IMG/VR virus record: IMGVR_UViG_3300046662_000041
Coordinates: 28,924-92,923 of that record
Source of the DNA: a virus
Lineage: Duplodnaviria > Caudoviricetes
Strand: one strand, 5' to 3'
DNA: 64,000 nt
Shown here: positions 1 to 64,000 of the stretch, one piece after another
Numbering within the stretch: position 1 is the stretch's first letter
Layout of the letters: each line of letters opens with the position of its first letter
The notes under the pieces: generated by a model
The model's database searches: none
The model's input: only the letters and a program-made list of their open reading frames with translations
Told to the model about the DNA's origin: nothing
Made by a program: the position numbers and the translations under genes

Positions 1-303
1 CGCAAGTTCATTAGCGTCAATGTAACGTAGAATCGAATCGCGATGGAAATTCTCTCGTGGCCAACTGCAGTTTGCACCAGTATGTTGTGGCTCAAGATTT
101 GCAAGTCCACGATAGAAAATCTTATCTTTGAATCTTTCAAAACGGCCTAAATTCTTGAGCAAAATTGGTTCATGTCGCCCCGGAGCACCGTGCGGCTCAA
201 GACTTTCGATAATGATAAAGCGATCTACGACCGAGGCGAGCTCATGCAACCGGATCTCAAGGAGATCAAGTTCATTGAAGAATAAAATTGCATCAATGAT
301 CAT
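1..303 (-). CDS. GT17 (MGAT3/GnT-III-like) glycosyltransferase, N-terminal part, runs off the window edge; absent from the ORF track
   Basis: Manual translation from ATG at 303: MIIDAILFFNELDLLEIRLHELASVVDRFIIIES...FERFKDKIFY...WPRENFHRD. The FNELDLLEIRLxEL...VDxF...ES and W.RE.+.R motifs are typical of GT17. Start overlaps the stop of the upstream gene. Confidence 0.8.
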   Translation of the reverse strand, partial: MIIDAILFFNELDLLEIRLHELASVVDRFIIIESLEPHGAPGRHEPILLKNLGRFERFKDKIFYRGLANLEPQHTGANCSWPRENFHRDSILRYIDANELA

Positions 304-836
304 TATGCATACCAGATTGCGCCAGTGCCAACCTTGTGGCCTGGAACGAACTCATTTATCGCTTGAGCTACACCATCCCACTGTCGATCGTGGCCGCAGA
401 GTAATCCGCCAGGAGCCAGCCGGAGCTTCCATGCAACAATGTCGGCAACCACTGAAGCATAATCGTGTGACGCATCGAGGAAGATCATATCGAAGTAGCC
501 GCGCAATTGCTTGGCCGCTTCGATTGAAGGCAATTTGACGACGATCACGTTATTGAGATCGATCAGATTTTTGATGAATATTTTGTAGAGCCAGTCTTCC
601 TCGTGATCAGCAAGCTCGCGCGCCATTTCTACCTCGCCGACGCTACCGGCAAAGGTGTCAATGCAGTAAACTGTGCCGGCTGTATTGTCGGCCATTGCAC
701 GTGCTGTACAGCCTTTGTACGATCCCACCTCGACGATCGCGTGACGCTGGCTTGCTTGTGCTGCAAGCCAGGTGAGCTCATCCCGTCTTTCTTGACAATC
801 ATAATCCGAGATTGCCATTGCTTTATCGATATTCAT
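303..836 (-). CDS. Class I SAM-dependent methyltransferase (Methyltransf_24-like)
   Basis: VEVGSYKGCT, CIDTF, FDMIFLDASHDY, LAPGGLLCGHD motifs. Confidence 0.85.
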   Translation of the reverse strand: MNIDKAMAISDYDCQERRDELTWLAAQASQRHAIVEVGSYKGCTARAMADNTAGTVYCIDTFAGSVGEVEMARELADHEEDWLYKIFIKNLIDLNNVIVVKLPSIEAAKQLRGYFDMIFLDASHDYASVVADIVAWKLRLAPGGLLCGHDRQWDGVAQAINEFVPGHKVGTGAIWYA

Positions 837-838
837 GG

Positions 839-1408
839 CTACTCCTCAAACGCTGGAATGTTGTAGAGTCCCGAGCGATGCATAATGATCTCACCGGTGC
901 GGTACTCAATGTGCCAGTAATTATCGCCGCCAAAGTCAACGTCGCTAACCTGGCCAAGAAACTGATCAAGGCCCATCATGTCGTCCACAACGATTAACGC
1001 ATCCGGCCGAAGCGTGGTGATCACTCGAATCTCATCAGGAAGCGGATTACCATCATCAGCCGTATGTGGGCCGCTCGAATGTGCGTCGAGCCAGAAAATG
1101 ACTGGCCCAGCATGTACATCTTGGCCAAGAATCGCGTGCAGCGCGTGGCGACTTGTCCCATAATAGCAGTGAATATGCTTGAAAGGCTGAAGATATTTGA
1201 ACGATCGCTCAAACAGGCCAGCATGAAGTTCGACCGTGTAGATCGCATCAAAGTCTTTGCGCAAATTGTAAGGTGTGACACCTTCACACGTGCCTGTCTC
1301 GACCAGCGTCTTTATGCCAGTGGTCTGCCCAAGCCAACGAAGGAGATCGATTTTCCACTGACCCGAGACTGGATCCGGCCACTGCTTAAAGTTTGGGGCA
1401 CCTTTCAT
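839..1408 (-). CDS. SAM-dependent methyltransferase-like protein
   Basis: LVETGTCEG, TVEL, FWLDAH, IVVDD motifs of glycan-associated methyltransferases. Confidence 0.7.
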   Translation of the reverse strand: MKGAPNFKQWPDPVSGQWKIDLLRWLGQTTGIKTLVETGTCEGVTPYNLRKDFDAIYTVELHAGLFERSFKYLQPFKHIHCYYGTSRHALHAILGQDVHAGPVIFWLDAHSSGPHTADDGNPLPDEIRVITTLRPDALIVVDDMMGLDQFLGQVSDVDFGGDNYWHIEYRTGEIIMHRSGLYNIPAFEE

Positions 1409-2418
1409 TTTCCCTCCATCACAAGGTCAACTGCTTTGAAAACGGCAGTGAGACGGTTAACATAGGTATGCTTGGCTGCGACATAGTCCATGAGACCGTG
1501 AAGTTCGTCAAGCGACGTTGTCCGTAGCCGCTCACGCGCGATGTTAAATAAAAGGTAAGGATCTGGATTACAAATTAACCTGCCGCCGAAGAGCCGATTA
1601 ACTTTCTCTGAATTCGTCACACCAAACTGACCGTAGCTAATGTTTTTGAAAATTCGGCACGGTGCATATCCTTCTGTTAAGTGGTGCGAGCCAACTATTG
1701 CGGGTGCGAAGTACGATTCGCGCACCAAGCGAATGTTCTCTTCAGGACTAACGACCTTCTGATGACCGAGCCAGGTGTATCGATCGTCAACCTGGCCGGC
1801 ACCAAGGTGCCGAAGCTCGACTCCATTGTGGGCACACGCAGTCCCAAAACGGTTGATCTCAACTTCATTAACTCGCCAATAAGTGCCCACATAGTTAATC
1901 ACCCGGCTTTCCAGATTCAGTGGGCGAGCCCCAGCTTTCATCTGCTCAATCTCTGGCGGCGTAAGATCAGTCGCCCACCGAAAATCCATGTGGTTCCAAG
2001 CTGGGAAATAAGGTGCATCTTCTCCGACCCAAATAGCTTCTGGTCGATTGATCGGACGGCGCCCGAATGGCTGAGAATCATCATAAGCATATGTCCAGTC
2101 GATAAAGACATTCCAGCTCATGTGCCCTCGAAGGCCCCAAAATTTATCACGCACAGGTGCATAATCTGATCCACCGTGGACCATATAGAAGCAATCCTGC
2201 CGTGCAGGCAGTTGCGGCGCCACGTCGTGATTGGTAATGAAGAAGGTATTCGGCCGATCGACGTCAACGCCGGATCCGGCATCGAGCCAGGTGACATCTT
2301 TATCCGGAAACATGTACTTCAGCCCACGGAAGAGGCCGTCGTGAATATGACTGTGGGTGTGATAAGAGTTTTTGAAGCCCCACACAACATAGTGATCGAA
2401 ATTCATAAGCGAATCCAC
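1405..2418 (-). CDS. Putative GT-B fold glycosyltransferase
   Basis: N-terminal HTHSHIH; C-terminal PCRIFKNISYG and KHTYVNRL resemble CgeB/GT1-like C-termini; cluster context. Confidence 0.55.
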   Translation of the reverse strand: MDSLMNFDHYVVWGFKNSYHTHSHIHDGLFRGLKYMFPDKDVTWLDAGSGVDVDRPNTFFITNHDVAPQLPARQDCFYMVHGGSDYAPVRDKFWGLRGHMSWNVFIDWTYAYDDSQPFGRRPINRPEAIWVGEDAPYFPAWNHMDFRWATDLTPPEIEQMKAGARPLNLESRVINYVGTYWRVNEVEINRFGTACAHNGVELRHLGAGQVDDRYTWLGHQKVVSPEENIRLVRESYFAPAIVGSHHLTEGYAPCRIFKNISYGQFGVTNSEKVNRLFGGRLICNPDPYLLFNIARERLRTTSLDELHGLMDYVAAKHTYVNRLTAVFKAVDLVMEGK

Positions 2419-3236
2419 CTATCAGGTATGATGTCATGTGAATCTTCTTGAGCTTTCTGGTCCAAAAACCAACGCTTCGGCGCGATCACGATCCCATCAG
2501 CATCTGCATGACCTAGCCACGCGCCCCACCAACTATACGAGCTATTTGCCATGATCGCATGCTGGCAGGCACTCATCAAGTGGAGCTCCAAGTCCTCGCG
2601 GCCGAGATGGCCCTTCACAGTCCGATCAAAGTTGCCGGCCACGACTGTGCGATGCTTGAGCTTGAAGTTCTCCTCACACCACCCTGGCTCATCCGAGAAG
2701 ACGAAGAAGCAAGGATCCTCAACCTGACGTGCGATCAAATCCGCGGCCGCATTGTAGTAATCCATTCCAAGTGTGCCGTGGAAGGAATTGTTCACGTAAT
2801 CAGTGCGGCGAACCGTGAGAAACACACTCTTGCGCCCTTCACTTTGAATGTGGCTCAAAGTCGAAGCAGCATGCGGTGTCAAGTCGCCTGCCGGCCTAAA
2901 TTTTGCTTTGAATTCTTCCTTGAGCTCCATGAAGTACTTCTCGGTCTGCCAATAACCAACCATCGAAACAGGTACGCCAGCAGGAGCATTCAATTGCTCG
3001 GGTCTGTAGGGTAGACCCTCCTCACGAATAATGTGGCCATTCAAAAGATTATAAGGCAGATCCTTTGTCCCTGTGAAGAGATCCAGCGAGAACATCCTAA
3101 ATTCGTTTGGTGATTCAAACCGTGAGCGATCAAGCATCAAAATACTATCACGCTTCCTGGCCAGCGCGAGGCCTGCCGCGTACTGAAACATCTGATTCGC
3201 GCAGCCACCCATCAAATAAGTCGTGACAGCACTCAT
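2403..3236 (-). CDS. Alpha-1,2-fucosyltransferase-like (GT11)
   Basis: GGCANQMFQYA, GYWQTEKYF, VRRTDY, FSDEPGWC, ANSSYSWWGAWL motifs. Confidence 0.9.
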   Translation of the reverse strand: MSAVTTYLMGGCANQMFQYAAGLALARKRDSILMLDRSRFESPNEFRMFSLDLFTGTKDLPYNLLNGHIIREEGLPYRPEQLNAPAGVPVSMVGYWQTEKYFMELKEEFKAKFRPAGDLTPHAASTLSHIQSEGRKSVFLTVRRTDYVNNSFHGTLGMDYYNAAADLIARQVEDPCFFVFSDEPGWCEENFKLKHRTVVAGNFDRTVKGHLGREDLELHLMSACQHAIMANSSYSWWGAWLGHADADGIVIAPKRWFLDQKAQEDSHDIIPDRWIRL

Positions 3237-3565
3237 TTGATTTGCCTCTCAGCCTTGCGGGCCTTCTTCATTATTTCCTTGACGATAAAAGGCTGCATCT
3301 TCGGCCATTCTTCAGTGCGGCTTAATCCACGTCTGACATAGAACTCGAAGCATATTGCACGATGCCATCGAGTGTAAATCCACACGTTCCAGCCAATAGA
3401 TGGTGCATAGCAATCTGTGCAGACTGGAATAATAGAAAACACTTTCCACCATACCCATGTCACGGGTCCGTGCGTATGATTTTTGAATATGATGGTCGGA
3501 AAGTATAAATTGACGGTTTCAATGTTACGCGCCCAGGCAGGCCACAAGGAAATGCTTCGAATCAT
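3233..3565 (-). CDS. Hypothetical Trp-rich protein (start revised to 3565)
   Basis: ATGA overlaps with both neighbours; no recognisable motif. Confidence 0.5.
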   Translation of the reverse strand: MIRSISLWPAWARNIETVNLYFPTIIFKNHTHGPVTWVWWKVFSIIPVCTDCYAPSIGWNVWIYTRWHRAICFEFYVRRGLSRTEEWPKMQPFIVKEIMKKARKAERQIK

Positions 3566-4284
3566 TGATTGATCCCCTTGACATTGTAATTGTACCGTGC
3601 GTGCATCCATCGCGGGTCGAACTGGCGCCGCATGCCTTGCGCGCAGTAGTGGCTGGTAATCCAAGTTGCCCACGGCGCATTGTCGTCTACAAGACCGTAC
3701 TCCGGATTATGCCAAGCCTTTAATTCGCCACGCTGAAAATATGGTCCGAGCACCTGGCCAATGACACGATCCTCTGCCCAATCACCAGTATCGTGCGCAT
3801 TAACAATTAACTGGGCCGCTCGACGAGAAAGCCAATAGCCATTGCCGCCGGAAATCCATGCCCAATACCGTGCATATTGATTTCCGTAATGAGGATGTCG
3901 CGGATGCCAAGGACCTGGATCGCCAACCGTCGCATCAGGTTGGCCTATTGGACCATTAAAGAACCCAACAAGGTCATACGCTTCAAAACCTGACTTCAGC
4001 AGCCGATCAGGGCGGACATAGGTGTCTGTATCGCATAAGAAGATGAAGTCGTAATCGGTTTCCAGAAACCAACACAGGATCGCCCGGGTCTTATGCGGCA
4101 ATGCCATGTAATCGTCGGGGCAATTGATCCGTACCTCATCCGGTTGGAGATTGACCGTCCCTTGGCCGACGAAGAAACGGACGTCTGCCCCTTCAACGTC
4201 CTTGACCCATGTATCCCGTAGCGCCTGGTGGAAGCCGTTGAGAGCGTCTCGCTCACAGCCCTTGATTGCAAGCAGAAGCTTCAT
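3562..4284 (-). CDS. GT31-like (galactosyltransferase/Fringe-like) glycosyltransferase, paralog 1
   Basis: LRDTW, PDDYMALPHK, CDTDTY (DxD), SGGNGYWLS, AEDR. Confidence 0.8.
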   Translation of the reverse strand: MKLLLAIKGCERDALNGFHQALRDTWVKDVEGADVRFFVGQGTVNLQPDEVRINCPDDYMALPHKTRAILCWFLETDYDFIFLCDTDTYVRPDRLLKSGFEAYDLVGFFNGPIGQPDATVGDPGPWHPRHPHYGNQYARYWAWISGGNGYWLSRRAAQLIVNAHDTGDWAEDRVIGQVLGPYFQRGELKAWHNPEYGLVDDNAPWATWITSHYCAQGMRRQFDPRWMHARYNYNVKGINQ

Positions 4285-5072
4285 GCTTTTTCAACTCCGC
4301 CTCCGAACATCACGTACTCCCGTATCCCGCGTTTCACGAAGCAGGGCCGCTCCGGCCGCCTTGCACGGCCACGGAACCCTGCATACCGTGGATCAGTCTT
4401 CTTATAAAGCTGCTCACGTATGTTGACATCCGTGACATATACAACCTTATGGCCGGCCCGTTTCACGTCCACAAAGAATGCACCGTGCTCACCGCCGCCG
4501 ATCTTGACATCGTTATCCCAAGTGATTTTATCGGGGCCAGGACCTAAAATACTTTTGCGGATCAATGAATAGTTGACCGTAAGATCACACAGATGATACT
4601 CGACACCCGCAACAAAGCGGGGCGCATTGAAGCGAATATACTGCTCGATGATCCTGCCACCTTGATCGATCAACCAGCCCTCGTAGCGATAGCCATTGAC
4701 GCGGCCGCTTGCGATTGCAATCTCTGGATCATTATCCAAGACTGTGACCAATCGCTCGATGCCACGTCGTGCAGGACCGAAATCGAAATCGTCCGAGCCG
4801 ATCAAAAGGTATGGCCGCTCACAGACGGCGGCGCCTTTGTTTGATTTGTAGCCGAAGCCCGAATCAAAGGCGCATTGAATAACGATGTGCCCTTGTTGTT
4901 TCAGCATCGTGTACGCCTGTAGCTTGGTAGCCGTCATATCGCCATCATCAACGATGATCATCTGGAGCTCAGGATACTGATCAACAATAACACGGACTGT
5001 CTCAGCAAGATATTCATCTCGCAAGAAAGTCTTGATCAGTACAGCCACTTGCTCCAAATCAGGCTTGTACAT
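4281..5072 (-). CDS. GT-A glycosyltransferase resembling the GT2/B4GALNT (GT12) catalytic domain
   Basis: IKTFLR, IVDDG, DSGFGYKSN, SDDFDF, CDLTVNY, WD..KIGGGEHGAFF. Confidence 0.75.
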   Translation of the reverse strand: MYKPDLEQVAVLIKTFLRDEYLAETVRVIVDQYPELQMIIVDDGDMTATKLQAYTMLKQQGHIVIQCAFDSGFGYKSNKGAAVCERPYLLIGSDDFDFGPARRGIERLVTVLDNDPEIAIASGRVNGYRYEGWLIDQGGRIIEQYIRFNAPRFVAGVEYHLCDLTVNYSLIRKSILGPGPDKITWDNDVKIGGGEHGAFFVDVKRAGHKVVYVTDVNIREQLYKKTDPRYAGFRGRARRPERPCFVKRGIREYVMFGGGVEKA

Positions 5073-5817
5073 GTTGCTTGCTCCGGTCCGGATGATCCGT
5101 TGGTGGATGCATTAACTCACTCTCTGAAACTTCGACGCGGCGTACGCCCATCACAGGAATCCTCACGTCAGGCAATCGTGGAAGGACTATCTCACTGTGC
5201 AGACGATGCATCTCCCGCATTTGCAGTGGTGTAAACTCACAAAAGGCTGCCGCGTGGCGTGCACTGGTACGTATAATGGTATAAGGGTCAAGTGGCGGAC
5301 AGAGTGGAGCCAATATATTTCCAATCTGCGTGCCTAGGATACCTTCATTGGCTAATACATTCCCAACCCAACGATCCTCTGCCCAATCACCATTAAGTCT
5401 TGCATCTCCTACAATTTTTGCAGCAAGATGATTAAGTCGATAGCAAAAGCCACTAGCATATTCAGCGGCATACCCGCCGGATGGTGAACGGAAGCGCCCC
5501 ACGTATGCATAGCGTTCCTGTAGGCTTCCATTAGGGACCTTCAATAAAAGTGAAGGCACAACGTAGATATCATCATCAACCTTCCAGATATGGTCATAGC
5601 TTTCTTGAGCTGCCCACGCAAAAAGCTTCTTAACCTTCTCAGGCAACCCGCTATAATCATCTGGTGCATCGAGTAGCACTTCATCATCTGCGATACTTGT
5701 TCCGGCATGAAAGAAACGCACATCTGCACCGTGCACCATCTTTTTCCAGGTGTCACGCACGGCATTCCTGCGCTCGACATTGGCAGCGCATGAGAGGACC
5801 GCAAAAAGCACTCTCAT
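5059..5817 (-). CDS. GT31-like glycosyltransferase, paralog 2
   Basis: RRNAVRDTW, PDDYSGLPEK, KVDDDIY, YASGFCYRL, WAEDRWVG. Confidence 0.8.
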   Translation of the reverse strand: MRVLFAVLSCAANVERRNAVRDTWKKMVHGADVRFFHAGTSIADDEVLLDAPDDYSGLPEKVKKLFAWAAQESYDHIWKVDDDIYVVPSLLLKVPNGSLQERYAYVGRFRSPSGGYAAEYASGFCYRLNHLAAKIVGDARLNGDWAEDRWVGNVLANEGILGTQIGNILAPLCPPLDPYTIIRTSARHAAAFCEFTPLQMREMHRLHSEIVLPRLPDVRIPVMGVRRVEVSESELMHPPTDHPDRSKQHVQA

Positions 5818-6500
5818 CGTGGCTCCAGAATCACCCGCGGCTTACGATGGGTGCGAATATATGTTGGATAGTAGCGATCCATTGCTGTCTGCATTGGGAC
5901 AAACATTTTCACGTCAAGCTCGCCGAAGACTGCCATCCAACCCATACGTGAATCGGAAAGCCAAATCTTGACAGGATCCGGAATGCCACCCAAAAGAGCA
6001 CGATAATGATAATGATCATGCATCGGCCGAATGCCAGCACTGTAAAGTGTTGTGCCGGTCCAGCGATCTTCATTGGTGTCTGCTGTTAGTGGTGCATTCG
6101 CGATTGTAATCATTGCCTTGCGACTTAGCCAATACGCATACCCACTACAATATGGAATTTCTTGGCTGGGACGGACGTTGCCAACGTAGTCGTGAGGAGC
6201 AACAGGAACTTGAAGCAAGCGATCAACATTTACCCAGCAATCGTCATCTACCTTGAATAAATAATCAAAATCATGTTCGAATGCCCAGCGGCAGATTGCT
6301 TGGACCTTGGCAGGCAACGAAAGATAGTTGTCGGCCACATCGAGCTGGATCCCCGATGCAGGCATTGGATAATGCCCAACAAAGTGATGAATCTCAACAC
6401 CAGATGGCCATGTACCGCGTGCCCACGTAGCCCGCTGGGCATCAGCGCGTTTTACATAAATTGGGTCATTACAAGTGGCAATAGCGATAAGCGTTTTCAT
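5814..6500 (-). CDS. GT31-like glycosyltransferase, paralog 3
   Basis: QRATW, DNYLSLPAK, KVDDDCW, YCSGYAYWLS, NEDRWTG. Confidence 0.8.
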   Translation of the reverse strand: MKTLIAIATCNDPIYVKRADAQRATWARGTWPSGVEIHHFVGHYPMPASGIQLDVADNYLSLPAKVQAICRWAFEHDFDYLFKVDDDCWVNVDRLLQVPVAPHDYVGNVRPSQEIPYCSGYAYWLSRKAMITIANAPLTADTNEDRWTGTTLYSAGIRPMHDHYHYRALLGGIPDPVKIWLSDSRMGWMAVFGELDVKMFVPMQTAMDRYYPTYIRTHRKPRVILEPR

Positions 6501-7324
6501 TCAACGCCACCGAAAACTTCATCGAATGATGAGGACGAAGTGGCACCTGGGGAAGTCCCGCCACCTTGCTGGTTGGTTGTAGCCTCTTTTCCGTCCTCAC
6601 CACTGATATCATAAAGATGTGACAAGCTCTGTTGCCAGGTACCGTGAAGCCTTGCCAATACCTGCCGCACATGCGGTGATTTCAAGCCGAGCTCTTCTGC
6701 AACCGTGACGCTATCCCAGCCGAGCCGATAATATAAGTACACGACTGCAATGAGAACCTCGGCGTGGCCTTTCTCGGTCAGCACAAGATCCGTATCCAGA
6801 TTCTGAATCTGTATCTCGAGATTCCGCAGCTTCTTGTGCGTCAGATAATCACGAGCAATTTCTGCTGTGACAGGAAGCTGACCATTGATTTCCTTCAAAG
6901 AGATAAAGAGCTGAATAATTTGATCATCATCCATCTCTATGAGATTGCTGTGACTAATTACGTAGTGCTCGTCGATCCAGCAGTTAAGGAGCTCCCGTTT
7001 GCGGGGTGCATAATTGATTGCTGCTTGACGAGCAACCGCAAGACGCTCGATTAACGTGAGGCCGGCCGGAGGATGGCAGTAGAATCTTTCTTCGAGGTGC
7101 GTGACCAGCAGGACCCTAAGAAGCTCGTTAGAAACTGCCCATTTAGGAGTCGAGAGCCGTCTTTCCTGCGTCCGGACACGCCTGACAGTATGCATCCGTG
7201 CGTAGTCCGCAAAACTGATCCCACTTTCAGCAGACACTGCACGCGTCCCACGGCCGGCATACTTAACACCCGGCTGAGGCGTAGCAAACGCGTAGCGATC
7301 GAAACTAGGTGACGCCCAATTCAT
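6497..7324 (-). CDS. Sigma-70 region-4-type HTH transcription regulator (candidate phage sigma/late activator)
   Basis: C-terminal VYLYYRLGWDSVTVAEELGLKSPHVRQVLARL; start MNWASP overlaps the upstream stop. Confidence 0.6.
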   Translation of the reverse strand: MNWASPSFDRYAFATPQPGVKYAGRGTRAVSAESGISFADYARMHTVRRVRTQERRLSTPKWAVSNELLRVLLVTHLEERFYCHPPAGLTLIERLAVARQAAINYAPRKRELLNCWIDEHYVISHSNLIEMDDDQIIQLFISLKEINGQLPVTAEIARDYLTHKKLRNLEIQIQNLDTDLVLTEKGHAEVLIAVVYLYYRLGWDSVTVAEELGLKSPHVRQVLARLHGTWQQSLSHLYDISGEDGKEATTNQQGGGTSPGATSSSSFDEVFGGVE

Positions 7325-7713
7325 TCTTTGGATGACCGTGGTGCAGCGTATTCGGCGCCACAATCAGCGCAACGCCAGATTCGCTTCTTGTCTGTGCTGT
7401 AGTGAATCCCACTGCCACAGTCAGGACAAATGCCTGGCTGTGTATTGTTGGCCCTTAGATTTTGAGGAGCTTGAATCTCATATTCTTTGCCACAGTGGCG
7501 GCAAGTCCCGTTGCCTGACACCGTGAGGATCGTCCCACACTCGGGACACTTCGGAAGTTTGCCAGTCTCAGTTAAAGCCAGCGCTCCGCGGCGATTGAAC
7601 TGTGGCTTTTGACCACTGGAAACTGCACCAAGCTGAGGATTACAGATACCGCAGTAAATACCTGTGCCTTCAGGATCGTAAACGCTATGTGGACATTTTC
7701 TTATTTGGTCCAT
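7321..7713 (-). CDS. Multi zinc-ribbon protein
   Basis: Six Cys/His pairs (CPH, CGIC, CPEC, CRHC, CPDC, CADC). Confidence 0.7.
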   Translation of the reverse strand: MDQIRKCPHSVYDPEGTGIYCGICNPQLGAVSSGQKPQFNRRGALALTETGKLPKCPECGTILTVSGNGTCRHCGKEYEIQAPQNLRANNTQPGICPDCGSGIHYSTDKKRIWRCADCGAEYAAPRSSKE

Positions 7714-8075
7714 TGTGGTGACCTGTCATGCTTCCCGCCAATTCCTGTATGACACTGCCTGCATAACGTCTGGCAATTCGCGACACTGATCTCTCCACTT
7801 CTATATTCACCCCTGCTTACTTCAACACAAGTGCCACGAGCAACTCGCTCATCCATCTCCAACTCATCCCAAATACCGACCTTGCCACACACAACGCATC
7901 GAAATTCATCGCGCTTAAATACCTGCGTCCTGATCCAGTGCTTCGCCCACTTCTCATCAATTTGAACGAGGACGCTATCATCCGCGAGATCTGCTTGGCA
8001 GGCTACCTTATAATTTCTGAAGATCCGGATCGGCAGGCCTTCAAGGTTGTTGAGCTCCACCCATGCTTGTGCCAT
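7701..8075 (-). CDS. HNH-like endonuclease (catalytic DH appears as DE)
   Basis: VFKRDEFRCVVCG...EMDER...NCQTLCRQCH. Confidence 0.7.
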   Translation of the reverse strand: MAQAWVELNNLEGLPIRIFRNYKVACQADLADDSVLVQIDEKWAKHWIRTQVFKRDEFRCVVCGKVGIWDELEMDERVARGTCVEVSRGEYRSGEISVANCQTLCRQCHTGIGGKHDRSPQWTK

Positions 8076-8484
8076 TGATAATCTCTCTTAATAGCTCGAC
8101 GTTGCGCGGATATCTGAAACCCAGCCACTCAAGCGCGCCCTTGAAGACATTGCATTTTGTACAGCAAGGCACCACGTTCTCGAATGCATAGCTTTTAAGA
8201 TTGTCTATGCGGTCAAGACCAATACCCGCTTCGGGTAATTTCCCTCCGCAGTATTCACATTGTTGCCTGCTGATTAAGGCTGCGTATTGCCCCGGAGTAA
8301 GAGACCATTCGATACCGCGCTGCTTCGCGCGCGACCTTCCAGAATTGAATCTGCCCTTAACAGTTCGTCTGTTTACTCTATTTGATTCAGAATACATCGC
8401 TTTATGCCCCAAGCGATAGTTCCGTTGATAAGTTTTACGATCCATAGACGTCTGAGCGATAAGTGCCGGAGAATTCTTGTGCAA
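8041..8484 (-). CDS. HNH-family endonuclease
   Basis: AKQRGIEWSLT, CEYCG, GLDRIDN..Y..ENVVPCCTKCN. Confidence 0.75.
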   Translation of the reverse strand: MHKNSPALIAQTSMDRKTYQRNYRLGHKAMYSESNRVNRRTVKGRFNSGRSRAKQRGIEWSLTPGQYAALISRQQCEYCGGKLPEAGIGLDRIDNLKSYAFENVVPCCTKCNVFKGALEWLGFRYPRNVELLREIINGTSMGGAQQP

Positions 8485-9154
8485 AAGCCAGGAAGATTGA
8501 TTTCCGCTTCAGCCAGTCCGGCATCTCTTTTGGAAGCCCCAGCTTCCTCATTGCAATCTCCACACCTTCAACAAAAGTCTTTCGCTCGTCTGTAGTCAGA
8601 AATGCCCCGCCAAAGTCAAACCAAGCTCCCTTCGGCAACTCTCCGGGCACAAAATTGTATGTCTGGTGAGCAAGGGCACGAATCTCGGTCACACCAATCT
8701 TCTCGTCTAGCGCCGCGGAAATCAGTTCTGCTGTGACTGGCTTGCCTGCTCGCTTCGCGGCAGCGGCAATTTCGTGTGCCTTCGTGATGCCCATCCGATC
8801 AAGCTCATCTTCAGTGAGATTTCCTTGACCGAAGATTTTCAGAAGCCGCTCGGCGACCCCAACATAAGAATAGAGCTGCTTCGAGCTGCGACCAAACTTC
8901 TCCTGAATCGAAATCAGATAACTGTTGAAACTGGTAAACCGGAGCTCGCGCCACACCTGATGGTGCTTGCAAGTAGCCAGAAGGGAGGCCAAGCGCGCGT
9001 AGCCTCGAGAAAGTTTATACTCTCCCTCAAGGACCGCAGCGACCTCCGCGTCAATGGCCGCATGCAGGACGACGGCAGATGCAGAAATCTCAACCGTAAG
9101 TGTATCAGGAGCCAAATGCTTATGCTGCTTTCTTCTCTTCGGCCTTCGCAGCAT
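8435..9154 (-). CDS. Hypothetical helical, probably DNA-binding protein
   Basis: Contiguous ORF in operon; WRELRFTSFNSY and MGITKAHEI pattern. Confidence 0.5.
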   Translation of the reverse strand: MLRRPKRRKQHKHLAPDTLTVEISASAVVLHAAIDAEVAAVLEGEYKLSRGYARLASLLATCKHHQVWRELRFTSFNSYLISIQEKFGRSSKQLYSYVGVAERLLKIFGQGNLTEDELDRMGITKAHEIAAAAKRAGKPVTAELISAALDEKIGVTEIRALAHQTYNFVPGELPKGAWFDFGGAFLTTDERKTFVEGVEIAMRKLGLPKEMPDWLKRKSIFLAFAQEFSGTYRSDVYGS

Positions 9155-10238
9155 CCAACATAGGCATAATCAACTCTTGGTCCCCGGGCACCTTTGGATT
9201 GCTAAACTTCACCAGATGCTTTGCATCGATGAAGTCTATTGAGATGGGCCCGTCAATCTGACCGCTGGCATCCAGTACATATTTCGGATTGATCTTCAAT
9301 TTGATGGCCTCGCCTGTAACCGTGGCACCTTCCGGAGTATCTTCGGATTCTCCTGCAACGCTCGCACTTGAGAGTACGAAACCGCTGCTGTCAGCAGTCA
9401 TGTAGATCGCGGCATCATCACCCTCGCCGGCAACCACTTGTGTGATCGAGATTGATCGCTTGAAGTTATCCGTGGACACCGCAACATTGGTCTTAAAGGT
9501 GACGTTAAGCAGTGCACGCTCATAGGCAGGAAACTTGACAAGGCTCTTCCGGATCAGCAGTTTTTCTTTGCCGGTCGTCAGGAAAAGATTGGTTTCGGAT
9601 TCGGTGAATTCAACATCCACGTCATCACCGGTCATTTCCTTGATGAGTGGAAATGCGTCCTTAACCAACATAATCTTGAAGGTCGGCAATGCATATGGCA
9701 CGTCCGAGATCGCAATGCGGAAGCCATCGGTGGCAACGCCGCGGAGCTGAGTCCCGTTGCTCTCAAACTGGATGACCGGTTGTGCATACCGCCCCTCTTT
9801 CGAAGGGACAGCATGCTCGATCTTCCTAATCAACATTCGTAGCACGCTGAGCTTGATGTGGTACTTCCCTTCCGGTTTCGTCTCAGGAATCGGAAACTCT
9901 GCCACAGGAACCGTCGGCAGCTTCGCTTTGAACTTGCCGGATTTGAGATTCAGCACATTGCCATCTACGTCGATCGAAATGGTTTTGTCACTCGGCAAGA
10001 GGTCCAGAAATTCTTGAGTCCGCTTGGCGGGCAACAGGAAGGATCCAGTGCCCGTCGTAGTGACCACAACCGTCTGGATGATGCTCATCCCTAGATCGCT
10101 TGCTGTGATTGTGGCGATCGACCCATTGACATCAATCTTGGCATAGCTAAGGACTGGAATGGTGACCTTCGCCTGCACGACACCCAAGGCCTTCTTGAGC
10201 ACGCCAGACAATTCCTTCACAGATAATTCAATTTTCAT
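9120..10238 (-). CDS. dnaN: DNA polymerase III beta sliding clamp
   Basis: TIPVLS, ASDL, EFP, VATDGFRIA, FPAYE, NPKYVLD, LIMPM; ~370 aa; SD AGGAG upstream. Confidence 0.9.
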   Translation of the reverse strand: MKIELSVKELSGVLKKALGVVQAKVTIPVLSYAKIDVNGSIATITASDLGMSIIQTVVVTTTGTGSFLLPAKRTQEFLDLLPSDKTISIDVDGNVLNLKSGKFKAKLPTVPVAEFPIPETKPEGKYHIKLSVLRMLIRKIEHAVPSKEGRYAQPVIQFESNGTQLRGVATDGFRIAISDVPYALPTFKIMLVKDAFPLIKEMTGDDVDVEFTESETNLFLTTGKEKLLIRKSLVKFPAYERALLNVTFKTNVAVSTDNFKRSISITQVVAGEGDDAAIYMTADSSGFVLSSASVAGESEDTPEGATVTGEAIKLKINPKYVLDASGQIDGPISIDFIDAKHLVKFSNPKVPGDQELIMPMLDAAKAEEKKAA

Positions 10239-10297
10239 CTTTCTTCTCCTTGAGGATTCCGGACTATAGACTGAATCTGGGCCCAAAGTCAAGCTCT

Positions 10298-12301
10298 TTA
10301 ACCAAAATCTTCTGGCTCGCCTATGTCGTGATGCCGCTCTTCGTGCGACCCAGCTTCCTGCTCAGGCCGGTTGGTCTGCTCAACAAATAAGCTATTCTCT
10401 TCTTGTAGAAGCAGCCGGACCTGTGGTTTGCCAGGACCTTTGAAACGAGTCTTCTTTGCAAACAAGCCCGTCTCAAGCTCGAGGATATCGTCCGGATCCT
10501 GACCATCACGCTGTGGCCGCCGATTCCTGTGCAGAAGGTAGATAGCTGCTGGAATGTCTCGAATCTCGCGGCTGCCTCGAAGGACGCCGTGCTCATTCTT
10601 TTTCAGGTTATCGATCCCCTCGGCTTCGGCGTTGGATTGGCAGATCAGCACGAAGATCGTACCGTACTTGTTTCCGAGAGCCTCGAGCCTCTTGATCATG
10701 GAGCCTTCGGCTTGAACCTGATTCATCTTGCTACCATCTGCAAAGATCAATCTGTGAAAAGTGTCGATTGCAAACCGTGTGGCGCCAAGGGTCCGGATCG
10801 TATTCTCGAGGAAGTCCAAAATCTCCTGCTCTGACTGGCCTATCACGTTGTGCCCGACATAGAAGCGGAAATCAACACCGTTCTGCTTGGCATCAGCTTC
10901 AAGAATATCAGCCGCCTCAACGAAGTACTTCCGATCCATTCTGCCTGTGCGGCGGAGGCCACCCATCTTTGGTCCGACTGTCTGACTTGTAACGAGGGCC
11001 AGGTACTCGTCGTCACGGATTTCTGGTGAGAGATCAACGACAACCTCACCGCGGATCGCTTCGTTGGTTAGGATCTGCGTCTTAAACATCGACTTGCCCG
11101 TGCCAGAATAGGTCGAATAGATGATCACAACGCCGCCGCGGGGTGTGTACGTCATCCGATCGACATTTTGCAGTGTCGGCGGAAAGTGCAGCCGGACAGG
11201 ATCTGCGCCCATATCGGTCCCTTCGGTTGCACGTAATCTCTCATTCAATGGGACGAAGCCTTCGGGAGGCGCTTCCTTAGCTTTTTTCGACAATGCAGCA
11301 ACTTCAAACTGAAACTTGCCTAGATCACCACCGCAAGCATTCATAAAGAAGTCGTTTGCGTCTTTCGTACCTTCGGGCCATACAAGCCAATGTGTGTTAC
11401 CATCGAGCTCTTTGAGGAGCTTTCGCATATATTCATTCCCAACGCCGCCGTCATTATCTCCTGCCAGGAATATACGCTCCGCAAGTTTAAGCTTAATTCG
11501 AGATTGAGTGGTGATATCAACTCCCGCACTTGGGCAACTGACAGCCCTGAATCCGGCCTGTTCCAGGATGCAAGCATCGAACTCACCTTCAGTGACGTAC
11601 ACAGGCTCGAGAGGGTTGATAGTATCCACATTGAACAGAGCTCTGGAGTCCATGTTGTTGACCTGGCTGAAAACTTTATCCACGATTGAGCGAAACTTGA
11701 TTGCAATGATGCGGTCATCGTCAATTCGTGGGATAGCAATCCATCCTTTCGAACGGACTGCATCACAACCGTCCTTAATCCTGTAAATATGGGTTTGGAC
11801 GTAACCGAGCTTCCGATTTCGGATCTCATCGTCTTGAATGCCTCGCACTTTTCTGAGCCAGTCAAGTGCTGCTTGATTGGCCCATAATGATTTGATTGCT
11901 CTGCTTTCCCATTGCTCAAGTGTGTAGACTGTCTTGGGTTTTTTCGACTCGATCGCACTGAAGTTTTCCTGGACCTGATGGGCACCTTCAATCCACTTCG
12001 TATTCTCTGAGAAGTCACCGTCAGTGCCATCGACAATCTGCTTCAACTTTTGGATTGCCAGAGCCGAGTCACAATGATCAAACAGCTCTATGAATGTGAT
12101 GACGTCTCCACCTTTGCCACAGCCGAAGCACTTCCACAACCAGGTACCTTGCTTTGTATCGAGATGGAAGCTTGGCGTCTTATCCTCGTGAAAAGGGCAC
12201 CGTGCAATGAAGCCTGCACCTTCCTGTTTCAAAGGCCAGCGGCCACCAATGATAGCTGGCACATTTGCACGCTTCTTTATTGCGTCAAGATCCTTGGGCA
12301 T
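10298..12301 (-). CDS. Primase-helicase fusion (CHC2 zinc finger + TOPRIM + SF4-type helicase)
   Basis: CPFHEDKTPSF..WKCFGCGKGGD; TEGEFD; GDND; KDAND; SGTGKS; LRGSREI. Confidence 0.9.
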   Translation of the reverse strand: MPKDLDAIKKRANVPAIIGGRWPLKQEGAGFIARCPFHEDKTPSFHLDTKQGTWLWKCFGCGKGGDVITFIELFDHCDSALAIQKLKQIVDGTDGDFSENTKWIEGAHQVQENFSAIESKKPKTVYTLEQWESRAIKSLWANQAALDWLRKVRGIQDDEIRNRKLGYVQTHIYRIKDGCDAVRSKGWIAIPRIDDDRIIAIKFRSIVDKVFSQVNNMDSRALFNVDTINPLEPVYVTEGEFDACILEQAGFRAVSCPSAGVDITTQSRIKLKLAERIFLAGDNDGGVGNEYMRKLLKELDGNTHWLVWPEGTKDANDFFMNACGGDLGKFQFEVAALSKKAKEAPPEGFVPLNERLRATEGTDMGADPVRLHFPPTLQNVDRMTYTPRGGVVIIYSTYSGTGKSMFKTQILTNEAIRGEVVVDLSPEIRDDEYLALVTSQTVGPKMGGLRRTGRMDRKYFVEAADILEADAKQNGVDFRFYVGHNVIGQSEQEILDFLENTIRTLGATRFAIDTFHRLIFADGSKMNQVQAEGSMIKRLEALGNKYGTIFVLICQSNAEAEGIDNLKKNEHGVLRGSREIRDIPAAIYLLHRNRRPQRDGQDPDDILELETGLFAKKTRFKGPGKPQVRLLLQEENSLFVEQTNRPEQEAGSHEERHHDIGEPEDFG

Positions 12302-13307
12302 TTGTTTCCTCAGGGAAGGACGTGGTTAAGAAATCTTCGCCGCTGGGCTCGACGTCGCTTATGCTGACCGTGCCATCTTCGCGCTTGACGGATGGATGCT
12401 GCTTGTAATATGCGTCGAGCGCTGTTGCATTAGTTGCGTCGATGATTTCAGTGGTCAGCTTCTGGCGAGCAGTGTTGAGTGGAATTACCTTGCCCATGTA
12501 TTCTTCTGCCACTTTGACAAATTCAGGGAGTGGCCACGGCGTATCGATAAATTGACCGCAGTCTTGAATCCAAAGCTCGAAAGCAGGTACCATCAGGTCA
12601 GCAGAGTGATTGTCGCAAAGTCGCTCCCACTCCTCGGGATATTTGCTTGGATAGCGGCAGACGGCGGCAGGGCCCTTAACTTTGATCCATGCTCTTTCAA
12701 AATGCTTGTGAATTGCCTTCGCACTCGTGCCAGGATACTGATGTCGCTTGAAGAATCCTGGCTGACCTGATTTTAGATTGCTGGCTGTGTCAATTGGTTG
12801 ATGTTGTACTTCGTCGAGCACGCTACCGACAGAAGAAACCGCAGTCCTAATCCCTCCCTTATCCTTATCCAAATCCAAACCAATACCCTGTGCGAAGTTT
12901 TCGCTAGTTTGGGGCTCGTTACTAGCTAGTCCATCAGCTTCTGGAAATAAGAAACGCTTTCCTCTTGCAAACTTATACCACTCGCCGCGAGGAGGAAGGC
13001 ACTCATCACCGTTCGTCCAGTAACCCCATCGCTTACCTTCCTTATCAGTTCGTGTTAACAAAAGTCCACAGCGGGTAAACTCAGCAAGCATTGCCGCAAC
13101 TCTTTCGACCGTCCATCCTCCCCGTCCGTTGATTTGTCGTGCTGGGGCATAACATGCCGCCCAAACTTTCTGAGGGTCACACTCAAACGTGCCATCACAG
13201 AGTGCCAGCGCGTGAATCCAAGCATACTCTCCCCTAAAGGCATCAGGCTCGACCTTACGGAGCTTGTCTGACGTCCAGGCTTTATCACTAAAGAGACGCT
13301 TTGGCAT
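12285..13307 (-). CDS. Putative replication initiator / replisome organiser
   Basis: N-terminal wHTH-like MPKRL..WTSDKL..L.L.DGTFE; position next to the primase. Confidence 0.5.
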   Translation of the reverse strand: MPKRLFSDKAWTSDKLRKVEPDAFRGEYAWIHALALCDGTFECDPQKVWAACYAPARQINGRGGWTVERVAAMLAEFTRCGLLLTRTDKEGKRWGYWTNGDECLPPRGEWYKFARGKRFLFPEADGLASNEPQTSENFAQGIGLDLDKDKGGIRTAVSSVGSVLDEVQHQPIDTASNLKSGQPGFFKRHQYPGTSAKAIHKHFERAWIKVKGPAAVCRYPSKYPEEWERLCDNHSADLMVPAFELWIQDCGQFIDTPWPLPEFVKVAEEYMGKVIPLNTARQKLTTEIIDATNATALDAYYKQHPSVKREDGTVSISDVEPSGEDFLTTSFPEETNAQGS

Positions 13308-14491
13308 TATTCCTCAATTGACTGGTCAAGCCACTCCTCACCTAATCTTGTGAGGAATTTGTCGCGGCCTTCAGGATCGCGGCCGCAGATATATCGCATA
13401 TCACAGTGCGGACACTTCTCGTCAGGGAAGCGCACTCCTGGCTCCATCGGATAAAACTGCTCTTCATGCGAAACGACCATCTCAACCGTCGTCAGACCCA
13501 CAAGTCGGCCCATCTCCTCGATCGTTTCCTCTGGTAGTCTGGCGGCACCAAACTGGAGACGTTGCTTGGAGAGCATACGAGACGGGACAAGCATCGCCTT
13601 GCCTTCATTCAGAAATTTCTTAGATGCCACATCTGCAATTTTTCCCTTTAACGCATATCCGTCAGCCCCATTCGTTGCCTCATCATAAGCCCGCTGGACG
13701 TCACCAGTAGAAATCCATACTGAGTCACCATCCTTGTCCAGGACGAAAAGCTCTTGGCCAGCTTGGTACCTGCCAGCCGCCTCAAGCAAGGTTATGCGAC
13801 TCCCACACTTCATACCGTGACTCTTCTTTACAAGCCAGAGGAAGGCAACGTCATACTCCTGTTTCATCCACGCGTATTCGATTAACTGCGGATCCAATGC
13901 GACAAACATTTCCACAAGATCCTTGCTGGCCGTCTTGATATCGATCAAGACCGTGCGCTTGTCCGGCGGATAGGTTTCCAGGGCCGGCAGCATCGAGTGA
14001 TGTGGATACGTTTGGCAGATTACGTCAAGGATTGCTGTGTTGACGATTCCTGCGTAAGACGTGCCAGGAAATACCTCTTTCCATAAGGGCACCTGAAATC
14101 GTGCATTCTGCATCGGCAACTTAGGGTAGCGAAGCTCAAAGATCCGCATCAGCTCTACGCCACATCTCAGCAGATTCTCCCAACTCTCTTCAACGTTGGA
14201 ATACTCGAGCTTCGGAAATTCCGGCAGGGCCTGGATGTCATGCCACAGCTCAGCAAACCGCATTACACCGCCGAAACCTCCGCTTTCAACGTGAAAGCGA
14301 ATCGCGTCTTCAATCTTGTGGCCAAAATAAGTCGCTGCAGCTAATCGCTTGGCCCGATAGCCCAGCACATACTGAAGCTGAAACTGCCGCTTGCAAAACT
14401 TAAACGATTTTCGAGCGCTGTAAGAGCCCGAGGCCTTGAAGGTACCGTCAGGTTTGACGTATAGTATGCTGTGGGCGTTGGGCATTTGCAA
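13307..14491 (-). CDS. PD-(D/E)XK exonuclease (RecB/Cas4-like)
   Basis: SYSA..F..C, ILDVI, IDIKT, QLIEYA, C-terminal CPHCDMRYIC. Confidence 0.8.
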   Translation of the reverse strand: MQMPNAHSILYVKPDGTFKASGSYSARKSFKFCKRQFQLQYVLGYRAKRLAAATYFGHKIEDAIRFHVESGGFGGVMRFAELWHDIQALPEFPKLEYSNVEESWENLLRCGVELMRIFELRYPKLPMQNARFQVPLWKEVFPGTSYAGIVNTAILDVICQTYPHHSMLPALETYPPDKRTVLIDIKTASKDLVEMFVALDPQLIEYAWMKQEYDVAFLWLVKKSHGMKCGSRITLLEAAGRYQAGQELFVLDKDGDSVWISTGDVQRAYDEATNGADGYALKGKIADVASKKFLNEGKAMLVPSRMLSKQRLQFGAARLPEETIEEMGRLVGLTTVEMVVSHEEQFYPMEPGVRFPDEKCPHCDMRYICGRDPEGRDKFLTRLGEEWLDQSIEE

Positions 14492-16298
14492 TCATCACAT
14501 GTAGAAAATCAGGCTCACTCAGGTCCGCTGCAAGAATATGGCCGCGAATGTATGGCGATGGCACTGTATTGCAAGAGATGTGCAGCTCTTTGGCAGCTCG
14601 ACTAATTGCAACAAAGTAGATCCTTGCTTCTTCGTCAGGATCACCATTGATATGTGGCAGCACCTCGTCGTTAACACCTACCACATAAACACTATTCCAC
14701 TCTTTGCCTTTGCTTTGGTGAATCGTCGAAAGGGTCAATCGATCCTTAGAAGTCGATCTGGTCGCGGCCTTAGCCTTGAGGCAGGAGTAAACAAAATCGA
14801 AGAGGCTAGACTTATTCTCAGCCATCCGCAGTAGCGTCCGCACGTTGTCAGCCGGATTGTTATCAATGGCGTCTTCATCATCTTCGTAATGGTGCAGTAT
14901 GGAGAAATTAGTGATGATGTTTCGGAGTGCATCTTGTGCGGCCTTCCCGCGGATTGACTTTGCAGTGTCCTGCAGACGGAAGTGGAGGTCAAGCACTTTA
15001 CTGGTCTGCTCGTGATCGGATACCCGAAACTTACCAAGCAACTGTGCGAAGGTCGTTTTACCAATGCTCCCGCGTTGCATGTCAGCGAGTGCGTCGAGTG
15101 TCTCACCCTTCTTGATAAACCGCGTGCAGTCGAAAGGGCTCTTGATAATCGTTTTGATGACGTGGTCGGTGGGATTGATGAAGTACTGTGCGAAAGCGAG
15201 CGTGCAATTCACTTCCTCTTGGTGGAAGAAGCCCGACTTGCCAAGCAGTCTGTATTTGATATCTTTCTCACCACATAGACGCTCAAATGCAGCAAGCTGA
15301 CGGTTGGTCCTGGCCAGGATGGCCGTCTGCTCATGCGAGCCCATTCCTTCGATGATCTTTTGGGCTTCGAGGTCGTCATCAGCATAACGCACGAAGGTTG
15401 GCTCAACACCATAAGGATTCCGCGTCCGCATCTCTGTCTTCACGGGCGCAACTGACATCATGTACTTCACGATCGCGCCCGTTGACCGATAATTCTCAGG
15501 CAGGTAAAGCAGTCGGCCGTTTGGAAATCGTTCGATGAATCTTGTCGTGAGCCCCTCCGGATCTGAGCCACGCCAAGAGTACATATTCTGATTTGGGTCA
15601 CCGACGCAGAAGACATTACCGTGACGCTGCGTCAAAAGCTGGACAAGGCGCCATTGTACTTCATCATTGTCCTGGGCCTCATCGCACTGGACATAATCCA
15701 TCTGATGTCGCTCAAGGATATCGCTGCGGCTCTCTAGCAACCGCACGGTCTCAATCAGGATCGAATCGAAGTCCAGCTTGCCGATCTGCTTGCACTTCTC
15801 TTCATAACGCTCATAGATTTGTGCATAGGCTTCGCCAAACTCACCGTCAGCTTGGTCCCAGGCTTTTTCAGGTGACATGTTGTGCCGTTTGAAGCCACTG
15901 ATCGCTGCCTGTACATCTCGATACTTCAAACGCTTGGAAGCTTGCTTGATGAGCGGGACAAGGATTTTGAATTGCTCGAGAAGTAAGGGCCAGTGACTTA
16001 CCTCAAACGAGAATTCTTCCCGCTCGCGAGTCACAAAATCCAATGCCCAGCCATGGAATGTCCGGAAGATCCGCGGCTTGTTAGGTCCGGGAACGTACTT
16101 TGATCGCGCTTCAAACTCCTTAGCTGCTTCCTTCGTGAAAGTCAGGCCCAGAAAGCTCGAAGGCACAGTGCCTTCATTAAGGATTGCTCTAGCGCGGAAT
16201 GAAAAGACTGTGGTCTTTCCGCTTCCAGGAATGGCCGTAACGTTGTAAGCACCGTGCCGGGTCGCGATCGCAGCCCGTTGCTCCGCATTTAGATCCAA
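14448..16298 (-). CDS. UvrD/Rep/PcrA family helicase
   Basis: LNAEQ, PGSGKT, TFH, DEAQD, VGDPNQ, ENYRS, LARTN, STIHQSKGKEW, VAISRA. Confidence 0.95.
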   Translation of the reverse strand: MDLNAEQRAAIATRHGAYNVTAIPGSGKTTVFSFRARAILNEGTVPSSFLGLTFTKEAAKEFEARSKYVPGPNKPRIFRTFHGWALDFVTREREEFSFEVSHWPLLLEQFKILVPLIKQASKRLKYRDVQAAISGFKRHNMSPEKAWDQADGEFGEAYAQIYERYEEKCKQIGKLDFDSILIETVRLLESRSDILERHQMDYVQCDEAQDNDEVQWRLVQLLTQRHGNVFCVGDPNQNMYSWRGSDPEGLTTRFIERFPNGRLLYLPENYRSTGAIVKYMMSVAPVKTEMRTRNPYGVEPTFVRYADDDLEAQKIIEGMGSHEQTAILARTNRQLAAFERLCGEKDIKYRLLGKSGFFHQEEVNCTLAFAQYFINPTDHVIKTIIKSPFDCTRFIKKGETLDALADMQRGSIGKTTFAQLLGKFRVSDHEQTSKVLDLHFRLQDTAKSIRGKAAQDALRNIITNFSILHHYEDDEDAIDNNPADNVRTLLRMAENKSSLFDFVYSCLKAKAATRSTSKDRLTLSTIHQSKGKEWNSVYVVGVNDEVLPHINGDPDEEARIYFVAISRAAKELHISCNTVPSPYIRGHILAADLSEPDFLHVMIANAQRPQHTIRQT

Positions 16299-16479
16299 CT
16301 ATTCCTCTAGTTTCTTCCGCGGCAGATTAAGCGGTTGAGCGTAGACATGCATCACTGGAGATTGTACAGGACCACAAGAGCTGAATTCTGGGGCGTGGCA
16401 CAAATCTGACAGTCGCTCGGCTTCGATTCGTGAACGCGCCGACAAAGCGACAAAAGGCGGCACTCCACGCCCTAGAAAT

Positions 16480-16908
16480 TTAGAAAGGAATATCTTCGTC
16501 GCTAATCTCAGTACCCGTTGGGCCACTGTCATTTTTTGTCCCTTCATATGCTTCAGCAGGTGGAGCTTCGGGCTTGGCACCACGCTCGCCACCGCCTAGC
16601 ATTTTGAGCTCACGGGCCACAATTTCTGTGGAATAATGGGTCACGCCTTCTTTCTCCCACTTCCGCGTCTCAATCTTGCCCTCGATGAAGACTAACATGC
16701 CTTTCGTGACATACTGCTGAACAATTTCGGCCAATTTTCCCCAAGCGACAATACGGTGCCACTCTGTCTTTTTCTGCTTATCACCGTTGCGATCCTTGTA
16801 GGATTCATCGGTAGCCACGGAGAAGTTGCAAACGGCTGTGCCGCTTTGTGTGTAACGCGTCTCGGGATCTTTTCCCAATCTTCCAACTATTATGGCCTTG
16901 TTCACCAT
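16480..16908 (-). CDS. ssb: Single-stranded DNA-binding protein
   Basis: VNKAIIVGRLGKDPE, TEWHRIV, acidic tail DEDIPF. Confidence 0.95.
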   Translation of the reverse strand: MVNKAIIVGRLGKDPETRYTQSGTAVCNFSVATDESYKDRNGDKQKKTEWHRIVAWGKLAEIVQQYVTKGMLVFIEGKIETRKWEKEGVTHYSTEIVARELKMLGGGERGAKPEAPPAEAYEGTKNDSGPTGTEISDEDIPF

Positions 16909-17288
16909 ATTTGACTCTCCTTGAATGTTTGAATACGATGGCAATTTGAGCAAAGAATCTTACACTTTTTCGCTTCGGCTTGGATCGCCGCAAGCGTCAT
17001 GTATTTGGCGATCATGTGGGCGATCGTGAATCTTTTCAGGTGTCGCTTGACATGATGAAAATCTAAAGCAGCGTGGTGCTTCTTGAAACCACATTTATAG
17101 CAGCCCTTTCTTAACTTATAGCCGCGAGCCCACTTTCGAAGAGCAAGTAAATGTCGCTTCCGCCACCGCAAATTTCGTTTTCTTCGAAGGTTGGTACTCT
17201 TCGGCCTAGCCTCATATTTCTTGCGCCAGCGGCGTCGGGCAGGGCGCTGCTCATATTCACGCTGCCAAACTTGTTTATTGAAACTCAC
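16902..17288 (-). CDS. HNH endonuclease
   Basis: CYKCG...ALDFHH...KCKILCSNCHR. Confidence 0.8.
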   Translation of the reverse strand: MSFNKQVWQREYEQRPARRRWRKKYEARPKSTNLRRKRNLRWRKRHLLALRKWARGYKLRKGCYKCGFKKHHAALDFHHVKRHLKRFTIAHMIAKYMTLAAIQAEAKKCKILCSNCHRIQTFKESQIW

Positions 17289-18550
17289 TTGCCTTTCAGG
17301 ATCGCGAGCGTTTCAGCAGGCTTGCCGGCTTCGAGTTTGGACAGGACAGCTTCCCAATTTTCGACCGTGCCATATTGAATGTCACTGACGCCGAGGGCCT
17401 TCCTTAGATAAGGTAGGACCAATTCGGAGCCATTTTTGCAACCAGCCTTCGGCAACACATCACGCACAAGCTTCGTGCACCGTGCCGTGAAGATTTTGAA
17501 TTTGATAGGATCACATTTCTGCATAGGACGGCAGTGGCGAGTCTCGGAGCTATCCGGAATCTTTGGAATGCCACCGGTCGTGGATGGGGCAGACTCTGTT
17601 TTCGGGGCGCTCTTCGTGATTGAAGGCTGCGTTACAAAGACATCTTTTGGGAATAACGTTGTCTCCATCTCTTTCGGTGGAGGCGTTGTGCTTTCAAATG
17701 GTGAAGGTTGAAACATCATCGCTGGCAAATCTTCATCAGTGCCAACATAAGCGGTTGGTGGCTCTTCTGTTGCCGCCGGAATTGGCGCAGGCTCTTCATC
17801 GAAGATCGAAGGTGGGCCGGCCGCAGGGGCCGGCTTATCTTTTTTGATATGCTCGGCCTGTGAATCAGTTTGCTTGTTGACCTCAGCAGAGAATGTAGCC
17901 AGAGCTCTTTCCGTTAATGCTTCAGATGGTGCTGGTATACCTGGTGGTGATAATATAGGCATTTTGAATTCGGTTTCTTCTGCTGAGGCATGATTCACTC
18001 GGGGCACCTCGACTTTCACGGGCTCAGCAGCCTTAATCGTCGACACCTCCGTCTCCTCATCCAGCAGACCGATCCCGGCCAAAGCAATCGTCAAACGGCG
18101 ATGAGCCATCGTCTCTGCAGCCAGGAAAGCGTTTGCTTTGGCTTGGCCATACAAGCCGGTCAAATCGCGCGCGCCACTGGCAACTTCTGTGCGCGTGAAG
18201 GGCAGGGTATTTAGAAAGGCTCCAGAATTACTGACCGATCCTGTCACCGTGACAACAACCACATTGTCGATGACTTGTACATGCGCAGCAGAAATGCTGA
18301 TGACGCGATTGTGTCGTAGTTGCTGGGCGCCTGGCTTTCTGATAGCAAGATGGACCTTGCCTTGCTCGTCCGTGAAAAAGCCAATCGGGGAGGTCAAAGG
18401 ATTGAGGCCAAAAGAAGTGCAGACTTCGTTGTATAACGTCGTGCGTGCTGCTTCGTCTAGACTACTGAGATCACCGCCAGCCAACGCACGATCAATTAAC
18501 ATTTCGGGCATTAGGACTCCAAAAGGTAGGGCCGTTAGATACCGGCCCAT
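17285..18550 (-). CDS. Putative single-strand annealing (RecT/Bet/Rad52-like) protein with Pro-rich linker
   Basis: GDLSSL..R..LY.EVC...GLNPLTSP; AETMAHRRLTIALAGIGLLDE; adjacent to SSB and exonuclease. Confidence 0.55.
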   Translation of the reverse strand: MGRYLTALPFGVLMPEMLIDRALAGGDLSSLDEAARTTLYNEVCTSFGLNPLTSPIGFFTDEQGKVHLAIRKPGAQQLRHNRVISISAAHVQVIDNVVVVTVTGSVSNSGAFLNTLPFTRTEVASGARDLTGLYGQAKANAFLAAETMAHRRLTIALAGIGLLDEETEVSTIKAAEPVKVEVPRVNHASAEETEFKMPILSPPGIPAPSEALTERALATFSAEVNKQTDSQAEHIKKDKPAPAAGPPSIFDEEPAPIPAATEEPPTAYVGTDEDLPAMMFQPSPFESTTPPPKEMETTLFPKDVFVTQPSITKSAPKTESAPSTTGGIPKIPDSSETRHCRPMQKCDPIKFKIFTARCTKLVRDVLPKAGCKNGSELVLPYLRKALGVSDIQYGTVENWEAVLSKLEAGKPAETLAILKGK

Positions 18551-18575
18551 TGTGTATTATGTAGCAAGTTTTGGG

Positions 18576-18604
18576 ATGATCTACCTGCCTTAATAAGAAG
18601 TCAA
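18576..18604 (-). promoter_or_regulatory. Putative promoter of the recombination/replication operon
   Basis: TTGACT-N17-GATCAT on the minus strand. Confidence 0.45.
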
Positions 18605-18618
18605 GCGATTTTCTAACC

Positions 18619-18663
18619 AGTACTAAAGTACTATTGCCACAATCATCAGCTCGCATATATGCT
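18619..18663 (+). promoter_or_regulatory. Early-type promoter with tandem AGTACT operator
   Basis: AGTACTAAAGTACTATTGCCAC (identical 22-mer at 62109-62130); TTGCCA-N18-TATGCT. Confidence 0.65.
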
Positions 18664-18688
18664 CCTGTAAGATGAAAGAGGAAACAAA

Positions 18689-18886
18689 ATGATGGGAGCT
18701 TCATATAAAACCAAGAAAGAGCTTAAGCTGGCGATTGGGCAGCAGTTGCGCTATGAGGAAACTTCATTCTTTGGTCTGGAATACAAAGATAATGGTCAAT
18801 TCTCTGTAGTAGGGCCATCGCCAACGGAACGTAAGTGGTATGCCCGCGTCACGATAAAAGATGGTAAGATAGTGAAGGTGGAATAG
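18689..18886 (+). CDS. Small hypothetical phage protein
   Basis: SD GAGG; YKTKKELK..G..L.YEETSFFG.EY..G...VVGP..RKWYA. Confidence 0.7.
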   Translation: MMGASYKTKKELKLAIGQQLRYEETSFFGLEYKDNGQFSVVGPSPTERKWYARVTIKDGKIVKVE

Positions 18887-18934
18887 TCAATAAAGTGCTT
18901 GACAAACGAATCAGCACCAGAGAGGATGCAAAGT

Positions 18935-19639
18935 ATGATAACTTATAAGCGTGACCCCGCCACAGGACAGTACATTAAGTCGGGCGAGTTTGCAGCGGCA
19001 GTTTCCGAAGTCAAAATCAAAATCGATACTGGATCACCATTTGGTTCCTATACCCTAGCCCAGGCCACTGCAATCGTTGAGGAAGCAATTGCCAAGGGCC
19101 TAGTGAAGAAAGACTCCTATTCAATCGTTGGCATGCCGGAGAAAGAGCTGTCCGGTGCAGCGGCCGCAGCGAAGGCCAAACACGCAGCGAAGGTGGCCAG
19201 CGGTGAGATCAAACCCAAAGAGCCGAAAGCGCCAAGAGCGCCACGAGAAAAGAAGGCTCCGAAAGGTTATCAGAAGAAGGAATTGACCGAGGAAGAGCGA
19301 CAACGCGTCAACGCCATTCAAGCTGAGAAGAATTTGACCGATGTGAATGAAGCGGTCAAGCTCTTACGCACCGAGCAACGCATCGCTCGCTTGGCCGCTG
19401 CACGTGCCGCCAATCCAAACAGTCCAGTAGGCAAATCGAAACTGGATCACGAAAAGATCGCACAAATGGCCAAGAATGGGCTCACAGTCGGTGCCATCGC
19501 AAAGGCTTTCGGTGCATCATATATGGGAATTCGTAACTCATTGCTATCTCACGGGCACGAGCTTCCAGTAGCACCGAAGAAGCAGAAAACTGCTTCACAG
19601 GCCCTACAAGCGACGGAGGTGACACCGCAGGCCTCCTAG
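18935..19639 (+). CDS. Lys/Ala-rich protein with C-terminal HTH (paralog 1), probably leaderless
   Basis: TTGACA-N17-GAGGAT 7 nt before the ATG; HTH LTVGAIAKAFGASYMGIRNSL. Confidence 0.7.
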   Translation: MITYKRDPATGQYIKSGEFAAAVSEVKIKIDTGSPFGSYTLAQATAIVEEAIAKGLVKKDSYSIVGMPEKELSGAAAAAKAKHAAKVASGEIKPKEPKAPRAPREKKAPKGYQKKELTEEERQRVNAIQAEKNLTDVNEAVKLLRTEQRIARLAAARAANPNSPVGKSKLDHEKIAQMAKNGLTVGAIAKAFGASYMGIRNSLLSHGHELPVAPKKQKTASQALQATEVTPQAS

Positions 19640-19737
19640 GCCTGGCCGCCCAAAATCGCGTGTCAAAGTCCTGTTTTATCAGTAAGTTACAGGCCCAGTT
19701 TTGTGCAGTAGGACGTAAAATCTGAAAAGGAGATCCT

Positions 19738-20328
19738 ATGGCATTTACCGAAGCACAAGAAGCGAGGATCGCCGCGATCATGTCCGAGCGTGGAATTGCA
19801 CGCAAGGCCGCGCTGAAAGTTCTCAACGCGGAAAACAAGGCCGCTGCGACCCAGAATATGGCCACGGAGGATGACATCGCTGCAAAAGTGGCGAATGTCA
19901 AAGCCGTGCAAGCTACACTCAAACTAGCGAAGGATGAGCTCAAGGCCGCGCGGGCGGCAGTGAAAGTCTCAGCCATTGCTAATAAAGAAGCCATCCTGGC
20001 CGAAAAAGCAAAAGCTAAAGCGGACAAGAAGGCTGTACGTGAGCAAAAGAAGGCTGTCGCACAGGTCGAGAAAGCGGCCGCCAAAGAACAGCGGGCCAAA
20101 GCTCGAGCCGAAGCGAAGGTGAAGAAGGCCGCCGAGAAGGCTGCACAACCAAAGAAGCAGCGTGAGTCCAAACTGCCCGTGGAGCAGATCACGACGCTCT
20201 ATAAGGCAGGGAAGACGATCGGAGCTATTTCGAAAGAGACTGGGTCAAGTTACATGGGCATCCGCCTCTTCTTGATCCGGACCAAGCTCTTCGGCACGGT
20301 AGCAGCGCCGGCAAAAGTCGCAGCGTAG
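19738..20328 (+). CDS. Histone H1-like Lys/Ala-rich protein with C-terminal HTH (paralog 2)
   Basis: SD AGGAG; KTIGAISKETGSSYMGIRLFL; ends KVAA. Confidence 0.75.
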   Translation: MAFTEAQEARIAAIMSERGIARKAALKVLNAENKAAATQNMATEDDIAAKVANVKAVQATLKLAKDELKAARAAVKVSAIANKEAILAEKAKAKADKKAVREQKKAVAQVEKAAAKEQRAKARAEAKVKKAAEKAAQPKKQRESKLPVEQITTLYKAGKTIGAISKETGSSYMGIRLFLIRTKLFGTVAAPAKVAA

Positions 20329-20363
20329 GCCAGGCAACACAAATCTAAACGAGAAGGAGAAAG

Positions 20364-20537
20364 ATGATGGCGAAAGCAAAAGGACACAAAGCAACTGGCA
20401 AGAGCATCAATCATGGCCGCGTTGTCAAGCTTTACAAGAAGCTTGGCAAATCGATCAGTGCCGTGGCCAAGCGTATCGGCGCGTCCTACATGGGCGTCCG
20501 CCGCGTGCTGGTCATCGAAGGCACGATCAAAGGATAA
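20364..20537 (+). CDS. 57-aa HTH protein (paralog 3; below the ORF-track cut-off)
   Basis: SD AAGGAG; MMAKAKGHKATGKSINHGRVVKLYKKLGKSISAVAKRIGASYMGVRRVLVIEGTIKG. Confidence 0.8.
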   Translation: MMAKAKGHKATGKSINHGRVVKLYKKLGKSISAVAKRIGASYMGVRRVLVIEGTIKG

Positions 20538-20631
20538 AGTGCTTGCTAGTTCCTGAGGAATTAGCTGGTGGAGGCGGGCAGTACGTAACAGCATGAGGAG
20601 TCGTGCTGCCCCACATTTTCCGAGGTGATTT

Positions 20632-21027
20632 ATGGCATTTGATCCACGGCATCCGAATGACCCAGAAAACGAATTGCGCTACTCCGAAGATCAGCCACGT
20701 GACGAGAAGGGGCGCTTCGGATCCGGCGGATCTGCTGCCGAAAAAGCTAACAGTGTGAATGAGCATGAGGCTGCTACGAAACATCACATGAAAATGGCCA
20801 ACAAAGAAGAAGCAAAGGCCAACGAAGCCGAAAGCAAAGGCATGCACGGCGCGGCAGCCTCGCATAAGCAGGCCGCGGATGCACATATTGTTGCAGCAAG
20901 TAAACATGCCGAAGCAGCGGACATGCACAGATCCCTAACACCGTTTTCAGGAAAAGGATCAGTGGATGCGGCAAACGCGCACAGTGCTTATGCTCGCAAT
21001 GCATCTCAGGCTGCTAACGCGAAATAA
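20632..21027 (+). CDS. Ala/His-rich helical protein with a QPRDxxGRF motif, possibly virion-internal
   Basis: SD GAGGT; ELRYSEDQPRDEKGRFGSGG followed by A/H-rich repeats. Confidence 0.7.
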   Translation: MAFDPRHPNDPENELRYSEDQPRDEKGRFGSGGSAAEKANSVNEHEAATKHHMKMANKEEAKANEAESKGMHGAAASHKQAADAHIVAASKHAEAADMHRSLTPFSGKGSVDAANAHSAYARNASQAANAK

Positions 21028-21033
21028 CAAGTT

Positions 21034-21484
21034 TCGGTGCAACGATTAGCGGTTCCTAGGAGCAATCCTTTTGATACTGGGAAAGCAACTCCATCTCGCC
21101 AGGATAGGGAACACGCCGTCAGAATGCCTGGATGCATCGATTAACGCACGTAAATGTCCTATGGTCGCTCAACCGGACACGGGTGCAAATCCCGTCGGCT
21201 CCACCAACTTGCTTCCGCGTCAGATGAGCCGAAACTACTCTACGGAGAGACGGTCGCTGGCGGGAGCAAGACTGCGGGGCCGAACTAGATTCGACGGGTG
21301 AGATCGATGGTAGGAAGCTCGTGCCGACAATGGCCACCGTCGCTAATCGTGGACCAAACAATAAAAGCGAAGCGAATGCTCGCGAAGGTGATCGCGTTTG
21401 TCGAGGCTCCGGTGCGCTCATACGCCCCGGTCGCAGTGGCAGCGTAAATTGCCGGTGGAGGCTGCCCGAAAAGGTGGCCTCCGC
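21034..21484 (+). ncRNA. ssrA: Circularly permuted (two-piece) tmRNA: acceptor piece ~21034-21206, intervening segment 21207-21275, coding piece from 21276
   Basis: T-arm and acceptor 3' end ACGGGTGCAAATCCCGT-CGGCTCC-ACCA (ends 21206) precedes the 5' end GGGGCCG-AACTAGATTCGAC (21276). 7-bp acceptor stem with G3.U70, P2 pairing, PK1 (CGAC/GTCG + CCAC/GTGG), and tag ORF 21367-21447 ending VAVAA*. Confidence 0.93.
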
Positions 21485-21490
21485 ACTTCT
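21455..21490 (+). terminator. Hairpin ending the tmRNA coding piece (intrinsic terminator or 3' stem)
   Basis: GTGGAGGCTGCC-CGAAAA-GGTGGCCTCCGC followed by ACTTCTT. Confidence 0.65.
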
Positions 21491-21511
21491 TGTCAAGTAA
21501 ATACACAAAAC

Positions 21512-21540
21512 TTGACATAATGCTTGTGATTCTGGATGAT
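21512..21540 (+). promoter_or_regulatory. Promoter for the nitrilase-polA operon (leaderless start)
   Basis: TTGACA-N17-GATGAT with ATG 7 nt downstream; the -35 is part of inverted repeat TGTCAAG-N13-CTTGACA. Confidence 0.55.
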
Positions 21541-21547
21541 CCCTCCT

Positions 21548-22618
21548 ATGCCTACCGTGAGAGTTGCTAGCTCCATCCCTCGACAGTTTTGGATGCAATC
21601 AGAGAAATTGGCTTGGCTCGACACCGCTATTGCAGCTAACTCTTGCGATCTGTTTCTAACATCGCAAGAATTCGTTGGCGGCGGTTCGTGTCAGGATTTG
21701 TGTCGCCGCAAAGGCTGGCAAACTGATGACGTGCCTGTGACTCCTGCCTGGCTTAGTGAGCATGTCGGCGGCCTCTGCCAGAAGCATAATGTCCACATCG
21801 GTTTCGGTGCCACCGTCAGCCGTGAAGGCATCAACACAGAAGATTATCTTTACTTCGATCCGACAGGAGAGCTGCTAGGATATCATTCAAAGATAGCACT
21901 TCCTGTCCAGGATAGCATCATCAATAATGGTGCATCACAGGTTACTCCGGAGACAAATTTCGAGCGGGCCACCAGCATTGTCGAGATTCCAGCACTCGGC
22001 CTGCGCGTCGGCACCGTCTTCTGCTGGCAGATTTTCTTTTCCGATTTCTTCACAGAGGTCAAGCGCAACCGTCCCAACCTGCTAGTCAACTGCATTAAAT
22101 TTGCTCCACGAGCATGGTATCAGAAGGATGTGGACCCTGCAGGCCGAAATATACGGAGTGGTTTCTCGCAGGAGACAGGTAGTAGCAAGCCAGAAGACGA
22201 TGCCCTCGGCTGGATTGACAAGCTCCGTTTCGAATCTCGGTACAAGGAATTCCCTATAGCAGTCACGTGCAATACGTGGTCAGCAGGGGCAAAATACCTG
22301 GCTCTGGTTGGCTGGGTGGATGAGGTCACGAAACACACGCACCTCGAGAATCTTCCGTCGGTGGCAGAAGCAGAACGCGTGATTGTGACGGAGTTCGATC
22401 CCAGCCTTTATGCCGAGCTTGAGCACTTGAGCTTGGGTGTATATGCGCGTTTCAAAGGCGATTGGGCAGCTTTAATGCAAGGCACAATGCGGCGAAAGGC
22501 TATCAGGATTGAGCAGCGTTGCCGGAGTGGTAAGACTGCCGAGCAGCTCGCCAAGTACCGTGCCAAACCGAAGCCAGCTAAATCTGTAGAGACACTTCAG
22601 CCAGGGATTTTTGACTAA
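21548..22618 (+). CDS. Carbon-nitrogen hydrolase (nitrilase-superfamily) protein
   Basis: Putative Glu-Lys-Cys triad: DLFLTSQEF, GYHSKIAL, RVGTVFCWQ; C-terminal QPGIFD. Confidence 0.7.
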   Translation: MPTVRVASSIPRQFWMQSEKLAWLDTAIAANSCDLFLTSQEFVGGGSCQDLCRRKGWQTDDVPVTPAWLSEHVGGLCQKHNVHIGFGATVSREGINTEDYLYFDPTGELLGYHSKIALPVQDSIINNGASQVTPETNFERATSIVEIPALGLRVGTVFCWQIFFSDFFTEVKRNRPNLLVNCIKFAPRAWYQKDVDPAGRNIRSGFSQETGSSKPEDDALGWIDKLRFESRYKEFPIAVTCNTWSAGAKYLALVGWVDEVTKHTHLENLPSVAEAERVIVTEFDPSLYAELEHLSLGVYARFKGDWAALMQGTMRRKAIRIEQRCRSGKTAEQLAKYRAKPKPAKSVETLQPGIFD

Positions 22619-24705
22619 TGCCACAAGAAGCTTTCTTCTCCGCTAGTGAGATGGCCGAGATGTCTAGCGGTTTGTGTCCTCCTGCCCCTAAGGATTATCA
22701 CCTCCCGACGTCATTCCCGTGTCTCATCAAAGCCGCACGCATCTGCTACGATATAGAGACCTTCGATCCAAACATTGGCAAGAAGGGCGCCGGCACCTAC
22801 CGTAAGGATGGCAAGATCATCGGCGCAGCGATCGCGGCCTGGGACCATAACGACGTCTTGATGCATGCCGAGTATTATCCTGTCGCCCATCGCAGCGGAC
22901 CAAATCTTGATGAGGATAATGTCTTCAGTTACTTTGCAAACCAGATGGCTTTCTTCGAAGGCGAGCTGATCGGTACTAACTTACTGTATGATATGGACTG
23001 GAGCAGCTCCAAGAAAATCAAGGCTCCTTTTGCAAAATTTCGTGATGTCCAGTTTGCTGAAGCACTCATCGACGAGCTCGCCTTCAATTACAAGCTAGAG
23101 ACGCTCAGCCAGAAGTATCTCGGTCACGGTAAAGTCAAAGATCATTTCGCTCTCTTGTACGGCCCTGACTACATTCAGCGCTTCCACGAAGTGCATCCTG
23201 GGCATGCCCGATTGTATGGACTCGGTGATGTCTTCCAGCCTAAAGAAATTCTTGACCTACAGTACCGTGAACTTGGCCGGCTCGGCATGCTAGATCTCTT
23301 CAATCTCGAGTGTCGGCTGATGCCACTGCTCTTGTATATGAAAGAGCAAGGCGTCCGTATCGATATGAAGCGGGCGATGGAGATCAAGAACATCCTTGAG
23401 GAGAAACGTGCTGCGTGTTTGAAGGCTGCTTCCAAACTGGCTGGCGTTGAGCTCACGGTCGAAAATATGGGCAGTCCGAAGCTGCTAGCCTACATCTTTG
23501 AGAAACAGGGTATCATTATTGCCAAAGCCAAGAAGGGTGGCATCAGCATCACAGGCAAATGGCTGCATCATCTCTGTATGTGCAAGAAGAAGGATGCCGA
23601 AGGAAACCTCATCGATAACCAGGATTGCGGCCACTTAGGCAGGCTGCTTGAATCTGCGAATAAGTATGACAAAGCAAAAGAAGTCTTTGTTGATAGTTAC
23701 ATGTTTGACTTCGCTGTAGATGGGCGGATCCATGCTGACTTCCACCCGTTGCGGAAGGCGGATGATGATGATGACTCTGGCACAGAGTCCGGCCGCTTCA
23801 GTTGCTCACATCCTAATCTTCAAAACATCCCGACAAGAGATGAAGAAATCGGACCGATGTGCCGCTCTTTGTTTATCCCCGAGGAAGGGGCAGAATGGTG
23901 GGCAATAGATTACTCACAGATTGAGTATCGCTTTCTGGCACATAGAGCACTTTGCTTGAAGCCACTTAAGGGTGACGGTGATCACGCGCGCCGCAGAAAA
24001 GCCGCAATCGAAGCAGCACAGTTAGTCAAAAAGATGTATGAAGAAGATCCAAATACAGACTTCCACGAAGCCGTCAAACAGTTGACTGGTCTCAAGCGCA
24101 AGGATGCGAAAAACTTCAACTTCAGGCTAGTGTATGGCGGCGGCAAGGTCGGCGCTGCACAAGTCCTAGGCATGCTTGACAAGGAAGGAAAGCCAACCAA
24201 GGAATTTGAGGTTATTTGGGAGACGTATCATGGCAAGGCGCCTTTCATCAAGGAGCTGCTTGATGAGAGCATGGCACAGGCGCAAAACGACGGCGAGGTC
24301 CGCACGATTCTTAATCGCCGCACTCAGTTCGAATTTTATGAACCGGCTGGCAAGCGTGTACAAAAAGGTGGCTCACTCCCTTTGGCTCAAGCGATCGAAA
24401 AATGGGGCTTCGATCTGCAGCGTGCCAATACCCATAAGGCACTTAACCGCGAACTGCAAGGATCCGCGGCAGATCTTATTAAGATGGCGCTTGCTTTGGC
24501 TTGGGAGCAAGGTGTCTTTACATCGACAAAAGACTTCACGATTGCTCTGCAGGTCCATGATGAAGGTGATGGAAGCAAATTTCCAACCAAGCGCGGCGAA
24601 GAATGCTATCAAGAACTGAAGCACACAATGGAGAATGCATTGGTCTTGAACGTGCCAATAAAAGCTGAAGGTGGAATAGGAAAGAATTGGGCAGAAGCGA
24701 AGTAA
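22618..24705 (+). CDS. polA: Family A DNA polymerase (3'-5' exonuclease + polymerase)
   Basis: DIET, NLLYD, GTESGRFS..PNLQNIP, DYSQIEYR, AKNFNFRLVYG, QGSAADL, QVHDE. Confidence 0.95.
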   Translation: MPQEAFFSASEMAEMSSGLCPPAPKDYHLPTSFPCLIKAARICYDIETFDPNIGKKGAGTYRKDGKIIGAAIAAWDHNDVLMHAEYYPVAHRSGPNLDEDNVFSYFANQMAFFEGELIGTNLLYDMDWSSSKKIKAPFAKFRDVQFAEALIDELAFNYKLETLSQKYLGHGKVKDHFALLYGPDYIQRFHEVHPGHARLYGLGDVFQPKEILDLQYRELGRLGMLDLFNLECRLMPLLLYMKEQGVRIDMKRAMEIKNILEEKRAACLKAASKLAGVELTVENMGSPKLLAYIFEKQGIIIAKAKKGGISITGKWLHHLCMCKKKDAEGNLIDNQDCGHLGRLLESANKYDKAKEVFVDSYMFDFAVDGRIHADFHPLRKADDDDDSGTESGRFSCSHPNLQNIPTRDEEIGPMCRSLFIPEEGAEWWAIDYSQIEYRFLAHRALCLKPLKGDGDHARRRKAAIEAAQLVKKMYEEDPNTDFHEAVKQLTGLKRKDAKNFNFRLVYGGGKVGAAQVLGMLDKEGKPTKEFEVIWETYHGKAPFIKELLDESMAQAQNDGEVRTILNRRTQFEFYEPAGKRVQKGGSLPLAQAIEKWGFDLQRANTHKALNRELQGSAADLIKMALALAWEQGVFTSTKDFTIALQVHDEGDGSKFPTKRGEECYQELKHTMENALVLNVPIKAEGGIGKNWAEAK

Positions 24706-24707
24706 AT

Positions 24708-25271
24708 TTAATGTACTTCGAAGTAATCTCTATACAATCGATACCGTCTTAGAAATTCAGCCACAGCCAACCCATCCGGATGGATGCACTCCATCGGCGG
24801 GTACTCCCGTTGATACTTCAAGCACAGCTCCTCTGCTTCAGGGTCACGCCGATAAATCTGTTGTAGTGCTTGCGTGCCCACAGAATATACCTCTCCTCGA
24901 AGCGCCCGTCGATCTGCAATTTTAATCTCACGGTGCATTTCTCCAGTCTCTTTCGGGAGCCCAAGATGTTTGATAATCGCAATACGGATCTTCTTCTCCA
25001 TCGCCTCGATTTCGGGTGTCTTGACAGGCTTCGGAAGATCGCCCGTGATGCATTCAGAGGAGTCGTGCAAAAGCCCATACAACTTCAGTCGCTTTGGTAG
25101 CATATCGCAAACGACAAACGTGTGGAGAACGACCGGCCACCAGCTCATCCCGGCACCTGCATATCGCCCCTCCCGAGACAAACTGATAGCGATGTCGTGA
25201 ATTCCCGGAGCCACGTCAGGGAAAGCGATTCTGCCACTATACGTGTATAGACTCTGCCTGCGCTTTAGCAA
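24708..25271 (-). CDS. HD-domain 5'-deoxynucleotidase/dNTP phosphohydrolase (YfbR-like); probable TTG start at 25271
   Basis: TYSGR, DIAISLSREGRYAG, VVLH, LLHDSSECITGDLPKPVK, KIAD; SD GAGGT before the TTG. Confidence 0.85.
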   Translation of the reverse strand: MLKRRQSLYTYSGRIAFPDVAPGIHDIAISLSREGRYAGAGMSWWPVVLHTFVVCDMLPKRLKLYGLLHDSSECITGDLPKPVKTPEIEAMEKKIRIAIIKHLGLPKETGEMHREIKIADRRALRGEVYSVGTQALQQIYRRDPEAEELCLKYQREYPPMECIHPDGLAVAEFLRRYRLYRDYFEVH

Positions 25272-25827
25272 GTTCAACCTCGAAAAGGAATTCTGCAACG
25301 GAGCCGACACGAGGAAGATCAACATGATGGTTATAGGGCTGGTCAAGTAGATATGCCTTGTGGCCTAGAATGCCCTGGCAATCCTGTACCGTGCTCGGTA
25401 GATCGTCAAGGCTAAACTGGATTCCTTCGTCAATAATGATCTGACGCTTTTGGCTACTGTGATCAACGACAATGACTTTGGATAAATCGGGACCGAGACC
25501 TTGCTCTATAAGCCAAAGCTGACTTTGAATCACGGTACTTGCGCCGGTAGCAGGCGATCGCGCTGTGATATAATAAACATCATCGTCATTGAATCGATCT
25601 AGGAAGTTGCGAAGCTCTCCAGCACCTTCGTGTGCCGGCATATGGATCCATGCGTTTTCAAAGCTAAGCATATAGCTGAATGCTTCGTTCCATTGCTCCT
25701 GTGTAATTCCATCCAGGAACGACCACGAAGTGTGCTCAAGCTTCTTGTGAAAGAGTTTCTCAATCATTGCAGAAGCCGGCGTCGACATGTCAACAAGGAC
25801 ACCATCAAGATCGAAACTGATTTTCAC
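25237..25827 (-). CDS. HAD 5'(3')-deoxyribonucleotidase (NT5C-like)
   Basis: FDLDGVLVD, YITAR, LDD, PYN. Confidence 0.85.
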   Translation of the reverse strand: MKISFDLDGVLVDMSTPASAMIEKLFHKKLEHTSWSFLDGITQEQWNEAFSYMLSFENAWIHMPAHEGAGELRNFLDRFNDDDVYYITARSPATGASTVIQSQLWLIEQGLGPDLSKVIVVDHSSQKRQIIIDEGIQFSLDDLPSTVQDCQGILGHKAYLLDQPYNHHVDLPRVGSVAEFLFEVELAKAQAESIHV

Positions 25828-26270
25828 AGGATAGCTGCCACTCTTGCAGCCATCTTATAGAGATCTGGGAGCATTGAAGCCACTATGCTTTTGCTATATG
25901 ACACATTGCCTTGATCCCATTCGTATGCACATTGCTCTGCATACATGATTGCGTCAAGAATCTCTTGAGCAAAATCCACAACAGCATCACGTCCATTGCA
26001 CGCGCGAAGATAGGTGCCATATTTCGCTCTGCCCATTTCGGCACGTTTGATCAAAGCATTCTTCACAAGATGAATCGCTTTGGCAAAATCATCTTCAATC
26101 TTATTCCGATCATCAAAGGCTCTATTTCCAGCCATAATCATCCGGTCGCAGCGTGCAGTAGCCAAGTGGAGAATGATTTGACCTTCACCAACCGGAGCTG
26201 GCTCGTGTGTTGCAAGCTTATCCGGAATGTGTTGAGGATCTTGCCCGCCGCGTGCTGCATATTCTGTCAT
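25824..26270 (-). CDS. Putative all-alpha NTP pyrophosphatase (MazG-like) phage protein
   Basis: RAEMGRAKYGTYL..NGRDAVVDFAQEILDAIMY acidic helix motif. Confidence 0.5.
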   Translation of the reverse strand: MTEYAARGGQDPQHIPDKLATHEPAPVGEGQIILHLATARCDRMIMAGNRAFDDRNKIEDDFAKAIHLVKNALIKRAEMGRAKYGTYLRACNGRDAVVDFAQEILDAIMYAEQCAYEWDQGNVSYSKSIVASMLPDLYKMAARVAAIL

Positions 26271-26836
26271 GGCATCTCCGTATCAAGAATATAGTTGAAA
26301 ATTGCTTCGGCAGTGTACTCAAGCAGAAGCCCCTTGCCCGTTATGTTCGTGAGATAGTAATCGGCTGGCCAGTGATCTAAAGCCGTCTCAGTGATATGAT
26401 TTGGGTCACGCGTCACGCTGATGAATGGTGAACCGTCAACGTTCAGGCGATTAAGCCGGATGATGTGGCCACCTTTTTCACGGAGTGCTGTGCCTTCTTG
26501 AGGGAAACGGATATTGGGTGTGATAATGACATCAAACTCCGAATGCTCGTCAATGTACTTCACGACCTTATTCGACCAATAATTCTTGTCGACGGTATCC
26601 CGCATCCTGGACCCCTCGAAGACCAGGACACGGACCTGCTCATCGGTGCATTGCTCTCGTGTGATATCAGGCTGGATCATTCCAAGAGCTTGGCAATGAG
26701 CAAGGATCATCTTGCTAATCTCGACGATCTCACATTTGAGACCCTTGGCTTCGGCGGCTTCCTTCATAATACGTGAAGTGGCTGTCTTGCCTGCTTCTGC
26801 CTTGCCAGAAAGACCGATTACGATTGGGTGGTGCAT
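26267..26836 (-). CDS. Deoxynucleoside monophosphate kinase-like P-loop kinase
   Basis: IGLSGKAEAGKT, R...KNYW, NIRFPQE, HITETALD. Confidence 0.8.
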   Translation of the reverse strand: MHHPIVIGLSGKAEAGKTATSRIMKEAAEAKGLKCEIVEISKMILAHCQALGMIQPDITREQCTDEQVRVLVFEGSRMRDTVDKNYWSNKVVKYIDEHSEFDVIITPNIRFPQEGTALREKGGHIIRLNRLNVDGSPFISVTRDPNHITETALDHWPADYYLTNITGKGLLLEYTAEAIFNYILDTEMP

Positions 26837-27843
26837 TCGGCAGGAGCCTCCTCTTTGAATTGCGGTGGAGCAAAAGCCTTTTCACGGGCGGCCGAGTATA
26901 TAGCTTCAGTTAGTAAAGAGTCAAGCCTTAACCGATCGATTGCGCCTTCGCGTCCGTTGCCAAGGTGCTCTTCTCCAAAATAAAGATTCGAGCCCTTCTT
27001 CGTGATGACTTCAAGTGCAATTGCTGGATCAATCAGATTTGCTATCGGCTCGAAACCATCGCCGTAAATCTGATCAACTTCAACTTCTTTGAAGGGCGCT
27101 GCCACTTTATTTTTGACGAACTTAATTTTTGTCTTGCAGCCAATATCCTCGTTGCCGCGTTTGATATGTTGCCCTGGCCGTACTGTCAAACGCATTGACG
27201 CAGCAAATTGCAGTGCCAAACCCCCGGGCGTTGTCTCTGGACTACCGAACATCACACCGATTTTATTGCGGATCTGGTTGATGAAGATCAGCACAGTCTT
27301 GGTACGCGACACAACGCCGCCAAGTTTGCGAAGTGCTTGAGACATAAGGCGAGCTTGCATTCCCATTTGCGGCTCGCCCATCTCACCTTCCAACTCTTTC
27401 TTCGGCACGAGGCCAGCCACAGAATCAACGATTACAATACCAAACTGCTCAGATTTGATTAGCGTCTCGGCAACCTCGAGCGCCTGCTCACCATTGTCTG
27501 GCTGGCTGACGATCAAATTATCAACGTCAACGCCGAGGCGGCGTGCGTAGACTGGATCTAATGCATGCTCCGCATCGATGAAAGCGGCTGCTTCACCGTG
27601 CTTCTGTGCGTTGGCTAACGTCATCAGCGTAAGCGTAGTCTTGCCTCCGCTATTAGGCCCAAAGATCTCGATGACGCGGCCTCGAGGAAAACCGCCGACG
27701 CCTGAAGCGATGTCGATGCCGAGCACACCAGTCGGAATCACTTCGACATTAAGGCGGCGGGATGATCCGAGACGGAAAACTGTGCCCGCACCATGCTGCT
27801 TCTCGATCTGCGTGAATGCTGCCTTGAGCTTGTCTTTATCCAT
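26818..27843 (-). CDS. recA: Recombinase RecA
   Basis: GPNSGGKTT, IDAEHALD, DSVA, QARLMSQALRK, FINQIR, ETTPGG, KNKVAAPF. Confidence 0.97.
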   Translation of the reverse strand: MDKDKLKAAFTQIEKQHGAGTVFRLGSSRRLNVEVIPTGVLGIDIASGVGGFPRGRVIEIFGPNSGGKTTLTLMTLANAQKHGEAAAFIDAEHALDPVYARRLGVDVDNLIVSQPDNGEQALEVAETLIKSEQFGIVIVDSVAGLVPKKELEGEMGEPQMGMQARLMSQALRKLGGVVSRTKTVLIFINQIRNKIGVMFGSPETTPGGLALQFAASMRLTVRPGQHIKRGNEDIGCKTKIKFVKNKVAAPFKEVEVDQIYGDGFEPIANLIDPAIALEVITKKGSNLYFGEEHLGNGREGAIDRLRLDSLLTEAIYSAAREKAFAPPQFKEEAPAECTTQS

Positions 27844-28284
27844 TTAGTAATCACCGTAGCAGCAGCCCGAAGGGCTAGAGCCTGACTCAGCAATCTTTTT
27901 GTTGAGATCGTCGTAATCATCAAGCATGATCAGGATGCGTTGCCACTGATCAACAGGGATCTGAGCATATTTCTTGTTGAAGCCCACGGCCGTCTTGCCT
28001 TTCTCGGTGCGTAGGGCCCAATAATGGGCAAAGATGGATCCGCTCACGGTCGCGATTGTATAGAGGATGCCGGCGAGAACCTGATAATAGTGACCGCTCT
28101 TACCACTTAAGTATGCGAAGAGTGGACCGAACATAAGCATTTGGCTGAAGATCCAGATGCCGTTTGAGAAGATGCTTGCCTTCAAGTGGCGTAAGAGTGA
28201 GCCGGACGCGCGTGCCCGGCTCACGTAAGTAAAGCTGATATTCTGAAAGAAGAGGACTGCCATCCAATACAACCATCCAGTCAT
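27844..28284 (-). CDS. Hypothetical membrane protein (about 3 TM)
   Basis: Hydrophobic segments; contiguous in operon. Confidence 0.6.
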   Translation of the reverse strand: MTGWLYWMAVLFFQNISFTYVSRARASGSLLRHLKASIFSNGIWIFSQMLMFGPLFAYLSGKSGHYYQVLAGILYTIATVSGSIFAHYWALRTEKGKTAVGFNKKYAQIPVDQWQRILIMLDDYDDLNKKIAESGSSPSGCCYGDY

Positions 28285-28285
28285 T

Positions 28286-28609
28286 TTAACTCCTTTTTGG
28301 ATAATGCCAGGTGCCAGTCATGTGCTTGCCGACCGGCTGCCAGTTATCACATGTGATGTTTGAAGGCATTGTGCCTTCTTCCGGTACAGAAGTGACCCAG
28401 TACGTGTCGTGGCCATCGAGAAAGACTTGACCGTTGATGCCCGGTGCATCACCAAACTCGTGGTCCCAAACCTTCACGATCAGCAGCGGATAGATATCGC
28501 CGATGCTGACATTATTGCTCGACGTGTCACCGACTTTAGTTCTGCGAGCATTTATTGTATCGATGTCATACTTCGAAAGAGTGTAAAGGACCAAGGTATT
28601 TTGCATCAC
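28286..28609 (-). CDS. Hypothetical phage protein
   Basis: YPLLIVKVW...NGQVFLDG.D.YWVTS..EG...GTWHYP. Confidence 0.65.
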   Translation of the reverse strand: MMQNTLVLYTLSKYDIDTINARRTKVGDTSSNNVSIGDIYPLLIVKVWDHEFGDAPGINGQVFLDGHDTYWVTSVPEEGTMPSNITCDNWQPVGKHMTGTWHYPKRS

Positions 28610-30213
28610 TTCCTCCCGTGCTGACGTTCGTATTCACCAGCAAACTCACCGTAAGGATTCCAATCCCGTGCTTCCTTCTGGACATGCGTGCAGTTGATGA
28701 AGTACTGGAAGGTCTGCAGATGCTTCTCCGTCACACCGAAGAGTTGCTGGCCGGCTGGGATCGGCTCTAAACCCCAATTGACGCCCAATTCATTCTGACC
28801 GTTGAGTGATCCGTTTGAGATCAGCCGCGGAAAGGTCACAGGCACGTGAATATCGCCGATACATGCTCGTGCAAATGTTGCACCTTGCAGTCCATTTTTG
28901 TGGCGAAACTCTGGGCTATCAAATAAAGATCGTACTGTCTTGAGAAACGCATCCATGCTCTTAACTTGCATGTCGGGGCTATTCTTATATCCGACCTGCA
29001 TGCCGTGTGCGAAGAGATGACGGTGGCCGCGAATGTCTTCGAAAATATATGGCGACATCCCCTCACGAATCGTGACGCGCGGCGTATTCTTAAATCGCTC
29101 AATCAGCATCTGGTAGATCAGCCAATCAAAAGTACGTTGCGATTGATATTTCATCGGCATATTGAAGCATGTCGATTCCCTCATGTGATTTCCACAAGTG
29201 AAGAGCAGTACAACCTCTTCCACAACGCGGACACCAGTGATCGGGTCAGGCACCGTCAACTGCAGCAGATCGTCAAGGCCAAACTTCAACATCTTAAAAG
29301 TGAAGTCGACCTGCGGCCCAATGAAAAGTGCATTGCTAACCGGGGCATCGTGAAGGTCACCATTGCCCATATCTCCGCCGTACCAGATATAAAGCTTCTT
29401 GATTGGATACATTGCACGGTGCATCGTGAGGATCTGCTTTGCCTTCTCGATCACATACCCAAAGCGATTGCCAGCAACAGGCAGATCATATTCCGGAAAT
29501 CCGCTGGTATCTCCTGGTCTGATCACATCACCAAAATGTGTGTCACTGATCAGGAATACAGCGTCCTCTGTGTGCCCTTCGTTAATGGGCAGCTTCCATT
29601 CAGGCATCTTGGCATGGCTGACCTGCGTCGTCGTCAGATTGACTGCACCAAGCTGCTGCGTGATATCGCGGATTTGCTGGAGGGCTTCCTCGTAAGAAGC
29701 CGTGCTGATCAGAAGTTTTTCACGATAGCGCTTCTCAGCCCCAAGGGACATCGAAAGCCGTTTGTTGAGCTTAAGAAGCTTTGCGTTTTCGCCAGCCAAG
29801 TCATCCTTCTGCTCCTCTGTAAATATACGAGTCAATATGGCGGAAACAGCATAAAGCTCTTTATGATCGGCAATGTACTGCTTATTGGTCTTAGAAGTTT
29901 TATCATCCTGTTTCGTTATCGTGGCGGTCTGTTCAGCAATGAAGCCCATATCCCATTTGCGAGCAGTGAATTCCTTAACCCGCCAGACCGTCGTGTCAAT
30001 CTCGAATGCCTCGATAAGTTGCTCTAGGGTATGGATCCGCGTCTTCGGAATGGAAATTGTACGCTTACTGCCGGTCGTGGTATCTTTCTGCGGTTCTGAG
30101 GTCGGAGGAAGTATACCGCGACCTTGTCCTTGGCATCCGCAAGTTTTGTTTCGAGCGTCATACAGCTTTTCTTTATTACAGGCAGGACACACACGCTTAA
30201 GCATTGTTGGCAT
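28606..30213 (-). CDS. Calcineurin-like metallophosphoesterase with N-terminal Zn finger and coiled coil
   Basis: SDTHFG, GDMGNG, GNH, AHG, GDIH motifs. Confidence 0.8.
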   Translation of the reverse strand: MPTMLKRVCPACNKEKLYDARNKTCGCQGQGRGILPPTSEPQKDTTTGSKRTISIPKTRIHTLEQLIEAFEIDTTVWRVKEFTARKWDMGFIAEQTATITKQDDKTSKTNKQYIADHKELYAVSAILTRIFTEEQKDDLAGENAKLLKLNKRLSMSLGAEKRYREKLLISTASYEEALQQIRDITQQLGAVNLTTTQVSHAKMPEWKLPINEGHTEDAVFLISDTHFGDVIRPGDTSGFPEYDLPVAGNRFGYVIEKAKQILTMHRAMYPIKKLYIWYGGDMGNGDLHDAPVSNALFIGPQVDFTFKMLKFGLDDLLQLTVPDPITGVRVVEEVVLLFTCGNHMRESTCFNMPMKYQSQRTFDWLIYQMLIERFKNTPRVTIREGMSPYIFEDIRGHRHLFAHGMQVGYKNSPDMQVKSMDAFLKTVRSLFDSPEFRHKNGLQGATFARACIGDIHVPVTFPRLISNGSLNGQNELGVNWGLEPIPAGQQLFGVTEKHLQTFQYFINCTHVQKEARDWNPYGEFAGEYERQHGRK

Positions 30214-30228
30214 TGGAATCCTCCAGGT

Positions 30229-31023
30229 TTAGAGAGGTAGGCTGACGTTGCCAAAAGCAGTCGGCGAAACTGAGCCAGATGATCCGCCGCGGGAAGTCAA
30301 CATCCGGCCGATGTAACCGACAATAATACCACCGATAAACCAGTGCAACTTACTCTTGCGTGCGTCTGCACGAATCAAATTCTTGTCATCTTCGCAAGTC
30401 TTGTTTGCTTGAATGATTTGCGCGTCAAGACCATCAATTTGCTTGTGCAGGCCAGTGTTAAGGTCCGTAATGGCCGCAAGGTCCGTGGCTTGGTTGGCAA
30501 ACTTTGATGTTAGGTCCTTCAGATCACTTTGAAGTTGCGGCACCTTTTCGAGAGCCACGACAGTCTCTTGAGCGGCCTGGCCTGTGACGGTAAAACCTTG
30601 GCCACTCATCGCAATGGCGGCCGGAGGGACATTCACAAGTGCGATCCAGCGATTGCCTAGGTCAGGAAGCGGGAGTGCACGATCAGCAATCTCTTGCTGC
30701 TTCTCGGCATTGTCACGTGCCTGAATGGATGCATCAAGTTTGGTATTCAACGCCACAATCTGGATCTTCAAAAGACTTTCTTGCTCTGCGGCCTTCTGGT
30801 TGGCTTCAGCGACGGCTGTGTTAGTCTGGACCAACGTCGTAAGCTTTTCGTGATCGATCGCCGACTGTCGGATATCACGACGATCCATGTAGTCCAGGAC
30901 CTTGAAAGTAAAGAAGAGGCCGGACGCCGCAATCAGGAGGATAACAACGAGCTTTTCATGTGCGATGACGTACTTGGAAATCTTACTCAATTCAGACGGA
31001 GAGACAGGAATGGTGTTACTCAC
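30229..31023 (-). CDS. Membrane-anchored coiled-coil protein (spanin-like candidate)
   Basis: N-terminal TM, long heptad region, second hydrophobic segment near the C-terminus. Confidence 0.5.
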   Translation of the reverse strand: MSNTIPVSPSELSKISKYVIAHEKLVVILLIAASGLFFTFKVLDYMDRRDIRQSAIDHEKLTTLVQTNTAVAEANQKAAEQESLLKIQIVALNTKLDASIQARDNAEKQQEIADRALPLPDLGNRWIALVNVPPAAIAMSGQGFTVTGQAAQETVVALEKVPQLQSDLKDLTSKFANQATDLAAITDLNTGLHKQIDGLDAQIIQANKTCEDDKNLIRADARKSKLHWFIGGIIVGYIGRMLTSRGGSSGSVSPTAFGNVSLPL

Positions 31024-31048
31024 TGTTACCTCTTGAAGGAATTTTGGG

Positions 31049-31077
31049 ATCGTACAACTAATCGTTCAGATTGTCAA
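31049..31077 (-). promoter_or_regulatory. Sigma70-type promoter
   Basis: TTGACA-N17-TACGAT with extended TG. Confidence 0.6.
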
Positions 31078-31375
31078 GTCCCATTTGTCGTCTGCGATTG
31101 GATTCGTTGGAAATCAAGTTCACCCAATATGCTCGTGAAGATAATACTTCGATCATTGAACTACAACACAGACACATTGTGCCAGGCATAGCACCTTCGA
31201 TAGCCAGCGTATCCAACGGCCAGCCGCAGAGCTTGCAGAAGTGTTTGCAAGTGCTCGCATCAAAACACCAGACTTCCCAATTCTTGGCCTGCTTCTCAAC
31301 AAATGAGAGGCGATCGAAGGCGATCTTGCCTAGGATCCTGAGCACGTTAGACCTTCTTAATCTGGACATCAACAC
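31058..31375 (-). CDS. Small Cys-rich hypothetical protein
   Basis: CKLCG and CLCC pairs; start uncertain. Confidence 0.4.
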   Translation of the reverse strand: MLMSRLRRSNVLRILGKIAFDRLSFVEKQAKNWEVWCFDASTCKHFCKLCGWPLDTLAIEGAMPGTMCLCCSSMIEVLSSRAYWVNLISNESNRRRQMGLDNLND

Positions 31376-32312
31376 TTGCGTGGTCTTTCTTCGTGCTCGT
31401 CAAACGATAACCAGCATTCAGCCAGCGATCGATGTAGACCCTTGCCTTGTAATAATGTTTCTCTTCAAGGCCAAAGCCTAAAGTATTGACTGTGAACTGA
31501 TAGCCAGCAATCGTGAAGGTCGGATTTGCACTCTTGTCTTGCAGCTTGAATGGATGCTGTGGTCCAAAGTATTGTTTGAAATCAGATTCAGAGATAACGA
31601 TGGGTGGCTCGATAACCTTGTGTGTCACTGGATGATTAAGAAAGGCAGCAAAGCGCTCGATCGGTTCCGCTCCAATGCCCACATTGACAGGCAGACCGTT
31701 TGGATCGTTATATTGATCTACCGTCAGTCCGATCACCGTATCGGTGCTAGCCAGGATGATCGGGGAACCAGAAGCGCCGCCTGTACCAAACACCTGGACC
31801 AAGAATTGTCCTGGCACTGAGAAAAATCCTTTAGCTGTCGGACCGGACGAAACGTAACCGCGGCTGAGTTGTTTTGCAGCACCCATGGAAAAGTTCGGAT
31901 TGATGATCGCGTCGCCGATCGCTATATCCACTGAAGAGCCGAGCTTCAGTAACGGATATTCCTTGTCTGTTTTCAGCTCAAAGATGGCAAAGTCGAAGTC
32001 CTTGTCCATTTCGTACTTTATCACAGTGACAGGCGTCTCTAGGCCATCGATGTCTTCAGCAACAGAGTAGGATTGTGCACCACTCGATTCGGCAACGCAG
32101 TGGCCTGCACTTAACAGATCATAACCACCGTCGATCTTCTGGTAAGCCCATGTCGTACACAAGAAACGCTCGTCTTTACCTTTATGGCCGTACAAAGCAA
32201 AGGTCGCTTTGAAGAGATCGCCATCAGAGCCCCGCGGAGATTGAACTGCTAAAATTGGCAGAGCCAGAAAGCACGAAAGCAGACTCAGAAAGCACGAAAG
32301 AGAAACTTTCAT
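31347..32312 (-). CDS. Trypsin-like serine protease with signal peptide
   Basis: SAGHC, DFAI, GASGSP triad; hydrophobic N-terminus. Confidence 0.85.
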   Translation of the reverse strand: MKVSLSCFLSLLSCFLALPILAVQSPRGSDGDLFKATFALYGHKGKDERFLCTTWAYQKIDGGYDLLSAGHCVAESSGAQSYSVAEDIDGLETPVTVIKYEMDKDFDFAIFELKTDKEYPLLKLGSSVDIAIGDAIINPNFSMGAAKQLSRGYVSSGPTAKGFFSVPGQFLVQVFGTGGASGSPIILASTDTVIGLTVDQYNDPNGLPVNVGIGAEPIERFAAFLNHPVTHKVIEPPIVISESDFKQYFGPQHPFKLQDKSANPTFTIAGYQFTVNTLGFGLEEKHYYKARVYIDRWLNAGYRLTSTKKDHASVDVQIKKV

Positions 32313-32317
32313 TTTTA

Positions 32318-32746
32318 TTACCCTCCCGACGTTGACATTACAGAGCACTTGGCGTCGATCTTCGGCGGCCCAAAATTGATTGAGCCCTCTGCTCGCCGTC
32401 GTTTCCTATCAAGAGTATGTCTGCGCTTCATCGATGTGCTTACACGGCCAGGCAACCCGTAGTGTGGACCGCCAAATGCTTGCCGTGCCGGAGGATTCTC
32501 TGCGTAGGTTAAAGCATTGCGCAGAAATTCAAGGTCAATATCTTCTCCGAATGATTTGTTGCATCGGAAGCAAAGCAGGCCACGAATTTCTCCCGTCGCG
32601 TGGTTGTGATCAGTATAGATTGGGCCATCAGGGTCGAGAGCTTTGCCGCAGCAACCGCATTTGCCTTTCTGGAAGTCCCAGATCGCTTGCCATTGCTCAA
32701 CCGTCAAACGAAACATCCGCTTGAGATAGGCAGCTTCTGGGGGCAT
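32318..32746 (-). CDS. Recombination endonuclease VII family
   Basis: QKGKCGCC...DHNHATGEIRGLLCFRCN. Confidence 0.9.
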   Translation of the reverse strand: MPPEAAYLKRMFRLTVEQWQAIWDFQKGKCGCCGKALDPDGPIYTDHNHATGEIRGLLCFRCNKSFGEDIDLEFLRNALTYAENPPARQAFGGPHYGLPGRVSTSMKRRHTLDRKRRRAEGSINFGPPKIDAKCSVMSTSGG

Positions 32747-32778
32747 GAGCCTCTCCTAAATCGTTAACTTTGTCAAGA

Positions 32779-33081
32779 CTAAAATTGAGGCCAATGAATA
32801 CCCAGCTTTGTAGCAGCCATCTTCAAGAGAAACACGCCACCCGTTGTGATACCGGAAATGTAGCCAGCACGCCATGTGGCTTTCTCTTTGAAGGTATCGA
32901 AAGCATCTTTATCAAGCTTGCTCGCAATCGAGGTTTGAAGGCTGAGCTGAATACCATCAACAAAAAGACGGTCGTACATCTCTTTTTGCGTGGCTGCAAA
33001 AGTTTCTTGAGCTTGAGCCATTCGCGCGCACGACTGAGCGATGTCATAAACACGTTGATCGAGAGTTTGATTGTCTGCCAT
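32779..33081 (-). CDS. Holin-like / XhlA-like small membrane protein
   Basis: Coiled coil plus C-terminal TM, located after the tail genes. Confidence 0.45.
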   Translation of the reverse strand: MADNQTLDQRVYDIAQSCARMAQAQETFAATQKEMYDRLFVDGIQLSLQTSIASKLDKDAFDTFKEKATWRAGYISGITTGGVFLLKMAATKLGIHWPQF

Positions 33082-33085
33082 AGCA

Positions 33086-33739
33086 CTATCCCATGATAAT
33101 CACTTGTACTCCACGGCTGCTACTGGCTGCTGGGCTTTGAAACACCAGCAAGATTGCACCCCAAGTATTTGAGATGCTATAAGTGCCACTGTATGCAAAG
33201 GTTGCAGCTACTTGGTTGAGCTCGTCTGAGGTTTCTTGGTTACCAGAGGTGAAGCCGCGACGAGTAAAACCACCACCTTCCGTGAAGGTCATGCTATTCG
33301 TACCGCTGCCGACGAAACCGACTACTAAATTATTTGTGGCAGATGACGTTACATTCCCGGTACTAATCGCCGTTCCAGTTCCAGTTCCAGTGTTAGCGCC
33401 TATCAGCGGACCCGAAAGATCAAGTCCGCTATACTCCTCTGCAAATCCTCCAACAAAAGAACTCGCTGCAATGGCGACTGTAATCGTATTCGCGCCAGCT
33501 CTACAATTCTTCACATAGTAGCCATATATCCTCGTTGAGCCGAATGTCAACGTACTACCTGCTTGCACCCAGCTATTCCCTTGCGAGTCAGTTACATTTG
33601 AAATCGTGCTTCCATACACGATAAAGAACAGCACCAAAAGATTTCCGGCGATATTATTCGAACTGTAAGCAAACGTAAAGCTCGTGCCAGGCTGAGCGCC
33701 TCCGATAGTCCCTTGAATTTGAACAAACGCTTGTGCCAT
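33086..33739 (-). CDS. Ser/Thr/Gly-rich beta-sandwich tail/virion protein
   Basis: AGNLLV..VTDSQGNSW module, also present in two other tail genes. Confidence 0.65.
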   Translation of the reverse strand: MAQAFVQIQGTIGGAQPGTSFTFAYSSNNIAGNLLVLFFIVYGSTISNVTDSQGNSWVQAGSTLTFGSTRIYGYYVKNCRAGANTITVAIAASSFVGGFAEEYSGLDLSGPLIGANTGTGTGTAISTGNVTSSATNNLVVGFVGSGTNSMTFTEGGGFTRRGFTSGNQETSDELNQVAATFAYSGTYSISNTWGAILLVFQSPAASSSRGVQVIIMG

Positions 33740-33740
33740 T

Positions 33741-34775
33741 TTAGAACCTATATCCTTGTAGCGTTAAGCCAACGTTCGCAAGTGTCGCATCAGCAGTTGC
33801 TGGCCCGTCAATCTCGAGTACATCTCCTGCTACAAAAGACGCATCCGAGGCTTGCGTCCATACACCTGTTGTGCCTGACACGGAGAAGACCACCGTTGCG
33901 AAAGACACACCGCCCTTTTTGAATGTATATGTTGTAGAGCCAGTCGCAGCCGTGTTGGCAACTGCAAAAGAGTTTGGCGCACTTGTTGGAAAGATACAAG
34001 GGCGATCCATCTTGAGATAAAGCAGTACTTGGTTGTTAGTCCCTACGCCAGGTGCAAACACGCCCACGCTAAGCGGCCGCGGCGTCCCAGAAAAGTAATT
34101 GATGCCGTCTGTCGTGATGAGTGTGCAATCACCTTGATACAAGACGACATTTTGTGCTTTGCCATCTATATTCAAACCGTTTCGAGCGATCGTTAGGGCA
34201 CCTGTGTTGATATTCTTGACAATCACGGCCCATATCGCACTAAAGGGTATCGCTGAAAGTGTGTATGTCAATGCAGAGCTTGAATCAAACGTGATAACCT
34301 GACCAGCGTCGCCTGCCTGTGCGGACGTGCTTGCTGTCTTTCGCAGGTCGCCGCCGAAGCCACCCGACAAAGAGCTACTGCTAGAGGCAATCACGTCGAC
34401 ATTAACACCATCACAATATAAGATCGTATAGGCAAGTAAAGGCACGCTTACCACTTGACTGTCAGACACGAGTGCAATCCGGCCAAGCAATGCTGTTTGG
34501 AATACAAGAGGCTCGCTGGTCTGGTTAGAAACGATGTACAGCTTTTTGGATGATGGCAGAGTTACAATGCCTGTGCCCGCGAAGAAGCCAGTGAAGTGAA
34601 AGACCATATTTGACACTGCGTCAGCAACCGGCAAAATGAGTGCCGAGCTCACCATGTTTTCAGTGACAATGTTAGTCAAAGCGAGATCGAGACCATCAAA
34701 TGCACCATTGGCCGTGACCTCTTTTTGAGTTTGGGCTGCAGCAATATGCATCAGCGCAAGATTTGGTGTACTCAT
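33741..34775 (-). CDS. Tail fibre-like protein with DUF2793-type N-terminus
   Basis: TPNLALMHIAAAQTQKEVTANGAFDGLD; follows the GTA-like tail-tip gene. Confidence 0.7.
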   Translation of the reverse strand: MSTPNLALMHIAAAQTQKEVTANGAFDGLDLALTNIVTENMVSSALILPVADAVSNMVFHFTGFFAGTGIVTLPSSKKLYIVSNQTSEPLVFQTALLGRIALVSDSQVVSVPLLAYTILYCDGVNVDVIASSSSSLSGGFGGDLRKTASTSAQAGDAGQVITFDSSSALTYTLSAIPFSAIWAVIVKNINTGALTIARNGLNIDGKAQNVVLYQGDCTLITTDGINYFSGTPRPLSVGVFAPGVGTNNQVLLYLKMDRPCIFPTSAPNSFAVANTAATGSTTYTFKKGGVSFATVVFSVSGTTGVWTQASDASFVAGDVLEIDGPATADATLANVGLTLQGYRF

Positions 34776-34792
34776 GTTATCTCCCTGCGGTG

Positions 34793-37700
34793 TTACACAT
34801 TGGCAGTAGCTTTGAAGCCGCGGCCAATGATTCCGGAATTCTGGTAGACATTTATTTTGATGCTAGCTTGTACTATACCGAAGTCAGCGATCTGCTGTGC
34901 GGCCGTATAGCTAACTAAAGGTGAAGACAAGGCAGAGAACGTCCGCACCACAGTGTTACCATTCAAGATTTCTACGTCATAGGACTCAGAGAGCTCACTG
35001 ACGGGGACCGTACCAATCCCCTCAAGCCAGTCACCACCAATCCGCGTGCGTCGCACCCAAGTGATGGTCAGATTCTTGCTTCCATCGCGTATACCGGCCA
35101 AGTGGCACGGCGCATAGGGCCGAAGATCATTCGCTGAATTAGTGAAGGATTGTGACACGATCGTTGTAGGATCGGCACCATATGTGACTGGCTTGAAGTA
35201 TCTCAGCACCTGAATGCCAGCCAGACTGCTTTGCTCCCGCTTAATACCACCAGATGCAAGAAGGATCACTGACTCCCCACCACCATGTTGATTGCATGCC
35301 AATTCGGTGCCACGGCGGCCCCTGAGCAGTGTGCTGAGAGTGTAAGATCCATCAACATTTTGCACGGCATTCATAAATTGAATGATTTCGTTGCCAACCA
35401 GCAAGGCATTGTTTCCATTGAGCACGTTCAGCTGGCTGTCACCGGCAAGAGTTCCTTGTAGCATTCTCACGGTCAACGTGTTTACATAATCCCAAGTCCA
35501 GGGCGATCGAGGTGCATTAAAACCACCAAGAGTCACGCCGTAGGAGCATGGGACGCTATCAGTATCCACCTGATTGAAGCTACTATTGTCGCTGCTTTCT
35601 TGCAACGACACGCCGGTCCAATCCACAATATCGCCAGTGCTGAATGCAGCGTAGTATCCAGAGCCAGCAGGATTCATATCCGAATCACGCAACAACGGAA
35701 TGTCCAGCAGGAAAAGGATAGTGTTGGGTATCGTCGCAACGTGCTGTGGAGCTACGGTCGATCCTGTGCCACTTGTGCCTGGCGCTTGCGACGTATAAGG
35801 TGACGTCGCGGGCAGAGAATTTCCGGCTATGAACTGTGCAGGAATTGGCGGGAGCTCTTGCACGCTTTGGGCTTCGATCTTGTAGTCGGCTCCAATAGCA
35901 GTCTTTACAAGACGAGCAGTATAAAGATTGCCTTCATATGTGAAGTTGATCACATCTGTCGGATCAAACAGCATATAGAGCGCTTTCCACAGATTGAAGG
36001 TGTAAGGCTTACGCTCAAGATACTGCAGATACAGCATTCTTTCAGCAATTTGTCGTCCTGTTGCCGCATCAAGTGTGATTGGTAATTCAATGATGTTTTG
36101 ATTCCTAGTCACCACAAGCCGGGAAGCACGGCGTTTCAATTGGTAGTTTTGTTGGTAGTTAAGTGCAGGATCATTGAAAATCACTTTGATCTCAACTGGC
36201 ATGTCCTGAATTTGAGCTAAATGCTCTTGAATCTTAAAATTATCCTTAACAAGACCAAGATCAACTTCAGGAATCGTTAAAGATACAGGTGTACCACCGC
36301 GTGAAACAAAGCGAATGACACCACTTGTCTCACAGCCATCAAAAAAGAAAGCCTCTGCAAGCGGCCGCAACAAATCCTGTGCAGTCGACGGCCGGCCAAC
36401 AATATAGCCCAAAGAAGCAGGCACCGTGACGCTACCAAGCTGGGACACATCGATCTCTGAAGTCGTTAGACCTGCACGCTGGCAGATGTCGCCAACCATT
36501 GCTTGAAGATTATTATTTGCTGCTGGTGAGGGCAGACCAGGAAATTCAAAAAGGAAGACATTTGTTGCTTGACTAATTCCAATCCCATTACCTATAATTC
36601 CAAATGAAAAAGTGTAAACTCCAGCCGCACTTGTTGTTGTCGTTGCCAAAGAGCAAGTAGCACCGACGCCGCCATCACCTGCTGTTACCCAGACATTTCC
36701 TTGAGTATCTGAGATTGGCCCAAACCATGTGCCACTTGCGTTGATGTCACTATTTATTGCCACGAGTATAAGTACGCTTCCTGCCTTAACAGGATTCGCA
36801 AACGGCGTGATGTTAGTATTGACTAGTGGATATACCGCTGGATTCAAACTCGCAAACTGATAGTAACCCTGACTTAGTGCTGTGCCAGAATCAGTATTGT
36901 TATAAAGAGCGTGCGTAAGTGCAAAGCTAAAGAATTTACCAAGCGGGTCAACAGCAGTCACAGTGGCTGACGTCCCGTTAAGAAATGTTGCATTCACGAG
37001 ACCTGTGAACTTTATCAAAGTTCCGACGACGAAAGAACAGAAAGAACCTGTGTTGCAGGTTACTACGTTATTCACGATGCTAACATTCGTGATCGGCACC
37101 GTAAGTGATCCGCCCGAGCCAGCGAATGCAAGAATGTTTGCAGTCCATCGAATGCCCGCTGGACCTAGATCGTCAGAAATTGTTGCAGCACTTGCCAAGC
37201 TCGCGATCGCAAGTGCATATGTACCACTGCTTTCAGTAACGTCAAGTAAATGATTCCAACGGCTTGAAGTCAGATTCAATGCCTGCGTAGTAACGCCCAA
37301 GAAAACCATGTTGCCAGCATTGTACGGAGTATAACCAAAGACCTCTTCCGTATTATCAGCTCCGCGTATGAATGGCGTCTGTTGAAGTGTACCCATACCG
37401 AGCACTGTTTGCGGATTTGTTAAGAAGGTGATCTCTGCACGAACATTAGGGAACCGATTCCCAAAGTTTGCAAGAGGCATATTATTCCAGACACAATAAA
37501 TCAAGGGTCGGAATGCAGGCGTATTCGCAGCACCTTCGGCTGCCTGAATTGTTGGATCCGCATCTTGAAGCTCCGTACCAGTGTAAATTGTTGGCGGGGC
37601 ATACTGCGGTTGGGCAGGTACAGCCCAGCCACAAAACACAGTGCCTGAATCATCTCCAATCGTGAACAAAGTGTTGGGTGGATTGTAATAGGTAAAATGA

Positions 37701-38521
37701 TCTGCCGTGCTACTCACGACTGCGAAGTAGCCAGCATATGCGTTGCCATGCAGACTTGCGGGGATATCAATAATCAAAACTTGTGTGCCAGGGTCCGGAT
37801 TGAGATTAGATTTGGCAGTTACAAGATCGCCAACCATGCTCAGTTTCGTGATTTGTTGGCCGCCAGATGACGTTATTCCAACAGTACCACCTGTCGAAGC
37901 ACCAAAGCCGATGCCTAATTGATCTCGAACAGCAAATTGATGCGGCGAGATGACAGCAACAACATTTGTTACCTGATCAATGTTGACAGTCTGACCACCA
38001 CCTGTTCCTGTTCCAGCAATTGTGACTTGTGTTCCTACTTGCACAGGAAATGCAACTGACGTTGTGATAACTATATTCCCAGCAATTACCGCAAACAAAA
38101 TAGGGACATAGTTGTCCTTGGGATCATAGGCAATCTTTGAATCAAACCAGATCCTTCCCACTTTACCAGGCCCCTCGCCAAATGCAACAGCAAAGCTTCC
38201 TGTGTAATTGTATGTTGTCTGCTTCGGCTGGCCGCCCTTTCCGCCGATGCCGCCTCCAGTGGTTGTCGCATGCTCTGTTATCCCGCTTGTCCAGATCATG
38301 TTGCCAGCAACGCGACCTGTACCATATCCAAAAGCAATTGGTGCGCCATTCGTTGCAGAAGATACTTGGAGATCATTTAGCCGAGGACCATTTGGCAGTT
38401 TACCAGGAAAGAGCATACTGCCTACTAAGCCACCCATAGTCAAGCCTATCTCAGCACCTATTGGGCCACCGAGAAGGAAGCCCACAGCCCCACCGACAAG
38501 CGCTAATCCAATCTTTGCCAC
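34793..38521 (-). CDS. Central tail/host-specificity protein (GTA megatron / Phage-tail_3-like)
   Basis: GPRLNDLQV, YGTGRVAGNMIW, PAFRP..Y, LLDIPLL, LLRGRRGTE, WVRRTR, SESYDVEI. Confidence 0.85.
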   Translation of the reverse strand: MAKIGLALVGGAVGFLLGGPIGAEIGLTMGGLVGSMLFPGKLPNGPRLNDLQVSSATNGAPIAFGYGTGRVAGNMIWTSGITEHATTTGGGIGGKGGQPKQTTYNYTGSFAVAFGEGPGKVGRIWFDSKIAYDPKDNYVPILFAVIAGNIVITTSVAFPVQVGTQVTIAGTGTGGGQTVNIDQVTNVVAVISPHQFAVRDQLGIGFGASTGGTVGITSSGGQQITKLSMVGDLVTAKSNLNPDPGTQVLIIDIPASLHGNAYAGYFAVVSSTADHFTYYNPPNTLFTIGDDSGTVFCGWAVPAQPQYAPPTIYTGTELQDADPTIQAAEGAANTPAFRPLIYCVWNNMPLANFGNRFPNVRAEITFLTNPQTVLGMGTLQQTPFIRGADNTEEVFGYTPYNAGNMVFLGVTTQALNLTSSRWNHLLDVTESSGTYALAIASLASAATISDDLGPAGIRWTANILAFAGSGGSLTVPITNVSIVNNVVTCNTGSFCSFVVGTLIKFTGLVNATFLNGTSATVTAVDPLGKFFSFALTHALYNNTDSGTALSQGYYQFASLNPAVYPLVNTNITPFANPVKAGSVLILVAINSDINASGTWFGPISDTQGNVWVTAGDGGVGATCSLATTTTSAAGVYTFSFGIIGNGIGISQATNVFLFEFPGLPSPAANNNLQAMVGDICQRAGLTTSEIDVSQLGSVTVPASLGYIVGRPSTAQDLLRPLAEAFFFDGCETSGVIRFVSRGGTPVSLTIPEVDLGLVKDNFKIQEHLAQIQDMPVEIKVIFNDPALNYQQNYQLKRRASRLVVTRNQNIIELPITLDAATGRQIAERMLYLQYLERKPYTFNLWKALYMLFDPTDVINFTYEGNLYTARLVKTAIGADYKIEAQSVQELPPIPAQFIAGNSLPATSPYTSQAPGTSGTGSTVAPQHVATIPNTILFLLDIPLLRDSDMNPAGSGYYAAFSTGDIVDWTGVSLQESSDNSSFNQVDTDSVPCSYGVTLGGFNAPRSPWTWDYVNTLTVRMLQGTLAGDSQLNVLNGNNALLVGNEIIQFMNAVQNVDGSYTLSTLLRGRRGTELACNQHGGGESVILLASGGIKREQSSLAGIQVLRYFKPVTYGADPTTIVSQSFTNSANDLRPYAPCHLAGIRDGSKNLTITWVRRTRIGGDWLEGIGTVPVSELSESYDVEILNGNTVVRTFSALSSPLVSYTAAQQIADFGIVQASIKINVYQNSGIIGRGFKATANV

Positions 38522-38983
38522 TTAATCCTCCACATCAGGAAACAAAAATGCGGCGGCCGTTATGCCTTGCCAATAAAGATCGTAGATGTGTTCTACGACC
38601 TTACGGTTAGGAGAGTATGCATGGATAATTCCAATGTCCGTCACAATAGCTGCATGACACGGCACGGGTTTCGATAAGGTGCGCGTATAGATTGGCTGCT
38701 GCAAGCAAAGAATGTCACCTGGCTTGACCGCTGTAATTGAGATCTCTTTGAGCATTCGCTTCATGCCTTGTAGCACTTGATCATCTTGTGGAAATTGACT
38801 GTAGTTACATTTCGTAACAGGCATCCCCAATGCCTCCATACGAGGCCCGTAACCAAGGGCGATCCCAACGCAAATTGGTAAACCAATGCAATCGATGCCG
38901 CGGTCTTTCGACCGCCCTTGATGCAAAAAGGGTGTATTAAGAAACATGCGTGCTGTTGCTACAATCTGTGCTCGCGTTGGCAT
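38522..38983 (-). CDS. NlpC/P60 tail-associated peptidase
   Basis: TPFLHQGR..GIDCIGL, PGD, HAAI, IIHAY. Confidence 0.9.
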   Translation of the reverse strand: MPTRAQIVATARMFLNTPFLHQGRSKDRGIDCIGLPICVGIALGYGPRMEALGMPVTKCNYSQFPQDDQVLQGMKRMLKEISITAVKPGDILCLQQPIYTRTLSKPVPCHAAIVTDIGIIHAYSPNRKVVEHIYDLYWQGITAAAFLFPDVED

Positions 38984-40611
38984 TATTTTGCATCCGGATA
39001 TTGGAGTTGTAAATCCGTGCCAGGAATAAAAGGCTCACCCCGAAAATTCTTAATGTTCGTGGCAGCAATAATGTTCTGAAAACCATCAGAGCTATAGCCC
39101 TGAAACTTCAGGCAGCCAGTTGAGGTCGGCGTCTTGTCACAGCCAGGTTCGATCTTGAATGTGTCGCCAATTGACACCGTGAAAGGCAACGGAGTGAAAA
39201 GTGTCAATGTTATTCCATCCCATGACTTAATCTCAAAACTGAAGCCGCTATTTGCACCGCTCGTGAATGTGATGAGTCCATCATTAAACCAACCTGATGA
39301 AGCTGGCACCGATGGTGTTGATGAGCCCTTCTGAGTTAATGCAGTGGTGTACGGCCCAGCAAAAGAGACGATCGAAGCAAACCAAGTTTCACCAGGGCCT
39401 AGGCTGCTTCCAATCGTCCCTGCTACAGAATAAGCCGCCTGTGAGGATACAATTGACTGACAAACTTCTGCGGTCACACCGTGCGTGCCATCATTGAAGG
39501 TTTGGATTGGAGAAATACCAGTGTTGGTCGCAATGCCAGGACCCACAGTGAAAACAAATCCCAAAAGCAGAACTTCACCTTGTGTCGGTGTAATGCTGCC
39601 TGAAGACCAATTATAGTTTGGCCCAATTGAAGAAGTAGTTCCAGTTGCAAAAGTATGAACGTCAAGTCGCGTTACGCCGCTATATTCTGCAATCCAGCCA
39701 GCATCAATTGGATTGCCTGCGCCTGTGACAATGGTCACTGTATTCGCGCCACTTGCTTTGGTGAAGCAATACCATATAGTGTTATGTAGCGTATTCACTG
39801 TGACATCATCAAAAAGTTGAATCCATGTATTACCAATAGTATCAAAGATACCTGGCGTCGATCCAGAAACGGTATCGGTTGCCATTACAACAAGCAGATT
39901 ACCTGCTGTGACGTTGCTGCTGTATGCCATATGCATCGCAACGCCCTGACCATTTTGCTGGTATGGCTGATTATTCATCTGCACGCGAGTGGGCACCACG
40001 ACTGTAGCAGAAGCAGCTAGGTGGTACAAATCGTTGATCGTTTGCCCGATATTTCCAACAGCACCCGTTTGTTGATAATCTGATTCCTTCACCCAGCAAA
40101 TGTATTTGCTAAAGGGGTTGATCTTATTTACAGGTGTCGAGTAAAGCTCAGCCCGACAAAGCGGACCATACATAACGCCTATATATGTCGAGAGATATTG
40201 TGTCAGGCCACGAACTTCGGCGACAAAAACACCATTCTGCATCGTGATATTACCGATGATCCCTTTGCGAAGAAAGCAATCGCCCATCGTCAGATCTGCC
40301 CAATTAACGACATGCTGTTCGACAAGGGTGAAATCGTATACACCACCGCGGATGTCCACTTCTTTGATGATAGTGTTATCCAGGAAGCCATCCACCTGCA
40401 GACTATCAACTGACAGATCTGAATTATTGTCGTTTGCACTTGGTAGGAAGCCCGATGAAGCTAGATAGGTGATCCCTTGATATACAATGTTTGAATCGAA
40501 GCTTGTGAATCCCAAGACTGTACCGTTCACTAACGTCAACTTCCACAATACCGCGAGCGTCGTGGTTGATTGACCGAAATGAGTCTGCAGGTTGGCCGAA
40601 ACTGATTTCAT
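38983..40611 (-). CDS. Baseplate hub protein (DUF2163/BR0599) with a large internal insertion
   Basis: TTLAVLWKL..GFTSFD, CRAELY, PGCDK..C..N..NFRGEPFIPG. Confidence 0.85.
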   Translation of the reverse strand: MKSVSANLQTHFGQSTTTLAVLWKLTLVNGTVLGFTSFDSNIVYQGITYLASSGFLPSANDNNSDLSVDSLQVDGFLDNTIIKEVDIRGGVYDFTLVEQHVVNWADLTMGDCFLRKGIIGNITMQNGVFVAEVRGLTQYLSTYIGVMYGPLCRAELYSTPVNKINPFSKYICWVKESDYQQTGAVGNIGQTINDLYHLAASATVVVPTRVQMNNQPYQQNGQGVAMHMAYSSNVTAGNLLVVMATDTVSGSTPGIFDTIGNTWIQLFDDVTVNTLHNTIWYCFTKASGANTVTIVTGAGNPIDAGWIAEYSGVTRLDVHTFATGTTSSIGPNYNWSSGSITPTQGEVLLLGFVFTVGPGIATNTGISPIQTFNDGTHGVTAEVCQSIVSSQAAYSVAGTIGSSLGPGETWFASIVSFAGPYTTALTQKGSSTPSVPASSGWFNDGLITFTSGANSGFSFEIKSWDGITLTLFTPLPFTVSIGDTFKIEPGCDKTPTSTGCLKFQGYSSDGFQNIIAATNIKNFRGEPFIPGTDLQLQYPDAK

Positions 40612-40613
40612 GG

Positions 40614-41369
40614 TTATCCTTGTGATTGACCGGCCAGGATCTTGACCTCGACAAGCTGGATGCCTACAACCGTGATTAAGGTGTTGCCACCTGCAACGTT
40701 CGACTCGGTGATCTGCGCTGGCCAGTCATCACTATCGAAGCGTACGGGTACATGAAACTGGAAGTCTGCTGTGACTGCAAGGCCATTACCTGGTGCCACT
40801 GTGAAGGTTATCAAACCGGTCGTAGCATCAAGTGTATAATCTGTGTTGAGTATCTTCAGCACGCCATTGATGTACACATTGATCGTATTCGTGAACTGCG
40901 TGCCTGCAAAGTTCGTGATCGGGATCCCACCATTGGTCTGCGCGCTCATTATCGGCTTGCTAATGAGCCGGGTGTATGTTCGTGCCGCGGCGCCAGAGCC
41001 AATCTTGTAGGTCTTCGTTAACTGAAAGACTGTTGTGGTGCCATCACCTGTCGAGCCTAGCGTGACAGTATTCTGAAGAGGCTGCCCTGTCGCTGCATTG
41101 TCGACCGCATCATAGAATCTAAATGCATCTGCCTTACCGCCAACCGCATAGAAGAAATTAAGCACAGGCAAATAGGCCGCAAGTGGTTGTGCTACAAGAT
41201 CCAATTGATACTTCGCACGCACACTTCCCCAATTTCTGTTGCGTTGCTCACTGCCAGAGAAGCCCATGTTGACGATGGTGCTCCAGCTGGGTCCACCAGC
41301 TGGCACAGTCCCGCCGCCTGAAGATGCGAAACCAATTTTTCGAGGAAATTCTACTTCAAAGAGTGACAT
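40614..41369 (-). CDS. Distal tail protein (DUF2460)
   Basis: GGPSWSTI..SGSEQRN..W, GDGTTTVFQLTKTY, FHVPVRFDSD. Confidence 0.9.
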   Translation of the reverse strand: MSLFEVEFPRKIGFASSGGGTVPAGGPSWSTIVNMGFSGSEQRNRNWGSVRAKYQLDLVAQPLAAYLPVLNFFYAVGGKADAFRFYDAVDNAATGQPLQNTVTLGSTGDGTTTVFQLTKTYKIGSGAAARTYTRLISKPIMSAQTNGGIPITNFAGTQFTNTINVYINGVLKILNTDYTLDATTGLITFTVAPGNGLAVTADFQFHVPVRFDSDDWPAQITESNVAGGNTLITVVGIQLVEVKILAGQSQG

Positions 41370-43217
41370 TTATGCACCTGCCAAGTTGCGGGCTGCGGCC
41401 GCGCGCAACGACCCGAACATACTCGCTGCAATTTGCGGACTAGCCTTCCGGAAGGTGTCCGGATCACTTGCTCCATATACGTGCACATTAACAGGTGGCA
41501 CATTGATTGCGCTTGTGGGCGCAGTATAGGAGTTGGGGACGATTGTGCCTGATACCGTTGGCATAAAAGCCTCAGGACCCTTCTCACCTACTAGATAGCC
41601 GACGCCTGGTGATACAGGTCCACCAGCGGCCTTGCCTCCGCCGAAAAGACCACCAAGAAACTTAGTGAAGCCACCCAAACCTCCGCTGCTTGAACTTGAG
41701 CCACCCGAATCTGATCCCATATTCATCAATTTCGAAAACAAATCATTGAGTGCTTTTGACATCAATGTCTTCAAAATCTCTTGTTCTAGGCTGGCAAACA
41801 GCTCTTTGAAGTTGCCTTTGCCTGTAGCAACCATTGTAGCAATCGAATCACTAATTGAACCGGTGACTTTCAGCACCTCGTCCTTCATTCCCTTCCATTC
41901 ATCAGTCTTTTCTTTCACAAGGCCGCTTTCTTCTTTGAGCTTGGCGAGATAAGCATCTGCGGCCTGGATCTCTGCCTGTGTCGTGATTAGTCCTCGCCGT
42001 TTCAAATCATTAATCATATTAATGGCTTCGGCATAAGCACCCATTGTCCCCAGGCTCTGTGTCTCAATCTTATTAAGGAGCTCGATCTCCTTATTGTAAT
42101 GCGTCATGTCCATTGTGCCCTTGATCTCGACGCTCCCCAAATGATTCAATGCTTGCTCGAACTGCGTAGTAGCTAAGGCATCGGCATCCATAATCTTCTG
42201 ATAAGCTGCTTGAGCTTTCATCGCATCTAGGATCTGCTTGCCAGGATCCATGCCTGGATTTTCTGTCAGGTCCTTAATCCTTGCCTGCTTTGCAGCAGCA
42301 GCCATCGCGCCTTCTAGTTCCCGATACGTCTTGGCTTCATTTGCGACCTCCATCGTCAGCGCATTTATCTTTTCTTTGTTTGCGTCGTTTTCCCCACCGT
42401 AGGTTCGCAGGCTGTTGATTGTTTGCACGAGGACGCGTTGAGAATCAAGAAGTGCCTGCGCATATGCCTTTGTGGCCGTCTGCTTCGCAGCAATAGAAGG
42501 CGCGTTGTCCATCTCAGCTTCTGCACCAGCAAGCACGTGCATAGAGGCACTGGCTTTTTCAAGTGCCACATCGACTTGATTATAGTTATCCTTGAATTTT
42601 CCAGTGAAATCAGTAATGAGAAGACCCCATTCCTTCAATTTGGCAATAAAAGAGGTCCCTTCAAGAAGTTTGTTGATCTTCTCGTTGTCTTTGTCGAGAG
42701 CAGCCGCCAACTCACCGGCCTTTTTGCTAACCTCTAGCACCTGTTCAGCGAGTGCATTATGTGCGGCACCGTGTTGGAGCTTTGCAATCTGGTCATCAAG
42801 CTTTAGATTCTCAAGCTCAAGTGAATCTTTCGCAAGCGCGGCTGCATTCTGAACACTCTGTTCTTCTGCGGCAAACTTATTTGCTGCTTCCTCCGCCTTC
42901 TTGAAGTGTTCAACAGCTTTCTTGATAACCTCGACCAAAGCAATAGCACCAAGAATCGGAAATGCGGCAGCCATAATGCTTCCAACAGGACCGATAGAGG
43001 CGATCATTGTTGATACTGCCCGCGGCATCCTAACGCCAAATTCTTCACCCAACAACATCACGCTATGACGAGCTTCCATCATGGAGTAGTTTGCGTGCTC
43101 ACCACTCTTTTTGACTGCATTGCTGAATTCACCCAACGAGGCTTTCGACTTGTTAATTCCGTCGTGAAAGCCAGCATTATTCAAACCCAATTCAATCAGC
43201 AGTGACGTTAGTGCCAT
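41370..43217 (-). CDS. Tape measure protein
   Basis: Helical Ala-rich body; C-terminal AAGGPVSPG.GYLVGEKGPE. Confidence 0.9.
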   Translation of the reverse strand: MALTSLLIELGLNNAGFHDGINKSKASLGEFSNAVKKSGEHANYSMMEARHSVMLLGEEFGVRMPRAVSTMIASIGPVGSIMAAAFPILGAIALVEVIKKAVEHFKKAEEAANKFAAEEQSVQNAAALAKDSLELENLKLDDQIAKLQHGAAHNALAEQVLEVSKKAGELAAALDKDNEKINKLLEGTSFIAKLKEWGLLITDFTGKFKDNYNQVDVALEKASASMHVLAGAEAEMDNAPSIAAKQTATKAYAQALLDSQRVLVQTINSLRTYGGENDANKEKINALTMEVANEAKTYRELEGAMAAAAKQARIKDLTENPGMDPGKQILDAMKAQAAYQKIMDADALATTQFEQALNHLGSVEIKGTMDMTHYNKEIELLNKIETQSLGTMGAYAEAINMINDLKRRGLITTQAEIQAADAYLAKLKEESGLVKEKTDEWKGMKDEVLKVTGSISDSIATMVATGKGNFKELFASLEQEILKTLMSKALNDLFSKLMNMGSDSGGSSSSSGGLGGFTKFLGGLFGGGKAAGGPVSPGVGYLVGEKGPEAFMPTVSGTIVPNSYTAPTSAINVPPVNVHVYGASDPDTFRKASPQIAASMFGSLRAAAARNLAGA

Positions 43218-43225
43218 AATGCACC

Positions 43226-43567
43226 TTAATGATACGTGATCGTTTTCTTGCCAAACGTCGACATCAATTGTGCTGCAGCTTCATTCGGTTGCATCTCATC
43301 GAGATTTCGTGATTGTGCCTCTCCTGGTACTAGATCCATGACCTTCACAGGCTGCTCCGGATGGCATGCACTGTAATTGATTGTGGCTGCTGTGATCATC
43401 GCCGCACGAATGAAGGCTTTCTTTGTACCTTCCTTCATCCGGTTCATTAACGCTTCAAACATCGCGTAGGAGCAGTTGCCAAACTCTTCATCCGTGAGTC
43501 TGAGGTCATACCGAGCCAGTGCCCAAATATCGAGCAGTGTTATTCCTGGCTCGGCGGAGCTTTTGGG
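43226..43567 (-). CDS. Tail assembly chaperone, -1 frameshift extension (gpT equivalent)
   Basis: The -1 frame from the slippery site reads SSAEPGITLLDIWALARYDLRLTDEEFGNCSYAMFEAL, in frame with 43226-43462. Confidence 0.8.
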   Translation of the reverse strand, partial: PKSSAEPGITLLDIWALARYDLRLTDEEFGNCSYAMFEALMNRMKEGTKKAFIRAAMITAATINYSACHPEQPVKVMDLVPGEAQSRNLDEMQPNEAAAQLMSTFGKKTITYH

Positions 43568-43995
43568 TCCTCGGCCGGCTTCTTACTGGCTTTCTCGGCA
43601 TCTTCGATCTCCTTACGCCGCTTATCAGACAGAGATGCAAGAAACGCCTTTTTGACAGCAACGAAGGCATTTGGCATTGTCTCCATAATTAGGAATGATG
43701 CAATGGTTTCAAAGCCTTTGGCATCGCCGTAAAGCTTACCTTGCTCCTGCTGCGCGAGTGACCAAACAGAGATTGCAAGCAATGAGCAGTCCATCCGATC
43801 CCAGTAACCAGATGGATCCTGAAGGATGTTGATTCCATAGATGCCAAACTCACGACACTTGGCTTCAATCAGCATAACAGCCCGCATCGTCCAAGCCAGC
43901 TTCAGCTCCAATTTAATTTCGGTTGATTCTCCTTCATTCACTGCTAAGGTCAACGGTATTGTGTCAACCAATAATGCACTCAATGTTTGTGGCAT
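43540..43995 (-). CDS. Tail assembly chaperone (gpG equivalent)
   Basis: Position between tail tube and TMP; SD AGGAG. Confidence 0.8.
   Translation of the reverse strand: MPQTLSALLVDTIPLTLAVNEGESTEIKLELKLAWTMRAVMLIEAKCREFGIYGINILQDPSGYWDRMDCSLLAISVWSLAQQEQGKLYGDAKGFETIASFLIMETMPNAFVAVKKAFLASLSDKRRKEIEDAEKASKKPAEDPKAPPSQE
43561..43567 (-). other. Programmed -1 ribosomal frameshift site C CCA AAA
   Basis: X XXY YYZ heptamer at the end of the chaperone gene, upstream of the TMP. Confidence 0.8.
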
Positions 43996-44060
43996 TTTGC
44001 TTTCTCCTTTTGGATACACGCTTGGCATATTGAATTCAAGCAGCACTCAATCTGTCGTGA

Positions 44061-44513
44061 TTAAGAGCCAGCGACAAACGTGATTGCGCCTGTGATTTTC
44101 AGCTTGCCCGTGATCGTAGCTTCCTTATCGATCGGCAGGCCCCACTCATACGTCGACACAAACGCATTGAAGGTGAAGTGACCATATGGCAAGCTCGTTG
44201 CCGGATTGGTCGGAAGTACCACCTTATATGCGATATTGCTCGCGTTATTGAAGAAACTCAACACCGCGGCTTGCGACGCATCACTCGGGATAAAGTTGCC
44301 CTTGAAGTTCAATTCCCCCGAGTCAAGCAGGGTTGCCAGCCATTCTTTGAACTGGCCTGATTGGAAGTTCGTAGTATCAGCAAGATCGAGCTTCTGACCA
44401 CTGAAGTCCGCTTGCTTGATCTCAGCGAGCAATTGATAACCAACAGAAGCAAACTGTTGATAGAGCAGTTGGGTACCGCGAGGCGAAAAAGCTTGAGATT
44501 GTGTATAAGCCAT
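44061..44513 (-). CDS. Major tail tube protein
   Basis: DTTNFQS..KEWL..LLDSGE, F.AFV, LKITG. Confidence 0.85.
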   Translation of the reverse strand: MAYTQSQAFSPRGTQLLYQQFASVGYQLLAEIKQADFSGQKLDLADTTNFQSGQFKEWLATLLDSGELNFKGNFIPSDASQAAVLSFFNNASNIAYKVVLPTNPATSLPYGHFTFNAFVSTYEWGLPIDKEATITGKLKITGAITFVAGS

Positions 44514-44587
44514 GATAAATCCTCCACGAGCTAGTTGGCATTTGCTTCTACTGCAACTACAAGAAACTGTTACAGTTAATTACCTGT

Positions 44588-45028
44588 TTATGCTCCATTG
44601 TTGTCCACATATATGAACTTGAAGTCCATGTGGATCGCATAAATCGTCCCATGCGGAATCGGCTCCATGTCATCGATCTCATTCTGCTGCTCGATGTGAC
44701 CGACTACGACGGCACCAGGGCCAGGCAACGCACCGGTGAAGCTAGCAAACAAGAGCTTAATCTGCTCTGCCATCTTGAATGCTGCCGTGTAGCCTCCGGC
44801 ATAAACCGTGAAACGAAAAAGAGCATCGTGCAATTTATTTGCACCAGCAAAACTCATAACTGGCCGGCCACTCACGCGCGTCAAAACGATGTAAGGCAGC
44901 ATTGCATTCGTCAGGGCCAGTACACCAAATACACCGTCAGTCTTATCGACACGTGTTGCTGGTGTGCCAATCAACCCGGTGATCCCAACAGTTGACGCAA
45001 GCAACGAAACTAGGCCTTCCTGGATCAT
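44588..45028 (-). CDS. Tail terminator/completion protein (DUF3168-like)
   Basis: LPYIVL..VSG; synteny. Confidence 0.75.
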   Translation of the reverse strand: MIQEGLVSLLASTVGITGLIGTPATRVDKTDGVFGVLALTNAMLPYIVLTRVSGRPVMSFAGANKLHDALFRFTVYAGGYTAAFKMAEQIKLLFASFTGALPGPGAVVVGHIEQQNEIDDMEPIPHGTIYAIHMDFKFIYVDNNGA

Positions 45029-45068
45029 CTAAAACGAGCTCCTTAACATACTTATTTAGATGTTACGG

Positions 45069-45569
45069 TTAGGCAGTTTTACTCGCAGACCCAGTAAACC
45101 GTTGGATCGTTTGCTTCAGTGAGTTAATTACTGCATCAATTGCTGCATCGCCTTTCGAGTGTGCCGCCGCAGTCATAAATGGTCGCTTGCCCATCTTGTG
45201 CGTGCCCAGCTCAAAGAAGCGGACCACGGCTGCTACGGCTACGCGGCCAACCTTAAACGTCCGACCCTTCCGATTCGTTTTCATCCGATAACCACCACTC
45301 GAGTCTGGATAATCGATGTTACCTTGCGGCCCAATGAAGACCGAACCTGCAAACTTATTCCGAATCATCTTCAGCCGCATACTGAAGTGTTTCTTCATAA
45401 AGCCGGTCCGCTCCGGCGCATTCTCAATGACACCTTCAAGTATGACATGACCACCAGCGCGCAACGCAGCTTTGGCGCCGTCCTTCTGCACAGCTTCATC
45501 GAGCTGTGAAAGTTGCTGGTCTAGCTCCTTCCAGCCCTTCAGATCGATCGAGAAATCTTCGCCTGCCAT
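45069..45569 (-). CDS. HK97 gp10-like tail component
   Basis: ALRAGG, AP.RTG, RFFELGTHKM.KRPFM. Confidence 0.9.
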   Translation of the reverse strand: MAGEDFSIDLKGWKELDQQLSQLDEAVQKDGAKAALRAGGHVILEGVIENAPERTGFMKKHFSMRLKMIRNKFAGSVFIGPQGNIDYPDSSGGYRMKTNRKGRTFKVGRVAVAAVVRFFELGTHKMGKRPFMTAAAHSKGDAAIDAVINSLKQTIQRFTGSASKTA

Positions 45570-45964
45570 TACGGTGCCACCGGTGTTGCCGGCTGTTGTT
45601 GACTCTGATTGATCTCCGTACAGACCAAGACGAGCATCTTATTCTGCTCTGTCGGATTGATCACATTGTTGATCTGCCACGTCCGGCCATTCCACCAGAC
45701 CTGCATCTGTGTTGTAACGTTGATGCGGCCGTGTGGATGCCGCATCGTGATCCAATGCGTGCTGGTTTGCATGAACTCTTGCGCTGCCAAAACCGAACCG
45801 CCAAGATATGCCTCGATTGAGGCATAGCAGGTCCAAACGATTGTGAAGTTGCTTGGACCGTAAGGAATGCTGCCACCAGAATCTTGCACGCCTGTTGGAG
45901 CCACGAGCTGAATCCGGTGGCGAAGCTCACCTGCTTCGATGTTTTGTGGTATCTTCCGTGCCAT
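45569..45964 (-). CDS. Head closure / head-tail adaptor (SPP1 gp16-like)
   Basis: AGELRHRIQL, THWITMR, LVLVC.E. Confidence 0.85.
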   Translation of the reverse strand: MARKIPQNIEAGELRHRIQLVAPTGVQDSGGSIPYGPSNFTIVWTCYASIEAYLGGSVLAAQEFMQTSTHWITMRHPHGRINVTTQMQVWWNGRTWQINNVINPTEQNKMLVLVCTEINQSQQQPATPVAP

Positions 45965-46600
45965 TTATTTACCCATCCCCATCAACATGTGCAAATGAGC
46001 AATGAATCCACTTCCGTTAACACCGTTTGCCGCATCACTAAACGGAAATGCATCGTTGATCGGCCTTTGTAAAGCAGCAGTGCGAGAAAGATTCTCACTA
46101 AACGGCACCGAATCACTTATGCTACGTGCCAAGCTGAGTAGCCGAGTAAGTGACTCTGAAAATGTGACCGTATCTGTTAAGGTTCGTGACAGGGCCGCTA
46201 AGCGTGTAACTGCATCCGAAAATGAAAAGGTGTCGTTAATAGCCCGCGGCAATGCAACAGTTCGTGTCAGCGAATCACTAAATGCTAAGTTATCCGTTGC
46301 TACCCGCCCCAGTGCTATTGTCTTTGCAGCAGAATCACTAAATATAAGTGCGTCGCTTGGAGCCCGCGGTAACGCAACTTGACGTGCAACTGAATCCGAA
46401 GGGACAACCGTATCAGATATCGCTCTTGGTAAACTAACGTTTCCAATGGCAGAGTCACTAAATGCCAGCATATCGATAGGGGCACGTGACAGCGCAACGT
46501 TGCTTGCAACTGTATCTGTACATGCAAGCATATCAGTCGCCGTCACTCGGGCAGCGGTGTTTTGCCATCTGCTTGTCTGCCCGAGGATGGCGATTAACAC
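45965..46600 (-). CDS. Virion protein built of nine ~20-aa RxxxDxxxFSD repeats (GTG start)
   Basis: Repeats visible in the translation; SD GGAG before GTG at 46600. Confidence 0.75.
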   Translation of the reverse strand: MLIAILGQTSRWQNTAARVTATDMLACTDTVASNVALSRAPIDMLAFSDSAIGNVSLPRAISDTVVPSDSVARQVALPRAPSDALIFSDSAAKTIALGRVATDNLAFSDSLTRTVALPRAINDTFSFSDAVTRLAALSRTLTDTVTFSESLTRLLSLARSISDSVPFSENLSRTAALQRPINDAFPFSDAANGVNGSGFIAHLHMLMGMGK

Positions 46601-46602
46601 GA

Positions 46603-47259
46603 TTACTCCATATCGGTTTCTTGCTCGATCCACTCAGCGAGTGGTCCAAATAAAGGCGTGGTACCAGCGAGTGCTAACACTGTGAGACCAAGCCCTTGCC
46701 CTGGAGGCACCGCGATTCGGCCTTCAATTGTGCGATTGACTATCAAGCCAGAGCCCGGAAAGGCTCCAACGTTAGGCGATGGATTCTCTGCTATCGAAAA
46801 CCAAAGGCCAGCGGCCGGCCCGGTAAGCACAACAGCCGATTTAACAATAGCTTTGCTTGCAATCGCACTGTTTGATCCACTACCAACAACAATGCCAGTT
46901 GCGTTGGCACCGATTTGAGCAGGTGCAGTAAACAGTGCGGCAAGCAATTGACCGCCAACGCCGGGCGTTCCTGATAATGGAAATGCTCCCAATGCTTTGA
47001 AGAAATATGTCTTTGTGGGATCGGCATTCCAGATTACCCATTGTGCAGCAGTGGTTGGTAACGCCTGAACTGGCGCAATACCTGTTGGCGCGGTGCCATT
47101 ATACGCCAAAAAGAAGCGACGACCTGCCCGGGTCATCTCAAAACCAGGTGGCTCAACAACTGCCGTTGCTAGAGATTCTTGATGTGTAATTCTTGCATCG
47201 ATTTGCGCTTTGCCGCCCTTGACGGCTATAAAGCGCCGATATGTTCCTTCAAATATCAT
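46603..47259 (-). CDS. Hypothetical virion-region protein
   Basis: Ala/Gly/Pro-rich beta protein in the head-neck block. Confidence 0.6.
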   Translation of the reverse strand: MIFEGTYRRFIAVKGGKAQIDARITHQESLATAVVEPPGFEMTRAGRRFFLAYNGTAPTGIAPVQALPTTAAQWVIWNADPTKTYFFKALGAFPLSGTPGVGGQLLAALFTAPAQIGANATGIVVGSGSNSAIASKAIVKSAVVLTGPAAGLWFSIAENPSPNVGAFPGSGLIVNRTIEGRIAVPPGQGLGLTVLALAGTTPLFGPLAEWIEQETDME

Positions 47260-47525
47260 CTTGAGCTCCCTCGGCCGGTCCCTCCGCGCCGATCTGTTGG
47301 TGAATATCTTTCAGTATGCCTGTGGCACATTGATAAGTCCGTTAGGTCAGATAATGTTATCGAATTCATTTCCTCAATTTGGCGTCGCTCTGACGAAATA
47401 AACACTTGGACGTTTTCACGGCGGATCTCGAGGCCACTTTGACTGTCTGCCGGATTGACGAGCGTAGTTTCAATCTGTGCCGTCGTATTAACGGCAGGCG
47501 GATTCTGTACCTGAATCTCTGCCAT
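47256..47525 (-). CDS. Hypothetical protein
   Basis: SD GAGG; ATGA overlap with the next gene. Confidence 0.55.
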   Translation of the reverse strand: MAEIQVQNPPAVNTTAQIETTLVNPADSQSGLEIRRENVQVFISSERRQIEEMNSITLSDLTDLSMCHRHTERYSPTDRRGGTGRGSSR

Positions 47526-47534
47526 AAAGCCTCT

Positions 47535-48077
47535 TTAGTAGTTAATCGTCCAAGTGATGGTGATCGTGTCACCATTTTGATTCACAGTCGCAGTTGCAGC
47601 AAGCAGTGTCTCTAAAATCAACGTGCCGGCAGATACCGCAGTAAATAGACCGACCTTCGCAATCACCTTCGCAACACCACCTGTGTATGTAAATGTCTTG
47701 GTAAAGACAGATGATGTTTGCCCCGCAGAGTGCGTCGGTGTCAGCTGAGTTGTTCGTGCGAGACCATTTGTAGTTTCTTCGCTGGCAAGTGTTGTGTCAC
47801 TGGCAGCAGGTGCAGTGACATCCGTTGTCAGTGCCATATAACCTGCAGTAGCTGTTTGCCCAGCAATACCACTTACACCAAAGAGCTGTTGATTCCAAAA
47901 ATCGGCGCCACCATTGGTACGCAGATTCTTTTGAAGCGAATGTGATTTGATATTGCCGAACTTGTCGCGAACAGTGATCTCAACGTCAGACCACATGCGA
48001 AAGCTATCTTCCACGGCGCGCTTCTTGCCAGTGAAGACTGCAACAGCATCACTAAAATTAAACTTATCGATTGGCAT
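47535..48077 (-). CDS. Virion structural protein (fibre/neck accessory)
   Basis: NLRTNGG, ASDTTLASE, GLFTA.SAGTL, GDTITITWTI. Confidence 0.7.
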   Translation of the reverse strand: MPIDKFNFSDAVAVFTGKKRAVEDSFRMWSDVEITVRDKFGNIKSHSLQKNLRTNGGADFWNQQLFGVSGIAGQTATAGYMALTTDVTAPAASDTTLASEETTNGLARTTQLTPTHSAGQTSSVFTKTFTYTGGVAKVIAKVGLFTAVSAGTLILETLLAATATVNQNGDTITITWTINY

Positions 48078-48079
48078 GG

Positions 48080-48799
48080 TTACACCAAAATGTAAGACAG
48101 ATCTCCGCCGACTGCTATTGCACCTGATAGATTGAGCATTAGTGCTTCACCTTGGGCCGTTTCAAAGTGGCCGACCGGACTATATGGCCTGACAAAACCA
48201 CCTTGCTTTGATGCATAAATCAGACCTGTCAGGTCCCCGACAACTGAGCTCTGCCATTTCAAATTGACATCATTACTTACAGACAGTGTTACACCTGTGA
48301 CGCGGATCTTCCTACCAACAACAGCAGCCACAACTTGCGTCACACCGGATGCCGATGCAACAACAGGGGCAAATGAAACTGCCGGAAACAAAGTTCCCAT
48401 AAAGAAATCCTTCAATGGTCCCGGCATCGAGTCTGCCGGCGGTATCACGTAAATCACATTCGGTGATCCAGGTGGACCCAGAATACCTTGATCGCCTTGC
48501 GAGCCTTTCGCACCTGGAAGTCCTAGCGGACCCTGCGGCCCTGGCGGCCCAGTCGATCCGATCGGACCTTGTGGCCCTTGAATACCTTGCGGTCCAGTTG
48601 GTCCTTGTGGCCCTGGTGCACCCGTCGGACCTTGCGGTCCGATAGAAATTGGATTTCCCTTGAGCAACTGATCCAGAAGCACCAAGCCACCTGTGCCAAT
48701 TGCAATAAATAATTCACGTGTATCGGTTGCAAAGAAAACATCACCGATCGGCCCGGTTGTAGGCAGCGATGCACGCGGCTGCGCGTGGAAGTCAGCCAT
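48080..48799 (-). CDS. Collagen-like protein (20 Gly-X-Y triplets)
   Basis: [12 protein letters not shown]...GPPGSP; N-terminal [14 protein letters not shown] fibre-like motif. Confidence 0.85.
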
Positions 48800-48800
48800 C

Positions 48801-49757
48801 TTATCCTCGCGTAGCTGCCAGATCCAGTACTCTGGAGTATGAAAGTAGTTGACGAACATGACGAGGAAGTTGGTCTTCATCGTCCTTCATCGGCTCGCGA
48901 TTTTCATAGCAGTCGGTCACAAGCTGCATGATTGCTGTCCGAATGTTTTGCGGCACATCTGAAGGATTAGGTCCAAAGCCCGCTGTGAAGTGGATCTGGA
49001 CTGCATTCGGCACATACAGGACTGAAGGCCAGAAACCGGCCGATGGACCTACAGGATTGATGCCAGGGAAAATGCGTGCTGGCTCCGAAACTGTGTCCAT
49101 AATGAAAGCACCGAACTCACCAGTCGGAGCGGGACCATCATTCCTCCACACTGCAGTCGCGGGAGCAACCTCAATCGTAAAGCCACCCAACTGTGGATTC
49201 CAAAGGCTCCCATTTGGACCTGGGAACGCTGTAATGCCAGGCGGATTGGCGCCGGATTTACCACTCGCTAGACTTGGATTCGGTGCGTAAAGAGTTTGTA
49301 TATTGCCATTGCCATCGACAACCTGCTGACCGTTATTAAAAACAGTCTGCGGATACCATAAAGACGGCTGAGGCACAAGGTCGTGATACATTCGATCTGA
49401 AGTCGCTATGTAGGTGATACGATCGACGCTAATCAGCGGTGGCCTGAAAAGCTTGATCATCTGTGAGTAATTCCACAGAGTCGTGCTGTACCGCGGCAGA
49501 GCATAGTAGCTCGGCGGATAAGCCATCTGACTCAACATCGTGTCCGTAAAGTATGGAAACGAATCAAGAGTCTGCAAGAAACCCTTTGAGATGAAGCTGC
49601 GGCGGCAATAACCCTCACAGAGAATCGTGGCTGCACTGATCAGCCCGGAGATGAGGTTGTCGTCATCTGTGATGTTGTCCACGCGGAGAAAGGTCTTAGC
49701 ATCCGCCAGAGTGACGGGATCTAATGCGGCGGGAAATTCAACCTTCAAACCAGCCAT
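48801..49757 (-). CDS. Head-tail connector (gp6/phiE125 gp8-like) with an inserted domain
   Basis: [23 protein letters not shown]; VP..IRTAI..LV..YENRE. Confidence 0.85.
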
Positions 49758-49786
49758 GGCCTACTCTCCAACAGAGGCCGCGGCTA

Positions 49787-49972
49787 TTAAACGCCTGCGG
49801 CTCGGGCAACCTTACGCGCTGCATTTTGCAGCGCACCAAACATCCTGGTCTCAGGCTCTTCCTCGACTCGCTCAGCAGTGCCGGCCGCAATCTTTGCGTC
49901 AGCAGCTTTGGGCAACATGTCGATCACCTGACCAGTCGCACGAATCCTTACTCGCATCCATCCGTTTGCCAT
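49787..49972 (-). CDS. Small head-associated protein
   Basis: GQVIDM..AA...IAAGTAERV, immediately after the major capsid gene. Confidence 0.65.
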   Translation of the reverse strand: MANGWMRVRIRATGQVIDMLPKAADAKIAAGTAERVEEEPETRMFGALQNAARKVARAAGV

Positions 49973-49989
49973 TGGTTTCCTCACGAAGA

Positions 49990-50020
49990 AATAGAACGAG
50001 GGCTCTTGCGAGCCCCCGTT
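49990..50020 (-). terminator. Intrinsic terminator after the major capsid gene
   Basis: AACGGGGGCTC-GCAA-GAGCCCTCGTT followed by CTATTTC. Confidence 0.7.
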
Positions 50021-50040
50021 CAAAGTTGAGCAGCACTCCT

Positions 50041-51384
50041 TTAGGAGTGTTGCTGCAGGATGTTGACCGGGTGCGTACCCGCGTCCAGGAGCTGCGAATC
50101 AATCCTCGCAAAGCTCACGAAGCCGACCTGACCGAAGTCAGCATAGCGCTCAATCAGTTTCATCACAGCCAGGTCCTTGACCCGACGGGCGGTGAATTTC
50201 TTGAGATCGCCGAACACGATCGTGTTCTTGCTGGCGCCGATCTGATCCATAGCCTGATTGATCACGTAAGGATAGCCGTTGATCGTATCGGCTTCCTTGA
50301 CAGAGATGCCGGGCACCCAAAGAGGGCGGCCGTACTTGTCAATGATCTTCTTCAGGGCTGACAACGTTTGGTCATGGAACATATACTTCGCTCCACGACG
50401 ATAGGTTGGGTCAACGCTGTGTTCGAGGTTGACGAGATCGGAATAACCGATACTATTCACACCGGTCTGCGCACCGCCAGTCGACTCCGAAGAGCCGGCA
50501 GCGATGATCGGTGTTGCACCGGAGGCCAAGGTGGCCGTTATGATTCCAGTCGGTCCGGACGTGCCGGCGCCAGTGGTCAACTGAGCTTCCAAACCACGGC
50601 CCCAACGTTCTGCAAACCGCGCAGTCAGCCACGCTTCGAGATCGAACGCACTGTCCTGCAGCAATTCCAACGAGCAGCGAACCACACCTGACGTCATCTT
50701 CCAGGCGCCAAATATGATCTGACTGGCCGTCGCGTCTTGCTCAGCAACTTGCGTCGACTCGCCGATCAGCGTCGCGACTTGCGTCGTGTCGTTGCTGGTC
50801 GGGTAAGGCAGAGGCTGTCCGGTAGCGGTGTCCATCACCGTAATGACAGAGCCATCCAAGAGAGGAGCAAAATACTTGGTGGCTTGTTCGATGGCGTTGA
50901 CGAAGCCAGTCGGAACGAAGAAGCCCAAGCCTGAATACGTGCCGATGTGATTCGTGATCGGTACGCCTTCGTTCTCGTCTCGTTTTTCAACGATGCCCTT
51001 TTCGTAATCAATGCCGCGTTGAAGGGCTTCCATAACCTTGGCATTGCGGTGGCCCCATCCACCATTCTCAGGCATCTGACCGCGCCGGAGTACTTCGACG
51101 AAGGCATTGCGGTATTCGGCAACGCGATCTTCGAATTTGACTTCGCGCTTTTCGGTGCTAGGAACGATTGGAGTAGTTCCGCCAGGATTTGAGGCCCGAA
51201 TTTCGGCTTCAATGGCGTCTGCACGCTCGATGTTTTTGATGTCAACGCCGAGAGTGTCAACTTCTTTCATAAATGAATCGTAGCCCGACCGAGTCTCGGT
51301 CGTCTGCGGGGTGGCCTTCAGGAATTCAACCGCCTTGGCATGAGCCGCGGCGCGCTGTTCCTTGAGCTCTTTAAGTTTGCTCAT
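50041..51384 (-). CDS. Major capsid protein, HK97 fold
   Basis: N-terminal delta coiled coil; GFFVP; SLELLQDSAFDLE; DKYGRPLW; FGDL; ERYADFGQVGF. Confidence 0.95.
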   Translation of the reverse strand: MSKLKELKEQRAAAHAKAVEFLKATPQTTETRSGYDSFMKEVDTLGVDIKNIERADAIEAEIRASNPGGTTPIVPSTEKREVKFEDRVAEYRNAFVEVLRRGQMPENGGWGHRNAKVMEALQRGIDYEKGIVEKRDENEGVPITNHIGTYSGLGFFVPTGFVNAIEQATKYFAPLLDGSVITVMDTATGQPLPYPTSNDTTQVATLIGESTQVAEQDATASQIIFGAWKMTSGVVRCSLELLQDSAFDLEAWLTARFAERWGRGLEAQLTTGAGTSGPTGIITATLASGATPIIAAGSSESTGGAQTGVNSIGYSDLVNLEHSVDPTYRRGAKYMFHDQTLSALKKIIDKYGRPLWVPGISVKEADTINGYPYVINQAMDQIGASKNTIVFGDLKKFTARRVKDLAVMKLIERYADFGQVGFVSFARIDSQLLDAGTHPVNILQQHS

Positions 51385-51519
51385 TGGAGTCTCACTTTCT
51401 CCACGCGCTGTGCGAAGTTATTAACACAGATCAGGTGGCACTACTTTTGCTTGCCCTTTGTGCGCGCCTTGCGCCAAGGACTGCACGCATACAACTCACG
51501 TGCGAAACTTTTGAGAGTG

Positions 51520-53139
51520 TTACAGGACAATTTCTGGATCGAAGGTCTCTGCAACCTTCGCAACCGCTGCTTGATAGTCCACATCACTCCAAATCTTCAG
51601 ATTCGCTGCCCGAGTCTCGACGATTTGCTTCTTGCCGCGCTCGGTTGGCACGTATACCTTAGCAACAGGTGCCGACTCTCCAAATTTGATCTCGTCAGCT
51701 TCTTCAGTCGCACCCTCGTTATAGGTGTACGGAATCGAGAGATAAACTTCGTTAGCAACACACGAGTCCTGCACAATCACACGATCAGGATAGGTCTCAA
51801 CCAGCCAATACTTGCAGCAGCCTGGACCATATATCCCGTTGGTATTGTAACCAAACTGCTTCAACAGAGCCTGCCGAATGTCGTCCAGCTGATCCTCGAG
51901 AGTGCCTTCGGCATACCGCTTCTCACATCTGTTCATCGCTGCACGGCCAGTTTTGCCGCTATCAGCATAAGATATGTTTGTAGGTGTCGGCGTTCCACCA
52001 TTCTTGCCAGGATCAAGCATGCCTGCGATAGCTACGTTACCACCGGAGATAGCTTTTGGAAGAGCTTGCTTCCATCCAAATCCACCTTCAACTGCTTTCT
52101 TGTACGCAGCATTAAAGGCATCACAGTACACTTGCTTCATTTCTGCAGACCATGTCTCAGGACAGTCGAGAGGCCCGATGCTGTAATCATCAATACCGAC
52201 AACCGCACGTGCGGCATCTTTGATCACGCCATTAGCCTGCGCAAATGCACTCGACTCGGCATCCGCGGCAGCCTTTCCATCTGCTAGAGCTTTCTTGTAT
52301 GCGCTATTCCAGACTTCCATCCACTGCTTGCGCGATTTTTTCGGGACGCTATCTGGAACCTCGGACACGCTCGAATAAGGTCGCTTCTCTGTGGTAGAAG
52401 GAACCGCCCGCTCGGCAACAGCAGCGTTTGCTTTCTTGAAAGCTTTCTTTGTGGCTTTTTTGTCGCCCTTACCGTTTGACAGAGCGCGCTTGTAAGTGGC
52501 ATTGAAAGTCTCAAGCCACTGGCCGCGTTGTGCTTCCGGAATCGCTTCTGGAACGGTAATGCCAGTCATCGTACGAAAATTCTTTGCATCAACAGCCATC
52601 CGGAGCTCCATAGGGACCTCGGCGCAAGACCGAGCAGCTATATCAGTCCCTGAATACACCGGAAAGGTTACGGGTGAGACGTCCTGCATATCGACATCTG
52701 ATATATCTCGCTGCACAAAATACTCACCGTCTTCACCGCGTGCTTCAGACCAAGCCTGGCCACCTTCGGGAACCTTAAACGCGAAAGAGCAACCGCGAAT
52801 TGTGCCGTCTTTAATATTGGCGTACAAATCGCGAGCGTATGACGTGTCAGACATATCACAAACAAACCGAAGGCCAGTGGCATCTTCATTCAGCTTCAAA
52901 GTCCCCGCGGACACACGCCCAAGTGGCATCGATGGATTGTGGTTGAAAAGAGCCACCACGTCCTGTTTTTCACTAATGGAACGTTTGAACGCTCCAGGCA
53001 ACATGCGTTCTTTGAAACCCGGTAGAGAAGCAAGTTGATTGAATACAGCAGCGTGCCCCTCTATACGAAGAGGGTTTGTGGTATCGCCAGTCGCACGCAC
53101 TTCTGTCGAGGAAAGATAACGCAGTTCCGCGTTAGACAT
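51520..53139 (-). CDS. HK97 prohead protease with a long C-terminal extension containing three ChaB-like domains
   Basis: IEGHAAVF, ALFNH, GCSFAF, DVSPVTFP.Y; repeated W..(F/W)N.AY..A helices. Confidence 0.9.
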   Translation of the reverse strand: MSNAELRYLSSTEVRATGDTTNPLRIEGHAAVFNQLASLPGFKERMLPGAFKRSISEKQDVVALFNHNPSMPLGRVSAGTLKLNEDATGLRFVCDMSDTSYARDLYANIKDGTIRGCSFAFKVPEGGQAWSEARGEDGEYFVQRDISDVDMQDVSPVTFPVYSGTDIAARSCAEVPMELRMAVDAKNFRTMTGITVPEAIPEAQRGQWLETFNATYKRALSNGKGDKKATKKAFKKANAAVAERAVPSTTEKRPYSSVSEVPDSVPKKSRKQWMEVWNSAYKKALADGKAAADAESSAFAQANGVIKDAARAVVGIDDYSIGPLDCPETWSAEMKQVYCDAFNAAYKKAVEGGFGWKQALPKAISGGNVAIAGMLDPGKNGGTPTPTNISYADSGKTGRAAMNRCEKRYAEGTLEDQLDDIRQALLKQFGYNTNGIYGPGCCKYWLVETYPDRVIVQDSCVANEVYLSIPYTYNEGATEEADEIKFGESAPVAKVYVPTERGKKQIVETRAANLKIWSDVDYQAAVAKVAETFDPEIVL

Positions 53140-53187
53140 AATTGACTCCAACAATACTTTGATTTGATGTTACGGGTTTACACTTAA

Positions 53188-53220
53188 ACGAAAAGAGAGG
53201 CGGCATTCAAATGCCGCCTA
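53188..53220 (-). terminator. Intrinsic terminator
   Basis: AGGCGGCATT-TG-AATGCCGCCT followed by CTCTTTTC. Confidence 0.7.
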
Positions 53221-53221
53221 A

Positions 53222-53674
53222 TTAGTCCCCAGGTTTATTGGCGTCTTCGTCAGCATCATTCGCATTCTCAAAATCATCGAAGTCATCAAACATGTGAGCG
53301 GTGTGCGCTGTGTAGACGACAGCCTGCATGGTCTTTTGCTGTAGCTGGTGGCAAGCAGCAACATGATGATGGCCACCCCAGACGTAGAGCTTACCGGTCA
53401 TCGAATTGAGGATGATCTCAAGCATCTTTTGGCCAGCCACATTCCAGTTCTCGCAATATGCATCAATCTTATCTTGCTGGACCCAAGGCTGTGTTGGACG
53501 CAAGTCATCGATCACAACAAGGGCAAGCGTACCTGTGCCTGATGCCATTTGCTTCGCTGCCTCATATGTAACCTTCGAGCTTAGCGACTTGGCTTTGTGG
53601 CCAAAGATCTCGTCTGTAGAAAGTAGATCGGCAGCATCTCGCTTTTCTATCGGTTTGAATTCGAGAGCTCTCAT
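53222..53674 (-). CDS. ParB/sulfiredoxin N-terminal domain protein
   Basis: IDDLRPTQ..V..DKI; LYVWGGHHHVAA. Confidence 0.7.
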   Translation of the reverse strand: MRALEFKPIEKRDAADLLSTDEIFGHKAKSLSSKVTYEAAKQMASGTGTLALVVIDDLRPTQPWVQQDKIDAYCENWNVAGQKMLEIILNSMTGKLYVWGGHHHVAACHQLQQKTMQAVVYTAHTAHMFDDFDDFENANDADEDANKPGD

Positions 53675-55587
53675 TAGGCCTGCTCCAGAAATTGGATTAG
53701 ACGATCGCGCTCTTCTGCTGCAATGATGTCAAGATTCTCACCCCAGCCTGTAGCACGTTTTGCAAATAGGTCTGTTGAATAAGATCGAATGAACTGTGTG
53801 CAGTCCAATTCTTCTTCATGCATCAGTTCTGCGATTGCCGTAATGATGGGTCCGAAGATAGCTTCATAGTCAGCCTCGGTCGGTTTCTTACGGAAGCTTG
53901 CGCGGCCAACTGCGTCGCGATATATCCGTTCAAATGCTTTCGTAATCATTGCTCGCCTTGCTTTTGCAGCGACTTTCTTGCCAGCCGGTTTTGCTGCAGG
54001 CTGTCCTGGCTGGTTAGCCTGGCCACCCGCGGTGGCCTGGGCTTTCGCTTGAGCGATCGAGACCTTTGCTTGTTGCGTAGCCTGATCGGCTTTAGCTTTC
54101 CGATCGAGTGCCGCAGCTTTTTGTTGATCTTTCACTGCTGGATGGTTGCCAATCGGCTTCGTGTTGGCGGGCACTGCAGCCAATGTGCCGTCATCAAGTC
54201 CGTCCTGTACAGCTTGTGAATGTGCTGATGCCGCTTTGGCGTCTTGCATATTGGTTGGCATCCAATAAACATCACCGCTGCCGTCCTCGATGGGATTCAT
54301 GCCTTCGAGCTCGTGGATATCATTGGTATTCAGATAGCCCCACTGCTTGCCAGAGCCATAGAAGGCAGACCGCGAAGCAGCGTCTGGATACATCAACTTC
54401 CGGGTATCAATGCCTGCAAAAAATTTGTTTGCAGCTTGACCAACCTTCGGGAAAAGCTTACGCTCTAGCTCCTGCTCGAATGCGATGTTCCAGGGATTCA
54501 AGCAAAACAATAAGAATTCAATTGCACTTTGTTCAACAGATGATTTCCCAGCATCATCACCCTGCACGCCAACCATGTGACCCGGAACATTGAAAAGCGA
54601 TGCAACCTCAAGACGTTGATGCTGCCGTGTTTCCAGCATCTGGCCTTCCTCTGGTGTGGCTCCTGTCTTTGTGTAGGTCACACCTGGCGGCAGCACGCCA
54701 GTCTTGTGTGTATTCTCTCCACCGTGTGCCTCGGCCCACGACCTGCGAAGCACTTCCCATTGAATATCGGTCATATCACTTGGAATGCCAAGAATGCCTT
54801 GTGGGATAGCACCATTGCCGAAAAACTTGGCGCCATACTTCTCTGTCGCAAGTGAAAGGCCGATCGCTTGCCGGCCAAGAATAACAACATCCTGACCCAA
54901 GCGTCCATCCAGCGAAAGCCCAGGAACATGAATCATGTCTTCGGCAAGTACCAAGCGCCGATAGCCATACCCTTGATTAGCATTGTCATTTTCTACGATG
55001 ACACTATTGTTTAGCGCCTCGTAGGTTTCATACATCAGCGTGCCAGGTGGATAGGTAGTACCTTCAATCGTGATCGGCGCAGTCAAACGCACTGGGCGTG
55101 TGCGCGCAGGATTACGTGGCCAAATTGCGACAATGCGATTGCCACCATCACGTTGAATCTCGGAATAAGCATTGCCCCACAAAAGGAAGTGGCACGCAAA
55201 TGTCTTGCGCCACGTTGCAGATGTCATTTCGTCATTTGGCTCAGAGTGTAGTGGAAAATAAAGCTGATGATTGAAAGCAATTTTCTTACCAGTGCGGCCA
55301 TCCTCAAGCAAGCGCTGATAGACGTTTAGCGGATGGGATGCAAAGCCGTTGGAGATGATATTGACGCACTGAATAACAGTGGTCACCTGCAATGCTGTCA
55401 TCTCCGAGACGCGAAGTCCGGAGTCAGTGCGACCGCCGTTGAAAATATCCAGGAGCCATTCGGCAGGATACGAAAGAGGTGTCTGCGGATTCTCGAGTGA
55501 GCTTCTGCGCTCAATCGGTCTGTTGCTACCTCTTACCTCGAGCCCGAATCGCCCCAACGCCTTGTTGAGGAAATTCGCCATGATCAA
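53674..55587 (-). CDS. Portal protein, HK97 family, with a long C-terminal extension
   Basis: EPNDEMT, LLWGNAY, FFGNGAIP.G, QMLETR, FNVP.H, N.IHELEGMNP. Confidence 0.95.
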   Translation of the reverse strand: MIMANFLNKALGRFGLEVRGSNRPIERRSSLENPQTPLSYPAEWLLDIFNGGRTDSGLRVSEMTALQVTTVIQCVNIISNGFASHPLNVYQRLLEDGRTGKKIAFNHQLYFPLHSEPNDEMTSATWRKTFACHFLLWGNAYSEIQRDGGNRIVAIWPRNPARTRPVRLTAPITIEGTTYPPGTLMYETYEALNNSVIVENDNANQGYGYRRLVLAEDMIHVPGLSLDGRLGQDVVILGRQAIGLSLATEKYGAKFFGNGAIPQGILGIPSDMTDIQWEVLRRSWAEAHGGENTHKTGVLPPGVTYTKTGATPEEGQMLETRQHQRLEVASLFNVPGHMVGVQGDDAGKSSVEQSAIEFLLFCLNPWNIAFEQELERKLFPKVGQAANKFFAGIDTRKLMYPDAASRSAFYGSGKQWGYLNTNDIHELEGMNPIEDGSGDVYWMPTNMQDAKAASAHSQAVQDGLDDGTLAAVPANTKPIGNHPAVKDQQKAAALDRKAKADQATQQAKVSIAQAKAQATAGGQANQPGQPAAKPAGKKVAAKARRAMITKAFERIYRDAVGRASFRKKPTEADYEAIFGPIITAIAELMHEEELDCTQFIRSYSTDLFAKRATGWGENLDIIAAEERDRLIQFLEQA

Positions 55588-55605
55588 TCCCTAAACTGTT
55601 ACGAC

Positions 55606-55851
55606 TTAAGCCCCTTGCATCTGGCCCAGATACGGATCTGCCACGCCTGCAGGTGGACCAGCCACTTCGCGCACCTGCCCAAGAGAAGGATTCGTATTGT
55701 TTGGCCCAGGAGCACCGACAACGATGCTGCCTAAATAAGGATCAGGATCTCCAGCCGGTGCAGAGCCAACTACAGTAATCGTTCCAATGAAAGGATTTGG
55801 ATCTCCTGCTCGTGGCGATCCAAGCACTCTTACTTGTCCGAGATATGGCAT
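55606..55851 (-). CDS. 81-aa Pro/Gly-rich protein with five P(Y/F/S)(L/I)G repeats
   Basis: SD GGAGG; PYLGQ/PFIGT/PYLGS/PSLGQ/PYLGQ. Confidence 0.7.
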   Translation of the reverse strand: MPYLGQVRVLGSPRAGDPNPFIGTITVVGSAPAGDPDPYLGSIVVGAPGPNNTNPSLGQVREVAGPPAGVADPYLGQMQGA

Positions 55852-55861
55852 GGGATCCTCC

Positions 55862-57808
55862 TTAGATCATGCGTATCTTGAAGCGGCTTGCGTCGTCCGC
55901 TCCCTTGACTAGAGGGTTTGCCAAAGCGCGGTTGACCGCCATCACGACTGCAACGAAGCCGTCAATCTTATTCTTGCTCTTGCCTTTATCAGGCCGCTGG
56001 TTGCCATTCGAATCAAGCAGCAACTGAACGTTTGAGACATTCCACCGCAGCACTGGATTGGCGTAATGCTCAACGGTCTTTGAATTCACATACGCACAAA
56101 TAGATTTCGTCGGCAGGCTTAAATGCTCGAAACGTTGTGGCAGCTTGATCATCTTAATGCCGTCTTGTATCAGCTTCGTTCCGAGCCACTCAGCACCCCA
56201 CGGATCATAGCCAACCTCGCCGAGCCGAAACATCTGATGCGTCTTCAGAATCTGATTGCGGATTGCCTCCTGATCGACCGCATTGCCTGGCGTCTTGGTG
56301 ATGAAGCCAGCACGGACCCAGGCATCATAAGGCGCCCGGTTTGTCTTTGCCCGTTGGGTAACAAATGCGGCAGGGATCCAATACCAGATAAGAATGCGCC
56401 ACTTGTCATCCTTATCCTGAATCTGATTCATCGTGTGACCAGCCGGAATCTTTTCAGTGTAATCGCCCCAACTGGTCGGATTCAGTGTAATCATGCTTTG
56501 CACGTTTGCTTGCGGCAAGCATTTGACGGCTCTGTTTCCCTTCGGTCCTACCTCTACGTGCACGTTGCCAGCCGGACAATCTGGCATAACAATTGTATCG
56601 CATGGTGGAAAAATCAACGCATATGCAACGAGATCCTCACATTCAGCAACGTCCAAGCCGCCAAAGCATTTGCGACCCTTGAGCCGATCTAGTGCCTCAG
56701 CAAGGAGTTTGGATGCATTTGCATGTTCACCCTCAATACAGCACTTCTCCCAGGCACCAGCGGGCAGCATCGCAGTATCAGAAGCTGTCCAGACGTTTAG
56801 ATGTTTTCGAAGAAACTCGTTTTGGGCGGCTGGTTGCTCTTTAGCTTTCAAGAAGTTAGGTCGTATCTTCTCGAAGCTGGTACTAATTCCCAAATTTGGA
56901 TTAGCCTTTGGCCAATTCTTCTCATCATCCCAAGCATCGCCATCATCAAGCGTGGCGATGAAAGCGAAGAAGTTATCATCCGGTGTAATTCCTTGCAGGA
57001 CCTTAACGCCATACTGACGCTGGTCCCAACAAATGCCTTCACGATCAAAGCCCGCCGTCGTGATGGCGATAACCAAAGGCTGCGATCGTGATCCTGTTGC
57101 AGTATTTAAGACGTCAAACAAGGACCGCGTCGGATGCTCGTGCAACTCGTCAATCAAGGCACAGTGTGTATTTAGCCCATCTAGTTTCGTCGAGTCCGAC
57201 GCCAGTGCCTCAAACTTAGACGACGTCTCGTCAACGTGAAGGTTGACAGGCCTCGCGTCAGTTCCAAACTTCTGGATCCGGCCGGCCAAGAAAGGAGACT
57301 TCTCAACCATCCTAAATGCGACGTCGAAAACGATGTGGGCCTGCTCTTTCGTTGTGGCCGCGCTATAGACCTCGGCGCCAGGCTCACCATCGGCGTAGAG
57401 CATGTACAAGCCGATGCCCGCAATGAAGGTTGACTTACCATTCTTGCGGGCGACCTCAATATGAGCTTCACGAAACCGTCGCTGGCCTGTGGCGATTACA
57501 ATCCAACCAAACAGGTTGGCCATGATAAAGACTTGCCACGGCGACAAGCGAAAGCCGCGGGTCTCATCCTTCTTAGCCCAGATACCTTTAATGTGTGGTA
57601 GGAAGCCGAAGAAATCTATTGCGTGCTGCGCTGCTTTATCATCAAAGCGAAAACCCCGTGACTCACCTATCTCAAGATCGTCTAGGAAGCGTTGGCAGGC
57701 TTGCCGCACGTATTTGCAGACACATATCTCACCTGAGATGGCTTGTCGTGCATATTGGACGGACGTCTCTTTCGCCCTAGGTTGTAAGGTATAAGTCAAT
57801 TGCGCCAT
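55862..57808 (-). CDS. terL: Terminase large subunit (HK97/lambda-like Terminase_1)
   Basis: VARKNGKS, IDELHEH, ITTAG, KANPNLG, GGLD, YDPW, KIDG. Confidence 0.95.
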   Translation of the reverse strand: MAQLTYTLQPRAKETSVQYARQAISGEICVCKYVRQACQRFLDDLEIGESRGFRFDDKAAQHAIDFFGFLPHIKGIWAKKDETRGFRLSPWQVFIMANLFGWIVIATGQRRFREAHIEVARKNGKSTFIAGIGLYMLYADGEPGAEVYSAATTKEQAHIVFDVAFRMVEKSPFLAGRIQKFGTDARPVNLHVDETSSKFEALASDSTKLDGLNTHCALIDELHEHPTRSLFDVLNTATGSRSQPLVIAITTAGFDREGICWDQRQYGVKVLQGITPDDNFFAFIATLDDGDAWDDEKNWPKANPNLGISTSFEKIRPNFLKAKEQPAAQNEFLRKHLNVWTASDTAMLPAGAWEKCCIEGEHANASKLLAEALDRLKGRKCFGGLDVAECEDLVAYALIFPPCDTIVMPDCPAGNVHVEVGPKGNRAVKCLPQANVQSMITLNPTSWGDYTEKIPAGHTMNQIQDKDDKWRILIWYWIPAAFVTQRAKTNRAPYDAWVRAGFITKTPGNAVDQEAIRNQILKTHQMFRLGEVGYDPWGAEWLGTKLIQDGIKMIKLPQRFEHLSLPTKSICAYVNSKTVEHYANPVLRWNVSNVQLLLDSNGNQRPDKGKSKNKIDGFVAVVMAVNRALANPLVKGADDASRFKIRMI

Positions 57809-57973
57809 GGGCGCAAGTCACCTCATTTTAATTCAAGGTCGCCACGCCTGGCGGTTTCACTCGCCAAAGTTACTTACGCCAGGCGTCGGCGTTGACGACC
57901 TTGTTTCTTGCACGGCTTCGGCGGCCAGGCACGTCGCACTGACGCGGGTTGCCACCTACAGCATCGTACAAAT
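57800..57973 (-). ncRNA. Candidate structured RNA in the terL leader
   Basis: Two nested 10-bp helices (57834-57903) and a 7-bp hairpin enclosing the terL AUG. Confidence 0.5.
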
Positions 57974-58228
57974 TTATTGCTGGACGTAGGTTCGCGTAGC
58001 AGCAGAAGCGTTCTCATCGCTGCAAGCCAATACACCTTCGTCAACAAGAGCGGAAGCATGATGCTCTGCGCCGATGAGATCACCATTGAAAGGTGCACCT
58101 GTTGCAATCTGCGCCACAGTTTTGGGAGTCACACAACTCGTGTTAACAGTCGCGTGGGTGCTTACCATACCAGCGAGTCGAGCTGCTTTAGCTGCGGCTG
58201 ACAACGGAGTATTTTTGGGTGCGGCCAT
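57974..58228 (-). CDS. Hypothetical protein between terS and terL
   Basis: SD GAGGAG; MAAPKNTPLS... Confidence 0.6.
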   Translation of the reverse strand: MAAPKNTPLSAAAKAARLAGMVSTHATVNTSCVTPKTVAQIATGAPFNGDLIGAEHHASALVDEGVLACSDENASAATRTYVQQ

Positions 58229-58229
58229 G

Positions 58230-58808
58230 TTAATTCTCCTCTTCGGATTGATCTCCGTCGTCCTCGGGGGCAACGGGTGTCAAAATCGGACCTTGCGTGG
58301 CTTGATTGTCCTGACCACGCTTCATAAAATCTGTCATCGGATCATTGTCCTTAGCTTTGTCGACCTTAAGGTTGCGCCTGCTCGCTGGCGTCATTCCGAA
58401 CTCGATCAGGAATGATTTCATCAACGCAAGGAAAACTTTGACCTGGGCCGCTGCAGGATTGCTTTTAAGATCACCGAGATGCGTCTCACCTTTGTTATCC
58501 TGAAACTCGGTCTGGATGACAGCACCATACTCCTCCAGTGCTTTCTGAGCTGATTGCCAATTCGCGTATGCTACGCAGTAGCCCATCAGCGCTTTACCAT
58601 CCACCTTCGATAGCAGACCATTAGACAAAAGCAGGACAGACATCTGCCGCCACTCACGACGTGCTACAGCAGGCATTCCTTTGGGCATCTCGGGCATACC
58701 CTTTTCAGGTTGCGGATTGTCCGCGCCTCTCAGCTTCTCTTTACCGAAATGACTCGGATTGCCGTTCAACTGATGCATCGCTAAAGGCTTAGGACGTCTA
58801 CCAGCCAC
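58230..58808 (-). CDS. terS: Terminase small subunit (P27 family)
   Basis: GRRPKP..LNGNP, ARREW, D..L..YC, NPA, EFGMTPASR. Confidence 0.92.
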   Translation of the reverse strand: MAGRRPKPLAMHQLNGNPSHFGKEKLRGADNPQPEKGMPEMPKGMPAVARREWRQMSVLLLSNGLLSKVDGKALMGYCVAYANWQSAQKALEEYGAVIQTEFQDNKGETHLGDLKSNPAAAQVKVFLALMKSFLIEFGMTPASRRNLKVDKAKDNDPMTDFMKRGQDNQATQGPILTPVAPEDDGDQSEEEN

Positions 58809-58893
58809 GACTCCTCCACTCTCTTACCTTGACATGAATTCGGAATCCTATGCCGGCAATGAATAGTACGGCGCCAAGAAACAATTTGCGCAC
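58798..58893 (-). CDS. 31-aa membrane microprotein (GTG start)
   Basis: MRKLFLGAVLFIAGIGFRIHVKVREWRSRGW; SD GGAG. Confidence 0.45.
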   Translation of the reverse strand: MRKLFLGAVLFIAGIGFRIHVKVREWRSRGW

Positions 58894-58897
58894 GTGC

Positions 58898-58996
58898 TTA
58901 TCTCCACAGCCAGCCACAAAGACATTTAACAAACCCGTCGCCCTGCCGCGGCTTCGTTAGAAGCTTGCCGCAGATTGGACACTTTCGTTGCCACAT
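58898..58996 (-). CDS. 32-aa zinc-finger microprotein
   Basis: MWQRKCPICGKLLTKPRQGDGFVKCLCGWLWR; SD GGAGGT. Confidence 0.65.
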   Translation of the reverse strand: MWQRKCPICGKLLTKPRQGDGFVKCLCGWLWR

Positions 58997-59036
58997 AACC
59001 ACCTCCGAAGAGGCGGCTCGGCGAAGCCGGGTCGTC

Positions 59037-59513
59037 TTATACTGCTCTCAAAAGCAACTGAGCCTCACGCCATTCCATCGCAGGACCATTGTGTGCTGCA
59101 CAGCAATCGCCTTCTGCTACTGTCTCTTGAAGAGGCCGGCATGCACGAGTCTCTGGATCGAAATGCTTGGTACAAGGAGCTCCGCCATTGATGCCACCAC
59201 AATTAGTTCCGGCACCTTCTGACCACTCCAATCCGATCAGGTCCGCTTTTGAGGATCCTAGCTGCGAGGACAGATACTCGATCGGGCCGTTTGTCTCAAT
59301 CGGCTTGCCAGGATCATTCTGACTGCAGCCTGGCGTGTACGTCTTTCCATCTTTGGTCACTTGCTCAATAATGATATCAGGACCGATGATGATACAACGC
59401 TTCTGCTTCGCGAGCATCATCGTGCAATAGCCACAGCTTGCCGGCTTGTTATTGAGCTCCTCTGCAGATACAAACAGGAGTGCCCACTTCTCAAGCTTAA
59501 CGAGAGGATCCAT
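59037..59513 (-). CDS. Cys-rich protein with two HiPIP-like Cys clusters
   Basis: CGYC..C..GC and CGG..C..C..GDCC. Confidence 0.55.
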   Translation of the reverse strand: MDPLVKLEKWALLFVSAEELNNKPASCGYCTMMLAKQKRCIIIGPDIIIEQVTKDGKTYTPGCSQNDPGKPIETNGPIEYLSSQLGSSKADLIGLEWSEGAGTNCGGINGGAPCTKHFDPETRACRPLQETVAEGDCCAAHNGPAMEWREAQLLLRAV

Positions 59514-59536
59514 GAGACCCTACAGCCTGTTACGTC

Positions 59537-59725
59537 TTAAAGCTTTGCCTTGATACGTGCCAGGACAGCGGCGACAGGTGCCAAAAGCTTATCATCTGCT
59601 TTAACTTCATATTCGATCTTGCGGATCTCTGCTTTAACAGCAGCGGCGGCCTTCGCCCCAAACTTATAGCCGGCGTAGAGGCCGACCACAAAGATCACAA
59701 GAACTCCGATAATGTGGATCATCAT
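59537..59725 (-). CDS. Small single-TM protein (holin-like candidate)
   Basis: SD GGAGG; hydrophobic N-terminus and basic tail. Confidence 0.55.
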   Translation of the reverse strand: MMIHIIGVLVIFVVGLYAGYKFGAKAAAAVKAEIRKIEYEVKADDKLLAPVAAVLARIKAKL

Positions 59726-59764
59726 TTCCCTCCGCGGGATTGTTGACTCAAACGTCAAGAAAGA

Positions 59765-59771
59765 TGTTACG
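59765..59771 (-). promoter_or_regulatory. CGTAACA putative late-promoter element (also 59528, 55597, 53168, 45061, variant at 44568; plus strand at 20584)
   Basis: Recurs in intergenic gaps in front of morphogenesis genes. Confidence 0.6.
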
Positions 59772-60010
59772 GGTTGTTTGTTTCCGATTTCTGAGACAAC
59801 CCGAAAACAGCGCTAAATCGGCCTCAAAATCAGCGCCTAAAATAACGGGTTGAAAGTGGCTCAATGTCGCATGAATAGTAGCAGAATGCGGGTTTCACGC
59901 GCGAAGTACAAAATGGCGCATTTTCAGCAATATCACAGGCCTTGTGATAATTGAGTGGCGCCTAACTGCTTTAGAGACAATAACTTACAGCTTGCGAGCG
60001 AAATAGCCCA

Positions 60011-60049
60011 AAAGTACTATTGCCGCGGCCCTCTCCGCAGGCAGAAGCT
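60011..60049 (+). promoter_or_regulatory. Early-type promoter AGTACTA-TTGCCG-N18-GAAGCT
   Basis: Same motif as at 18619, 61905 and 62109. Confidence 0.6.
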
Positions 60050-60074
60050 GGGTAGCGTGATAAGGAGATCAGAC

Positions 60075-60278
60075 ATGAACTTCGAAACCTTCCGCAACCG
60101 GATAGCCGATGACCTACGCAAGGCGGCAGAAGACCTGCCAATCGGTGACCAGTCGACGTCCTTCGACAAGGTAGAGATCGTCGACCAGGATGGCAAGGCA
60201 CTTAACTTTCGGCTCATCTGGCGGCCAGCCACGAAGCAGGATTCAGGCAAATTTCAAATCGTAGCAGAAGCAAAGTAA
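60075..60278 (+). CDS. Hypothetical early protein
   Basis: SD AAGGAG before ATG 60075. Confidence 0.6.
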   Translation: MNFETFRNRIADDLRKAAEDLPIGDQSTSFDKVEIVDQDGKALNFRLIWRPATKQDSGKFQIVAEAK

Positions 60279-60279
60279 A

Positions 60280-60477
60280 ATGCGAAAATGTTTTGCTTGT
60301 GATCGAACTCTCAAGCCCACCGAACGTTTTGGCTGGCAAGTCAACACTTCTGATGGTCAGATTGTATTTGTTGGAAATTTTTGCCATCGAAGAATTGTAA
60401 AAGCCGGAAAAGAAGGATGGCAACCGCCAAAGGGCGGTCCAAGACTTTTCCAGATCGTTGGAGAGGCCACACAATGA
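60280..60477 (+). CDS. Small Zn-binding hypothetical protein
   Basis: CFACDR..L; VG.FC. Confidence 0.55.
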   Translation: MRKCFACDRTLKPTERFGWQVNTSDGQIVFVGNFCHRRIVKAGKEGWQPPKGGPRLFQIVGEATQ

Positions 60478-60785
60478 CATTCAAATGGAAGGTCGGACAC
60501 GTTCCTACTGGACGCTACCGCAGCTTCGAACGACGACATTGGCCTAGTCTGTATTATGGTGAAAAGATCATTGCGTCGGTGTGTTGTCACGACCAAGAGT
60601 ATGTGCCTGAGCTAGTTAGAACTGGAAAGCATGCCCCACTCACACTCTTTGTCTACGATTATTCACAAGGCATCATCCAGCGTAAGATGTATAGGCTCAA
60701 GAAAGAGTTCGCCACGCTAGCCGAGGCGAAGGCTGGTACCGAAGCTTTCTTCAAGAATCATCCGGAGGCATTGCCACATGCCTAA
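60474..60785 (+). CDS. Hypothetical protein
   Basis: ATGA overlap; SD GGAG/GAGG; F.TLAEAK motif. Confidence 0.6.
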   Translation: MTFKWKVGHVPTGRYRSFERRHWPSLYYGEKIIASVCCHDQEYVPELVRTGKHAPLTLFVYDYSQGIIQRKMYRLKKEFATLAEAKAGTEAFFKNHPEALPHA

Positions 60786-61587
60786 TCCAATTGTCGATCG
60801 AATCCGCAAACTACTAGCCCACGAGAAGTCCGCCAGGGCAATCGGCAGCATCAAAGAAGCCGAAGCCTTTGCAGCAAAGATTCAGGCCCTCTTGGACGAG
60901 CATAAGCTCGGCATGACAGACGTCGAATTTGCCGAACGTGAGCAAGGCGAGCCCATCGGCTGGCAACATGTTGGCCCTGAGGACGCCGCCAATGGCTTCC
61001 GATATAGCCGGCGGCGATCTCACTGGCAATTCAAACTAGCATCCATCATTGCCGCGTGCAATATCTGTGAGATGATCCTTTCTGATGGCAACTCAGTTTC
61101 CTTTGTTGGCCGAACGTCTGACAGAGAGCTTTGCAAAATCCTCTTCCTATACATGTTGGATCTGGCATATCATCTGAATGACCTGTGTGCCAAACAAGAG
61201 AAAGAAACACAACGCCGTGAATGGGAAGACACGCTGGATCATTCATCATCTTATGATGCACCTGGCTTTAGAATGTGGATGAAGCAATTCCGCAAGTCTT
61301 GGTTTGTTGGCTTCTCACAGGCCGTCTGCGCCCGATTGTATCAGCAACATGAAGCGATGAAGAAGGCTGCAGCAAACCATGCCACTGCAATGATCCACAT
61401 CGGTCGAGATATCATCCTGATTGAGAAATCACTCGAAGGCAAGACCACATGCGGCCGTGTTTACAATCGAGGCCCTGTACGCAGTGGAGACGGCTTTGCA
61501 CATGGCAAGCGAACAGGACAAGCTATCAACCTCTCACCGAACAGGTTTGGATCAACGGCAAAGACAAGGCCGCAACTAGGCCAATGA
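60778..61587 (+). CDS. DUF2786 domain protein
   Basis: DRIRKLLA..S...EAEAFAAKIQALL.EH.L. Confidence 0.8.
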   Translation: MPNPIVDRIRKLLAHEKSARAIGSIKEAEAFAAKIQALLDEHKLGMTDVEFAEREQGEPIGWQHVGPEDAANGFRYSRRRSHWQFKLASIIAACNICEMILSDGNSVSFVGRTSDRELCKILFLYMLDLAYHLNDLCAKQEKETQRREWEDTLDHSSSYDAPGFRMWMKQFRKSWFVGFSQAVCARLYQQHEAMKKAAANHATAMIHIGRDIILIEKSLEGKTTCGRVYNRGPVRSGDGFAHGKRTGQAINLSPNRFGSTAKTRPQLGQ

Positions 61588-61757
61588 GTCTAGTAACACA
61601 AGAAGATTTGCGTCGGGTGTTAGGTGAGTATGAAGCTGCTCTCCAAGAATCAATTGACGAAGGTGGTGACGAAGCAGAGATCCAACTTCAAACCGCACGC
61701 ACTGCACTTTTAGACGTGCTACAACAAGCAAGAGTAACGCTGCCGGAGACACAGTGA
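61584..61757 (+). CDS. Small helical hypothetical protein
   Basis: ATGA overlap with the upstream stop. Confidence 0.5.
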   Translation: MSLVTQEDLRRVLGEYEAALQESIDEGGDEAEIQLQTARTALLDVLQQARVTLPETQ

Positions 61758-61904
61758 ACAACGTCCGCACAACGATTCGTGTCTTGCCGCTGGCAGAGCT
61801 GAATGATAGGCCAGTAAACGATGCACTGCCTCGACAGGTATTTGCATTTCTCTTCTGGCTTGCATTGGACGTGGCTGGGCTCCTGTTGATCTACTGGCTG
61901 GCAT

Positions 61905-61941
61905 AGTACTATTGCCAAACAGTCACCGAGAGGTGGACGCT
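61905..61941 (+). promoter_or_regulatory. Early-type promoter AGTACTA-TTGCCA-N18-GACGCT
   Basis: Repeat of the shared motif. Confidence 0.6.
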
Positions 61942-61957
61942 GACATAGGAGGATCAA

Positions 61958-62110
61958 ATGATAATTCAGATCACACGCAATGAGGACGATACCTATTATG
62001 TATGCGCTCACGGAGTACACAATCAGGACGTGCCTGCTCAGGTGGTGGCAACGCTAGAGGAAGCACTTGAACTAAGCAGAGCCATGTTCCGGACCCTTAT
62101 CACGCTTTAG
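61958..62110 (+). CDS. 50-aa protein resembling a HicB N-terminal domain
   Basis: SD AGGAGG; MIIQITRNEDDTYYVCA...ATLEEALELSRAM. Confidence 0.55.
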   Translation: MIIQITRNEDDTYYVCAHGVHNQDVPAQVVATLEEALELSRAMFRTLITL

Positions 62111-62152
62111 TACTAAAGTACTATTGCCACGATCACAGAAGTGAGTGATGCT
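62109..62152 (+). promoter_or_regulatory. Early-type promoter with tandem AGTACT operator
   Basis: 22-nt identity to 18619-18640; TTGCCA-N17-GATGCT. Confidence 0.65.
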
Positions 62153-62158
62153 TTGTAC

Positions 62159-62242
62159 ATGAAAGTACTAATCATACTTGCAGTGATTGCAGCAGTAACG
62201 TTCTTTGGCCTGTGGCTCCTGACTGTTGCTGCTGGACTCTAG
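62159..62242 (+). CDS. 27-aa leaderless single-TM peptide
   Basis: MKVLIILAVIAAVTFFGLWLLTVAAGL; ATG 6 nt after the -10. Confidence 0.55.
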   Translation: MKVLIILAVIAAVTFFGLWLLTVAAGL

Positions 62243-62253
62243 GGAGGAATACG

Positions 62254-62442
62254 ATGGGATTCCATACGATGACTCAGACTCAACTTGACGAGATCATTCG
62301 TGAAGCAAAAGGCCCCCAATCCGTCGAAGAAATGATTAGCGATGGCAGGATCTGGCAGGTGTGGGCCTTGTCTGGCAACATACGACTCAAGATCAATAAG
62401 GTCACGGGTGAGTACAGGATCTGGAAAGCTCGGACTCGCTAG
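62254..62442 (+). CDS. Hypothetical protein
   Basis: SD GGAGG. Confidence 0.55.
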   Translation: MGFHTMTQTQLDEIIREAKGPQSVEEMISDGRIWQVWALSGNIRLKINKVTGEYRIWKARTR

Positions 62443-62589
62443 TGGACAATACGCTTCCGCCGATGGCAGATCAGGAACGCCAAGACCTCGAAGTAGAAGC
62501 TGGACGTCCACTGACTGAAGCACAGGCCCATGAGTTTCGGATTCGCAAGCTACAGAAGCAAGCGTTGGAACGTGTACTAGAGGAGCCAT

Positions 62590-62898
62590 ATGTTCGACGC
62601 TGAGGACAACTACTATTCCGATCAGAACAGCATCAATGCTGAGCCAGCCTTTTGTGACGTATGTGGCCACAGCTTGCTACTTGTCGAGCTAACAGAAACA
62701 GGACCTAAGTATGTTTGCACTATATGTGAGGAAGCACTCGGCATTGCTGTTGCAGATCTCAAAGAGAGGCACAGCGATGATGGCATTGATATACGTGATG
62801 CTGCTTTCCTGTGGGAGATGCAGATCCGTGTTGATCCTGACATGCTATCTTGGTTTCGAAATGGCAGGCAGCTACGTGCTGTAGAGAAACTCAAATGA
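62590..62898 (+). CDS. Zn-ribbon hypothetical protein
   Basis: CDVCG..CTICE; SD GAGGAG. Confidence 0.6.
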   Translation: MFDAEDNYYSDQNSINAEPAFCDVCGHSLLLVELTETGPKYVCTICEEALGIAVADLKERHSDDGIDIRDAAFLWEMQIRVDPDMLSWFRNGRQLRAVEKLK

Positions 62899-63056
62899 AT
62901 TGGCCAGCCTTCGTAAACGCTCCACTTGACGCTATCGAACAGGAGCGTGATCGGTGGCAGCAAGCCGAAGTCGACAGGCTGACGCCACTGGCCAAAGAAG
63001 AATTTCGAATGGAGCTTCTGCGCGAGTTTAGAAAAATGCTTAGGAGGATACGATGA
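62895..63056 (+). CDS. Small hypothetical protein
   Basis: ATGA overlaps at both ends. Confidence 0.5.
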   Translation: MNWPAFVNAPLDAIEQERDRWQQAEVDRLTPLAKEEFRMELLREFRKMLRRIR

Positions 63057-63412
63057 TTCAAATAGGTGGGCAACATGTAATGCCGGAGCATGTTATAGCT
63101 GTCCGTGTCGTGAAGCACAAGGAAGGCTTCCGGCGCTATAGCTGGCAGATCGAGGTGCTCCTCGTAAATGGCGAAAAGATTTTAGATTGGGGCCGTGGAA
63201 GCGATGATCTCCGCGGCGCCGAAGAGACTGCACACTGGCTCGCGAATCATATCGATGAATGCCGACTGGCCGCACTGCCTCAGCCTGCTCCGGCCAAAGT
63301 TATTAGTGCCCTGCTTCTTGCTGGCGGCAAAATCGACACAATCAAACTACTTCGAGAGGCAACAGGTGTTGGTCTAAAAGAAGCGAAAGATTTCGCCGAC
63401 CTGTTTCGCTAG
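63053..63412 (+). CDS. Protein with a C-terminal ribosomal L7/L12 CTD-like domain
   Basis: GKIDTIKLLREATGVGLKEAKDFAD matches the K+..IK..R..TGLGLKEAK signature. Confidence 0.8.
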   Translation: MIQIGGQHVMPEHVIAVRVVKHKEGFRRYSWQIEVLLVNGEKILDWGRGSDDLRGAEETAHWLANHIDECRLAALPQPAPAKVISALLLAGGKIDTIKLLREATGVGLKEAKDFADLFR

Positions 63413-63423
63413 GAGGATTACCC

Positions 63424-63723
63424 ATGCCGGCACAATGGTCCATGAAAGCACAGCAGGAGCGTTTAGCGGCACTACAAGCCGACCTGATCGCCAGGCGGGT
63501 AAAAGCAATTGAACTGCTCCGCAAGAATGATTGGGATGTCCAGACTTACAAAGGCGATCTACCTTCCCACGTCAAATCTGTGGTGCCTGATAACTTTCCT
63601 GGCAGTGTCTACTGGGTAGCAAAGATGCCAGGCGCCTATCCTGTGATCATCCGGACGCTCATAGAGTTAGAGCGCAAGACGCTCGGAATGGTTCACCAGC
63701 TAGGCGTAACAGATGACAAGTGA
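63424..63723 (+). CDS. Hypothetical protein
   Basis: SD AGGAGG. Confidence 0.6.
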   Translation: MPAQWSMKAQQERLAALQADLIARRVKAIELLRKNDWDVQTYKGDLPSHVKSVVPDNFPGSVYWVAKMPGAYPVIIRTLIELERKTLGMVHQLGVTDDK

Positions 63724-64000
63724 TGCATGGCCGCATTCAAGTCCTGCCAGCAATGCACCCGACCTGTCAGCAGGCGAGCAAGATGTGAGTGCTGTGGGAA
63801 GCAACTCTGCCCTTCCTGCCGAAGTGAACACCGCTCCCTTCGATCATGTCTGGTACTGGAAGGTAACGTCTATGCGTGTGATCGATCGCAAGGGGCAACT
63901 GTGCAGAGTGCTAGTCAGGGGATCCAAGAATAGTGTGCTAGTTGAATTCGAAGATGGCTTCCGTGTTTGTACTTCCCGCCGCGCAGTCCGACCAGTAAGC

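Follow-up and report, generated by a model that had tools for sequence, protein, structure and literature searches.

The phage genome analyzed here carries a complete, circularly permuted (two-piece) tmRNA gene, and we consider it likely, judging from the sequence, that this permuted ssrA specifies a functional phage-encoded tmRNA that descended from the alpha-type pool of phage-borne copies and then diverged strongly. Two-piece tmRNAs in phages are not new and have already been published. The gene is a divergent addition to them with an atypically long tag, and it is unusual in having no close homolog (53-58% identity to its nearest neighbor), a 26-codon tag without the ANDN start, and apparently no second pseudoknot.

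Gene identity and genomic setting

A first-pass annotation had proposed a two-piece tmRNA gene at this locus, to be checked with ARAGORN and with Infernal tmRNA models. Within the window (the whole 64,000-nt stretch analyzed, whose coordinates are used throughout), ARAGORN called a single tmRNA at 21114-21538 (+) and flagged it as permuted. The Rfam model RF04321 (tmRNA_permuted) matched 21146-21447 over model positions 1-213 of 213, scoring 91.9 bits against a threshold (GA) of 47 (E = 2e-16), and the two methods together place the gene at about 21146-21494 (+). The acceptor (3′) half lies upstream of the coding (5′) half, with the CCA end at 21206 and G1 at 21276. The proposal was thus borne out by ARAGORN, by RF04321, and by direct reading of the sequence. 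The standard one-piece model, RF00023, reached 18 bits against a GA of 47 and matched the T-arm and acceptor stretch only. Besides the tmRNA models, no Rfam family reached threshold at the locus. A protein-coding reading of the region was rejected, as the ORFs overlapping the tmRNA gave no protein family match.

The structure was further compared with 50 unique viral homologs, in which acceptor pairs 5 and 6 covary with standard pairs in 50 of 50. The G3.U70 pair is invariant in all 50 and is present in this gene, whose helices are intact and show compensatory changes relative to the homologs. As the gene has no close homolog, this covariation is that among the 50 wider viral homologs and is not specific to its lineage.

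The source IMG/VR record comprises 92,923 bases, is an estimated 83% complete, and represents a genuine tailed phage, a siphophage encoding a large terminase, portal, head protease, major capsid, tape measure, and tail proteins. Its tail module includes a GTA-type tail/host-specificity protein (34793-38521), preceded by an ORF (38522-38983) in the position that an NlpC/P60 peptidase occupies in five relatives. The tmRNA is surrounded by the replication module, with genes for a primase-helicase, a UvrD-type helicase, and a UvsX-like recombinase, and just downstream of it lies a nitrilase-like gene coupled to a family A DNA polymerase (PolA). One tRNA, Arg-TCT, is present in the record besides the tmRNA. 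The 92.9-kb record encodes no SmpB, which extends to its full length the earlier statement that smpB is missing from the window; host SmpB, RNase P, and AlaRS would hence be needed.

Given that tmRNA genes are frequent prophage integration sites and that ssrA fragments often occur in phages (PMC9004378), the locus might be host DNA instead of a phage gene, either as a remnant of an ssrA att site or through a chimeric or mis-binned contig. However, the gene is complete and not a 3′ fragment, and it sits mid-contig with phage genes on both sides, and for these reasons it is not an attachment-site fragment. The record lacks a tyrosine integrase, and on this ground together with the completeness of the gene an att-site remnant was rejected. 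The GC content of the tmRNA locus is also continuous with that of its flanks, and a host origin of this DNA is scarcely credible.

Architecture, folding, and expression of the RNA

The acceptor piece core (21146-21206, +) was delimited by the RF04321 alignment, the 3′ tRNA domain called by ARAGORN, and cofolding. Its T-arm (21179-95, +) consists of ACGGG (21179-83), the loop TGCAAAT (21184-90), and CCCGT (21191-95), and is followed by the acceptor 3′ strand CGGCTCC (21196-21202, +) and an encoded ACCA (21203-06). An intervening sequence of 69 nt (21207-21275, +), predicted to be excised from the precursor, forms a hairpin in which CTTGCTTCCGC (21208-18) pairs with GCGGGAGCAAG (21260-70). The 5′ part of the coding piece (21276-21324, +) comprises the acceptor 5′ strand, a 13-nt D-loop analogue, and the 5′ strands of P2a, P2b, and P2c. 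Its acceptor strand, GGGGCCG (21276-82, +), forms seven pairs with CGGCTCC, including G3.U70. The P2 helices, all on the plus strand, pair GGGTGAG (21296-302) with CTCAACC (21168-74) in P2a, ATGGTAGGA (21307-15) with GTCCTATGG (21156-64) in P2b, and CGTGC (21320-24) with GCACG (21146-50) in P2c. PK1 follows directly. Its stem 1, CGAC (21325-28, +) with GTCG (21339-42), is modeled and matched by RF04321, and its stem 2, CCAC (21334-37, +) with GTGG (21349-52), was read from the sequence and lies outside all models.

Most of this architecture had been anticipated in the first-pass annotation. The T-arm, the CGGCTCC-ACCA end at 21206, the GGGGCCG start at 21276, and the 7-bp acceptor stem with G3.U70 were found at the positions it gave. 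The P2 pairings that it listed, among them CGTGC/GCACG, proved to belong to three P2 helices joining both halves, and its PK1 (CGAC/GTCG plus CCAC/GTGG) is an H-type pseudoknot at 21325-52 that precedes the resume context ATAAAA-GCG. A further helix, 21034-41/21133-40, suggested to close the acceptor-piece domain, stood in part: the 8-bp complementarity exists and occurs in the MFE fold, but the 118-nt upstream region that contains it is no more structured than shuffled sequences (z = -0.56), and neither a model nor a homolog covers the helix. The alpha model aligns only a weak hairpin (21131-43) in this region.

Folding of the acceptor stem together with the intervening sequence (21196-21282) gave -45 kcal/mol (z = -4.39), an energy that none of 200 shuffles equaled, and the intervening hairpin stacks on the acceptor stem to make one long hairpin. 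Intervening sequences of 76 viral permuted tmRNAs span 13-232 nt, a range that includes the length seen here. In a centroid fold of the entire region, the tRNA-like domain and the P2 helices reappeared. When the two predicted mature pieces were cofolded, 30 intermolecular pairs formed, with an association energy (z = -3.75) that 0 of 300 shuffled acceptor pieces reached. Sequence and folding together show that each element a two-piece tmRNA requires is intact and that the pieces can assemble.

Upstream of the gene, the noncoding region 21028-21145 (+), which starts after the stop of an ORF at 20632-21027, may serve as a precursor leader or promoter. Our scan detected no sigma-70-like promoter ahead of the tmRNA. 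At the gene end, a scan for terminator-like structures returned a 12-bp hairpin at 21455-84; this 3′-terminal hairpin region (21455-21494, +) has 8 G-C pairs, continues into ACTTCTTGTC, and is probably both terminator and 3′ end. The tmRNA gene, preceded by no promoter-like site and followed by a terminator, may close the plus-strand operon that lies upstream.

The tag, the 3′ region, and the predicted course of trans-translation

An A-rich spacer (21353-66, +) separates PK1 from the resume codon and ends in AATAAAA before GCG, with U at -5 and A at -4. In E. coli, where they are required, the equivalents of these two positions, U85 and A86, act as the main frame determinant (PMC2481249). Both Rfam models aligned GCG at 21367 to the consensus resume codon with high posterior probability. 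The tag frame predicted from this alignment runs from GCG 21367 to the stop TAA at 21445-47 (+) and has 26 codons, encoding AKRMLAKVIAFVEAPVRSYAPVAVAA. ARAGORN instead started at an in-frame GTG (21349) inside PK1 stem 2, which gives 32 codons, and reported 'Tag not identified'. Under either start the tag is a length outlier: tags of 9-17 codons are found in the other 75 viral permuted tmRNAs. With few exceptions those tags begin with AN(D/N/E), and this one is without an ANDN start. Its first 18 residues are basic and hydrophobic, and its last 8 are conventional. The frame ends in VAVAA-stop, and the other two frames have no tag-like end. A search of IMG/VR with back-translated YAPVAVAA plus stop matched exactly one contig (L270), where the match is the tag ANDNYAPVAVAA of a textbook alpha tmRNA, to which the alpha model gives 300 bits. 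That YAPVAVAA is shared with a canonical alpha tag confirms the reading frame and indicates an alpha-type ancestry of the tag. Alpha-type tags have the form ANDN...(L/V)AA and about 12-14 residues; here, the last 8 residues alone match such a tag.

From the stop codon to the terminal hairpin there are 7 nt in this gene, compared with about 55 nt in canonical alpha copies. The second pseudoknot of two-piece tmRNAs is placed between the tag and the terminal hairpin in a review of the field (PMC3985003), and since 7 nt stand where about 55 nt would hold it, the RNA appears to have PK1 only, the second pseudoknot being absent. Searched alone, the 3′ part gave no hit with the alpha covariance model, and the resemblance of its stem (GGAGGC/GCCTCC followed by ACT) to the alpha consensus 3′ end is not significant (p = 0.08).

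The general steps of tmRNA action (RNase P processing, charging by AlaRS, SmpB, tagging, and degradation) have been reviewed (PMC3985003, PMC3968760), and the following course would apply to this gene. A single precursor transcript, arising by read-through from the upstream plus-strand genes or from a start in the 118-nt leader, would end at the hairpin 21455-84. With its acceptor stem and 69-nt intervening hairpin, this precursor would resemble a tRNA precursor, and host RNase P would be expected to cut it at G21276 while host 3′-end enzymes would trim it to the encoded CCA at 21206. The predicted products are an acceptor piece that ends at 21206 and begins near 21146 or a little upstream of it, and a coding piece from 21276 to about 21490. 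Folding suggests that the two would be held together by about 30 bp in the acceptor stem and all three P2 helices. Host AlaRS would presumably charge the RNA through G3.U70, and host SmpB and EF-Tu would deliver it to ribosomes stalled on broken mRNAs. Translation would then resume at GCG 21367, and the 26-residue tag ending in VAVAA would direct the product to ClpXP-type proteolysis. More speculatively, the phage would gain by keeping ribosomes available during host mRNA degradation. Published ideas on the benefit to phages are the maintenance of the hijacked translation machinery and the recycling of host protein (PMC9004378).

The unusual tag raises another reading, namely that the gene is real but acts as a decoy, competing for SmpB and AlaRS, or as a modifier, in which case its atypical tag would give tagged proteins a different fate (slower, adaptor-independent degradation) to the benefit of the phage. 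The missing ANDN start, which only a few of the 75 other viral copies also lack, the 26 codons compared with 9-17, and the failure of ARAGORN to identify a tag are in its favor, and phage DS6A has a tmRNA-like RNA that inhibits host tmRNA in E. coli (PMC11915505). However, the DS6A RNA is without any tag frame and this gene has one, and every element of normal tagging, the frame determinants and a canonical hydrophobic AA end among them, is intact. We regard a decoy or modifier as unlikely. It is likewise doubtful that the long tag, basic and hydrophobic and without the adaptor-binding ANDN start, represents a phage adaptation that changes the fate of proteins tagged during infection. If it were, tagged proteins might be uncoupled from an SspB-type adaptor or turned over more slowly while the VAVAA degron is kept, and the phage would reprogram host trans-translation and not merely supplement it. 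The atypical tag offers a handle on whether phages tune the outcome of trans-translation, beyond its capacity.

Lineage, host, and phage relatives

Among the lineage-specific Rfam models, the alpha model (alpha_tmRNA, RF01849) scored 50.1 bits against a GA of 50, aligning model positions 40-236 of 355 only, and was the sole lineage model at threshold. The beta model (beta_tmRNA, RF01850) aligned end to end (1-331) with a score of 47 bits, below its GA of 84, and the cyanobacterial model (cyano_tmRNA, RF01851) reached 31.2 bits against a GA of 70 over the tRNA-like part only. Of the alpha, beta, and cyanobacterial models named in the first-pass annotation, the alpha model thus just reached its threshold over part of its length, and the other two fell below theirs. 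Viewed in isolation, such scores would make the gene seem an orphan. Viral copies of clear type score 74-125 bits on the alpha or beta model (93-125 for beta-type copies), and several phage copies (L002, L052, and that of Brevundimonas phage Kikimora) pass the generic model alone. On the alpha model, Caulobacter phage CcrColossus scored 53.5, Sphingobium phage Lacusarx 79.5, an Erythrobacter phage 83.7, and a canonical bacterial-type copy 300. Since copies from confirmed Alphaproteobacteria phages score 53.5-83.7, a weak alpha score is normal for phage-borne alpha-type tmRNAs. As the lineage-specific Rfam models under-score phage copies, such genes can readily escape detection or be taken for something new.

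The nearest neighbor over the tRNA-like, P2, and PK1 region is 53-58% identical, compared with a median of 85% for the nearest neighbors of the other copies, and all seven nearest neighbors are alpha-type by Rfam. Maximum likelihood (ML) trees placed the gene inside the alpha-type group with support of 90/92, or 96/93 when another long branch was left out. With isolates added, the alpha/beta split received 81/85 and the gene remained on the alpha side. It forms the longest terminal branch in the tree, and AU tests rejected neither a position on the beta side (p = 0.45) nor one outside the alpha group (p = 0.46). The likeness of PK1 and the terminal hairpin to canonical alpha tmRNA was discarded as evidence, being not significant (p = 0.18 and 0.08, respectively).

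Descent from a beta-type, or other, phage-borne permuted pool would agree with the AU result for the beta side, with the end-to-end alignment to the beta model, with the 5′ tRNA-like part, whose closest likeness is a beta-type copy (L057, 89% identical), and with the terminase, whose best isolate matches are Ralstonia and Burkholderia phages. We nevertheless find it improbable, as 47 bits is far under both the threshold of 84 and the 93-125 bits of viral beta-type copies, the ML trees favor the alpha side, and the end of the tag is alpha-like. Descent from the alpha-type pool is therefore favored over another permuted pool with fair confidence, on sequence comparison. Divergence from that pool would have involved loss of the second pseudoknot, loss of the ANDN start, and a gain of about 13 tag codons.

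Compared with alphaproteobacterial two-piece tmRNAs (RF01849), which are functional in Caulobacter (Keiler et al. 2000, cited in PMC3985003), the gene has the same succession of acceptor piece, intervening hairpin, and coding piece, the same G3.U70 pair and PK1, and likewise three P2 helices that include a UAAA internal loop. Its A-rich spacer also leads into a GCN resume codon, its tag also closes with hydrophobic AA, and a hairpin stands at the end as it does there. It differs in its T-loop, TGCAAAT in place of GGCGGTA, and its CCA is fully encoded. Relative to a canonical alpha copy it is also without the region of about 55 nt between tag and hairpin and without the ANDN start, and its tag has 26 codons.

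Proteins of the phage provide further clues to its host. The GTA-type tail protein matched 122 phage records, mostly from phages of Caulobacter, Rhodobacter, Brevundimonas, Roseobacter, Dinoroseobacter, Erythrobacter, Sphingobium, and Ruegeria; its best single match was a Microcystis phage that has no permuted tmRNA. The best isolate matches of PolA were two Dinoroseobacter phages, with similarity also to Pseudanabaena and Synechococcus phage polymerases, and the capsid best matched Rhizobium and Sinorhizobium phages. In a large protein database, PolA homologs at 50-64% identity were found on long contigs of 44-86 kb. A single-protein PolA scan of IMG/VR found no relatives, and an alignment-based scan found relatives at no more than 38% identity, none with a tmRNA within 6 kb of PolA. 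The exact T-arm was found in three bacterial MAGs (two Clostridia and one Nomurabacteria), one of which has a one-piece tmRNA, and these gave no clue to the host. In the table of the tmRNA database, Pseudomonadota (alpha-type, 21,950; beta-type, 594) and Cyanobacteriota (1,062) account for essentially all permuted forms. The first-pass annotation had expected a host with a one-piece tmRNA, which found no support; the tail, PolA, and capsid matches lean toward phages of Alphaproteobacteria, hosts with two-piece tmRNA. An alphaproteobacterial host with a two-piece tmRNA is, from these matches, the better bet.

Tied to that expectation was the suggestion that the permutation arose independently in the phage lineage, from a one-piece tmRNA. 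All lineage models are indeed weak on this gene (alpha 50.1 and partial, beta 47, cyano 31.2), there is no close homolog, the AU tests do not force the gene into the alpha group, and the exact T-arm occurs in only three bacterial MAGs, one with a one-piece tmRNA. However, the one-piece model itself gives 18 bits only, and the alpha model scores the tmRNAs of confirmed Alphaproteobacteria phages just as weakly. The gene agrees with alpha-type copies in its P2 layout (5+7+6 pairs and the UAAA internal loop), its resume context, and the end of its tag, the trees place it on the alpha side, and the tail, PolA, and capsid relatives mostly infect hosts with a two-piece tmRNA. With the trees, the best lineage model, and the tag end leaning to the alpha type, the suggestion was not upheld, and we judge an independent permutation very unlikely.

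The rarity of phage tmRNAs, also asserted at first, was overstated, as the two-piece form is documented and common in aquatic phages (PMC9004378). Among 18,146 phage genomes, Buchholz et al. (2022) found 133 unique tmRNAs, of which 53 were two-piece and 50 of these 53 were marine or aquatic, and they described two-piece ssrA in detail in the OM43 phage Melnitz and in pelagiphages (PMC9004378). Phage sequences number 79 in the 2025 tmRNA database (PMC11915505). A tmRNA gene, whether permuted or not being unstated, also occurs in Bradyrhizobium elkanii siphophages that have PolA (PMC12656738). Applied to IMG/VR, one degenerate T-arm/acceptor pattern matched 99 contigs, and 76 of the fetched loci had a permuted tmRNA called by ARAGORN. 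Patterns for the T-arm/acceptor, the 5′ end of the coding piece, and the tag end retrieved many permuted tmRNAs from IMG/VR and no close homolog of this one. The gene therefore joins a growing set of phage-borne two-piece tmRNAs as a strongly diverged example, and does not found a new category.

Three of the five isolated phages with the same tail module encode a permuted tmRNA, namely Lacusarx, Erythrobacter phage vB_EliS-L02, and CcrColossus. All three are virulent siphophages whose tail module (NlpC/P60 peptidase and GTA-type tail protein) is as in this phage. The Lacusarx gene is annotated in GenBank as ssrA (LAV_00111), and those of the other two are unannotated. Their tmRNAs reached 84-92 bits with RF04321 and only 53-84 with the alpha model, and no matching one-piece form was found in the three genomes. 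Over the tRNA-like, P2, and PK1 region they are 41-46% identical to the gene studied here, and their tags start with (A/V)NDND and have 15-17 residues. In two of the three, tRNA arrays adjoin the tmRNA, whereas here it lies within the replication module and the record has one tRNA. As a separate observation, no tmRNA is annotated at the match in three isolated phage genomes, and ARAGORN misses two of the three. Melnitz and Pelagibacter phage Mosig likewise have a complete permuted ssrA of alpha-type affinity and no reported phage SmpB (PMC9004378). Melnitz is a T4-like myophage with a glutamine riboswitch in the ssrA 3′ domain (PMC9004378), whereas the present gene belongs to a siphophage and is marked by its atypical tag.

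Permuted tmRNAs in isolated phages

Permuted tmRNAs were detected with the Rfam tmRNA_permuted model RF04321 in Caulobacter phage CcrColossus (locus L279 1501-1794, corresponding to JX100810.1 132369-132662; 83.8 bits), Brevundimonas phage Kikimora (locus L101 1469-1814, ON529857.1; 57.7 bits), and Erythrobacter phage vB_EliS-L02 (locus L277 1501-1788, corresponding to OL955261.1 75768-76055; 91.9 bits). No feature is annotated at these match sites in the three GenBank records. ARAGORN did not call the permuted tmRNAs of CcrColossus and Kikimora, though RF04321 detects both, and in each of these two phages the gene is flanked by tRNA-Cys and tRNA-Met.

Atypical tags in other tmRNAs

Long tags also exist outside the permuted families, given that a one-piece tmRNA in the Candidatus Nomurabacteria MAG JACKGM010000002.1 (locus L269 7476-7868) has a 25-residue tag; its T-arm sequence is identical to that of the window's tmRNA. 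For permuted tmRNAs on two IMG/VR contigs (loci L012 10039-10525 and L084 3869-4355), ARAGORN proposed the non-canonical tag EKKNDYKIIIGRPA, which probably reflects a wrong resume-codon call or else another atypical phage tag.

Sequences flanking the window's tmRNA

On the (+) strand, nine bases of the upstream leader (21043-21051) are perfectly complementary to PK1 loop 3 (21341-21349), and the centroid fold of the whole tmRNA region pairs them. Since, by our own estimate, chance alone would produce about 0.4 such nine-base matches over 467 nt, this complementarity is probably meaningless. Downstream, a palindrome, TTGTCAAGT...ACTTGACA (21490-21540, (+)), overlaps a promoter-like site (TTGACA/17 nt/GATGAT) immediately 5' of a nitrilase-like gene (21536-22618), itself coupled to PolA (22618-24705). 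Palindrome and site together look like an operator-controlled promoter.

Other features of the window

A GTA-type tail module (34793-38983, (-)) comprises a small ORF of 153 aa, occupying the NlpC/P60 peptidase position of five relatives, followed by a host-specificity protein of 1242 aa that matches PHROG 4271 (E 1e-181). Its gene order is common to phages of Caulobacter, Sphingobium, and Erythrobacter, to PhiJL001, and to a Microcystis phage. The interval that separates the UvrD-type helicase gene from a small ORF contains a match to the CyVA-1 RNA motif (RF02965; 16392-16471, (-)), which scored 42.6 bits, barely over the 41.4-bit threshold.

Follow-up and report, generated by a model that had tools for sequence, protein, structure and literature searches.

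A circularly permuted tmRNA with a long, basic tag and an alpha-like degron in an uncultured phage

Introduction

When the tag of a phage tmRNA carries a host-type degron but has a long, basic segment where the adaptor-binding head is expected, is this still a tool for the ordinary rescue of stalled ribosomes, or has the tag acquired another reader? The locus that is described here raises this question and offers a natural experiment, in which the part of the tag that is important for a phage might be recognised. In ordinary tags, the ANDN-type head is the part that is bound by an adaptor (SspB). The roles that have been proposed for the phage tmRNAs are to keep the hijacked ribosomes running or to destroy proteins selectively (PMC9004378). 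Two-piece tmRNAs accounted for 53 of the 133 unique phage tmRNAs in the same survey, most of them aquatic (PMC9004378), and the commonest tag length in the tmRNA database is 10 amino acids (PMC11915505).

The window, i.e., the whole stretch of 64,000 nucleotides that was analysed, comprises bases 28924-92923 of the 92,923-bp IMG/VR virus record IMGVR_UViG_3300046662_000041, the completeness of which is estimated at 83%. A first-pass annotation, which was made from the sequence alone, had noticed an unusually long and basic tmRNA tag in this window. In this study, the gene, its parts and its tag were compared with the covariance models of Rfam, with a set of viral relatives and with the reference phages.

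Results

Identification and anatomy of the two-piece tmRNA

The RNA is a genuine phage-encoded, circularly permuted (two-piece) tmRNA, the complete gene of which occupies positions 21146-21484 (+) of the window. The Rfam model RF04321 (tmRNA_permuted), which has a cut-off of 47 bits, gave an end-to-end match to positions 21146-21447 that scored 91.9 bits, and the only permuted tmRNA that ARAGORN called in the window spans 21114-21538 (+). A partial match to RF01849 (alpha_tmRNA; model positions 40-236 of 355) scored 50.1 bits, the cut-off of this model being 50, and RF01850 (beta_tmRNA), which was run with laxer filters, missed its cut-off with 47 bits against 84. Because the permuted model is matched strongly and the alpha and beta models only weakly, the gene encodes a two-piece tmRNA that fits poorly to any of the bacterial subtypes.

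The halves of the gene stand in the permuted order, with the CCA ending at 21206, the 5' GGGG beginning at 21276 and 69 nt between them. The tRNA-like domain is intact and has a 7-bp acceptor stem with G3:U70, a T-arm and a discriminator A that is followed by CCA, and the whole region folded better than 100 of 100 shuffled sequences (z = -4.19). The intervening segment forms a long hairpin in both the MFE and the centroid folds and is presumably excised when the precursor matures; the corresponding segments of the viral relatives are 11-174 nt long. Seven bases past the stop codon there is a terminator-like hairpin, with which the coding piece probably ends on its 3' side. All of the elements are listed in Table 1.

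Table 1. Elements of the permuted tmRNA gene with their positions in the window and the basis of each assignment
Element	Position	Strand	Sequence or detail	Basis
Acceptor piece	21146-21206	+	3' half of the tRNA-like domain	RF04321 alignment, fold z-score -4.19
Helix 2, 3' strand	21146-21150	+	outer GCACG	RF04321 alignment
T-arm	21179-21183, 21184-21190, 21191-21195	+	ACGGG, loop UGCAAAU, CCCGU	RF04321 alignment
Acceptor stem, 3' strand	21196-21202	+	CGGCUCC	RF04321 alignment
Discriminator and encoded CCA	21203, 21204-21206	+	A, CCA	RF04321 alignment
Intervening segment	21207-21275	+	69 nt, from CCA to the mature 5' end	acceptor-stem-loop insert in the Rfam alignment
Start of the coding piece	21276-21324	+		RF04321 alignment
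Acceptor stem, 5' strand	21276-21282	+	GGGGCCG, pairs with CGGCUCC, G3 with U70	read from the sequence
D-loop-like segment	21283-21295	+	AACUAGAUUCGAC	RF04321 alignment
Helix 2, 5' strand	21320-21324	+	ends in CGUGC	pairs with GCACG 21146-21150
PK1-like pseudoknot	21325-21354	+		stem 1 Rfam consensus, stem 2 inspection
PK1 stem 1	21325-21328, 21339-21342	+	CGAC / GUCG	hairpin in the Rfam consensus
PK1 stem 2 (putative)	21334-21337, 21349-21352	+	CCAC / GUGG	inspection of one sequence
Single-stranded A-rich spacer	21355-21366	+	CAAACAAUAAAA, 12 nt, carries U(-5)A(-4)A(-3)A(-2)	motif in the viral relatives
Tag frame	21367-21447	+	resume codon GCG, 26 codons, UAA at 21445-21447	ORF and Rfam alignments
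Terminal hairpin	21455-21484	+	12 bp, then ACUUCUUGU	terminator scan, alignment with L124, L126 and L130

Location in the phage genome

In the record, the tmRNA lies at 50,037-50,461 of 92,923, i.e., in the middle of the contig with phage genes on both sides, and it is therefore phage-encoded and not a host fragment at the end of a prophage. The gene sits within the replication module of this 93-kb uncultured phage contig. Its neighbours encode a UvrD-type helicase, a D5-like regulator, a nitrilase-fold protein, a family-A DNA polymerase (PolA), an HD phosphohydrolase, RecA and an exonuclease, with the phage regulator genes flanking the tmRNA on one side and the nitrilase-like and PolA genes on the other. 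The primase-helicase and sliding clamp genes are found upstream of this neighbourhood; genes for tail, tape measure, capsid, protease, portal and terminase follow at a greater distance on the contig. Attempts to assign a host pointed in several directions: PolA had both roseophage and Pseudanabaena phage relatives, the terminase and capsid proteins pointed to distant proteobacterial phages, and a comparison of RecA was uninformative as to the host.

Other features of the contig were recorded as well. Just past the terminal hairpin of the tmRNA, a promoter-like sequence (TTGACA-17-GATGAT, 21512-21540 (+), 10/12 matches) precedes the nitrilase-like and PolA genes; the scan detected no such site directly upstream of the tmRNA. 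A match to the CyVA-1 RNA motif of Rfam (RF02965, 42.6 bits against a cut-off of 41.4) is located at 16392-16471 (-), between a helicase gene and small minus-strand ORFs. The sole tRNA gene of the phage lies outside the window (G000:C1:9621-9696 (-)) and encodes tRNA-Arg(TCT), the isoacceptor that adjoins the tmRNA in the cyanophages S-CAM1 and S-CAM3.

Genes for SmpB, ClpP and SspB were not found in the phage record, which is 83% complete and may lack an SmpB or protease gene that the phage has. The search for a Clp/AAA+ partner yielded one weak match below the cut-off, outside the window, and a phage-encoded Clp, SspB or SmpB partner was rejected as a candidate. No link between the tmRNA and a defence context was seen.

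Resume codon and reading frame

Both RF04321 and RF01849 placed their consensus resume codon GCa on GCG 21367-21369, from which a frame of 26 codons, AKRMLAKVIAFVEAPVRSYAPVAVAA, extends to the stop codon TAA at 21445-21447; each of the remaining two frames is either interrupted early or has no degron at its end. By chance alone, an open stretch of this length would be expected with a probability of roughly 0.3, which is not significant. The frame is nonetheless not a product of chance because APVAVAA followed by a stop is the tail of other tmRNA tags.

The context of the resume codon was assessed against a set of 47 distinct viral permuted tmRNAs with Ala-start tags, which were taken from loci that share the T-loop. 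In this set, U was found at position -5 in 45/47, A at -4 in 47/47, A at -3 in 44/47 and A at -2 in 38/47, and position -1 was mostly U or C. The UAAAA that precedes GCG 21367 fits this U(-5)A(-4)A(-3)A(-2) pattern, with an A at -1 that is rare among the viral relatives (1/47). ARAGORN set the start of the tag at GTG 21349, six codons upstream in the same frame and in the putative 3' strand of PK1, and its calls for two of the loci (L039 and L044) had upstream extensions of an apparently similar kind. The frame from GCG 21367 to TAA 21445-21447 with its VAVAA ending, as the first-pass annotation had read it, was thus borne out by the ORF and by the two Rfam alignments, and GCG as the resume codon by both of the models together with the UAAA context of the viral relatives.

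Composition of the tag

The tag is composed of an Ala, 17 inserted basic and hydrophobic residues and the standard tail YAPVAVAA. After the first Ala, the inserted head, KRMLAKVIAFVEAPVRS, takes the place of the usual NDN. The tag begins with AKRMLAK, contains neither Asn nor Asp along its entire length, has a net charge of +3 from four basic residues and a single acidic one, and includes a Met in its interior. The canonical Ala-Asn-Asp/Asn head is therefore absent; in the viral set, 45/47 tags begin with AN or AAN and one with AEN. At the C-terminus, VAVAA is a hydrophobic-Ala-Ala degron. The last eight residues, YAPVAVAA, are the same as the end of the alpha-type tag ANDNYAPVAVAA (L126), and the last seven as those of ANDNRAPVAVAA, ANNNHAPVAVAA and a tag that ends in NFAPVAVAA, which all belong to alpha-type permuted tmRNAs on IMG/VR contigs. 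In total, the last seven or eight residues were identical at the alpha-type loci L124, L126, L128 and L130. Both of the earlier observations on the composition, namely that the C-terminal degron is kept and that a basic segment with an internal Met stands where the ANDN-type head is missing, agree with these identities and residue counts.

No source of the inserted residues was found elsewhere in the phage, and the idea that the tag had been copied from another place in it was rejected. Weak internal repeats are present in the tag gene, with GCGAAG and APV each occurring twice. An amphipathic helix in the head was considered, but the hydrophobic moment of 0.58 did not differ significantly from that of shuffled sequences (p about 0.15), and therefore no such helix is claimed. 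As a separate observation, an ordinary protein gene of a 263-kb jumbo viral contig (IMGVR_UViG_3300046513_000221, L125:2425-2448 (-)) ends in KPAPVAVAA and a stop codon, so that the natural C-terminus of its product is the same as the degron tail of the tmRNA.

Length of the tag in relation to precedents

With 26 codons, the tag is a clear outlier from the 47 distinct viral permuted tmRNAs, in which the length is 9-15 codons with a median of 11, and from the 10 amino acids that are commonest in the tmRNA database (PMC11915505). Its lack of Asn and Asp sets it apart as well. When ARAGORN was applied to the reference phages, however, the tags were 25 codons long in Bxz1, 19 in S-CRM01, about 19 in phiCbK, 10 in HTVC008M and up to 21 in S-CAM1 and S-CAM3. 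Tags of 24-25 codons occur in some of the Patescibacteria (CPR bacteria), and a scan for APVAVAA followed by a stop led to a 98.9-kb phage, IMGVR_UViG_3300009506_000009 (G001), with a tag of 30 codons. The tag of S-CRM01 is basic too (net +3), and the cyanophage tags are likewise basic and hydrophobic. The atypical length that was claimed for the tag therefore stands in relation to the viral set, but it is less exceptional than was implied because phage tags of 19-30 codons exist.

Search for homologues

The tmRNA is an orphan in the collections that were searched. Neither blastn with the tmRNA nor tblastn with the tag peptide matched GenBank phages. Exact searches of IMG/VR with a 23-mer of the 5' tRNA-like domain and with a 26-mer of the T-arm and acceptor found nothing, and neither did a degenerate pattern of the tag head (resume context plus AKRMLAK) in IMG/VR or a combined T-arm and D-loop pattern in the JGI metagenomes. 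An exact 32-nt match to the T-arm/acceptor was present in 0 of the 185,579 GTDB species genomes. The antisense ORF of 159 aa that overlies the tmRNA gene, which might have been called as a spurious gene in relatives, had no match at the protein level.

A looser T-arm pattern found at least 119 IMG/VR loci, 75 of which had permuted tmRNAs, and what these have in common with the tmRNA of the window is the T-arm only. The motif can be written as GGAC..GGGUGCAAAUCCC..C..CUCCACCA, and among the IMG/VR contigs (L004-L122), its GGAC prefix was present in 71 of the 75 that have permuted tmRNAs. In the 185,579 bacterial species genomes of GTDB, the motif occurred in just 61 places (L138-L198), nearly all of which were one-piece tmRNAs from Elusimicrobiota, Acidobacteriota, Patescibacteria and Sumerlaeota. 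As far as the searched data go, permuted tmRNAs with this type of T-loop look virus-specific. Two of the GTDB matches, on MAG contigs that were labelled Rubritalea (L143) and Flavobacteriales (L172), had the same permuted tmRNA according to ARAGORN, with the odd tag EGGYFPYHLKVAFL, and may be phage contigs that were binned into MAGs.

Relatives of the phage itself were sought with its PolA. Proteins that were 54-67% identical were found on long contigs in the Logan, JGI and ENA collections, the longest of which measure 44-86 kb. A single-protein scan of IMG/VR with PolA gave no match, and the alignment-based scans returned generic PolA, with 38% (IMG/VR) and 31% (metagenomes) as the best identities among the matches listed, none of which had a tmRNA near PolA. 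A scan with one of the PolA relatives (P0011) led to a complete phage of 92,960 bp, IMGVR_UViG_3300021401_000004 (G002), the PolA of which is 40% identical. This phage also has a permuted tmRNA (L371:1501-1768), which is unrelated in sequence and is located elsewhere in the genome. It scored 65.8 bits with Rfam and was missed by ARAGORN; its aligned frame reads ATTKPRAFAAAA and is without the usual UAAA resume context.

Discussion

Proposed mode of action

Based on these features, we favour a reading in which the locus encodes a functional two-piece tmRNA that rescues stalled ribosomes and carries a host-type degron, with a head that is probably a loosely constrained spacer, and we regard this reading as reasonably probable. 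A precursor would probably be transcribed together with the plus-strand early and replication genes, and cleavage would then separate the acceptor piece from the coding piece, with helix 2 keeping the two paired. Charging by the host alanyl-tRNA synthetase can be expected because both G3:U70, which is the alanine identity pair, and CCA are present. As the phage record shows no gene for SmpB, ClpP or SspB, the RNA would use the factors of its host: SmpB and EF-Tu would bring it to ribosomes that had stalled on broken messages, translation would resume at GCG 21367, and 26 encoded residues would be added after the charged Ala before the ribosome reached UAA. The term host-type is used here because the resemblance of YAPVAVAA to the alpha-type tags suggests an alphaproteobacterial-like Ala-Ala degron of the kind that is read by ClpXP. 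With such a degron, the tagged products would be degraded and the ribosomes recycled during infection.

In place of the ANDN head that binds the adaptor, the tag has a front part (Ala plus the 17 inserted residues) that is most probably a spacer under weak constraint and private to this lineage. With tight constraint on the resume context and the tail alone, this part may have drifted or expanded, and the internal repeats (one repeat of GCGAAG and two of APV) hint weakly at growth by small duplications. Such a change would cost the tag its enhancement by an SspB-type adaptor and would not create a new pathway.

Alternative explanations

The head could also have a function of its own. The first-pass annotation had suggested that the RNA may reroute the products of stalled ribosomes towards a different protease or adaptor, or may rescue ribosomes when defence toxins cut the host tmRNA or mRNAs. 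As a selected basic and hydrophobic module, the head might hand the tagged products over to Lon, FtsH or some other protease or adaptor of the phage or the host, or otherwise alter their fate, which would amount to a private phage branch of trans-translation that would perhaps be useful when host defences cut RNAs. That the ANDN head has been replaced entirely, that long tags recur in phage tmRNAs and that the cyanophage tags are also basic and hydrophobic (net +3 in S-CRM01) would be in line with selection, and in Mollicutes, the long mf-SsrA tag pairs with a different protease, Lon (PMC9382460). However, neither a protease nor an adaptor that could serve as a phage-encoded partner was found in the record, the amphipathic signal was not significant, and a similar peptide was not found in GenBank phages or IMG/VR. 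Moreover, the canonical ClpX-type tail has been retained, which argues for the ordinary route of degradation. We therefore consider a selected head to be unlikely. The bolder form of this proposal, in which the 17 residues are a phage-private signal that changes the reader of the tag, be it a host protease, an adaptor or the membrane, so that the phage controls the fate of the products of ribosomes that stall during infection, for instance when defence RNases have cut the messages, and keeps the Ala-Ala tail as a fallback, appears decidedly doubtful.

The other alternatives question the tag, the RNA or its origin. Tagging might start at GTG 21349, which would give 32 residues in the same frame and is preceded by UAAUC that also fits U(-5)A(-4)A(-3), or at one of the in-frame Ala codons at 21382, 21394, 21406 and 21424, which would bring the tag down to an ordinary length, as in APVRSYAPVAVAA. 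Yet the resume codon falls on 21367 in the alignments to two Rfam models, GTG 21349 is not an Ala codon and lies in the putative stem 2 of PK1, and the downstream Ala codons are at least 27 nt past PK1 and all lack the A at -4 that is present in 47/47 of the relatives, which makes another start improbable. It has also to be considered that the RNA does not tag at all and is a decaying copy, a decoy for the host SmpB or a competitor of the host tmRNA, with a long frame that is accidental. Its orphan status in the searches that were run and the weak scores of the subtype models could be read in this way, and there is a precedent in phage DS6A, in which a tag-less tRNA-like form inhibits the host tmRNA (PMC11915505). 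Against this, every functional element is preserved and the frame closes precisely with a known degron and a stop codon, features that a decaying gene is not expected to keep, and we judge a non-tagging RNA to be highly improbable. As for host DNA, whether as the remnant of an attachment site or as an assembly chimera, the GC content of the tmRNA (60%) is above that of the phage (50.5%), but a high GC content is normal in structured RNAs. The genes for tmRNA are common integration sites of prophages (PMC4383910); this gene, however, is complete and lies mid-contig between phage genes, and its exact 32-nt T-arm/acceptor sequence was absent from all of the 185,579 species genomes, so that a host origin is scarcely credible.

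Significance

Phage two-piece tmRNAs and long phage tags are both already known, and the present RNA is therefore a variant and not a new kind. What is new is an orphan lineage in which a long, basic head that is free of Asn and Asp is joined to an alpha-like tail. As a single orphan sequence, it is of value mainly as a further case of the recurring long tags in phage tmRNAs. Should the head prove to be selected, it would mean a phage-specific route for tagged proteins and possibly an orthogonal degradation tag for synthetic biology, a field that has already obtained one from the tag of Mesoplasma.

Comparison with known systems

The two-piece tmRNAs of the aquatic phages, i.e., Methylophilales phage Melnitz, Pelagibacter phage HTVC008M, Caulobacter phage phiCbK and the Synechococcus phages S-CRM01 and S-CAM1/3 (PMC9004378), share the gene order of acceptor half, intervening segment and coding half with the tmRNA of the window, and they too need no phage SmpB. 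RF04321 matches all of them, with 90.6 bits for HTVC008M, 82.5 for S-CRM01 and 71.4 for phiCbK compared with 91.9 for the window tmRNA; no sequence similarity was found except for the T-arm. The tags differ as well: ANFNEYALAA (10) in HTVC008M and ANNVVKFRRTAVTSLVAAL (19) in S-CRM01 compared with 26 codons and no Asn/Asp head here. In addition, the aquatic-phage genes lie in the tRNA cluster of a large myovirus, whereas the present one lies in the replication module of a 93-kb siphovirus-like phage.

The alpha-type tmRNAs (RF01849, the Caulobacter type) are similar in other respects. The acceptor stem GGGGCCG/CGGCUCC of L124 and L130 is identical, L124, L126 and L130 end in a similar terminal GGAGGC...GCCUCC hairpin that is followed by ACUUC, and the tail APVAVAA is common to both, with the match extending to YAPVAVAA in L126. 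In contrast, the T-loop is UGCAAAU in the window tmRNA and GGCGGUA in the alpha type, the D-loop region is UAGAUUCGACGGG as against UAGGAUCGAC, the structured region that the alpha type has between the stop codon and the terminal hairpin is missing, and the tag has 26 codons without NDN instead of 12 codons.

Among the phage-encoded tmRNAs with long tags, that of the mycobacteriophage Bxz1 (cluster C1) has a tag of about equal length, ATDTDATVTDAEIEAFFAEEAAALV (25 codons), but it is a one-piece RNA from a phage of an actinobacterial host, and its tag has a net charge of -7 rather than +3 and ends in ALV and not in VAA. The phage-borne tmRNA of G001 (L131:1557-1842) shares the APVAVAA ending on its 30-codon tag, ANEPTLADALFSGVQSLAEQLFSAPVAVAA. 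It is, however, a one-piece, unpermuted RNA of 286 nt in a tRNA cluster, the tag is acidic with an ANE head, and the two phages are unrelated (26% identity of PolA); with RF04321, it scored just 14.5 bits, yet it was called by ARAGORN. In the Mollicutes, the longer mf-SsrA tag of Mesoplasma florum is read by Lon (PMC9382460). Like the present tag, it is far longer than that of E. coli, and its extra residues matter to the protease that reads it (PMC9382460). It ends in NYAFA, however, and comes from bacteria without ClpXP, whereas the tag of the window keeps the Ala-Ala that is typical of ClpXP substrates.

Follow-up and report, generated by a model that had tools for sequence, protein, structure and literature searches.

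A nitrilase-fold protein encoded beside a phage family-A DNA polymerase gene is a candidate hydrolase of DpdA-type 7-deazaguanine DNA modification

Why does a phage carry a nitrilase-superfamily (CN-hydrolase) gene whose stop codon runs into the start of polA, and on what does the encoded enzyme act? The gene, here called NIT, lies in a 64,000-nucleotide stretch of a Caudoviricetes genome (IMG/VR record IMGVR_UViG_3300046662_000041, positions 28,924 to 92,923), which we refer to as the window. The original prediction, made from the letters alone, was that an amide- or nitrile-processing enzyme is held at the replisome by clamp-binding-like peptides and modifies, de-blocks or repairs bases on nascent DNA as an undescribed system. 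From the analysis below, we favor with moderate confidence that NIT is the dedicated hydrolase of a phage DpdA-type 7-deazaguanine DNA-modification system. The features are collected in Table 1.

Table 1. Positions of NIT, polA and associated features in the window, and of the pathway genes elsewhere in the same genome (G000).
Feature	Position	Strand	Basis and remarks
Permuted tmRNA gene abutting the NIT start	21114..21538	+	ARAGORN; context, outside the system
Promoter-like site TTGACA-17-GATGAT, just 5' of NIT	21512..21540	+	Consensus match only
NIT alternative upstream ATG	21536	+	ORF 21536/21548-22618 gives 360/356 aa, ending ...TLQPGIFD
NIT, nitrilase-superfamily (CN-hydrolase) gene	21548..22618	+	Pfam, alignment, AF2, Foldseek, VIA
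Catalytic codon span of NIT	21668..22024	+	Glu45 21668-70, Lys119 21890-92, Glu139 21950-52, Cys163 22022-24, then invariant Trp164; invariant or near-invariant columns of alignment A1, codons checked
NIT C-terminal peptide QPGIFD (...ETLQPGIFD)	22598..22615	+	Preceded by a basic linker of low confidence; candidate motif for binding the sliding clamp (or another hub)
polA, family-A DNA polymerase	22618..24705	+	PF00476, 1.8e-52; start overlaps NIT stop
PolA N-terminal peptide QEAFF (MPQEAFFSASEM; protein start MPQEAFF)	22624..22638	+	Family consensus Q-G-G-F-F-S-x-x-E-h; GLFWED in distant relatives
Phage DnaN (beta sliding clamp)	9120..10238	-	Real start 18 codons inside the longest ORF
QPGFF in ORF 12285-13307	12750..12764	-	Residues 182-186; junction of variable linker and conserved C-terminal domain
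DpdA, own genome	G000 C1:14468-15970		phrog_887 at 4.3e-32
FolE, QueD, QueE, own genome	G000:C1:16764-18826		~11-14 kb upstream of the window start

NIT probably starts at the ATG at 21548, as originally called, because its homologues begin M-x-x-V-R-V-A, and the promoter-like site ahead of it may drive the NIT-polA unit. The assignment to the CN-hydrolases with a Glu-Lys-Cys triad held. Against Pfam CN_hydrolase (PF00795), NIT is borderline, with 23.3 bits just above the gathering threshold of 23.2; the homologue P0006 reaches 40.9 bits, and the majority of the homologues are pre-annotated with PF00795. The AF2 model (pLDDT 90.2) is a four-layer alpha-beta-beta-alpha sandwich, and a Foldseek search, which had been suggested as a check of the fold, returned the nitrilase fold (E~1e-14, probability 1.00), as did VIA with Z values of 23-25 over ~250-270 residues against nitrilases, amidases and carbamoylases. 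Glu45, Lys119, Cys163 and Trp164 are invariant across 26 homologues down to 33% identity (alignment A1), and the second glutamate, Glu139, is conserved in at least 90% of the same sequences. In the predicted model, the superfamily fold is unambiguous and NIT is an active-looking nitrilase-fold enzyme. The best VIA match is the nitrilase 8uxu (Z 25.2), with amidases, a ureidopropionase and carbamoylases within 1 Z unit, and because these values are tied the structure gives no branch of the superfamily for NIT. Nitrilases carry a CWE motif; the Cys-Trp is common to, and invariant in, NIT, and the third residue is Gln instead of Glu (CWQ).

We found ~47 metagenomic homologues of NIT, the closest at 54-74% identity on Logan/JGI contigs. 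P0006 and P0038 are long forms whose N-terminal extensions contain no Pfam domain. No match was returned by tblastn searches of 50,697 cultured phage records with NIT (P0001) and its distant homologue P0049, by megablast of the NIT region, or by the alignment A1 profile against PDB sequences; PHROGs and NCBIfam gave nothing for NIT, and the ESM Atlas gave generic CN-hydrolase clusters only. A scan of genome contigs yielded one frameshifted NIT remnant, without informative neighbors, in an Acidobacteriota MAG, and this only cellular genome with a NIT remnant contains QueC.

The neighbors of NIT in related loci point to its pathway. A DpdA-like gene (phrog_887, E 1e-34) directly adjoins NIT in L002, L003, L004, L007, L008 and L013, an operon dpdA-NIT-queD-queE-folE is present in L002, L003, L008, L012 and L013, and ParB_N-like genes, comparable to DpdB, flank the dpdA/NIT pair in L002, L003, L005, L007 and L013. 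The order parB-like/dpdA/NIT/queD/queE/folE is frequent in independent metagenomic loci. The window's own genome encodes DpdA, FolE, QueD and QueE, and the ParB_N model found no match in it. Its single QueD keeps the CxxxHGH motif and is therefore a QueD, not DpdL. No match to DUF328/DpdC (PF03883) was found in the NIT phages, own genome included, and NIT itself matches CN_hydrolase only. An apparent DpdA-NIT fusion in L002 was rejected as a frame artefact of that GC-rich locus. Outside its closest relatives, NIT adjoins dpdA and queD/queE/folE, and the system is therefore a variant of known 7-deazaguanine DNA modification. The idea of a DNA-modification enzyme survives in this form, as NIT is very probably part of a phage base-modification system, but the system is not of an undescribed kind, nor a new repair or de-blocking pathway.

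In the mechanism that we propose, phage FolE, QueD and QueE would provide the 7-deazaguanine precursors, host QueC would supply the nitrile, and DpdA would swap the 7-deazaguanine base into DNA. Cys163, together with Glu45, Lys119 and Glu139, would attack the 7-cyano or 7-carboxamide carbon of preQ0 or ADG, the thioimidate or thioester typical of nitrilases would form on NIT, and water would release the amide (ADG) or the acid (CDG). The probable outcome, by analogy, would be dADG or dCDG formed from the preQ0/ADG nitrile or amide, and the most likely substrate of NIT would be a base already in DNA. On this proposed reaction, NIT would be a non-homologous analogue of bacterial DpdC, the DUF328 protein (PMC5699537) that converts preQ0-DNA to ADG-DNA (PMC10164549). 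A phage enzyme making dADG from preQ0 has been postulated and is still to be identified (PMC6884629), and our literature search for a CN-hydrolase linked with 7-deazaguanines found no such paper. Two other reactions were discarded, namely synthesis of ADG from CDG and ammonia, on the chemical reasoning that the equilibrium favors amide hydrolysis by ~14 kJ/mol and an ATP site is absent from the fold, and decarboxylation of CDG, likewise on chemical grounds.

QueC is where the proposed mechanism meets its main difficulty. QueC was found in 0 of 8 NIT clusters versus ~34 of 38 clusters from the same polA clade that lack NIT (p~6e-7), counts that are not phylogenetically independent, with the NIT loci confined to two clades. 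Related phages of the polA clade with deazaguanine clusters have QueC and lack NIT. PF06508 had no match in G000, G001 and G002 (records 83, 32 and 66% complete), and tblastn for queC had no match in any NIT locus. Without QueC, the phage-made end product is CDG. The model of NIT acting on preQ0 or ADG needs host QueC, because a phage without its own makes only CDG, which is no nitrilase substrate, and placing NIT downstream of preQ0 leaves the constant absence of queC in NIT phages unexplained.

Among the alternatives, the one that survives best takes this absence as its starting point. NIT could run the QueC reaction in reverse without ATP on free bases, turning host-made preQ0 (and ADG) into CDG in the nucleotide pool, which would leave CDG as the only base for DpdA to insert and give DNA with dCDG or a base derived from CDG. 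True nitrilases yield an acid and ammonia, in keeping with this scheme. The strict mutual exclusion of NIT and QueC, the placement of NIT inside queD/queE/folE operons and CDG as the phage-made end product agree with it, and it fits the constant absence of queC at least as well as the on-DNA model does. In addition, dCDG was detected in a virus without a known route to it (PMC10516641). However, preQ0 or preQ1 is the established substrate of DpdA and TGT enzymes, insertion of CDG would be hypothetical, and the DNA- and clamp-directed features of the NIT C-terminus, together with the ParB-like/DpdA/NIT triad, point to action at DNA. We consider the free-base scheme unlikely.

The C-terminal features were examined together with the start of PolA. 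The translations confirm that NIT ends in QPGIFD and PolA begins MPQEAFF, and the other two elements of the original prediction, a phage-encoded DnaN and a QPGFF within ORF 12285-13307, are present as well, the latter kept as QPGF[FY] in ~12 of 18 homologues. The terminal motifs are conserved and are more than chance: a hydrophobic-Phe pair occurs in the last 9 residues of 25/36 NIT homologues (2.7 expected from shuffles) and in the first 12 residues of 94/121 PolA homologues (18.7 expected), and only 3 of the 143 ORFs of the genome have Qxx[ILMFVW]F at a terminus. In the close NIT clade, the tails are Qxx[IF]F or SxFDDF (25/36), many of them ending acidic in ...FDDF; in the distant clade they are Lys/Arg-rich. 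The last 60 residues of NIT are basic, with a median pI of 10.0 vs 5.8 for the core, and the tail has a pLDDT of ~52. In G000, the NIT tail LQPGIFD matches LQPPIFE at the end of a small ORF next to dpdA, and in L007 the NIT tail SKIPVLKL matches VKIPKLTL at the end of a dpdA neighbor; when the G000 small ORF was compared by BLASTP with the L007 ParB-like protein, the two were similar in the tail alone. The N-terminal half of the small ORF ending in LQPPIFE looks doubtful as coding sequence. From their sequences, the NIT C-terminal and PolA N-terminal peptides are good candidates for clamp-binding motifs.

A clamp that such peptides could bind is available. The window's phage encodes DnaN and a clamp loader alongside its family-A polymerase, and in 49-56 of 81 related loci a divergent beta-clamp gene, gene Y (its assignment as a clamp supported by hhalign at 98.7%), lies directly upstream of polA. 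The PolA N-terminal motif and the upstream clamp gene go together (table 50/2/6/19, Fisher 6e-11). The suggestion that a family-A polymerase may work with a beta clamp is thus backed by comparative genomics, but it is not new, since Kazlauskas and Venclovas had put forward the pairing of PolA with polIII-beta in phages in 2011 (PMC3201878). For NIT, recruitment to DNA and to the sliding clamp behind the fork could come from the basic helices of its C-terminus and its closing Qxx[IF]F peptide. A further step, which we offer only tentatively and hold to be rather improbable as a whole, is that the small or ParB-like partner of DpdA and NIT both ride the beta clamp behind the fork, where in queC-less phages NIT would hydrolyze the nitrile or amide on DNA, with dADG, dCDG or some new derivative as the product.

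The tie between NIT and PolA themselves is mostly synteny. The TAA of NIT overlaps the ATG of polA (TAATG) as predicted, and in 7 close relatives NIT and PolA homologues are on same-sized contigs, including those of 4.9 and 5.2 kb, a linkage inferred solely from the matching contig sizes. Outside these closest relatives NIT never adjoins polA: in every related locus retrieved it has no polA nearby and sits with dpdA, in the company of queD/queE/folE. The 80 polA-clade loci in IMG/VR, recovered with an alignment query after a scan with a single PolA protein returned nothing, are without NIT, and their slot upstream of polA mostly holds the clamp gene. In Dinoroseobacter phage R5C, the nearest cultured relative by PolA, queE takes this slot coupled to polA, and the genes for QueC, QueD, FolE and DpdA lie scattered among those of replication. 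The NIT-polA adjacency may reflect a habit of this lineage of interleaving deazaguanine genes with replication genes. These data bear directly on the original reading, in which a repair or de-blocking enzyme is tethered to the replisome, is functionally coupled to PolA and has no connection with deazaguanines. The stop/start overlap, the same-sized contigs and the conserved terminal peptides on both proteins would suit it, but with NIT beside dpdA rather than polA elsewhere, and with clamp gene or queE upstream of polA in the NIT-less loci, we regard it as very unlikely.

Equally hard to sustain is an auxiliary metabolic role, in which NIT would be an amidase or glutaminase that, for example, feeds ammonia to a host QueC-type amidotransferase or scavenges nitrogen, and its terminal peptide would bind another partner in the manner of the SSB-type or polymerase-binding tails of T7 gp2.5 and gp4. 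A precedent exists in NAD synthetase, where ammonia passes from a CN-hydrolase domain to a PP-loop ATPase of the superfamily of QueC, our QueC search cross-matched NAD_synthase and Asn_synthase, and the acidic ...FDDF ends would resemble such tails. Nevertheless, no partner synthetase is encoded, the phage SSB has the classical DEDIPF end, unlike NIT, and NIT tails are also seen in L004, a small temperate phage locus that has no polA. Least probable of all is a counter-defense amidase that strips the 7-deazaguanine-carbonyl (NDG) amide-bonded by QueC-like Cap9/QatC to immune proteins (type IV CBASS, QatABCD): deazaguanylation, which is essential for defense, is an amide bond that QueC-family enzymes form from CDG (10.1101/2025.04.06.647259; PMC13639016), CN-hydrolases are amidases for non-peptide amides and a CDG-flooding phage might need such an activity, but the tight dpdA operon linkage and the DNA-directed tails would go unexplained and no Cap9/QatC context was seen.

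The assignment of NIT to 7-deazaguanine modification matters because these modifications shield phages from restriction and CRISPR, and the phage route to dADG or dCDG and the products of queC-less clusters are open steps of the pathway (PMC6884629, PMC10516641). Such a step now has a concrete candidate that can be tested, a nitrilase-fold protein that systematically occupies the place of QueC beside dpdA; if NIT does belong to the pathway, it adds a new enzyme family to it, and a nitrilase that acts on a nucleobase nitrile would be of interest for biocatalysis. The conservation of the end-peptides suggests a physical coupling of base modification to the sliding clamp, and the use of a dedicated, highly divergent beta clamp by a large clade of family-A polymerases in phages. 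Should the clamp-riding, on-DNA scheme be true, NIT would be the first member of the nitrilase superfamily to act on DNA and the first base-hypermodification enzyme tethered to a clamp.

How does NIT compare with known systems? ToyJKL, the toyocamycin nitrile hydratase, converts a 7-cyano-7-deazapurine to the 7-carboxamide, much as proposed for NIT, but it is metal-dependent, has an unrelated fold and acts on a free nucleoside in antibiotic biosynthesis. Like NIT, DpdC (DUF328) of bacterial Dpd restriction-modification has a TGT-like DpdA and a ParB-like protein as neighbors in a cluster for 7-deazaguanine DNA modification, and its reaction, in which the 7-cyano group of DNA-borne preQ0 is hydrolyzed to the amide, is the one proposed for NIT by analogy. 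Their folds are unrelated (DUF328 vs CN-hydrolase), and NIT, unlike DpdC, is phage-encoded, lies in queC-less clusters and has a clamp-motif-like or basic tail. QueC (7-cyano-7-deazaguanine synthase, PF06508) shares with NIT the operon with queD, queE, folE and dpdA and the same C7 substituent (acid, amide, nitrile), but it is an ATP-dependent PP-loop builder of the nitrile, whereas NIT would be an ATP-independent Cys hydrolase working in the opposite direction only. DpdL, a QueD paralogue and proposed CDG decarboxylase, is likewise an extra enzyme of phages with DpdA, FolE, QueD and QueE but without QueC (PMC10516641); it differs from NIT in its T-fold and in its proposed product, 7-deazaguanine. 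Branch-1 nitrilases, cyanide (di)hydratases and other amidases (8uxu, 3wuy, 9odt, 2w1v, 5h8k) have the fold, the Glu-Lys-Cys(-Glu) residues and the C-terminal helical extension in common with NIT, at only 8-16% identity and with CWE in place of CWQ, and they lack its basic C-terminal extension ending in a short linear motif and its phage DNA-modification context. The terminal Q-x-x-h-F peptide after a flexible linker resembles those of clamp-motif clients (QL[SD]LF / QxxLxF); the literature that we searched describes no DNA base-modifying hydrolase as a clamp client, nor an N-terminal motif on phage PolA that co-varies with a clamp gene. The closest parallel for the replication genes is found in the PolA and polIII-beta phages Ma-LMM01 and RSL1, which, like the window's phage, combine DnaN, a clamp loader and a family-A polymerase (PMC3201878).

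The NIT gene directly before polA had been predicted to encode a CN-hydrolase with a Glu-Lys-Cys triad and to end in an overlap with the polA start, and both predictions are borne out. The TAA of NIT and the ATG of polA have one base in common (TAATG). The Pfam match to CN_hydrolase (residues 68-196) is borderline, scoring 23.3 bits where the cut-off is 23.2, and searches of PHROGs and NCBIfam with NIT gave no match. AlphaFold modelled NIT with confidence (pLDDT 90.2, pTM 0.88), and the entire core of the model is matched by structures of the nitrilase superfamily (Foldseek E~1e-14). VIA returned Z scores of 23-25 for nitrilase 8uxu, Nit6803, cyanide dihydratase, amidases, ureidopropionase and carbamoylases, a tie between branches of the superfamily by which structure does not separate nitrilase from amidase. 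Searching 5.8 billion proteins yielded 47 homologues. Each comes from a metagenome or virome, and the majority were already annotated as PF00795. When 26 sequences were aligned, down to 33% identity, Glu45, Lys119, Cys163 and Trp164 were invariant and Glu139 nearly so. The sole cellular match among 185,579 species lies on a 2.2-Mb contig of a Candidatus Acidoferrales MAG (L103); this copy is N-terminally truncated and frameshifted and ends in SSFFDDF, which hints at Acidobacteriota as hosts of this phage group. A permuted (two-piece) tmRNA gene, found by ARAGORN and with a long tag ending in PVAVAA, abuts the NIT start.

Co-occurrence of NIT with polA had been proposed as a check on the original prediction. 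The related NIT loci that we retrieved (2 viral, 12 metagenomic, 1 genomic; queried with 20 to 31 proteins of the phage) carry neither polA nor other replication genes of the window near NIT. Instead, a DpdA-like gene (phrog_887, E 1.2e-34) immediately adjoins it in L004, L007, L013, L008, L002 and L003. In 7-deazaguanine modification, DpdA acts as the DNA-guanine transglycosylase. At 36-40% identity, the distant NIT clade has the gene order dpdA-NIT-queD-queE-folE (L002, L003, L008, L012, L013), and ParB_N-like genes, the family of DpdB, border the dpdA/NIT pair in L002, L003 (two copies), L013, L005 (two copies) and L007. L005, which belongs to a related phage or island from a metagenome, additionally encodes a complete restriction-modification enzyme of MmeI type, separated by 1.8 kb from NIT and the two ParB_N-like genes.

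The 64-kb window forms the end of a 92.9-kb IMG/VR record, and the first 29 kb of that record hold dpdA, folE, queE and queD. QueC (PF06508) was not found in this record or in two other viral records with NIT, nor by tblastn in any NIT locus, and a search of the NIT phages for DUF328, the family of bacterial DpdC (PMC5699537), found none. At its N-terminus the DpdA ORF repeats a ~50-residue segment, three times in tandem (MRLFIAGS, MELFVAGL, MKLFIAGN); the TGT-like domain continues from the third copy only, the phrog_887 match starting at residue 94.

Coordinates of the features (window positions unless a locus or C1, the contig of the window's own record, is named)
Feature	Position	Strand	Remarks
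NIT ORF	21536/21548-22618	+	360/356 aa; ends in TLQPGIFD
polA	22618-24705	+	family-A polymerase; PF00476 1.8e-52
tmRNA gene	21114-21538	+	
Nucleotidase and kinase genes	24708-26836	-	
DnaN, longest ORF	9120-10292	-	
DpdA	C1:14468-15970	-	about 13-14 kb before window start (locus L016)
Small ORF	C1:15967-16263	-	locus L016; stop overlaps dpdA start; ends in LQPPIFE
FolE	C1:16764-17339		first 29 kb of record
QueE	C1:17355-18149		first 29 kb of record
QueD	C1:18422-18826		first 29 kb of record; CxxxHGH intact
Clamp loader	C1:12604-13758		outside window, first 29 kb of record
Gene Y	L025:8871-9917; L032:8982-9932; L082:8982-9932		also in about 50 other IMG/VR loci
MmeI-type enzyme	L005:5417-8200	-	
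Cellular NIT match	L103:10001-10943		

An alignment-based scan of IMG/VR gave 80 loci of the same PolA clade (≤38% identity). In 37 of them dpdA and folE lie within 8 kb upstream of polA, with queE as well in 30 of the 80, typically in the order queE-queC-queD-folE-dpdA-Y-polA; queC is present in 33-34 of these 37 loci and NIT in none. Gene Y (316-348 aa) overlaps the polA start with its stop; in 49 of 56 loci fewer than 450 nt separate its end from polA. Its product is a highly divergent beta sliding clamp (98.7% probability and E 4e-16 over 312 columns in hhalign with a DnaN alignment) that would escape standard annotation, Pfam giving nothing above threshold. Dinoroseobacter phage R5C, the closest cultured relative by PolA, has queE coupled to polA, and its QueD, QueC, FolE and DpdA are interspersed among primase, helicase and clamp-loader genes. 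Together, these gene orders imply that deazaguanine genes belong to the replication module in this lineage, and that the slot before polA is variable, holding a clamp gene, queE or NIT. Among the closest relatives (54-74% identity) the longest contigs of the NIT and PolA homologues are of the same size in seven cases (including 4,894 and 5,153 bp), so the NIT-polA pair is probably maintained in that sub-lineage.

The phage further encodes DnaN, a primase-helicase, UvrD, SSB and RecA. The best 150 DnaN homologues all align from residue 19 of the longest ORF, placing the true start at ATG 10238 rather than TTG 10292. Just downstream of polA lie genes for an HD/YfbR-like 5'-deoxynucleotidase, an NT5C-type deoxynucleotidase and a dNMP kinase, suggesting that the dNTP pool is actively reshaped besides post-replicative modification.

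The NIT tails fall into three related classes: Q-x-x-[IFW]-F followed by acidic residues (QPGIFD, QQTIFQE, QPSIFPQE, QLDIFS), S-x-[FL]-F-D-[DN]-F, and [IV]-P-x-[LF]-K-L. A hydrophobic-Phe pair occurs within the last nine residues in 25 of 36 full-length close-clade homologues, against 2.7 expected (last 40 residues shuffled, 2,000 shuffles, maximum 9). Qxx[ILMFVW]F at a terminus is found in only 3 of the 143 ORFs of the phage, namely NIT, PolA and the small ORF before dpdA, whose LQPPIFE is nearly identical to the LQPGIFD of NIT. In L007 the tails of NIT (SKIPVLKL) and of the ParB-like gene after dpdA (VKIPKLTL) are similar. These matching tails suggest a common partner of the modification proteins, the small ORF being a doubtful gene over its N-terminal half, which looks non-coding, so that the real gene may be very short. 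The NIT tail is not an SSB-type tip, since the phage SSB has a classical one of its own (DEDIPF). The PolA N-terminus reads M-x-Q-G-G-F-F-S-x-x-E-h in close homologues and GLFS..E or GLFWED in distant ones, with a hydrophobic-Phe pair within the first 12 residues in 94 of 121 homologues (18.7 expected). This motif co-occurs with clamp gene Y (50/2/6/19 in 77 IMG/VR loci; odds ratio 79, Fisher 6e-11), good comparative evidence for a candidate clamp hook. The phage PolA probably works with a clamp, a pairing with polIII-beta that was proposed earlier for the PolA of Ma-LMM01 and RSL1 (PMC3201878), and NIT is probably recruited to the clamp through its candidate tail motif. The QPGFF of ORF 12285-13307 (-), located at a linker/domain boundary, persists as [QED]-P-G-[FY]-[FY] in about 12 of 18 homologues. 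In this family the C-terminal domain is joined to at least three unrelated N-terminal domains, one DUF1376/YdaU-like, and the C-terminus of most members is a conserved acidic peptide, E-P-[GD]-x-x-x-F, a further candidate for a replisome docking tail.

QueC is present in 0 of 8 deazaguanine clusters with NIT versus about 34 of 38 without it (Fisher p~6e-7); the two are mutually exclusive, in counts that are not phylogenetically independent because the NIT loci represent only two clades. The steps of FolE, QueD and QueE end in CDG, the acid form of the 7-deazaguanine base. Only the preQ0 nitrile, the ADG amide and amide conjugates of CDG are attackable by a Cys-Glu-Lys hydrolase in this pathway. 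NIT performing the QueC reaction was therefore rejected, as CDG is no substrate and the fold has no means to activate a carboxylate. On balance, we lean towards NIT being a DNA-modification enzyme of a 7-deazaguanine system, standing in for QueC and DpdC. The gene context favors the DNA-modification role of the original prediction, which was partly right in its interpretation but had missed this system. Host QueC would supply preQ0 (the Acidobacteriota MAG with the NIT remnant does encode QueC), and NIT would hydrolyze the base in DNA to dADG or dCDG, a reading to which we give a slight preference. The strongly basic last 60 residues (median pI 10.0 versus 5.8 for the core), the Lys/Arg-rich C-terminal tails of the distant clade and the short terminal motif after a low-confidence linker in the close clade point to DNA as the site of action. 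It is unlikely, but deserves weight, that NIT returns free preQ0 and ADG to CDG, the DNA then receiving dCDG; this would account better for the exclusivity with queC than on-DNA hydrolysis does, but less well for the DNA-directed features. Very improbably, NIT is a counter-defence amidase taking deazaguanine off proteins, an idea that follows from the recently discovered amide linkage of CDG to proteins by the QueC-like Cap9 and QatC (deazaguanylation; 10.1101/2025.04.06.647259; PMC13639016).

No paper in the literature searched connects phage deazaguanines to a nitrilase or CN-hydrolase. Two questions were explicitly left open by Hutinet et al.: the identity of the phage enzyme that turns preQ0 into dADG (PMC6884629), and the further requirements of clusters lacking queC (PMC10516641). 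In bacteria, DpdC hydrates preQ0 in DNA to ADG (PMC10164549). The reaction that we propose for on-DNA hydrolysis by NIT is DpdC-like although the two proteins are non-homologous, and the parB-like/dpdA/NIT triad of the phage loci mirrors the bacterial DpdB/DpdA/DpdC.
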